From Candidatus Baldrarchaeota archaeon (GTDB taxonomy: Archaea > Asgardarchaeota > Baldrarchaeia > Baldrarchaeales > DXJG01), in assembly GCA_019056805.1 (NCBI GenBank), contig DXJG01000002.1:580203-612202 (forward strand): a DNA stretch of 32,000 nt, read 5' to 3'. The notes under the pieces are model-generated. The model saw only the letters and a program-made list of their open reading frames with translations, ran no database searches and was not told where the DNA came from. Both the position numbers and the translations under genes were made by a program. The first letter of the stretch is position 1; the number at the start of each line of letters is the position of its first letter. Shown one piece after another: positions 1 through 32,000 of this stretch.

Positions 1-230
1 CCTAACAAATGACAAATATTATCTATTTTACCAGTTACAGCTGTTCCAAGAATTATTGCTGCAAAAATCATATTAGCTCCAGGATATAGAGAGAATAAGA
101 CTCCTATAGAGAGACCAGACACAAAAAACATACTTGAGAGAATAATGTTTTTTCTTTCTACTCCTTCATCAGTTACTTTCATAGTGAATCCTGCTAAACC
201 GTAAAGGATCATAGCAATAAACGTATTCAA
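1..230 (-). CDS. Partial (runs off window edge) uncharacterised archaeal multi-TM membrane protein
   Basis: Not in ORF track. Manual translation from TTG at 230 (SD-like GGGTG upstream): MNTFIAMILYGLAGFTMKVTDEGVERKNIILSSMFFVSGLSIGVLFSLYPGANMIFAAIILGTAVTGKIDNICHLL, open to position 1. Hydrophobic helices; starts 21 bp after the MFS stop on the same strand. Confidence 0.7.
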   Translation of the reverse strand, partial: MNTFIAMILYGLAGFTMKVTDEGVERKNIILSSMFFVSGLSIGVLFSLYPGANMIFAAIILGTAVTGKIDNICHLL

Positions 231-251
231 CTCATACACCCAGTTCTTGTT

Positions 252-1418
252 TTATGATATTGTTGTTTCCCTAAATAGGTAGAGAAACAGTAAGAACCCT
301 GCTGATATAAGCGTAATGTCAAGAAATATTACCCCACTAAAACCATAAAGTACAAAAACAGGATAGGGAGCTACAGGACCTAAAGCATATCCAATAAAGC
401 GGAAAGATCCGTAAATAGAAGATATCGTACCTCTAAGTTTTGGATCTATTTCAACAGCCAACGTATTGAGAGGAGTAAAACTAAATGTTATAATAAAACC
501 CATAGTAAACAATAGTAGAGGAAGATATCTAAACCAATCAATAAGCAGATAGAGTGAAATTATAAAATCTAAACTCAAAAAACCTATTAAAACTACTTTT
601 CTACGACCTACAAAATCGGTTAAAAACCCAGAGATAAGACTAGCAACAACCCCTCCCAGACCAGCAGCAAACAAATAAAATCCCCATAAATTAGATGGAA
701 GGTTATAAGGTGAATATAAAACAATGTTGGACAAAAAAGTATAGATGCTAAGTCTAGTAAAGAACAATGCTAATCCCATAAACCCTATTAAAATAACAGA
801 AAAATTAAATATGCCATATTTTAAAGTTGTAAATATTTCTTTTCCACCGGAACGTTCAAAATCTACTTCAGGTAGGAAAAAATAAACTAAAGATAACAAT
901 ATTAGGCCGAATAAAAGCATCACCAAGAATACATATCTCCAATAGATTAACCCTATAAACCCCCCTACTAAAGGACCTAACGTCGCACCTAAAGTGGTTG
1001 ATAAAGCTCCAAACCCCATAATTTTTCCTCTTACATCTGCTTCAAAAACATCTCCTACCAATGCCATGGAGATAGGGGTTATAAACGCTGAACCCATGCC
1101 CTGTAACATTCTAGATAATAGGAAAACTGTGATAGAAGGAGAAAAATAGGATGATAAAGCCCCGAGTGAATATATTATTGCACCAAGTAAAAGCATTTTT
1201 CTCCTACCATAAAACATGTCACTTATCATGCCAGAGAATAATTGCAAAATACAAAAAGGTATCATATATAACGTTATAGTTAAACCAAGATAAAATTGAT
1301 TTACATTAAAATCAGTACCAATATGTCGAAAAAGAGGTAGAATCATATTCCCTCCAAAAGGCCCACTAAAAGCTGCAATAACAAGAACAATTATTACTAT
1401 TAATCTTCTTTGCATCAT
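252..1418 (-). CDS. MFS transporter (drug:H+ antiporter-like)
   Basis: 388 aa with ~12 hydrophobic segments; motif A-like GMISDMFYGRRK and GFLTDFVGRRK; antiporter motif-like GATLGPLVGG. Confidence 0.9.
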   Translation of the reverse strand: MMQRRLIVIIVLVIAAFSGPFGGNMILPLFRHIGTDFNVNQFYLGLTITLYMIPFCILQLFSGMISDMFYGRRKMLLLGAIIYSLGALSSYFSPSITVFLLSRMLQGMGSAFITPISMALVGDVFEADVRGKIMGFGALSTTLGATLGPLVGGFIGLIYWRYVFLVMLLFGLILLSLVYFFLPEVDFERSGGKEIFTTLKYGIFNFSVILIGFMGLALFFTRLSIYTFLSNIVLYSPYNLPSNLWGFYLFAAGLGGVVASLISGFLTDFVGRRKVVLIGFLSLDFIISLYLLIDWFRYLPLLLFTMGFIITFSFTPLNTLAVEIDPKLRGTISSIYGSFRFIGYALGPVAPYPVFVLYGFSGVIFLDITLISAGFLLFLYLFRETTIS

Positions 1419-1443
1419 TATAATCCCTTAACACCGACAATTG

Positions 1444-2373
1444 TTATAAAATTTCTTCATAAACTGCTGCTATAAGTAGAGGAAATATTATTGTTGCATC
1501 TCCCTGGATGGTTGATATTACTCCTTCTTCTTGAACTTTACCCCATGATATTGCTTCGGTGAGTCTTGCACCTGAGAGACTACCATCGTAAGGTTGTGCG
1601 GTTGTTATTTGCACGGCATAATCTAAACCGCCTCTCAAAAGATTTGAAGCAATGGTGTAATGTTTTGAAATTCCACCACCAAGAATAATTGCTCCAGTTC
1701 TCTCCGAATCATAAACAATATCTGCAAGCTCCTTCATATCCTTAGTTGCATCAACGACAAGCTCATGTTCCTGATTAAACATAAATACTTGTAGGCCTAA
1801 GGCTGAATCTTGAAATCCAGGTGAAAAAATTGGCACATTATTCTTAGCTGCTTGGTAAACAAAAGAATTTTCATCCGGTTTCATTCTTTTACCTATTTCA
1901 TAAATTAATTCCCTAATAGAAATAATTTTCTTCTCCTCATATATTTCTGAGAGCATTTTTTGTAGAATTTTTTCTAAAAGCTCATAATTCTCATTAGGAA
2001 CATAAATATTGCCTAATCTGTTTATATTTTCTCTATGAAGCTTTACATCATTTGCTTCAAAATTCCCAACATAATATTTTCCACCGTAGGCCTTTATAAC
2101 ATCATGATCAATGCTTCCACCAGTAGTAACAATCACATTCACAAGATTACGCTTAACTAAATCGGCAAAAATAGATCTCAAACCAGTTGCGACAAGATTA
2201 GCTGTAAAAGACAAAAAAACTGTGCAATTCTCATCCAAAAACATCTTTCTAACAATATCTACTCCTCTAGCCAGATTTAGAGCCATAAATCCTCCACATT
2301 TCTTCAATTCCTCTATAAACTGTTTCATAGTCATTCTTTCCCTCAAACACATATTTTCAACGCACATTTTCAT
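1444..2373 (-). CDS. dys: Deoxyhypusine synthase
   Basis: FLSFTANLVATGLR, TTGGSIDHD, GGGISKH and DGSLSGARLTEAISWGKV (catalytic Lys present); SD AGGTGGTG upstream. Confidence 0.95.
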   Translation of the reverse strand: MKMCVENMCLRERMTMKQFIEELKKCGGFMALNLARGVDIVRKMFLDENCTVFLSFTANLVATGLRSIFADLVKRNLVNVIVTTGGSIDHDVIKAYGGKYYVGNFEANDVKLHRENINRLGNIYVPNENYELLEKILQKMLSEIYEEKKIISIRELIYEIGKRMKPDENSFVYQAAKNNVPIFSPGFQDSALGLQVFMFNQEHELVVDATKDMKELADIVYDSERTGAIILGGGISKHYTIASNLLRGGLDYAVQITTAQPYDGSLSGARLTEAISWGKVQEEGVISTIQGDATIIFPLLIAAVYEEIL

Positions 2374-2848
2374 CAGACAACACCACCTAAATCCCGTCTA
2401 AAACGATTCATCACCTTACCTTATCACAATTTAATGAAATAAATATTCTCTTCTTCCCTGAAATGTACGTATTTTAAAGCTCTTAAAAACGTGAAAATCA
2501 ATTCACTGACAACACTTTATATCTGCAAGTCAAAAGGGGTAGGAATACTTCTCATGCTTCCAACGAGAAAATGCCCGACGCAAATTAGGTGAGGCACTTT
2601 GTGTAGCTATACCAGAATATAAGGTTTCTGTCATAACTTATGTTATTTTATAATTTTAAGTGGAAATGGAGTAGTTTGTTAAATCTAAGGATCATGTATA
2701 GGGGGTATGAAAGATGACGACGTATTACAAAAAATTACAAAAAATATATAGACATTAGACTATACTCAGCGAGTGTTATAAGGTACACTACTACATAAAA
2801 GGGTTACTACCATCAAATCAGATATGTTAATGAAGGTGGGTACAATAA

Positions 2849-3532
2849 ATGATTAACAACGGTGCAATTCCTCCAGAAATTTGTCGTTTCTTTTCTATTG
2901 GAAAAAGTAACTCGTTACTGGTAAAAGGGCCTCCGGGGACTGGTAAAACCATTTTTTCTTTGCAATGCGTTAAAGATCTTCAAGATAGAGTCGCAGGAGT
3001 ATATTTTTCAACTCGAGTGGACGCCAGGTCTCTTTATGAGCATTTCCCTTGGATAAAGGAGCAAATCCCGATAGAAAATGTGGTAGATGCAACTAAAAAC
3101 ATCATACCGAAGAAGGTAGATTTCACGTATGTCATTGATTATTCTTCATTACCTGATTTTCTTAAGGGACTTTATTCCATTACGCATAGAGTTTCGCAGC
3201 AACAAACACCTTTAATCGTTGTGGACAGTATTGATGCACTTGCTGCAAATGTTAAAATGCCTGTTGAGGAAGTATGTTCAATGCTCGTAAATTTTGCTGA
3301 AAATATGCAGTCACAGATAATATTTGTAACTGAAAGGCATGGTACATCTATGATTGATTATATGGTTGATGGTGTAATTAGACTTGAGAGAAAATTCATT
3401 AAAAACAGACTTGTGAGAAAGATGACAATAGAGAAACTAAGAGGTGTGGAAATAGGTAACCCCGTATACTACTTTACATTACAAAATGGAAAATTTCAGT
3501 ACTTCAAAAACTTCCAACATATCATTGGTTAG
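2849..3532 (+). CDS. KaiC/RecA-superfamily ATPase, GvpD-like P-loop domain (single domain, possibly truncated)
   Basis: Walker A GPPGTGKT, YFSTRVD, Walker B LIVVDSID, DGVIRL...IEKLRG; SD GAAGGTGG. Confidence 0.8.
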   Translation: MINNGAIPPEICRFFSIGKSNSLLVKGPPGTGKTIFSLQCVKDLQDRVAGVYFSTRVDARSLYEHFPWIKEQIPIENVVDATKNIIPKKVDFTYVIDYSSLPDFLKGLYSITHRVSQQQTPLIVVDSIDALAANVKMPVEEVCSMLVNFAENMQSQIIFVTERHGTSMIDYMVDGVIRLERKFIKNRLVRKMTIEKLRGVEIGNPVYYFTLQNGKFQYFKNFQHIIG

Positions 3533-4050
3533 ATGCATCTTACAAATTAGAATATCATCCACCAATAAAAGATGGCAAAGACACCAGTTTTTTCATCAAA
3601 AGATTCGCTGGAAATGATCCTTTAATAAAGAAACCTGCGGGATGTTGTTCTATAAATGCTACACCTTTAAATGCGGACTTTTTTTGAATGTCACACTCAT
3701 CTGACAACTAAGCTACCTCAATTTCCACCAATAAACACAAAATTATGGGAAAGAAAGAAGTATATAACAGTGTGTAATTGTATGTGATACAACAAATTAC
3801 ACTAGTAGCCAAAACGAGCACAGAAAAACGAGCATCGAACATGAATGTTTGTTGATTGTTATTTAAGGTGTTTACAGACCTAATTTAAAAGCAATGATAG
3901 TAACTGTTATATTCATTAGGCTGAAAACAACAAAATTTTTACGTCTTAGAATACTTATCAGCTTGTGCTCTTCATTTTATAGGAAAACTTTTTACTTAAA
4001 ATATGTTTATGAGCCTCATATAGATTCATTTGTCTCAAGAGGTGTATGAA

Positions 4051-4731
4051 ATGGGTGAAGATATGGATGTTATTAAGGTTGAGGAAGGAGAGATGCTTGA
4101 AATAGAAATTGAAGAAGATTTACTTAAAGCTAATGAGCAACTTGCAAATGCTAATAGAAAAATATTTGATAAGCATAATGTAAAAGTTATAGACGTAATG
4201 GGATCAATAGGATCTGGAAAAACATCGATACTTGAGAAACTTGTAGAAAAACTTAGAGAAAAATATAAAATCGCTGTTATCGCTGGAGATGTGACCACTA
4301 CTATTGATGCAGATCGAATCAAGAGACACGGTGTCCGAACAATTCAAATAAATACAGGAAATGAATGCCATCTTGATGCATTAATGATTAGAAGAGCGAT
4401 AAAAAGATTAAATCTCGACGAGTTAGACTTAATTTTTATTGAGAATGTTGGGAATCTTATTTGTCCAGCAGATTTTCCACTAGGCTCACATAAAAGAATA
4501 GTTGTGGTAAGTGTTACAGAAGGTCCCTATATGATTCGAAAACATCCAATGATAATTAAAGGCGCAGATATAGTGGTAATTAATAAAATAGATTTAGCAG
4601 ATGCCATGGAAGTCGATATAAACCAATTGATTAGAGACGCAAAAGAAATAAATCCTAAAGCAGAAGTTGTTTGTACAAATGCTAAAAGCGGCGAGGGAAT
4701 AGATAATTTAATTAAAACCCTAAACCTATAA
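4051..4731 (+). CDS. hypB: Hydrogenase nickel-incorporation GTPase HypB
   Basis: GSIGSGKT, GDVTTTIDADRI, ECHLDA, ENVGNLICPADFPLG, NKIDL. ATG 4051 preferred over TTG 4030 because GAGGTG lies at 4039-4044. Confidence 0.93.
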   Translation: MGEDMDVIKVEEGEMLEIEIEEDLLKANEQLANANRKIFDKHNVKVIDVMGSIGSGKTSILEKLVEKLREKYKIAVIAGDVTTTIDADRIKRHGVRTIQINTGNECHLDALMIRRAIKRLNLDELDLIFIENVGNLICPADFPLGSHKRIVVVSVTEGPYMIRKHPMIIKGADIVVINKIDLADAMEVDINQLIRDAKEINPKAEVVCTNAKSGEGIDNLIKTLNL

Positions 4732-4787
4732 CCATATCAACTCATACGAACTTGTTAAGATATTAAAATATTATTAAGGTGATAATA

Positions 4788-5015
4788 TTGAGTGAGAAAT
4801 GTATGTTTCCCCCTTGCCCAAAATGCGACAAAGGATATTTAGTTCCTTTGAGCGCAGCCAGCGACAAAGGAATACCAATAGTTTTTTCTAGCTGGGTTTG
4901 TACAAATCCTGAATGTTCATTTACAATACATCAACATGACGTTGAAAGCAAAATATACTGGAAAGACGGCGAAAAAATGAATGCGAAAAAAGCAAAGAAA
5001 GCAGGAATAATATAA
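4788..5015 (+). CDS. Small zinc-ribbon protein (CPKC...CTNPEC)
   Basis: Two Cys pairs with typical Zn-ribbon spacing; SD AAGGTGA before TTG 4788 (in frame with GTG 4779). Confidence 0.7.
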   Translation: MSEKCMFPPCPKCDKGYLVPLSAASDKGIPIVFSSWVCTNPECSFTIHQHDVESKIYWKDGEKMNAKKAKKAGII

Positions 5016-5089
5016 CCCGTAGCGAATAAAATTTAACACTATTCTTCTTTTTATATTATAAACATGTAGAGAATTGTTGGTGTAATGGT

Positions 5090-6091
5090 ATGGTTAAACC
5101 TAAAGTTTTTGTTACCAGAGAAATCCCTGACAAAGGTCTTAACATGATATTAGAGAGGTTTGATGCAAAAGTTTGGAGAGAATACACTCCACCACCAAAA
5201 GAAGTGATAATTGAAGAAGTTAAGAGCGTTGACGCTCTTGTTACGCTTTTAACAGATAAAATTGATAAAGAAGTTTTAGATGCTGCTAAAAACCTCAAAA
5301 TAATAGCTCAATATGCGGTGGGATACGATAATATTGACGTTGAGGAATGTACAAGGCGGGGAATTTACGTTACAAATACACCTGAGGTTCTCACAGAATC
5401 TACTGCAGACTTTACATGGACACTAATTTTAGCGGTCGCAAGACGAGTAGTTGAAGCAGATAAATTTGTTAGAAGTGGAGAGTGGGAGAAAAGTAAAACT
5501 GGATGGCATCCAAAAATGCTTTTAGGAACAGATGTACATGGAAAAACTCTCGGCATCATAGGACTTGGAAGAATAGGTACAGCAGTTGCAAGAAGAGCTA
5601 AAGGATTTAACATGAAAGTCATATATTATAGTAGAAAAAGGAAAGAAGAACTTGAAAAAGAATTAGGCCTAGAATTTGTAGACTTTGAAACTCTACTTAA
5701 AGAAGCGGATTTTGTATCGATTCATGTACCCTTAACAAAAGAAACTTTCCATTTAATTGGTGAAAGAGAATTAAAACTAATGAAAAATACAGCTTTCCTC
5801 ATCAATACCAGTAGGGGTAAAGTGGTTGATGAAAAAGCCCTTTACAAAGCTTTAAAGAAAAAGTGGATTGCAGGCGCTGCACTAGACGTTTTTGAAGAAG
5901 AACCAACACCTGCAGATAACCCATTGTTAAAGCTGGAAAATGTAGTTGTAGCTCCTCATATAGCGAGTGCTAGTCACGAAACTAGGTCAAAAATGGCTGA
6001 AATGGTAGCAAAAAATCTCATAGCCTTTTTTGAAGGAAAGATACCTCCAAATCTCGTTAACACAGATGTATTAAACAAATCTAAGTCTTGA
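5090..6091 (+). CDS. gyaR: Glyoxylate/hydroxypyruvate reductase (D-2-hydroxyacid dehydrogenase)
   Basis: KPKVFVTREIP start, AVGYDNID, NTPEVLT, GIIGLGRIG, INTSRG, LDVFEEEP, PHIASA; close to Thermococcales GyaR pattern. Confidence 0.9.
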   Translation: MVKPKVFVTREIPDKGLNMILERFDAKVWREYTPPPKEVIIEEVKSVDALVTLLTDKIDKEVLDAAKNLKIIAQYAVGYDNIDVEECTRRGIYVTNTPEVLTESTADFTWTLILAVARRVVEADKFVRSGEWEKSKTGWHPKMLLGTDVHGKTLGIIGLGRIGTAVARRAKGFNMKVIYYSRKRKEELEKELGLEFVDFETLLKEADFVSIHVPLTKETFHLIGERELKLMKNTAFLINTSRGKVVDEKALYKALKKKWIAGAALDVFEEEPTPADNPLLKLENVVVAPHIASASHETRSKMAEMVAKNLIAFFEGKIPPNLVNTDVLNKSKS

Positions 6092-6140
6092 AGTCCACCC
6101 TTTATTTTCATCGTCGCTAAATCTCAGAATGTGAACTACT

Positions 6141-6193
6141 CACCTACTTGTAGGTGTGTCGTCTGCCGCAAATTCTTATAAATATTTTTGCGG
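6141..6193. promoter_or_regulatory. Two inverted repeats and TATA box upstream of sdaAB
   Basis: CACCTAC-TT-GTAGGTG (6141-6156); CCGCAAA (6166-6172) and TTTGCGG (6187-6193) flank TTATAAAT. Confidence 0.5.
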
Positions 6194-6223
6194 TCTAAAT
6201 GTAATTGTGATTGGTGATGTAGT

Positions 6224-6898
6224 TTGAAGAAAGTTGAAAGCATTTTTGAGATTATCGGGCCTATTATGGTTGGTCCTAGTTCTAGTCATACCGCTGGTGC
6301 CGTACGTATAGGCAAAATTGCACGTGAAATACTTGGTACGAAACCTGTAAAAGCAATAATACTTTTTCATGGTAGTTTTGCTGAAACTTTTCGCGGTCAT
6401 GGTTCGGATAAGGCTGTTGTAGGCGGTATACTTGGTTTTTCAACAGATGATTTAAGAATAAGAAAAGCTTTGGAAGTAGCCGAAAGAGAAGGATTAAAGA
6501 TAGAATTCAAAACCGTGGATCTAGGTGAAGAATATCATCCAAACACGATTAAAATAATTTTGGAAGATGCAAGTGGTTTAAAAATACAGGTTATTGGAAG
6601 CAGTATTGGAGGGGGAAACATTATAATTACCGAGATTAATGGGTTTGAAACAGATTTAAGTGGAGATTATTATGCCTTGATTGCTATTCACGACGATAAG
6701 CCTGGAATGGTGGCAAAAATAACAACTATTCTCGCCAAACATAGGATTAATATTGCTAAAATGAGGGTGAGCAGGATAAAGAGGGGAGCTTTAGCGTTTT
6801 CAAGTATAGAAGTTGACCATGAAATTTCAAAAGAAGTTGTCGGTGAGATAGAGAAAATTAAAGAGGTAAGATTGGTTAGAGCTTTAAAACCGATATAA
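6224..6898 (+). CDS. sdaAB: Fe-S L-serine dehydratase, beta subunit (with C-terminal ACT domain)
   Basis: SIFEIIGPIMVGPSSSHTAGAVRIG, GSFAETFRGHGSD, HPNT, SIGGG, HDDKPGMVAKIT; TTG start with SD GGTGA. Confidence 0.93.
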   Translation: MKKVESIFEIIGPIMVGPSSSHTAGAVRIGKIAREILGTKPVKAIILFHGSFAETFRGHGSDKAVVGGILGFSTDDLRIRKALEVAEREGLKIEFKTVDLGEEYHPNTIKIILEDASGLKIQVIGSSIGGGNIIITEINGFETDLSGDYYALIAIHDDKPGMVAKITTILAKHRINIAKMRVSRIKRGALAFSSIEVDHEISKEVVGEIEKIKEVRLVRALKPI

Positions 6899-6911
6899 GG
6901 AGGATTATTCC

Positions 6912-7787
6912 ATGGTTGATTTTGAAACTTTAAGTGATTTAGTAAAATTAGCCAGGGAAAGAGATTGTAAGATTGGGGAAATAGTTTGGGAATATGAAGC
7001 AGAAGTTGAAGGTATAAGTAAAGAAGAAGTTTGGAATAAAATGGTTAAACATTGGAATGTTATGAAAGACTCTATAGAAGATGGATTAAAAGAAAGTTTT
7101 GAATTGCCGTGTAAAATAACAGAAAGATTTGCTGGAAAATTTCTTAATGCGAAAAGAGTTTTTCTTGATGATTTTATGAGTAAAGTTGTGGCAAGGGCCC
7201 TAGCTGTAAGTGAATATAATTCAGCAATGGGTCTCGTATGTGCCGCCCCAACAGCAGGAGCTTCAGGAGTACTGCCAGCAACACTATGTTCAGCTGCAGA
7301 AAAACTTAATGCAAAAGAAAAGGATATTGTTTTAGCTCTTTTCACAGCTTCTGGTATAGGTTTAGTAATAGCTAACAAAGCTTCTATCGCTGGATCTGAA
7401 GCTGGATGTCAAGCTGAAGTTGGAGCTGCAGCTGCCATGGCTGCTGGTGCACTTGTAGAATTAGCAAATAGCACACCAGAGCAAGTGGATCATGCCGTAG
7501 CAATAGCTCTAAAATCTATTATGGGTTTAATATGTGATCCAGTTGCTGGTTTGGTGATTTCTCCTTGTATTAAAAGGAACGCCTTTGGGGCAGTTCTAGC
7601 GTTTTTAGCAGCTGAAATGGCCCTTGCTGGAGTTAAAAGTTTAATCCCTGCAGATGAGGTTATTGAAGCAATGGGTGAAGTAGGTCGTTTAATGCATCCA
7701 GATCTCAAAGAAACCTCTCGTGGAGGTATTGCAACCACACCTACGGGCGAAAAAATTAGAGAAAAAATCTTTAAGGGCGACTTTTAA
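6912..7787 (+). CDS. sdaAA: Fe-S L-serine dehydratase, alpha subunit
   Basis: APTAGASGVLP, GCQAEVG, GLICDPVAGLV..PCIKRNA (three cluster Cys), IPADEVI, LKETSRGGIA; SD GGAGG; 13 bp after sdaAB. Confidence 0.93.
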   Translation: MVDFETLSDLVKLARERDCKIGEIVWEYEAEVEGISKEEVWNKMVKHWNVMKDSIEDGLKESFELPCKITERFAGKFLNAKRVFLDDFMSKVVARALAVSEYNSAMGLVCAAPTAGASGVLPATLCSAAEKLNAKEKDIVLALFTASGIGLVIANKASIAGSEAGCQAEVGAAAAMAAGALVELANSTPEQVDHAVAIALKSIMGLICDPVAGLVISPCIKRNAFGAVLAFLAAEMALAGVKSLIPADEVIEAMGEVGRLMHPDLKETSRGGIATTPTGEKIREKIFKGDF

Positions 7788-7813
7788 AATTAAATCGAAT
7801 TATATAACATTAG

Positions 7814-7844
7814 CAAAATTTGTTATCATTCATTACAAATTTTG
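7814..7844. promoter_or_regulatory. Perfect 10-bp inverted repeat between sdaAA and the Rab-like gene
   Basis: CAAAATTTGT-N11-ACAAATTTTG. Confidence 0.4.
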
Positions 7845-7928
7845 TGAATACATTAAAATATTCATGGAACTATAATATTTTACAATAGTGAGGAGGGCGT
7901 TGCTTGCTTAAAAGAGGGGGTAAGGGTA

Positions 7929-8672
7929 ATGCAAAGAAGTTTTTTGTTTAAAATAGTGTTGATTGGTGACGGCGCAGTTGGAAAAACCTCTCTAAGAAAA
8001 CGGTGGATGGGAGAGGGTTTCGAAGTAAATTATATGTTCACTATCGGTTGTGATTTTGCAATAAAAGAATTACAATTTAACGATAATATAAGGGTAAAAC
8101 TGCAAATATGGGATCTTGGGGGGCAACCTCACTTTAAAGAAGTTAGAAAGGCCTTTTATGTTGGAGCTTCCGGGGGAATAGTGCTTTACGATATTACGAA
8201 CAGAGAAAGTTTCGAAAATGTTAGAATGTGGGTTGCAGAACTCATAAAACATGCTAAAAAGAAAGTACCAATAGTAGTTGTTGGAAATAAAATAGATCTC
8301 AGAGGAAACAAAGCGAATTACATATCTACGTTGGAGGGACTGGAACTTAAACGTCGACTTGTTGAAGAATTTGGAATTAAAGCCTTATTCTCAGAGACCA
8401 GTGCAAAGACAGGTGAAAACGTAGATAAGGTTTTTAGAGGTATGACAGCACTTCTTTTGCAAGAGCTTGGTGCAATTAAACCCGTAGTACCAGAACCTAC
8501 GATTGACGAAAGATATGCAAGGCTTCTATCTGAAATTTGTAAGTTACTTGGATTAGAAGAGGAGACATGGAAAGAGTCTCCCGAATATGTATTACAAGTT
8601 TTAAAACATACCCTAAAAGGAAAAGTACATGTAGAAGGTGCTCATGGAGAAAATTTTGAATTTACAGTATAA
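7929..8672 (+). CDS. Rab/Ras-like small GTPase with ~65-aa C-terminal extension (eukaryotic signature protein)
   Basis: G1 GDGAVGKT, switch I FTIGCDF, G3 WDLGGQ, YDITNRESF, G4 NKID, G5 SAK; no C-terminal Cys prenylation motif. Confidence 0.92.
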   Translation: MQRSFLFKIVLIGDGAVGKTSLRKRWMGEGFEVNYMFTIGCDFAIKELQFNDNIRVKLQIWDLGGQPHFKEVRKAFYVGASGGIVLYDITNRESFENVRMWVAELIKHAKKKVPIVVVGNKIDLRGNKANYISTLEGLELKRRLVEEFGIKALFSETSAKTGENVDKVFRGMTALLLQELGAIKPVVPEPTIDERYARLLSEICKLLGLEEETWKESPEYVLQVLKHTLKGKVHVEGAHGENFEFTV

Positions 8673-8799
8673 ATACAACATAACGGGACATTTTAAGTTG
8701 AAAAAGATTGGTTAAGGTTTTTTATCCAACATGTTTTATATATGAAAATAGTGTAAATTATTTGCTGTAAGTAGAGGTGAATATCTTTGGAAGGTGGAT

Positions 8800-9192
8800 A
8801 TGTTTGGCTATAAAAGCCAGCGAAACAATTCGATAATGTCTGACCCTCTAATTTTAAAGTCTTTTGGTTCTAGTTTTGTTGAAATTTCGCCTTTTCTCGA
8901 TGAAGTTCTTAAAACTTTGATAAAAATTTGTAAACATAGATTAACAGCAAAACAGAAGAAAATTCTCATCTATTTATACGAAACGAAGTACGGGGACTGT
9001 ACATTTTCTAAATTAGCTTTAAAATTGTCAAAAAAACTCAGAATGCCATTAAGTACAGTGAAACACGTACTAAGAACACTAAGAGAATGTGGACTAATTT
9101 TAGCGGGAGATCAATACAATAAGGGCAGTTTAGCAAGACTTTCAAAAGTAGGTGAAATTGTAGCAGAAGAACTAATTTATGGAGTGATATAA
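8800..9192 (+). CDS. Winged helix-turn-helix protein, putative transcription regulator
   Basis: [12 protein letters not shown]...[32 protein letters not shown]...LSKVG pattern. SD AAGGTGG before ATG 8800 (track start GTG 8794). Stop is 1 bp before trpB2. Confidence 0.75.
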
Positions 9193-9193
9193 A

Positions 9194-10546
9194 ATGAAAA
9201 TTTTACTTGACATAGATGAAATACCAAACTACTGGTATAACATATTATCAGACCTGCCAAAACCACTCCCACCGCCACTTAATCCTAAAACAAAAACGCC
9301 ACTTAATTCAAACGATTTAAAGAGAATTTTCGTAGAAGAATGCGTAAAACAAGAAGTATCAACTCAACGCTACATAAAAATACCAAAAGAGGTAAGAGAA
9401 GCATATATTAGGGTAGGAAGGCCAACACCACTTCAAAGAGCAACAAAACTAGAGGAAACTTTGCACACGCCTGCAAAAATATTCTTCAAAAGAGAAGATG
9501 TTAGCCCTACTGGAAGCCATAAAACAAATACTGCAATAGCACAAGCCTATTATGCCTTCAAAGAAGGAGTAAAGAGATTGACAACTGAAACTGGGGCTGG
9601 ACAATGGGGCAGTGCCTTATCCCTTGCTACAACCATGTTTAATTTAAAAACAACAATATACATGACTAGAAGTTCCTATTTACAAAAACCTTACAGAAAA
9701 ATTCTAATGGAAATCTTTGGAGCTGAAGTTTTACCATCACCAAGCAACAATACATCAATAGGTAGGAAGTTCCTTCAAGAGGATCCGAATCACCCAGGAT
9801 CTCTTGGCATCGCAATAAGTGAAGCTTTAGAAGACTGTTTAACTCATGAAGACACAAAATATAGCCTAGGAAGCGTTTTGAACCATGTTTTACTACATCA
9901 AACAGTAATAGGCTTGGAAACAAAGAAACAATTTGAACAAATTAACGAATATCCAGATGTCATAATTGGATGTGTGGGTGGAGGTTCTAACTTCGCAGGA
10001 ATAGCATATCCTTTCTTACGCGACAAAATAAAAGAAGAAACATCTACAGAGTTTATTGCTGTTGAACCGTTGGCTGTACCAACATTCACAAAGGGATTAT
10101 ACGCCTATGATTATGGTGATACTGGAGAAATGACGCCTCTTCTTAAAATGTTCACGGTTGGACACATTTACAAACCGCCTCCAATCCACGCAGGCGGCCT
10201 TCGATACCATGGAGCTGCACCATCTCTATCTCTCCTAGTTAAAGAAGGTCTTGTAAAGGTTAAAGCATATGGACAAATAGAGGTCTTTGAAGCCGCAAAA
10301 CTATTCGCCAAAACTGAAGGTTTAATACCAGCACCAGAAACTGCCCACGCAGTAAAGGCAGCCATAGAAGAAGCTATAAAAGCTAGGAAAGAGAAAAAAG
10401 AAAAAACTATACTATTCAACTTTTCAGGACATGGGTTCTTCGATCTACAAGCATATCAAGAATATCTAGAAGGGAGACTTGCTAACTACACCTTGACGGA
10501 AGGTAAAATCGAGAAATCCTTGAAGTCTGTAGTTCTAGAGCCTTAA
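9194..10546 (+). CDS. trpB2: Tryptophan synthase beta chain, TrpB2 type
   Basis: [26 protein letters not shown] (PLP Lys), [43 protein letters not shown]; 450 aa. Confidence 0.95.
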
Positions 10547-10848
10547 GTATATTTGGAATAGGTGATGGCGATGCTTAAGAACGATAAAACTATGATTGTC
10601 AATGGAAGGAGAATCGACAATGCATATAATACATCAAGACTCAAAAATTCTATGGAACCTAAGATTTCTAGGTGTTGCTGTAAAGTTGTAAGTAAGGAAA
10701 TGAGCGTACCAATTAGACATGCAATAGCTATTGCTGTGTAGTTCTTAGATACTTTACTTCCAGAGAGACTAGAAGATATGGAGAAGCTGCATATCATCAA
10801 GATGATGTACATTACGGCTAAAATGATTGGTAGGTTTTCAATTAACAT
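10543..10848 (-). CDS. Small membrane protein (about 3 TM helices), unknown function
   Basis: 101 aa, three hydrophobic stretches; SD GAGGTGA before ATG; 17 bp downstream of the longin gene; stop shares TTAA with the convergent trpB2 stop. Confidence 0.7.
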
Positions 10849-10865
10849 TTAAGTCACCTCTAATC

Positions 10866-11810
10866 TTAAATTGCATGTAATTTTTTTATTTCTTCTTTTT
10901 TTGTTAGAATGATTTCTTCTTCAATTTTTCTCCAATGTTTAAGAGCTATTTTTCCAATCAGGGGAGTAAAATATTTAGTGAACGCGATACCGATATACTG
11001 TATAATTTCCATAATTTCGGAAGGTGTACAATGCCATGCTAATTTTCTAACATCTTTAAATTCTATAGTGTGGTCATGTACTTCTATGTATTCGCTTAAC
11101 GGTTTAACAATTTCAACTATAAACTTTTTACTAATTTTTCCACCTAAAATTTCATGAATGAATTGAATTAATTTGTAAATTGATTTTTTACCGATTTCAA
11201 CTATTCTTTGCACAGGATAAACAATATCAATATCTACTAAACCATTTTTAGCAATATCTTTTATTCTAGCAATCGCTTCATCCACGTTTATCTCAACTTC
11301 TCTTGCAATTTCTTCAATCGTTTTATGACCATTTATCGTGGCAAAAAGAGGCCAAAAATCTCTACTAATTTTAACATCTTCTTCAACTCTTTTCTTTAAA
11401 ATTGGAATGTGATAAGGTTTAAGCGTCAAAACCCACAAAATTTTTTCTGCTTCCTTTTCAAATTCATCAAAAATTGCGACGTTTCCATTCCAATTTTTTA
11501 ACATTTTTCCATATTTTTCCTCAAATCTTTCAGCTAACGCTCTTAAAGCTTCTCTTGAAAGCTTATCCTCATAATCCACTACGAGTGCGCACACCGTATT
11601 TTCTCCGCTTTCAAGCATAATTTTCATATCCTCTGCATCTATGCTTTTTAAAGCCCCTTTGTGCTCTGGAGATATCTCTCTTATAAAAGATGATACTGCT
11701 GTCAAGAAACCTGACACCAAATTTGGGTCAACCTTGCTTGGAGCATAGGTTTTAGTGAATAGGGGAACACCGTTGCGATTGATGATGAATAAAGCATAGA
11801 TTCGAGGCAA
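10866..11810 (-). CDS. Longin-domain + winged-helix protein (NPRL2/Npr2-like architecture)
   Basis: N-terminal longin pattern (IYALFIINRNGVPLF...NLVSGFLTAVSSFIREI...LKSIDAEDMKIML...CALVVD...LAERFEEKY), then YHIPIL...INGHKTIEEIAREVEINVDEAIARIKDIAKNGLV; TTG start with SD GAGGTG. Confidence 0.8.
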   Translation of the reverse strand: MPRIYALFIINRNGVPLFTKTYAPSKVDPNLVSGFLTAVSSFIREISPEHKGALKSIDAEDMKIMLESGENTVCALVVDYEDKLSREALRALAERFEEKYGKMLKNWNGNVAIFDEFEKEAEKILWVLTLKPYHIPILKKRVEEDVKISRDFWPLFATINGHKTIEEIAREVEINVDEAIARIKDIAKNGLVDIDIVYPVQRIVEIGKKSIYKLIQFIHEILGGKISKKFIVEIVKPLSEYIEVHDHTIEFKDVRKLAWHCTPSEIMEIIQYIGIAFTKYFTPLIGKIALKHWRKIEEEIILTKKEEIKKLHAI

Positions 11811-11979
11811 CTATGACACCTCTTTCTCATTCTATAAAGAAACTTTTCCCTTTAAAATTTCCTTCGACAAATTTAAACACAAAACATATCAGTGTAAGAA
11901 AGTTGTGTAAACGCAAATGATAAGTTTTTATTAAAATTAAAAGATATCGACTTGTACTTTAAGCAGAGAGTGACACTAA

Positions 11980-12930
11980 ATGAGAAACTATAAAGATATT
12001 CACAGATTGCTACCTCCTGTTAAACTAAAAATCAACAGAGTTGGAGTTAAAAACTTAAAAAAGAAGATTGTCAGAGAGTGTAATGGAACGATAGAAGTGT
12101 TAAATGCAAAGATTAACGCCTATGTGAATGTTCCAGCCACTTTAAAAGGGGCACATGTATCTAGGAACTTGGAAGCGGTTAATGAGATAATAGAAGAAGC
12201 AATAAAAGGCAAAATATTTAATCTTGAAGACTTTTGCACAGAACTAGCTAAAAAACTATTAGAAAAACACGAATATGCGTCAAATTCAGAGGTAAGCTTA
12301 GAAGCGGAATATTCGATGGAGAAAAAAACTCCTATAACAAAACTTTCAACACAACAAATGTACACAATACATGCAGGAGCATTCGTTTGGAAAGAAAACG
12401 AAAAAATAAAGGGTAGAAAGTGGATAGGAATCGAAGTCGAAGGTTTAACAGTTTGTCCATGTGCTCAAGAACTAGTAAGAGGATATGTAGAACAAAAACT
12501 TCTAGATATAGGTCTAAACAGAAATTTAATAGATAAAATTATGAAAAACATTCCAATAGCTTCTCATCTACAACGAGGAAAAGCAACATTTATAGTTCAC
12601 ATATGGGATCATGAAAAAGTTGATTTTAAAGACTTAATTGAAATTGTTGAAGCCTCATTTAGCTCACCCATACTTGAACTTTTAAAACGTCCAGATGAAC
12701 AGCAACTCGTAATAAAAGCACATGAAAAACCAAAGTTTGCTGAAGATGTCGTTCGAATTATGCTTATAAAATTCTTAGAAAAATATGGAGAAAAGCTTTC
12801 AGATGATACATTTTTAATAGCTCAACAAGAAAGCTTTGAATCTATTCACAGACATAATCTGTATGCTGAAAGAGTTTTAACACTTGGAGAACTAAAAAGA
12901 GAAATAAACGGGGGGAATGTAAATGTATAG
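11980..12930 (+). CDS. mptA: GTP cyclohydrolase, MptA/FolE2 family
   Basis: RVGVKNL, GAHVSRNLE, TVCPCAQ, SHLQRG, LLKRPDE, PKFAEDVVR, ESIHRHN. Confidence 0.92.
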   Translation: MRNYKDIHRLLPPVKLKINRVGVKNLKKKIVRECNGTIEVLNAKINAYVNVPATLKGAHVSRNLEAVNEIIEEAIKGKIFNLEDFCTELAKKLLEKHEYASNSEVSLEAEYSMEKKTPITKLSTQQMYTIHAGAFVWKENEKIKGRKWIGIEVEGLTVCPCAQELVRGYVEQKLLDIGLNRNLIDKIMKNIPIASHLQRGKATFIVHIWDHEKVDFKDLIEIVEASFSSPILELLKRPDEQQLVIKAHEKPKFAEDVVRIMLIKFLEKYGEKLSDDTFLIAQQESFESIHRHNLYAERVLTLGELKREINGGNVNV

Positions 12931-13378
12931 TTTAAGGGTTGGAGGAGTTAAAATAAAATTTTCATCAGCTCATTTTCTCGTAGGTCATCCTAAGTGTGGC
13001 CGTTTACATGGACATAACTGGCTGGTTACAGTTGAGTTCAAAGGACAAGTAGGAGAAGACGGAATGATTATAGATTTTATGGATGTTAAAAAATATTTGA
13101 AAGAGATCATTGAGCCATTAGATCATAAACTTCTAATACCAGCTGTATCCCCTGGCGTAAATGTCAAAGCGAAAAACGATAGGGTTGAATTAGAGCAGGG
13201 AGGTAAACTATATATTTTGCCTAAAGAAGATGTGCATCTTTTACCGTTAAAAGCTATAACGTGTGAAACACTTGCAAAATATATCTATGATAAAGTTAAG
13301 AGTAAATATAGAAACTTATCGATGAAAGTTTATGTTTCTGAGGATATTGGTGTTGAGGCAAGTTACGGTGAAATTTAG
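12923..13378 (+). CDS. queD: 6-carboxytetrahydropterin synthase / PTPS family
   Basis: FSSAHF, CGRLHGHNW (C-X3-HGH, QueD/PTPS-I signature), DFMDVKK, LDHKLL, TCETLA; 8-nt overlap with mptA. Confidence 0.88.
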   Translation: MYSLRVGGVKIKFSSAHFLVGHPKCGRLHGHNWLVTVEFKGQVGEDGMIIDFMDVKKYLKEIIEPLDHKLLIPAVSPGVNVKAKNDRVELEQGGKLYILPKEDVHLLPLKAITCETLAKYIYDKVKSKYRNLSMKVYVSEDIGVEASYGEI

Positions 13379-14557
13379 GTGATAGATTTGGAGAGGGTTG
13401 CAATCATAAAAATTGAAAACGACAATGTTTATGATGCTGTGAAGAAGGCAATAGAAGCAGCTGAACAACCAGACCTTAGTTCGGGAGACACCGTAATCGT
13501 TAAACCAAATCTATGTGCACCAAAACCCTATGATAGTGGCGTAATAACAAATATAGAAGTCATAAAAGCTGTTTGCAAATATCTAGTTGAAGAAATGAAT
13601 GTAAAAACTTTCGTAGGAGATATGCCAATAGTTGGATGGGATCCCAAAGAAGTCTATCAGGAACTTAGAATAAAGGAAGAAGTTGAAAAAGTTGGTGCAC
13701 AATTTCTAGATTTTAGTGAAGAGGAATTCATAAAAATAGAAGTTCCAGATGGAAAAAAGCTTAAATCAGTTAAAATATTGAAAAGGGCTTTCGAAGTAGA
13801 CGGAATTATTAGTTTACCTGTCATGAAAAATCATTTCTTAACTGGAGTAACCTTATCAATAAAAAATCTAAAAGGCTTAATTGCTCAAGATCAAAGAACA
13901 AAAATACATGTTTTAGGGCTTCACGAACCAATAGTAGATCTATTTCAAGCATTAAAAAACCAGATAAAATATGCAATTGTAGATGGTACTTATGCGGCAA
14001 ATCAAGTAAAACCTTCAGGCCCATACTATGGGCCTATAGAGCCTGGAGAAATAGTAAAAATGAATCTCATCATAGCTGGAAGAGATCCAGTGGCCGTAGA
14101 TGCAGTAACTAGCAGAGTTATGGGATTTGACCCTAAAAAAATAAAAATTATTAGCATTGCTGCTGAAAGATGTCTTGGAGAGATAGAAGATATCGAGGTC
14201 GTTGGTGAGGAAGCTAAACCTATCAAAAAATTCAAACCGAGTTTCACAGGAAGAATAATATCATTTGTTAGTAGAATCTGGGCTAGTAGAATGCTTAATC
14301 CTCTTCTACATCCATTTGCAAAGAAACTTTACGGTCCACAAATGGTTACTTTAAGTAAGGCTCAAAAAGAAGTTGGAGAAGGAAAGAAAGGCACTGTTAT
14401 CCTTGTAGGTGAATGTGACGGTTGTGGTGTTTGTGTTAAATCTTGCAAAGTAAATAATATTCAGCTTGTGGATGGAAAGCCGATTATAGGCGATAAATGT
14501 ATAAAATGTTTCATTTGCGTTGAAGTTTGTCCGAAATCAGCACTAGCAATTCAGTAA
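13379..14557 (+). CDS. DUF362 family protein with C-terminal 2x[4Fe-4S] ferredoxin domain
   Basis: VIVKPNL, SLPVMKNH..GVTLSIKNLKG, AGRDPVAVDA; CDGCGVCVKSC and CIKCFICVEVCP; GTG abuts the queD stop. Confidence 0.85.
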   Translation: MIDLERVAIIKIENDNVYDAVKKAIEAAEQPDLSSGDTVIVKPNLCAPKPYDSGVITNIEVIKAVCKYLVEEMNVKTFVGDMPIVGWDPKEVYQELRIKEEVEKVGAQFLDFSEEEFIKIEVPDGKKLKSVKILKRAFEVDGIISLPVMKNHFLTGVTLSIKNLKGLIAQDQRTKIHVLGLHEPIVDLFQALKNQIKYAIVDGTYAANQVKPSGPYYGPIEPGEIVKMNLIIAGRDPVAVDAVTSRVMGFDPKKIKIISIAAERCLGEIEDIEVVGEEAKPIKKFKPSFTGRIISFVSRIWASRMLNPLLHPFAKKLYGPQMVTLSKAQKEVGEGKKGTVILVGECDGCGVCVKSCKVNNIQLVDGKPIIGDKCIKCFICVEVCPKSALAIQ

Positions 14558-14618
14558 CCTAAATTGTTACATAATACGGAATCATAAGTTTAATTTGTGT
14601 AGAAAAAAGAAAATTAGA

Positions 14619-15563
14619 TTATATTTTTTCTATATCAACTTCTTTTCTCCCGATTTTAGCTATTTCTGTAAGTGCGTAAAATCTTCTTTGAATCTGAGGG
14701 TTCAAACATTCTCCAATGGCACTTCCCAACATTCCGATTGCTAAAACCAGAAATCCAAGGCAGACACCAGGAGGTACAAGAATCCACCATGCACCAACTT
14801 GAAGTGCACCCATACTTTGCGAATAAGCCAACATAGCACCCCAAGTAAAAATATAAGGCACATCTTGTTGTTCAGAAGTTCCTAATCTTCTTTTAAAACC
14901 TAAGTATGCTAACCCAGCCTGAAGAAGAACAGATAAAGCAGCAGTATACATTAGAGAGGCAATAGCAACAGGTACAATATCTGGGAGAATTACTTTAAAA
15001 AGTATATACCTATCACTAGCCCCAATAGCCTTCGTAGCTTCTACGTATCCCTCTTCCTTTACAACTAAAACGTAGGATTTCACTGTTTTTGCGGTAATAG
15101 GCCAAGTAGTTAACCCAACAATGCCAATAAAACCAAGTAAATTTGGTGTAGTTTCTAGAAAAACCCATCCAACAAAAATTATCAAGGGTATTCCTAGAAG
15201 AGCATCAGTAATTCTATCTAAGATATATGCAAACCATTTTCCCGTGTAATAACCAGAAATCAAACCCACAACAATTCCAATGACAAGAGCGATAGTTATC
15301 GAGGCAAAAGCCATTAAGAGAGTCAAGGGAGTATATTTAATAAGCATTAAAAACACGTCTTGACCAAAACCATTTGTACCAAAAGGATGTTTCAAAGAGG
15401 GTAAGGCGAACGTTTCCCTAAAATTATATGGATTTTGCGGATTAAATATAAGATCGTAGATAGAAAAGAAAGCAAAAATAGAAAGCACAATTAAACTAAA
15501 TTTTGCCTTACCATTCCTAGCAAATTCCTTCAGGAAAGCTTTAATGTTTAGAGACGTCTCCAT
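14619..15563 (-). CDS. dppC: Peptide/nickel ABC transporter permease, DppC/OppC-like
   Basis: HPFGTNGFGQDV, EAA loop YVEATKAIGAS, TWGAML, WWILVPPG; ATG 15563 follows GAAGGAG (track start 15581). Confidence 0.9.
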   Translation of the reverse strand: METSLNIKAFLKEFARNGKAKFSLIVLSIFAFFSIYDLIFNPQNPYNFRETFALPSLKHPFGTNGFGQDVFLMLIKYTPLTLLMAFASITIALVIGIVVGLISGYYTGKWFAYILDRITDALLGIPLIIFVGWVFLETTPNLLGFIGIVGLTTWPITAKTVKSYVLVVKEEGYVEATKAIGASDRYILFKVILPDIVPVAIASLMYTAALSVLLQAGLAYLGFKRRLGTSEQQDVPYIFTWGAMLAYSQSMGALQVGAWWILVPPGVCLGFLVLAIGMLGSAIGECLNPQIQRRFYALTEIAKIGRKEVDIEKI

Positions 15564-15564
15564 G

Positions 15565-16503
15565 TTAGCCCTCTCCTTCAAAACGTATTCGAGGATCTAG
15601 AAAAGCGTATGAAACATCAAGCACATAAATGGTCGCAATAACAACGAGAGAGAAAAGCAAAAAACTAGCTAGCAGCAAACCTAAATCTGGGCCAAAAATA
15701 AACCCTGTAGCACTTCTGTAAAGTAAAAATCCAAGCCCTTGTATCGAAAATAATACTTCCGTGAGAATAATGTTTGTGGAGAAAAGCACTAAACTTAAAC
15801 CAAACATACTTAAAGAAGGAAGAATAGCTGCTCTAGCAGCATGCTTATGAATAATATCTTTTTCGCTAAGTCCTTTGGCTTTAGCGGTTCTAATAAAATC
15901 TTCATTTAAAATTCCAATCATAGAATTTCGCATAATAATGTAAAAAATTCCTGTACTTGTTAAAGTAAGAGAAAGAACTGGTAGGAAAATATGTTTTACA
16001 AGATCCAAAATGTAGGCAGCCGGATTTTCGGGAAAAGTGTATCTAAGGGGGATTTCATGCAAGCCAAAGGTTGGAAACCAGCCTAAACCAACAGAAAAAA
16101 TTAGAAGAAGCAACATACCGATCCAAAAAACAGGCAAACCATACATGAAGAGCCAAAAACCAGTATAAACATCGTCTTCTATGCTTTCACGTTTCCACGC
16201 ACCTCTAGCGCCCATAATATAGCCTATAATTATTGATATAACTATTGCTGGAAGCAGAATAATAAGAGTTCTAAAAACTCCGATCTCTATAGCTTCAATT
16301 GTAGGTATACCCCAGCGAGATTTACCAAATTTTTCAACGAAAATAAATTTAAGATAAGCTAAAAAACTCTGTAAGATTGAAACTTGAGGATAAATCTTAG
16401 AAAGTGGAAGATAAAAGAATGCATAAAACCCCATAAAGAACACAATTATATAAGTAACCATCGAATCCACTAATCGTCTAAGAATATATCTCCGCAATCC
16501 CAT
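15565..16503 (-). CDS. dppB: Peptide/nickel ABC transporter permease, DppB/OppB-like
   Basis: MGLRRYILRRL, GLPVFWIG, GWFPTFG, HIFLPVLSL, EAA loop FIRTAKAKGLS, LDPRIR; ATG 16503 follows GAGGG (track start 16539). Confidence 0.9.
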   Translation of the reverse strand: MGLRRYILRRLVDSMVTYIIVFFMGFYAFFYLPLSKIYPQVSILQSFLAYLKFIFVEKFGKSRWGIPTIEAIEIGVFRTLIILLPAIVISIIIGYIMGARGAWKRESIEDDVYTGFWLFMYGLPVFWIGMLLLLIFSVGLGWFPTFGLHEIPLRYTFPENPAAYILDLVKHIFLPVLSLTLTSTGIFYIIMRNSMIGILNEDFIRTAKAKGLSEKDIIHKHAARAAILPSLSMFGLSLVLFSTNIILTEVLFSIQGLGFLLYRSATGFIFGPDLGLLLASFLLFSLVVIATIYVLDVSYAFLDPRIRFEGEG

Positions 16504-16617
16504 TACAAATCCCTCAATAGGTATCAAAAAGTGTAACACAGAGATAATTTATTGCTTCTCATTGTGGCAAATCGAAAAAATCGACAAATAATATTTTAAT
16601 TGTTAAAATGGTATAAT

Positions 16618-16639
16618 TCTTGTTACGAAAATAACAAGA
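16618..16639. promoter_or_regulatory. Perfect 8-bp inverted repeat between MFS and dppB
   Basis: TCTTGTTA-CGAAAA-TAACAAGA, 15 bp past the MFS stop and upstream of AT-rich promoter-like DNA for dppB. Confidence 0.4.
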
Positions 16640-16654
16640 TGCCTTATTATTAAA

Positions 16655-17839
16655 TTAATGTTGTGATAATTTGTAAAGTACAATTGCAAAGATAAGCAAA
16701 GTGAACTGCAGATAGAAAGGTGCTAATGGTGCAATTCTATGTGCCATTGTTCCAGCTATTAAAGGTGCTAAGATTCCAAGAGTTCTATGTATTGAAGAGA
16801 TTGTACCTAGAATACTTCCTCTCATATTGGATGGGATGAATTCGAAAAGATAAGATCGATGGAATATAAGCCAAATAGTGTGACCAAGTTCCATAACCAT
16901 GGTGGCTACAAAAAGAAGCGTAAAAATTTGTATGGAACTTAATTTCCAATATTCTAAGGTTCCGGTGAAAATCGCGTAAATGGTCATCAAAATTACTCCT
17001 GTATAAAGCATTTTGAATCTACTTTCTTTACCAGCTTTATCGGCGATGAAAGACGCGAAAATACTTGTACTTGAGATAGCAACTTCTATGAGAACAACAA
17101 AGAATACGCTAAGTGATAAAACGTTGAAAATATAGTTATCTAAAACCAATCCATAAGTTAGTCCAAAGCTAAAAACTATAAGTATCTCAGCAGCGGCCAC
17201 AGATAAAATCTCCCTAGGAATCTTTGCTTTACCCTTTTCCTTCAACCTAACAGTTTGTGAGGTTTCAGGAAGAAGTTTTTGAATATATATTAGAAAGAAG
17301 ACGGAAGATAAACCGGAGATAATAAAGAGCATTCTAAAAGCTTCAAGGGATGTGAAGAAAAAACCAAGTAAAATACCAATAATCGGGAAGGTTATAAGTT
17401 GAGCAGCTTCAGGTAGAGCCATATGGTAAACATAAACTTTTTCTCTAATATCTTCAGGGTAGGCATCTCTTTCATAAACTTGATATGAAACCGTGAAAAC
17501 TCCGCCAATCCTTTCTAAAAAACTACCTAGTATGATGTGAATTGGAGATGTTGCATAAGCATAAATAAAATTTGCGGAAGCAAAAGTTACTTCTATAATA
17601 GACATAGCAGTCTTGACAGATAACGCTTTGTCTAATGCTCTACCTATTAAGAAGGTGAATACAACACCCATTAAAGCTGAAACGGCATAAAGAATACCAG
17701 CCATTTCGACATTAAAACCTAGCTTAAACAGATAAACTGGAAATATAACATCAACGATGAGGAAAGGTGAAGCAAGAGTATAGTAAATTATAAGCCTTTT
17801 AGCAGCTAATGGAAATGATCTGAACTCTTTTAACACCAT
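16655..17839 (-). CDS. MFS transporter
   Basis: 394 aa, ~12 TM; GRALDKALS and IADKAGKE loop motifs; NMRGSILG before TM11. Confidence 0.85.
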   Translation of the reverse strand: MVLKEFRSFPLAAKRLIIYYTLASPFLIVDVIFPVYLFKLGFNVEMAGILYAVSALMGVVFTFLIGRALDKALSVKTAMSIIEVTFASANFIYAYATSPIHIILGSFLERIGGVFTVSYQVYERDAYPEDIREKVYVYHMALPEAAQLITFPIIGILLGFFFTSLEAFRMLFIISGLSSVFFLIYIQKLLPETSQTVRLKEKGKAKIPREILSVAAAEILIVFSFGLTYGLVLDNYIFNVLSLSVFFVVLIEVAISSTSIFASFIADKAGKESRFKMLYTGVILMTIYAIFTGTLEYWKLSSIQIFTLLFVATMVMELGHTIWLIFHRSYLFEFIPSNMRGSILGTISSIHRTLGILAPLIAGTMAHRIAPLAPFYLQFTLLIFAIVLYKLSQH

Positions 17840-18184
17840 GACCGCCCTTCGATAACTAGCATTTATCTGAGTATCAAGAATGGACTGTGATATTAAAAAC
17901 CGAAAACTATTATTTTAAATATTTTTGGCACATCTCTTAGCCGTGTCTATTAAAGCTAGAAGTAAAATGGTAACTAAGCTTTTTACTTTAAAGGTAACGG
18001 TTCCGCTGTATGTATCTCTTTTGCGAATATTTTAAGTTTATAGACATTTTTCCGCGATTTTCTAAAGGATAACTATATAAATACTGTAATACATAGTTCA
18101 TTATCCATTTTTAATCTCTACTATGACCCGTAGACCCTCGTTAAGATGGATTATACAGCTAAACAATATTTAGAGGTTAAATAG

Positions 18185-18775
18185 TTGAAAAATATAAAAC
18201 ACGAAATTTCAGAGGTTTTAAACGAAATATTACTTGTTATTGAAAGAATGATAAAGTTAAATCTTCAAAAATATCCGGATAGCATCTTTTCACAATATAA
18301 GATCCCCGAGGCATACTTAGATATTGTAGAGAAAAATTTTACTGAACTTTTCCACCAAGTTGAAAAACTTAAAACCTATCTGAAAATAAAAAAGGAATTT
18401 TACAGATCAATAAGAGATCTAATTACTACAATCCAAACATTAATCAAAGAAATGGAAATAACACAAAATGAAGTAAGAATTCTAATACTCCCAGCATATA
18501 AGAGAATGCTAGATGCAGGACTTGAAAACTTTAAAATAAACAGAGAGATAAAAGAAAAAATACAAATCTTAGATGTGATTAGTGAACATTTCAAAAAATC
18601 ACTAAAAAGAATTGAATTGTCACTAATCGCCACAGGTTATGACAGAAAAAGAAATACAGACGATTTGGAAGAAGCACTAACGCTAATAATTCAAGGAGAC
18701 GTTACGGGTGCAAAAGAAAGGATAGAACACGTGAAAGAAAGACTAAAACAACTTGAAAAAAAGGATATTAGATAG
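18185..18775 (+). CDS. Hypothetical all-helical/coiled-coil protein
   Basis: 196-aa ORF, TTG with SD GAGGT, amphipathic E/K/L/I-rich heptads; no recognised motif. Confidence 0.65.
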   Translation: MKNIKHEISEVLNEILLVIERMIKLNLQKYPDSIFSQYKIPEAYLDIVEKNFTELFHQVEKLKTYLKIKKEFYRSIRDLITTIQTLIKEMEITQNEVRILILPAYKRMLDAGLENFKINREIKEKIQILDVISEHFKKSLKRIELSLIATGYDRKRNTDDLEEALTLIIQGDVTGAKERIEHVKERLKQLEKKDIR

Positions 18776-19043
18776 ACGTTACATGTACAGCAAATACTAC
18801 TTACAAAATTTTATGACATAAATTTGTTCTAGCATAAATTATTAAAGGGCTTCAACATTTAAATTATCAGGATGATGACGGCTGGGACAACGATAGAAAG
18901 ATGAAGAATTTGCCGATTGCTGACTTTTTCCATTCCTTACAAATAGGGGCAACAAACCAAAACCACTCCACATTTACCATAAATATTTGTAAAACTAATA
19001 TTTAACGATCAAACGTAATCTTAAGATACAATTTACCTTCATC

Positions 19044-19766
19044 ATGGAGATTAAAATGACTACTTGGCGAGTTCTTTCCTATTTCTCCAAAAGAATAAAT
19101 GAAGTGGAGCCACTTGAAGACCCTGAAATAAAAGATATCATAAAAGAAGTTTCTGAGAGAATGAACTTCAAAATCCACGGGGTATATGTAATTACACCAA
19201 AGAAGCCTATTTTAAATGCTGTACACGTAAAACTTGCTGGTAAATTCAATTACATATATATTATTGGTCCTTTGAAAAAGTTCTTTTCAATCGAAGAAAT
19301 AACTGTAATTATGGCACATGAAATTGCTCATGCCAAGAAAAAACATGTAATGAAACTTATAATTACCAAGAAACTGGCAACAATCTTAGCCCTAACATTA
19401 TCCTCAGCATTCATAATAACCTATGGAACACTAATAGCTCCACACCTACAAGTATCATCGCCCTCCCCCCTTCAGCTAGTATTAGTTTTACTAATAACAT
19501 CCCTAATGATACTTTTCATACCAATGTTAATCGTATGCTATTTCTCACGTAAAATGGAACTTGAAGCTGATATAGAAGCTGCAAAACTCTATGGCACTGA
19601 TCTCTGCATAAAAACGCTAAAAAAACTAGAAAGTCTATATAATAAGAAAACAAAGCAACCCCGACTTTTAACATTAATGAGCACCCATTCACCTATCGAA
19701 AAACGCATAAAAAACCTCGAAAAAATCAGTAAATTAGTTAAATCCAAATACAAAGATATGACATAA
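19044..19766 (+). CDS. M48 family (HtpX/Ste24-like) membrane zinc metalloprotease
   Basis: LNAVH, HEIAH (HEXXH), two TM segments, ELEADIEA, THSPIEKRI; alternative start ATG 19056 after GGAG. Confidence 0.85.
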   Translation: MEIKMTTWRVLSYFSKRINEVEPLEDPEIKDIIKEVSERMNFKIHGVYVITPKKPILNAVHVKLAGKFNYIYIIGPLKKFFSIEEITVIMAHEIAHAKKKHVMKLIITKKLATILALTLSSAFIITYGTLIAPHLQVSSPSPLQLVLVLLITSLMILFIPMLIVCYFSRKMELEADIEAAKLYGTDLCIKTLKKLESLYNKKTKQPRLLTLMSTHSPIEKRIKNLEKISKLVKSKYKDMT

Positions 19767-19842
19767 CTTCTTAGCACCTTTATTAATTTAGTTTTATTAG
19801 GTGAATAAAATATAGAAAAAGAGAGAAAATATTGGGTTAATT

Positions 19843-20691
19843 TTATTCTTCCACTTTACGCCATTGTCCACCATATTCCATCATTGCTAGTCCAACGATT
19901 CCGATGATTACGAAGAAGAGACCTGAAGCTACAACTGGCATACCCGCGAAGGGATTGCCTGGTACGTGGGCTCCATAGAGAGGACTGAAATACGCTCCTG
20001 TAAGACCTATAGCGACCGCTAGCGTTACGAAGTTTCCAATGACAAATCCTACCCATACAAGTAGATAGCCGAGAACAGTTCTTTTGCTTGGCGATTCGCA
20101 TGTCAAGCTGTACTCTGGCATAACGTCAGTCCATAGCCATCCAAGTTTCTTAACACGATCATAGAATAGAACCATGAGTATAGGTCCTAGAATTGCTTCG
20201 TGAATGAAATTGTTAAATGTGATAATTATCGATAGAATTGCAAATGGCACAAAGCCGATGGCTTCCGTCCATAAACTGATGGTCATACCACAAGCACTGC
20301 TATTTAATAATGCGGTTGCTTCAAACCTTATGAGGCTTGCAAAGGATTTACAATCTGGTTCTTCTTTGAACATTTTATGCCATGTATAGTATGGTAGAAG
20401 ACCATAAATCCAATTTCCTATGAAGCCGCCGATTGAACCAATGGTCAATGCTCCGCCGAGAATATCAAATCCGATGAGGTTACCAACTGCGGTTCCCCAT
20501 GTAGCTGCTGGTCCCCAGAGAAGACTTGTAACGATTGGAATAGCATTTCCAGGTCTAAGCGCGGTTACACCAGGAATTATCCATAAGGGCATAATGGCGA
20601 AAATCCAAAGAATTACTGCGTAGAATGCCGCTGAAAGCGAGAAGAACACTATCATCTGTGTATAGGCAAACATGCTTAAGTTTTCTTTCAT
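19843..20691 (-). CDS. ECF transporter substrate-binding (S) component, QueT-like, with extra C-terminal TM region
   Basis: PGVTALRPGNAIPIVTSLLWGPAATWGTAVGNLIG pattern; 282 aa hydrophobic; divergent from ecfA-ecfT. Confidence 0.7.
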   Translation of the reverse strand: MKENLSMFAYTQMIVFFSLSAAFYAVILWIFAIMPLWIIPGVTALRPGNAIPIVTSLLWGPAATWGTAVGNLIGFDILGGALTIGSIGGFIGNWIYGLLPYYTWHKMFKEEPDCKSFASLIRFEATALLNSSACGMTISLWTEAIGFVPFAILSIIITFNNFIHEAILGPILMVLFYDRVKKLGWLWTDVMPEYSLTCESPSKRTVLGYLLVWVGFVIGNFVTLAVAIGLTGAYFSPLYGAHVPGNPFAGMPVVASGLFFVIIGIVGLAMMEYGGQWRKVEE

Positions 20692-20995
20692 GTCCTACCA
20701 CTCCCCAATCGACATACATATTTTAATTACCGGTCACTTATTAATATTATTTATACATTTTTTTGTATAATAAACCTAAGAAATAACGTGTAAAATAAAT
20801 TGTAAAAATCAAAGAAAACAAATCTATAAAACTCGATTGTTATTTTGATGCTAAAGTTTTAAGTAGTGGTAAATAGTTTTGATACAAACTATATTGAATC
20901 AGCTTAAAAGGTAAAGTTAATAATGCACTACCAGTAAACTTTAATGTCGAAGGATATACCTCACTTAACTACCCTTAATAGCGAAAAGGAGAAAA

Positions 20996-22693
20996 GTGGA
21001 GACAATGGCGGAGGATAAATATATAATTGAACTAGAAGATGTCTGGATTAAACATCGCGGTCAAGAAGATTATGCTCTGAAAGAAATAAACCTCAAAGTG
21101 AGACCCGGAGAAACGCTTGCCATCATTGGGCCCACGAATGCTGGAAAAAGCACTCTTTGTATGCTTTTAAATGGTCTAATACCTAATATTGTAAAAGTTA
21201 AAGAATTTAAAGGAAAAGTTACCGTCAAAGGAAAAAATGTTAAAAAACATAGAGTTTCAGAACTTGCACCAATAGTTGGCATCGTTTTTCAAGATTATGA
21301 AAGTCAAATTTTTAGAACTAACGTAGAGTTAGAAATAACTTTTGGACCAGAGAATCTCGGCCTTCCTCGAGAGGAGATTAAGAGAAGACTTGAGAAATGT
21401 CTCGAATGGACTCGTATGAACGGTTTAGAAAAACGTTACACCTTTGAGTTGAGCGGTGGACAAAAACAACGATTGGCAATAGCTTCTATTTTGGCGATGC
21501 AACCAGACATAATAGTCCTAGATGAAGCAACATCAGATCTTGACCCTATAGGGAAATTTGAAATCTATCAGGTAATTCAACAGTTAAAAAGAGAAAAGGA
21601 GGACCTTACTTTAATCATGGTTGATCATCACCTCGATAAAGTTGCGGAAATAGCTGATAGAATAGTTGTATTAAATCGTGGTCAAATTATTTATGAAGGG
21701 ACGCCTAGAGAAGTGTTTTCTCGTGTAGACGAATTACTTAAGATGGGTCTTAATCCACCTCAAGTTACAGAGTTATTTTATAAAATGGGTGAAAAACCAC
21801 CATATCCGATTTCAATGGAAGAAGCTATGGAAAGATTTCCAAAAAATAAAAAAATAAAAGCTCCGGAAAATCCACCCAAAAAAGCATCGGATAATGAACC
21901 AGCTATTGAAATAAGAGATTTATGGCATACCTATGATAATGTTCACTGGGCCTTAAAAGGGATAAATCTGCGAATAAATAAAGGTGAATTTGTTGCCCTC
22001 ATCGGGAATAACGGATCAGGTAAAACAACATTGGCTATGAGCATAAATGGAATAGTTAGACCAACAAGAGGGTCAGTTAAAGTTCTAGGTCATGAAGTAA
22101 CAACCATGACGGTTAAAGCAGCTGGTAGATTAGTTGGTTATATATTCCAAAATCCCGATTTCCAACTTGTAACCAGCTCGGTTAGATCAGAGATAGAATT
22201 AGGTTTAAAACAACTTGAACTTCCAAAGGACGAGGTTGATAAACGGGTTGAAAGAGTTTTAAAATTACTTAATATTGAAGATATTGCTGATGAAGATCCG
22301 TTTTTCCTCAATAAGGCAAATAGGCAGAGAGTTGCTGTTGCAAGCATACTTGCATTAGAACCTGAAATAATAATTTTAGATGAACCAACAACCGGATTAA
22401 CACCAGGTGAAACTAGAGATATCATGAGACTTGCACTTGAACTAAATAAGGCGGGGAAAACAATTATAATTATTACACATGACATGTGGTTGGTTGCTGA
22501 ATATGCCCAACGTGTAATTGTTTTAAGAGATGGAGAATTATTAATGGATGGTCATCCCCGTTCCGTATTCTCTCAAATAGAACTTCTAGGTGAGTCATTT
22601 ATAGAACCGCCGCAAATTGCAAGATTCTCCAAAACCATGTTTAACAAGACTTTCTTATCGGTTGATGAGTTAATTTCCCATATGGAGGTGTAA
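20996..22693 (+). CDS. ecfA: ECF transporter ATPase with two fused NBDs (EcfA-A')
   Basis: GPTNAGKST / VFQDYESQ / LSGGQ / LDEAT, then GNNGSGKT / IFQNPD / LNKAN / LDEPT / THD; alternative start ATG 21005. Confidence 0.92.
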   Translation: METMAEDKYIIELEDVWIKHRGQEDYALKEINLKVRPGETLAIIGPTNAGKSTLCMLLNGLIPNIVKVKEFKGKVTVKGKNVKKHRVSELAPIVGIVFQDYESQIFRTNVELEITFGPENLGLPREEIKRRLEKCLEWTRMNGLEKRYTFELSGGQKQRLAIASILAMQPDIIVLDEATSDLDPIGKFEIYQVIQQLKREKEDLTLIMVDHHLDKVAEIADRIVVLNRGQIIYEGTPREVFSRVDELLKMGLNPPQVTELFYKMGEKPPYPISMEEAMERFPKNKKIKAPENPPKKASDNEPAIEIRDLWHTYDNVHWALKGINLRINKGEFVALIGNNGSGKTTLAMSINGIVRPTRGSVKVLGHEVTTMTVKAAGRLVGYIFQNPDFQLVTSSVRSEIELGLKQLELPKDEVDKRVERVLKLLNIEDIADEDPFFLNKANRQRVAVASILALEPEIIILDEPTTGLTPGETRDIMRLALELNKAGKTIIIITHDMWLVAEYAQRVIVLRDGELLMDGHPRSVFSQIELLGESFIEPPQIARFSKTMFNKTFLSVDELISHMEV

Positions 22694-22696
22694 ATA

Positions 22697-23503
22697 ATGG
22701 TACAATTTACTCTCTATGTTGATAGAGATACGATTCTCCATAGACTAGATCCCCGTTCCAAGTTAATCTGGCTTGTATGTGTATGGTTATGGGCAATGTC
22801 TTTTAATCATCCAGCATGGACTTTTGTCATATTTCTTGTTGTAATAGTTTTTGCGGTCACATCTCGTTCAATGCATCATCTTAGCTTTGCAATCAAAGGA
22901 TTAATCTCCCTATTCATAATGGCAGCAATTATGTGGCCTCTCTTTAGAGAAGGCTTCACACCAATATACACCTTAGTTTTTCCTTTCGGTAAAAAGGTCA
23001 TTTACTATGAGACAGTTCTTTATGCATTAGCAATGTCTATGAGATTTTTTGCGATGATAACTGCAGGGCTCGTATATTTTGCAACGACTAGAATGGAAGA
23101 TCTTTCAGTTGCATTAGCAAAAATGAGAATACCCTATGGATTAAACTTTGGGTTTACCACAATTTTCCGTTTCATACCAACCATGTATGGGGAGGCTCAA
23201 CTAATTTTTCTCGCCCAAGAAGCTAGAGGAGTTGATCTAAGAAGAGGGAGTATTTTTCAGAAAATAAAAAACACAGTTCCGACAATAGCTCCCCTCTTTA
23301 TAACTACTCTTCGAAGAGCTGGAGAACTAGTAATGGCTATCGAAAGTCGAGCATTTCTATTAAAAAAAGAGAGAACATCATACTACGAGATTAAATTTAA
23401 GTTAGGAGACTACATCCTAGTGATATTCTCCATAATACTCACAGTGTTCTTCCTCTGGCTACGAATACAAGGCTACGGCATAGTACTTCCAACAGCAATA
23501 TAA
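22697..23503 (+). CDS. ecfT: ECF transporter transmembrane component T
   Basis: LHRLDPRSKL, FRFIPT, AQEARG, AIESRAF (two coupling Arg motifs). Confidence 0.92.
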   Translation: MVQFTLYVDRDTILHRLDPRSKLIWLVCVWLWAMSFNHPAWTFVIFLVVIVFAVTSRSMHHLSFAIKGLISLFIMAAIMWPLFREGFTPIYTLVFPFGKKVIYYETVLYALAMSMRFFAMITAGLVYFATTRMEDLSVALAKMRIPYGLNFGFTTIFRFIPTMYGEAQLIFLAQEARGVDLRRGSIFQKIKNTVPTIAPLFITTLRRAGELVMAIESRAFLLKKERTSYYEIKFKLGDYILVIFSIILTVFFLWLRIQGYGIVLPTAI

Positions 23504-23515
23504 TAGGTGAGAAAT

Positions 23516-24190
23516 ATGAAAGGAAGATTCCTCATAGCATCCACAATATTAGCAGTAATTAGTTTGATAGCTGTAAATATTCTTCTACCAGATATTGTAG
23601 AAACTTACACCATCGCATACGCTACAAGATATAATGACATGATAGCATTAATTATTGGTACAATAGATGCATTATCAAATCTACCAGTTGCATACACAGG
23701 AAACACATTTTATACCATGTTTGCTTTATGGTTTATAGCAGGTCTTATAACAGGTGCAATTATACGCAAACCAGAAAGCAGTTTAGTTGGTGGAATGTTC
23801 ACAGGTGTAGTTTTCGGCCTAATACTAATATTTGTCTTAGCTTCTGAACAAGGAATCGACATAAGAATAGTTTTCAAAGATCTATTTGCCAGGAGCCCAG
23901 ATGAAGTTTATTATAGGCCTTTCTATGTTGCATCAATAGCAAAACTAGTCTACGCATTTATGTCTGCATTTATTGGTGCAATAGGCAGTGCTATAAGTGC
24001 TGCAGTACTACTTAAACCTGAAATACCAGAACAAGAAATGCCAGAAGAAATGTACCCAATAAAAACAACATGCCCCAGCTGTGGAGCAGAGTTCTTAAGC
24101 ACTCCAATGTACTGCGCCGTATGTGGCATAAAACTTAGAGAAACTCGATCTATAACGGGGGTAAGCCTTGAAGAAAAGCAAAACCGATAA
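23516..24190 (+). CDS. Membrane protein with C-terminal zinc ribbon (CPSC...CAVC)
   Basis: About four hydrophobic segments, then PEIPEQEMPEE linker and CPSCG...YCAVCG; SD AGGTGA before ATG 23516 (track GTG 23507). Confidence 0.7.
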   Translation: MKGRFLIASTILAVISLIAVNILLPDIVETYTIAYATRYNDMIALIIGTIDALSNLPVAYTGNTFYTMFALWFIAGLITGAIIRKPESSLVGGMFTGVVFGLILIFVLASEQGIDIRIVFKDLFARSPDEVYYRPFYVASIAKLVYAFMSAFIGAIGSAISAAVLLKPEIPEQEMPEEMYPIKTTCPSCGAEFLSTPMYCAVCGIKLRETRSITGVSLEEKQNR

Positions 24191-24821
24191 GAAAAAGCCT
24201 TTATACATTCAAAAGGCTGAAGACCTACGCTATGCTATAGATGTATTAGATGGCTTTAGACGACCGCCCTTTCCCTATAGAAAACTAGAACGAGAACAAG
24301 TTAAAAAAACTAGAAAACTAAAACCCATGGAAAGAACAAAACTACACGCCATTATCGAAAACATAAGAGACCCGGAAATCTCAAAGAAATGGGAAATCCT
24401 TAAAAATCATTTAATAAAGTTTTTAGCGGTTTACCGCGAATATGAACATTTTGCAAGACGTACAAATATCAAAATTTTCGGTCTCATAGCTCTTTCATCA
24501 GTAATTCTATCTATCCTCGCTGTAACACGGTCATTACCCCTCTGGATAGTTGAAGCAACCGTAATTCCAATCTTCATACTCCTAATTCTCATTTATAGAC
24601 ACTATGAAATGAAAAGAATACAAGCATTAAGAAAAAAATGGAAACACGGACACCTAGTAAGAGAATTAGTTGACATGATTGCAGCACATCTCTCTAAACT
24701 AATAAAACAACATTCTCTAAACCCCAGCGACTACAAAATATCCTCAAACTTCAACGACTACAAAAACCTACGAACCGTAACCATCCACAAAAACTGGTTT
24801 GAACTAGAACCAAAAGTTTAA
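24168..24821 (+). CDS. Hypothetical basic protein with a central 2-TM hairpin
   Basis: 217 aa; IFGLIALSSVILSILAV and WIVEATVIPIFILLILIY; TTG start overlaps the previous gene by 23 nt. Confidence 0.65.
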   Translation: MKKSKTDKKKPLYIQKAEDLRYAIDVLDGFRRPPFPYRKLEREQVKKTRKLKPMERTKLHAIIENIRDPEISKKWEILKNHLIKFLAVYREYEHFARRTNIKIFGLIALSSVILSILAVTRSLPLWIVEATVIPIFILLILIYRHYEMKRIQALRKKWKHGHLVRELVDMIAAHLSKLIKQHSLNPSDYKISSNFNDYKNLRTVTIHKNWFELEPKV

Positions 24822-25030
24822 CCTAATCTTCTTTTAGAAGACAAAATATTTCTTGGTACATGTTGTAATCTCGGTCTATCTTCCATTATGGGACTTTTAT
24901 GTTAAATCATTGTCCTGGAGGAATTCTTAAAGAAATAAGATACATTTAACTAAAAATTAAAATTGTCATGTTGCGGTGTCTTCATTTTCGGGTTAATGAA
25001 TATCAGCTTTAATTTTGATTCTTCAATATT

Positions 25031-25786
25031 TCAGAATCCTTTCTCATGTAGGATTTTGATTGCTTCAATGGCAACTTTTATTTCTGTGTCAATGGCTTTT
25101 TTCACAATTTCTGCGTGGTCTCCAAGTTCTTGGCCAGGTTCAAACTCCAGTTTCTTTGTTCCTTTTACGAGGTTTCCGTCAACAGCCAATATTGCTCCGG
25201 CTTTTAATCCCCTTAAATGGGAAACTATGAATATTGCGGAACATTCTCCCTCTACGGACAAAACTCTAGCTTTCCTCCACTCATTAACATATTGCATTTC
25301 AGCATAATATGCAGGACTAGTTGCCACTACACCTCGATAATATTTAACACCAAGGGTTTCAGCAGCTTCTATCAAAGCATTTACAACATCTAAATCCGGA
25401 ACCGCTGGAAAATCTGGTGGAACATATGCATGCGTTGTTCCTTCACGTCTAACAGCGCCGGTCGGAATTATAAGATCTCCAACTTCTATATCTGGTTGTA
25501 AGGCACCTGTTGTACCTACACGAATCAGAATTTTAGCTCCTATATTTGCAAGTTCTTCCACAGCTATTGAAGCCGCATTTCCTCCGATCCCCGTTGATGT
25601 TGTTGAGATTGGGATTCCTGAAACAGTGCCAGTATATGTTATGAATTCCCTGAAGTCAGCAACTAGACGGTACTCATCAAACTTCTCTGCCACTATTTTA
25701 GATCGCTTAGGATCACCTGGTAAAAGTACATATTTAGCAACGTCACCTACACCGCACATAATATGAGGTTGTATTTTCTTTTTCAA
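25031..25786 (-). CDS. Nucleoside phosphorylase (NP-I, Udp/DeoD-like) with atypical EGE motif
   Basis: VLLPGDPKR, REFITYTG, STGIGG, IAVEEL, IRVGTTGAL, AVRREGTT, VEGECSA, AVDGN; TTG start with SD GGAGGG. Confidence 0.88.
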   Translation of the reverse strand: MKKKIQPHIMCGVGDVAKYVLLPGDPKRSKIVAEKFDEYRLVADFREFITYTGTVSGIPISTTSTGIGGNAASIAVEELANIGAKILIRVGTTGALQPDIEVGDLIIPTGAVRREGTTHAYVPPDFPAVPDLDVVNALIEAAETLGVKYYRGVVATSPAYYAEMQYVNEWRKARVLSVEGECSAIFIVSHLRGLKAGAILAVDGNLVKGTKKLEFEPGQELGDHAEIVKKAIDTEIKVAIEAIKILHEKGF

Positions 25787-25906
25787 AGCTTACCCTCCAC
25801 TACATACTCTTAAATCGGTGGCCAATATTAATAGTTTATTTGTCTTTTAAATTAAGTAAGATAGAAATATGCGAGGAAACCTAAGTGTTTTGAGAGGTGT
25901 TTACCT

Positions 25907-26863
25907 TTGATAATCCCAGAGGAAATCAGAAAGATAGCAGATGATATTTGTACAATGCGGATTCGTGGTGCTACACCTATCGCTAAGGCTGCTGTTGAAG
26001 GATTAAAAATTGCTGCTCAAAAAACTCCAGCAAAAACTGTTCAAGAATTTTACAAAAAGTTTAAGGAAATCGGAAAATTTTTACAAGCTACCCGACCATC
26101 TGCAGTATCTTTACCCAACGGCATAAGATATGTGCTGTATAGAGTTAAAAAGGCTGTTGAAGAAGGACTATCGCTTGATCAAGTTAAATCTATCGCAATA
26201 AACGTATCTAATGAATTTATAGAGAAGACAAATACTGCTAAAGACAAAATTGGAGAAATAGGAGCAAAATTAATTAAAGATGGAGACACTATTCTCACCC
26301 ACTGTAATAGTAGTATCGCGTTAAGCATAATAAAAACAGCACATCGACAAGGAAAAGAAATAAAGGTTTATGCAACAGAGACAAGACCTAGATACCAAGG
26401 ACATTTAACAATAAAAGAATTAAATGAAAGTGGTATACCTACGACCTTAATTGTCGATTCTGCAGCTGGATTTTTCATGAAAGAAGTTGACAAAGTTATT
26501 GTAGGAGCAGACACCATACTTGTGGACGGCACGCTTATCTACAAAATAGGACTGTTTTTAATAGCATTAGCAGCAAGAAAGTACAATGTGCCTTTATATG
26601 TAGGTGCAGAAACCTACAAGTTCTGTCCAGAAAGCGTTACCGGAGAAATAATAGAAATAGAGGAGAGAGACTCTGCTGAAATAATTGATCCAGAGAAAAT
26701 AAAAGATCTAAAATACGTAACTGTTCGAAACCCGGCATTTGACTACATTCCACCTGAATACATAAAATATATCATAACAGAGAAGGGAATAATTCCACCA
26801 CACGCTGCAATCATAGTGCTTAGAGAAGAATACGGATGGCCGATTTCAACCCCACAAATATAA
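25907..26863 (+). CDS. Ribose-1,5-bisphosphate isomerase-like (eIF2B alpha/beta/delta family)
   Basis: MRIRGA, TRPSAVSL, LTHCNSS (catalytic Cys), ETRPRYQG, VGAD (catalytic Asp), AETYKF, NPAFD; TTG start with SD GAGGTG. Confidence 0.85.
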   Translation: MIIPEEIRKIADDICTMRIRGATPIAKAAVEGLKIAAQKTPAKTVQEFYKKFKEIGKFLQATRPSAVSLPNGIRYVLYRVKKAVEEGLSLDQVKSIAINVSNEFIEKTNTAKDKIGEIGAKLIKDGDTILTHCNSSIALSIIKTAHRQGKEIKVYATETRPRYQGHLTIKELNESGIPTTLIVDSAAGFFMKEVDKVIVGADTILVDGTLIYKIGLFLIALAARKYNVPLYVGAETYKFCPESVTGEIIEIEERDSAEIIDPEKIKDLKYVTVRNPAFDYIPPEYIKYIITEKGIIPPHAAIIVLREEYGWPISTPQI

Positions 26864-26946
26864 ACAGAAATTAGATATACAAATTTTGGATATAAAGATC
26901 ATGTAAAACTTAATTTTTCTTTTTCAATAAATAGTTAATTTACAAG

Positions 26947-28254
26947 CTATGTGCCAACAATGTTGGTTATGAATGAGGGAAAGATCGAAGTGAAAGATTT
27001 CCATTCTTCCAGAAATTCTCCAAAAGTTAATTTTCTTCTTATAGCTTCTATTACACCATACAAGTAGGATGAGGCATATTTTACTGAAACTATTTGCCCA
27101 CCAATTACTCGTTCTTTTTCATCCAAAATTATATGCATCTTAGGATTAAATTTCTCAATAATTGGAATATGTCCCTTAAAATCTTTTTCAAAATTAATAG
27201 AAACAGTTTTTGCCTTAATATTAACTTCTTTTGCTGTTTCAATACTATGACCAGCAACCCCAACTTCTAAGCCGAAAACCTTTTGAATTTGAACCCTAAG
27301 AAAGCCTTTCACTTCAAGTTTTCCACCAACAGCGTTAACACCAGCCAGTTTCCCGGTTTGAGCAGCTATACTCCCAACTGGCATGTATAGATAATTACCG
27401 GAAATAAAATCTGGAACCTCAGCAACGTCTCCAGCCGCAAAAATACCCTCAACATTAGTTTTAGCCCTACCATTAATCAGTATTCCAACCTTACCAATTT
27501 TAACTCCAATAGACTTCGCTAAATCGACATTAGGCAAAACACCAGCCGTAAGAATAACTAGATCTGTTTTAATTTTTTCCCCGTCAATATCTACGCTTTC
27601 AACGCTGCCATTTCCATAAATCTCGTTAACTGTTCTTCCCGTTAAAAGCTTAACACCAAAATGTTCCACTCTCTTCTCAATAATCCGGCTCAAATCTTCT
27701 TCCAATAATCTCCATAGAATTCTAGGCATCTTTTCGACAATTAAAGGTTTTAAACCAATTTTTCGAAGTTTTTCAGCAACTTCCAATCCCACAAAACCAG
27801 CACCAACAATAACAACTTGTTTTGCTCTCTGAATTTTTTGTTTAATCTTTAAAGCATCTTTTAGACTCCAAATAGTAAAAACATTCTCCAAATTTACACC
27901 TGGAATTCTTGGTCTAATAGGTACACCACCACTTGCAAAAATCAATGAATCGAATCCAAGGGCTTCACGACGATTATTAGAACTAATAATAAGCTCTCTC
28001 TTTTCTCCGTTTATTTTTTCACATTTCCAACCAATTCTCAAATTAATATTTTCCTTACTTAGTAACTCGTCTTGATAAATTAAAATGTCTTTTACATCTA
28101 TTTTTCCAGCGATCAAAGAAGGTAAACTAGGTTTTCTATATGGATATTCAAGAGATATAATCGTAATAACTACCTCTTTATTGGAATTTCTAGCTGACAA
28201 CGCAGCATTAATACCTGCAACACCACCCCCTACAATTACAAGATTTTTAATCAT
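26947..28254 (-). CDS. FAD/NAD(P)-dependent pyridine nucleotide-disulfide oxidoreductase family protein lacking a redox Cys
   Basis: IVGGGVAG, FASGG, IVGAGFVGLE, TNVEGIFAAGDVAE; YPYRKPSL where NADH oxidase/CoADR have the Cys. ATG 28254 follows AGGTG (track 28263). Confidence 0.88.
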   Translation of the reverse strand: MIKNLVIVGGGVAGINAALSARNSNKEVVITIISLEYPYRKPSLPSLIAGKIDVKDILIYQDELLSKENINLRIGWKCEKINGEKRELIISSNNRREALGFDSLIFASGGVPIRPRIPGVNLENVFTIWSLKDALKIKQKIQRAKQVVIVGAGFVGLEVAEKLRKIGLKPLIVEKMPRILWRLLEEDLSRIIEKRVEHFGVKLLTGRTVNEIYGNGSVESVDIDGEKIKTDLVILTAGVLPNVDLAKSIGVKIGKVGILINGRAKTNVEGIFAAGDVAEVPDFISGNYLYMPVGSIAAQTGKLAGVNAVGGKLEVKGFLRVQIQKVFGLEVGVAGHSIETAKEVNIKAKTVSINFEKDFKGHIPIIEKFNPKMHIILDEKERVIGGQIVSVKYASSYLYGVIEAIRRKLTFGEFLEEWKSFTSIFPSFITNIVGT

Positions 28255-28431
28255 ACCGCACACCTTAACAACTAGCCTACTACCAACGAACTAAATAATA
28301 ATATGCAAATGCTACGACTAAGAACATTCTTCTAATACCTTTCTTTTTAATGTTTTAAATTTATTTACAGCCCCTAACTCTGTAGCTGTTTATTGGGAAG
28401 ATATTTCATGTAAGTTCAAAATAAAACTCGA

Positions 28432-28446
28432 GAATAAAGTTTATTC
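28432..28446. promoter_or_regulatory. 15-bp palindrome upstream of the carbamoyltransferase
   Basis: GAATAAA-G-TTTATTC, just upstream of TATA-like TATAATAGTTAAATA. Confidence 0.4.
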
Positions 28447-28490
28447 AACATCGGTATAATAGTTAAATAATACGAATTTAATGGAAATAG

Positions 28491-29522
28491 GTGAACTATA
28501 TGACCTATATTGATCTTTATGGGAAAGATCTTATAACTACGCAAGAATGGACAATAGAAGAGCTAGATTTCACATTAGAATTTGCAAAAGAATTGAAAAG
28601 ACGGTTCTATGCTAGAGATTTGCCGGAACTTTTGAAAAACAAAACTTTCTTTATGCTCTTCTATAACACTTCAACAAGAACTAGAGCGTCTTTTGAAGCT
28701 GCTATGACATTTCTAGGTGGACATGCACAGTTCGTAGATGTATCTACTACTAGAATCGGTGAGGGCGAAGTTATAAAAGATACTGCAAAAATGTATGAAC
28801 GTTATGGGCATGGACTTGGAATAAGAGTTTTAGAATCGGCCGTAGACTACGTGTATGGAAGAGGTAATGCTGTAATAAGAGAATACGCTAAACATGCAAA
28901 AATACCAGTCATAAACATGGCTGATGACATGTATCATCCTTGTCAAGGACTAGCAGATATCATGACAGTGCAAGAAAAGTTTCCAAAATACGAAAAGAAA
29001 AAATACGTGATAATGTGGGCATATTCCAACAAAATAAGATCTTGGTGCAGTGTACAAGAAGAAGCTCTAATAATGACAAGATATGGATTAGATGTGGTAA
29101 TAGCCAATCCACCAGAATTTGATTTAGACCCGAATATCTATGAAATATGCAGAAAAAACGCTGAAGAATCTGGAGGAAGCTTCGAAATAAGCAACGATTA
29201 CAAAGAAGCTTTAGAGGGAGCTCACATAGTTTTTCCAAGAAGCTGGGCAAGCCATCAATGTGTTATGATGGGAATAAACAAGTTCGGGAAAGAAAACGAG
29301 CTGGCTCTCCATGAAAAATATAGAGATTGGATGTTAACACGAGAATTAGTAGATCTCATGGATAAAAACAGCATAATAATGCATGTTCTACCAGTTTTCA
29401 GAGGAGAAGAAGCAACAGACGAAGTAATGGACGGCCCCCACTCAGTAATCTATGATCAAGCAGAAAATCGACTTCACGTACAAATGGCTGTACTAGCACT
29501 AGTAATGGGCGGCAGAACCTAA
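28491..29522 (+). CDS. Carbamoyltransferase, YgeW/N-acetylornithine (knotted)-like clade
   Basis: STRTRASFE, GLGIR, HPCQGLAD, WAYS, VFPRSW, MHVLP, QAENRLH; alternative start ATG 28500. Confidence 0.85.
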   Translation: MNYMTYIDLYGKDLITTQEWTIEELDFTLEFAKELKRRFYARDLPELLKNKTFFMLFYNTSTRTRASFEAAMTFLGGHAQFVDVSTTRIGEGEVIKDTAKMYERYGHGLGIRVLESAVDYVYGRGNAVIREYAKHAKIPVINMADDMYHPCQGLADIMTVQEKFPKYEKKKYVIMWAYSNKIRSWCSVQEEALIMTRYGLDVVIANPPEFDLDPNIYEICRKNAEESGGSFEISNDYKEALEGAHIVFPRSWASHQCVMMGINKFGKENELALHEKYRDWMLTRELVDLMDKNSIIMHVLPVFRGEEATDEVMDGPHSVIYDQAENRLHVQMAVLALVMGGRT

Positions 29523-29602
29523 CAAATCACCATTTCAATTTATTTATCCTTACTAATTTATCTGAAACCTTATTTAAATTAAGAAAGCTGTTATTCACAT
29601 AT

Positions 29603-30880
29603 TTGGTGATAAAAGTGAGTTTTGTAATAAAATTAAAATGTTCTCGATGCAGTGAAGAATATTCTCCAGAAGAAAAAGTTACAATGTGCCGTACACCTGG
29701 GTGCAAAGGTCTCGGAAGACTAGATATATACTATAACTATGATAAAATTTCTAAACAACTATCAAAATCAAAATTGGAGCAAAGAAAACCGGGAGTGTGG
29801 AAATATAAAGAACTACTTCCAATTAAAGATGGAACCAGAATAATTACATTGGGAGAGGGTAACACACCTCTCATAAAAGTGAAGAGATTAGGTGAAAAAC
29901 TTGGATTAAAAAATTTATACGTTAAGAATGAAATCGGAAACCCCACTGGAAGCTTCAAAGATAGACCAATGGTTATAGGCGTTACAAAAGCCTTGGAATT
30001 CGGAGTAAAGACTACCGTGACAGCAAGCAGTGGGAACGCAGCTGCAAGTCTTGCAGCATACTCAGCAAAAGCAGGTCTAGAATGTTACGCCTTTGTTCCA
30101 GAAACAGCACCCATAAGCAAAATAGCACAACTTTTTCTCTACGGTGCTAAAGTTGCACGCTTTAAAGGTTTAGAAAAAGGAGAGGATCCCACAGTAAAAA
30201 TGCTAATTGAGGCAAGTGAAAAATATGGATGGTACCCTTGCCCCAGCTTTGGACCCTTTAACCCATACCAAGCTGAAGGGGCAAAAACCATGTCCTACGA
30301 GATCATTGAGCAATTCGACTGGAATTCTCCAGATGTAATTTTTGTTCCAGTTGGTGGAGGCGGACTTTTAGCTGGAAACTGGAAAGGATTCAAAGAATTT
30401 TACGAACTAGGATTCGTAAAAAATCTTCCAAGAATTATTGCCGTGCAGCCCGAAGGTTGCGCCCCATTAATTAGAGCTTTTAAGAAAGGTGAAGATCCAC
30501 TTAACATAAGTAGGTGGGAGAGACCGAAAACTGTTGCAGGAGGACTTTCAGATCCTTACCCATGGGATGGAGATGCTGCACTCAAAAGCATTAGAGAATC
30601 AAATGGAGGTGGTGTTGCAGTTTCAGACAAAGAAATTCTCGAAGCACAAAAACTATTAGCAAAATATGAAGGCATATTTGCTGAGCCTTCAGGTGTAGCA
30701 TCGCTTGCTGGACTTATAAAAATGCTAAATGAAAACAAAATCGATAAAGATGAAACAATAGTAGTCGAAATCACAGGCAGCGGGTTCAAAGACATTGATA
30801 TAGTGATTAAACAGTTTAAACTACCACCAGCAATAGAACCAAACATAAAAGAACTAGAAAAAACTCTATTTTCTTCTTAG
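29603..30880 (+). CDS. Threonine-synthase-like fold-type II PLP enzyme with N-terminal Zn ribbon
   Basis: CSRC...CRTPGC, TLGEGNTPL, NPTGSFKDR (PLP Lys), ASSGNAAAS, VPVGGGG, EPSG, TGSGFK; likely start GTG 29615 after GGTGAT. Confidence 0.85.
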   Translation: MVIKVSFVIKLKCSRCSEEYSPEEKVTMCRTPGCKGLGRLDIYYNYDKISKQLSKSKLEQRKPGVWKYKELLPIKDGTRIITLGEGNTPLIKVKRLGEKLGLKNLYVKNEIGNPTGSFKDRPMVIGVTKALEFGVKTTVTASSGNAAASLAAYSAKAGLECYAFVPETAPISKIAQLFLYGAKVARFKGLEKGEDPTVKMLIEASEKYGWYPCPSFGPFNPYQAEGAKTMSYEIIEQFDWNSPDVIFVPVGGGGLLAGNWKGFKEFYELGFVKNLPRIIAVQPEGCAPLIRAFKKGEDPLNISRWERPKTVAGGLSDPYPWDGDAALKSIRESNGGGVAVSDKEILEAQKLLAKYEGIFAEPSGVASLAGLIKMLNENKIDKDETIVVEITGSGFKDIDIVIKQFKLPPAIEPNIKELEKTLFSS

Positions 30881-30941
30881 AGATCTGTTTAAAAATTCCT
30901 TATAACCAGTTTGTATACATTAAAAACATTTTTATATTCTT

Positions 30942-31451
30942 TTGTCTACAAAAGAATACATGATAATTGCCATCGATGCATGTACATTAATTTACTTAGC
31001 GAAGGCAGGACTGTTAGACTTTCTAAAAAGACTACCTTACAAATACATTATTGATAAAGAGGTTTATAATGAAGCAGTAATTAAAGGTATGGAAGAAAGA
31101 TACCCTGATGCATACCTACTAGAATACTTTATTAAAAAACAAAAAATAATAGAAATAGTCGGAGTAAATATATCAAAAGAAATTGATTATTTTGTTGGAG
31201 AAGGAGAAGCAAGCACGTACATGTTATCAGTGGAGAAAAATGCCATAGCGGTCACTTCCGATAGAGTAGCATATAAAAAGATGTTTAGACGTAACGCAAA
31301 AGTCGTACAAACAGATTTAATGTTTCTAAATGCTTATTTCAAGAAACTTATCAGCAAAAGAGAACTATTGGATGCATTAAACCGGCTATTAGCAGTTGGA
31401 GGTACAACTCCAGAACGTATTACATTCATACTTGAAAAAATTGGTGAATAA
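30942..31451 (+). CDS. PIN-domain protein (DUF3368/VapC-like), putative toxin
   Basis: IAIDACTLIYLAKAGLLDFL, VYNEAV, GEGEAS, VTSD; alternative start ATG 30960. Confidence 0.8.
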   Translation: MSTKEYMIIAIDACTLIYLAKAGLLDFLKRLPYKYIIDKEVYNEAVIKGMEERYPDAYLLEYFIKKQKIIEIVGVNISKEIDYFVGEGEASTYMLSVEKNAIAVTSDRVAYKKMFRRNAKVVQTDLMFLNAYFKKLISKRELLDALNRLLAVGGTTPERITFILEKIGE

Positions 31452-31452
31452 A

Positions 31453-31779
31453 ATGAAAAAAAGTAGGTTGATCTCAACAAGGCTAGAAGAAAAAGATGCA
31501 AAAATCCTGGAAGAAATAGCTCAAGAAGAAAATATCGATAAAGCAACACTAATCAGAAAATGGATTCTATCAAAAATTACAGAACATAAACTAGAAAAAG
31601 CAGCAGAAAAATACCAAAAAGGACTAATAAGCATAGAAGAAGGAGCAAAAATGGCAAACACAACCATATGGAAATTCATGGAATACATACGTGAAAAAAA
31701 CATATGGCCACCAATCCAAACCAAAGAAGAACTAGAAAAAGAACTAAAACACACCAAAAAACTACTAGAACCAAAGTAA
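31453..31779 (+). CDS. UPF0175-family protein (RHH-like N-terminus + HTH), putative antitoxin
   Basis: ISTRL...LEEIAQEENIDKATLIRKWI...KYQKGLISIEEGAKMANTTIWKFMEYI; ATG 31453 follows GGTGA, 1 bp after the PIN stop (track start 31396). Confidence 0.8.
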   Translation: MKKSRLISTRLEEKDAKILEEIAQEENIDKATLIRKWILSKITEHKLEKAAEKYQKGLISIEEGAKMANTTIWKFMEYIREKNIWPPIQTKEELEKELKHTKKLLEPK

Positions 31780-31975
31780 CCGACAAAACACTTAACTAAA
31801 CCTAATCAAATACTAATTCTAATCAACGAAATAAGTCCTTTATTAAACAAAATTTATTTCCCGAAAGTTCGTTAAAAATGTCTACAATTAGACCAACCTT
31901 AAATCTTAAAACTATAATAATACTACTTACTTTGATTAACAGTTTTCTGTCGTTAAAATTCTTATAACTACTCTT

Positions 31976-31995
31976 AATCCTCTTTTATGAGGATT
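31976..31995. other. Short hairpin/inverted repeat at window end
   Basis: AATCCTC-TTTTAT-GAGGATT; function unknown, downstream context missing. Confidence 0.25.
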
Positions 31996-32000
31996 TCTCT

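Follow-up and report, generated by a model that had tools for sequence, protein, structure and literature searches.

Bacterial purine breakdown and the threonine synthase scaffold

The closest described counterpart of the locus considered here is the reductive uric-acid pathway of bacteria, which ends with the carbamoyltransferase YgeW, followed by YgeY and then by YgeX, a fold-type-II PLP diaminopropionate ammonia-lyase that releases pyruvate, while a carbamate kinase generates ATP (PMC12507026; PMC12990295; bioRxiv 10.1101/2025.04.24.650524).

The closest relatives of the protein itself are the threonine synthases (ThrC). In the Thermus enzyme the phosphate of the substrate is presumably held by the Thr of ASTGNT, the Asn or Ser of NSxNP, the Arg of NPxR and the Asn of GNAGN. 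The phosphate, once released, is said to steer ThrC to threonine rather than to a 2-oxoacid, so that a ThrC lacking the phosphate site should act as a lyase or deaminase. Cysteate synthases of the ThrC type still use a phosphorylated substrate, O-phosphoserine. These enzymes (TIGR03844, Methanosarcinales; CapA-type, 9K3C), which are similar in fold and differ in gene context, set a precedent for another reaction on the ThrC scaffold.

The archaeal ThrC-like enzyme described here belongs to a distinct clade found inside purine-breakdown gene clusters, and most likely performs the last, pyruvate-forming step for that reason. We propose, with a probability of about 0.58, that it is a ThrC-derived PLP lyase rather than a threonine synthase, and that it carries out the amino-acid-cleaving end of an archaeal reductive (2,8-dioxopurine/yanthine) route of purine degradation.

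A ThrC-like protein with a replaced substrate-phosphate site

The gene lies at 29603-30880 on the forward strand of the window (the whole stretch of DNA that was analysed, 32,000 nucleotides), where a maximal ORF of 425 aa was verified. Translation is likelier to start at GTG 29606, giving the 424-aa protein of the database, or at GTG 29615, giving the MSFV... beginning seen in relatives, than at TTG 29603. A TATA-box-like element, TTATTTAAAT (29570-29579, forward strand), precedes the GTG starts by about 27-36 nt and, as read from the sequence, may be the gene's own promoter, yielding a leaderless transcript. A scan for sigma-70 promoters and terminators returned nothing above shuffled sequences, the sigma-70 model not being applicable to archaea.

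Profiles, alignments and an AF2 model (pLDDT 91) identify a ThrC-like fold-type-II PLP enzyme. The top structural matches of the model are the class-I ThrCs 2zsj, 6nmx, 2d1f and 1v7c, at a TM of about 0.85, and the fold is shared with the enzymes of Aquifex aeolicus (2ZSJ), Thermus thermophilus (1UIM/1V7C) and Bacillus subtilis (6CGQ). Identity to solved ThrCs is 35-40%, and the HMMER alignment partners were Aquifex 2zsj (E 2e-74), Bacillus 6cgq and Thermus 1uim. Because two NCBIfam cut-offs for threonine synthase are exceeded (PRK08197, 365.1 against 303; TIGR00260, 229.3 against 167.1), annotation pipelines call the gene threonine synthase, a name that is probably wrong. Scores against other families fall well short of their cut-offs: 82.6 against 324.9 for cysteate synthase (TIGR03844), 104 against 331 for PRK08246, the best profile of the Ser/Thr dehydratase/serine racemase family, 57 against 350 for SbnA and 32.8 against 276 for YgeX (NF006058). 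Among structures, CapA2 (9k3c) matches the model at a TM of 0.77, and members of the dehydratase/racemase family do so at a TMq of only about 0.6.

Like class-I ThrCs, the protein contains the SFKDR lysine motif, the PLP-binding Asn and a C-terminal TG(S/H)GLKD, but it departs from them at the positions that contact the substrate phosphate. The segment 29948-30043 translates as GSFKDR...ASSGNAA. Its first motif (29948-29965, forward strand) supplies the PLP Schiff-base lysine, Lys119, which was present in 80 of 80 species orthologues; its last (30023-30043, forward strand) aligns with ASTGNT(S/A) of canonical ThrC and substitutes Ser for one Thr and Ala for the other (Ala146, 100% of orthologues). 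A family signature with a three-residue insertion, WYPCPSFGPFNPYQAEG (30230-30280, forward strand), follows. Its GPFNPYQ stretch faces (N)SVNPYR(I/L)EG of the solved ThrCs, so that Gly217 (95%) stands in place of the phosphate-binding Asn and Gln223 (97%, the remainder being His and never Arg) in place of the phosphate-binding Arg. In the PLP-phosphate glycine loop VPVGGGGL (30344-30367, forward strand), opposite PVGNAGN, the Asn for substrate phosphate is gone; this motif varies more among orthologues, as G-(A/S/G)-(G/A)-x-L. Finally, A(T/S)AIRIGNP of canonical ThrC is replaced by a family-specific acidic and aromatic loop, AGGLSDPYPWDGD (30536-30574, forward strand), with the motif D-P-x-P-W-D-G-D, in which Asp317, Trp321 and Asp322 are invariant among the 80 orthologues and Asp324 is 99% conserved.

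Overall, the phosphate-site residues have become Ser/Ala, Gly/Pro, Gln and Gly/Leu, both in the window protein and across the 80 orthologues, a consistency that chance does not explain, and the rebuilt pocket contains strictly conserved residues (Ser215, Asn220, Tyr222, Gln223, Asp317, Trp321 and Asp322). An earlier note on this DNA had read several of these changes from the sequence; the alignment and the orthologues bear out ASSGNA, the Gln and GGGGL, whereas the residue opposite the first Asn of NSVNP is Gly217 and not the Pro that the note had placed there. The N-terminus carries a Cys-rich, zinc-ribbon-like motif (Cys13, Cys16, Cys29 and Cys34; 29639-29704, forward strand), seen in the sequence and in the orthologue alignment; conservation reaches about 95% at its first three Cys, and the fourth occurs in only about 11 of 80 orthologues. 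It is no family-specific trait, since canonical archaeal ThrCs also have an N-terminal CxxC...CxxC ribbon.

Sequences with the signature form a single clade in the tree (26 leaves, support 0.998, no member without the signature inside). This separate clade, together with its co-existence with canonical ThrC, speaks against orthology to the housekeeping enzyme. A Hadarchaeum genome encodes a canonical ThrC (374 bits; ASTGNT, NPFR, GNCAN) beside homoserine dehydrogenase and the ThrC-like gene elsewhere, and a Bathyarchaeon genome likewise has both. In the focal genome, which is 91% complete, no match to homoserine dehydrogenase (PF00742) was found, and the best score for homoserine kinase (thrB, TIGR00191) was 51 bits against a cut-off of 168; with neither enzyme, there would be no supply of O-phosphohomoserine. 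Homoserine dehydrogenase was also not found in one Desulfurococcus and one Asgard genome that carry the ThrC-like gene. A canonical thrC elsewhere, which the note had suggested looking for, is absent from the focal genome: the one other match above the cut-off, a paralogue of 494 aa with a fused winged-helix domain, reads SFRDR and thus lacks the PLP lysine. The replaced phosphate site, the monophyletic clade, the missing pathway and the co-existing canonical ThrC uphold the note's suspicion that a thrC annotation is probably wrong.

Carbamoyltransferase and purine genes around the ThrC-like gene

Immediately upstream, separated by 80 bp and on the same strand, is a carbamoyltransferase of an archaeal subfamily, B (28491-29522, forward strand), that is likely to be the catabolic partner of the ThrC-like enzyme. 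Compared with P. furiosus OTC, it keeps STRTR and HPCQ, reads HVLP in place of HCLP and lacks DxxxSMG. It scores closer to OTC/AOTC (206 and 181 bits) than to YgeW (134) and falls below all NCBIfam cut-offs; with these scores and without DxxxSMG and HCLP, it was rejected as an ordinary OTC or a YgeW orthologue. The tree places it in a dedicated archaeal clade, sister to the focal genome's own OTC-like gene; separate OTC-like and ATCase-like genes are present in this genome. Divergent from the carbamoyltransferase is a pyridine-nucleotide-disulfide oxidoreductase resembling CoA-disulfide reductase/NADH oxidase (26947-28263, reverse strand). Beyond it are an IF-2B-family pentose-phosphate isomerase of the ribose-1,5-bisphosphate or MTR-1-P isomerase type (25907-26863, forward strand), orthologues of which occur near the ThrC-like gene at other loci, and a nucleoside phosphorylase (PNP_UDP_1; 25031-25786, reverse strand), which gives nucleoside-catabolic surroundings.

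Elsewhere in the focal genome, at C11 (15.7-27.4 kb), lies the upstream half of the proposed pathway, made up of genes for SsnA (455.6, above the NCBIfam cut-off of 444), another amidohydrolase and a PreA-like reductase, together with three AOR genes. Only one module carbamoyltransferase, from one of the two subfamilies, was found in this genome, and searches of it for carbamate kinase and carbamoyl-phosphate synthetase found neither.

The association extends well beyond this genome. Within 10 kb of the ThrC-like gene, a special carbamoyltransferase, a carbamate kinase or an SsnA-like amidohydrolase was found at 43 of the 49 loci with at least 5 kb on each side, drawn from Bathyarchaeia, Asgard archaea, Hadarchaeia and Desulfurococcales. 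Most long-flank loci encode two carbamoyltransferases, often with a carbamate kinase; of the two carbamoyltransferase subfamilies, many genomes, among them the focal genome, encode just one. Other genes that recur there code for an ABC transporter of the Bmp type (nucleoside-binding by annotation), a PreA/UacX-like reductase, a hydantoinase-like enzyme, XDH subunits, adenine deaminase, an F420 reductase of the LLM kind and AOR together with ferredoxin. By hand count over 301 genomes of the phylum, the carbamoyltransferase family accompanies the ThrC-like family in about 89 of the roughly 109 that encode the latter, and about 171 have neither; among the last are two large genome families, f9 (68 genomes) and f5 (29). 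The SsnA-like profile was too unspecific for a count of this kind, as it also catches a housekeeping deaminase-like paralogue (about 510 bits).

The PreA-like and hydantoinase-like genes raised pyrimidine catabolism as a possible context, which we regard as less likely; we know of no ThrC-like fold that takes beta-alanine as substrate. What favours purines over pyrimidines is the presence of XDH subunits, adenine deaminase and SsnA and of an IMPDH/GMP-reductase-like gene; the PreA type also includes UacX of C. difficile (PMC12507026).

The archaeal clusters resemble those of YgeX in that a fold-type-II PLP enzyme occupies an equivalent place beside SsnA, carbamoyltransferase and carbamate kinase genes (pathway: PMC12507026, PMC12990295), but the enzyme comes from a different branch of the fold and is non-orthologous. 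They further differ in having two OTC-related carbamoyltransferases where bacteria have YgeW and the M20 hydrolase YgeY, and often AOR-type or F420-type redox enzymes in place of XdhD/YgfK. Profile searches of the focal genome and five other carriers found no YgeX orthologue above the cut-off. By analogy, the ThrC-like enzyme may work like YgeX while standing outside its family.

A proposed lyase and the competing explanations

In the pathway that we infer, PreA/UacX-like or F420-dependent reductases, together with XDH or enzymes of the tungsten AOR type, would reduce the purines, and SsnA-type amidohydrolases would open the ring to give 2,3-diureidopropionate. The dedicated carbamoyltransferase or carbamoyltransferases would then phosphorolyse the ureido groups to carbamoyl phosphate, freeing the alpha-amino group and, where a carbamate kinase is present, allowing ATP to be made from the carbamoyl phosphate. 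The product, either 2,3-diaminopropionate or albizziin, the mono-ureido acid, would be bound as an external aldimine on Lys119-PLP of the ThrC-like enzyme, lose its 3-substituent by beta-elimination and be released as aminoacrylate, whose hydrolysis would give pyruvate and ammonia, the reaction and products that we propose by analogy with YgeX. The ThrC-like enzyme would thus be a non-orthologous replacement of YgeX. The note's view of a probable PLP lyase or synthase for a non-phosphorylated substrate, with 2,3-diaminopropionate among the candidates, accords with this scheme, gaining support from the loss of the phosphate site and the ureide/purine gene context.

Several observations weigh against the preferred reading. 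The protein exceeds the curated cut-offs for threonine synthase. The focal module, with a single carbamoyltransferase and no carbamate kinase found, is minimal and lies 1.1 kb from a contig end. At Asgard loci the purine genes are 3-8 kb off, and the genes directly beside the ThrC-like one encode a protein of 220 aa and a GlmS-like enzyme. In about 20 genomes, many of them incomplete MAGs, no carbamoyltransferase was detectable alongside the ThrC-like gene. ThrC-type enzymes normally use L-amino acids; the R (D) configuration that one bacterial study proposed for the pathway intermediates would sit poorly with this preference. Diaminopropionate is also shorter than phosphohomoserine, so that the conserved, remodelled pocket might hold a larger group, such as a ureido group.

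This last point leads to a related explanation, which we consider unlikely, in which the ThrC-like enzyme directly cleaves a ureido amino acid, an example being the loss of urea or carbamate from albizziin (2-amino-3-ureidopropionate) by beta-elimination, or acts on some other amino acid derived from a ureide. It would still be a catabolic lyase of the purine pathway, although with new chemistry and with a phosphate pocket rebuilt for a neutral ureido group. The pocket does appear rebuilt and not merely degraded, given how strictly its polar and aromatic residues are conserved; simple geometry suggests that a C3 ureido group would reach about as far as the O-P of phosphohomoserine; and in the many genomes with one carbamoyltransferase subfamily, a single phosphorolysis would leave a mono-ureido acid. 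Against this, the two carbamoyltransferases of most long-flank loci, often accompanied by carbamate kinase, speak for both carbamoyl groups being removed as carbamoyl phosphate. Urea does not leave readily, and no urease was seen in the clusters. An extension that we hold to be quite unlikely would join such cleavage, new for the ThrC fold, with the partner carbamoyltransferase into a minimal carbamoyl-salvage module, the cell's only source of carbamoyl phosphate. With no carbamoyl-phosphate synthetase or carbamate kinase found in the focal genome, carbamoyl phosphate for pyrimidine and arginine would then come solely from scavenged purines.

A looser link to purines would suffice if the enzyme were a beta-replacement synthase (for cysteine, cysteate or diaminopropionate) or a general Ser/Thr deaminase, which seems decidedly improbable. 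Cysteate synthase does count among the ThrC relatives, and the GGGGL and A-x-G-L motifs, though nothing else in the protein, recall those of dehydratases and racemases; moreover, a CysK-like PLP enzyme adjoins at about 14 loci, where it could itself be the lyase, a point that also counts against our preferred assignment. The scores against the cysteate synthase, dehydratase and SbnA profiles tell against such a role, as do the phosphorylated donors needed by known ThrC-derived synthases, for which the site is lost here. The focal genome, too, already holds two Ser/Thr dehydratase-like and two CysK/M-like genes, and the close pairing with carbamoyltransferase across the phylum points to a role specific to the pathway. 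That the protein is a true threonine synthase with a diverged phosphate site is very improbable indeed. It passes the ThrC profiles, retains the PLP lysine and most cofactor-binding residues and appears to be the sole catalytically competent ThrC homologue of the focal genome, but every member has other residues where the solved class-I ThrCs all share Arg, Asn and Thr, substrate would not be supplied, canonical ThrC co-exists elsewhere and the catabolic clusters recur in four archaeal lineages.

The literature searched yielded no published account of an archaeal reductive purine pathway or of a characterised member of the ThrC-like clade, and an archaeal version of the anaerobic uric-acid pathway is most likely undescribed. 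Thousands of genes in Bathyarchaeia, Asgard archaea, Hadarchaeia and Desulfurococcales are probably mis-named threonine synthase, and amino-acid prototrophy is consequently over-predicted in these mostly uncultured lineages. If the preferred reading is true, a pathway described in 2025 and so far bacterial only would extend to archaea, built there from two OTC-derived carbamoyltransferases, a ThrC-derived lyase and tungsten AOR-type or F420-type redox enzymes. Enzymologists would gain in this clade a clean natural case of a synthase that became a lyase when its product-assisted phosphate site was lost, and nucleobases would serve abundant sediment archaea as a substrate that yields ATP and nitrogen.

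The automatic name and the altered phosphate site

The focal genome comprises 1.92 Mb (G+C 34%, completeness 91%), and the window ends one of its contigs, of 612 kb. The threonine synthase (ThrC)-like ORF at 29603-30880 on the plus strand (425 aa) more likely starts at GTG 29606, or at GTG 29615, which gives MSFV... as in relatives; a TATA-like TTATTTAAAT lies approximately 30 nt upstream of these GTG starts. Pfam recognizes only PALP in the protein. The curated cut-offs of two NCBIfam threonine synthase models are passed (PRK08197, 365 versus 303; TIGR00260, 229 versus 167), so that automatic annotation will assign the name thrC, which public records of its relatives carry. The closest relatives bear the label Bathyarchaeia.

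HMMER aligns the protein, with few gaps around the motifs, to ThrCs of known structure (Aquifex, Bacillus, Thermus, Mycobacterium; identity 34-40%, E 1e-62 to 1e-74). This confirms the replaced ThrC motifs to which the earlier note had pointed; the replacements are fixed across 80 species. ASSGNA stands opposite ASTGNT, (G)PFNPYQAEG, after a three-residue insertion, opposite (N)SVNPYR(I/L)EG, and PVGGGGL opposite PVGNAGN; the residues replaced are, we assume, those that bind the substrate phosphate in ThrC. Among orthologues from the 80 species, Ala146 is present in 100%, Gly217 in 95% and Gln223 in 97%, with Arg never found at this last position. A new loop, G-L-x-D-P-x-P-W-D-G-D, occupies the place of AIRIGNP in ThrC, and its Asp317, Trp321 and Asp322 are invariant in the same orthologues. 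The PLP lysine is kept (Lys119, within SFKDR), and the AF2 model (pLDDT 91, pTM 0.91) best matches class-I ThrCs (TM ~0.85), followed by dehydratases and racemases (~0.6). An N-terminal Cys ribbon was rejected as a diagnostic feature, being common to canonical archaeal ThrCs as well.

The contig end is 1.1 kb from the ThrC-like gene, and downstream partners may therefore be unassembled. Two overlapping small ORFs on the plus strand, 30942-31451 and 31396-31779, occupy the interval; one encodes 169 aa without a family match and the other a UPF0175/RelB-like antitoxin-type protein, and they may form a toxin-antitoxin pair.

A clade apart from housekeeping threonine synthase

In a tree of 150 representatives at 50% identity, drawn from 1.8 billion proteins and joined by same-genome paralogues, the Gln223 and Trp-Asp signature unites its bearers in a single clade (26 leaves, support 0.998) containing no non-signature member. 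This clade is nested in a wider radiation of ThrC-like proteins likewise devoid of the Arg. The window protein and its orthologues are a distinct clade and not the housekeeping ThrC. Many ThrC-like representatives in the tree measure ~610-630 aa, with an extra C-terminal domain of ~200 aa.

A Hadarchaeum genome encodes a canonical ThrC (374 bits to TIGR00260; ASTGNT, NPFR, GNCAN) adjoining homoserine dehydrogenase, with the ThrC-like gene at another site, and one Bathyarchaeon also holds both genes. No homoserine dehydrogenase was found in one Desulfurococcus and one Asgard genome with the ThrC-like gene; the 91% complete focal genome yielded neither this enzyme nor a homoserine kinase above cut-off. 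A search for a canonical thrC elsewhere in the focal genome, as the earlier note had proposed, returned one other homologue, a winged-helix fusion without the PLP lysine. The earlier note's suspicion that the name thrC is probably wrong, and that a lyase or synthase for a non-phosphorylated substrate is at hand, is supported by the separate clade, the lack of threonine-pathway genes and the catabolic neighbours.

The winged-helix paralogue (494 aa, the extra domain C-terminal; minus strand, contig C9:55084-56052 region, 1210-2694 of fetched locus L001) has SFRDR where the Schiff-base lysine would lie, and an Asgard copy (locus L102) has SFIDR. It passes the NCBIfam threonine synthase cut-off PRK05638 (456 versus 421), yet its annotation as an enzyme is probably wrong, and a regulator of transcription or a pseudoenzyme that senses a ligand is more likely.

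Genomic neighbourhood and probable joint gain of the gene pair

We fetched 80 species loci, clustered their ORFs without prior labels and named recurrent neighbours by Pfam and NCBIfam. Two sister carbamoyltransferase subfamilies, one of which includes the window copy, occur near the ThrC-like gene in 55 of 81 loci. Other recurrent neighbours are carbamate kinase, SsnA-like amidohydrolases, a hydantoinase-like enzyme, a PreA/UacX-like reductase, an LLM F420 oxidoreductase, XDH subunits, aldehyde:ferredoxin oxidoreductases (AORs) with ferredoxins, adenine deaminase, an IMPDH/GMP-reductase-like gene and Bmp-type ABC transporters annotated as nucleoside-binding. Of 49 loci with 5 kb or more available on both sides, 43 hold at least one of three gene types (carbamoyltransferase, carbamate kinase, SsnA-like), and these loci span Bathyarchaeia, Asgard, Hadarchaeia and Desulfurococcales; three inspected contigs of other relatives gave the same picture.

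In thirteen loci (L032, L040, L042, L047, L048, L050, L051, L054, L056, L057, L068, L076 and L087; all Asgard except L032, whose record says no more than 'uncultured archaeon') the ThrC-like gene always has the same two flanking genes: one for an uncharacterised 220-aa protein, separated by 5 bp, and one for a GlmS-like amidotransferase/SIS protein, separated by 75 bp. Both carbamoyltransferases, a pair of amidohydrolases, ThiS and AOR follow 3-8 kb downstream. A CysK-like PLP enzyme sits beside the ThrC-like gene in ~14 loci. In L030, L034, L041, L045, L062, L067, L079, L081 and others, a divergent CysK/CysM-like PLP enzyme of ~350 aa, barely above the cysKM cut-off, is often immediately upstream. 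Locus L037, from a MAG labelled Candidatus Acidoferrum sp. that appears to be bacterial, combines XdhC-like, LLM F420 oxidoreductase, SsnA-like, ThrC-like, carbamoyltransferase and carbamate kinase genes.

The window copy of the carbamoyltransferase lies directly upstream of the ThrC-like gene on the same strand (28491-29522, plus; 80-bp gap), and of the two subfamilies it belongs to the one whose members are usually adjacent to that gene. It falls below every NCBIfam cut-off, and both motifs for ornithine, DxxxSMG and HCLP, are missing from it. The genome has OTC-like and ATCase-like genes apart from this one; genes for a nucleoside phosphorylase and for a pentose-phosphate isomerase of the IF-2B type are close by. 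Searches of the 91% complete genome found no carbamate kinase and no large subunit of carbamoyl-phosphate synthetase, so that carbamoyl phosphate could come from the catabolic carbamoyltransferase of the window. Alternatively, the missing genes reside in unassembled DNA, as the window's stop at a contig end would allow.

By hand count over 301 genomes of the phylum, among which related genomes do not count as independent, family-level matches place the ThrC-like gene in ~109, the carbamoyltransferase in 110, both in ~89 and neither in ~171; two families, large ones of 68 and 29 genomes, are devoid of both. The two genes are also absent from three congeners and from one further genome of the order, where one SsnA/deaminase-like match was found, versus three in the focal genome. 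For each gene of the pair the closest homologue (588 and 690 bits) belongs to a different family of the phylum, and a joint gain is therefore probable. Together with the absence from the three congeners, this suggests acquisition by transfer; the G+C of 28491-30880 is not unusual.

A putative terminal lyase of purine degradation

Bacteria reduce urate to 2,8-dioxopurine, which YgfK or PreA-type UacX dearomatises; ring opening by SsnA and HyuA yields 2,3-diureidopropionate, YgeW (by phosphorolysis coupled to carbamate kinase, giving ATP) and YgeY strip the ureido groups, and the last step, from 2,3-diaminopropionate to pyruvate, is catalysed by YgeX, a PLP enzyme of fold type II (PMC12507026; PMC12990295; bioRxiv 10.1101/2025.04.24.650524). 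The papers found to name the intermediates treat bacteria alone, and a ThrC-like enzyme appears in none of them. Upstream steps have candidates on contig C11 of the focal genome, where the genes between 15.7 and 27.4 kb encode, one after the other, an AOR with a ferredoxin, an SsnA-type amidohydrolase, a second amidohydrolase of TRZ/ATZ type, a PreA-like reductase and two further ferredoxin-AOR pairs. The first amidohydrolase passes the NCBIfam SsnA equivalog cut-off (455.6 versus 444), and SsnA is the most robust marker of uricolytic clusters according to Li et al. (PMC12507026). Locus L110 (C11:15001-28000) thus holds three tungsten-type AORs with ferredoxins and a PreA/UacX-like reductase; XDH is absent from this cluster, and in many clusters of archaea the part of the molybdenum purine reductase may be played by AOR-family enzymes.

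The archaeal clusters hold an analogue of each bacterial step except YgeX, an orthologue of which was found in none of six carrier genomes examined, and their conserved PLP enzyme is the ThrC-like protein, which we consequently read as the putative terminal lyase. Its activity would most likely be that of a diaminopropionate ammonia-lyase. Albizziin or another ureido amino acid is a serious alternative as the substrate: the former phosphate pocket shows rebuilding and not simple decay, and many genomes, the focal one included, have a single carbamoyltransferase. Reservations about the lyase reading come from the CysK-like PLP enzyme in ~14 loci, from the different immediate neighbours in Asgard loci and from the failure to detect a carbamate kinase in the focal genome. 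As for the lyase outcome itself, Murakawa et al. reportedly found in 2011 that released phosphate steers ThrC to threonine and away from the 2-oxoacid, and loss of the phosphate site fits such an outcome. By analogy with the bacterial route, the ThrC-like protein is read as a non-orthologous PLP lyase, of putative substrate, that serves reductive purine degradation in its archaeal form.
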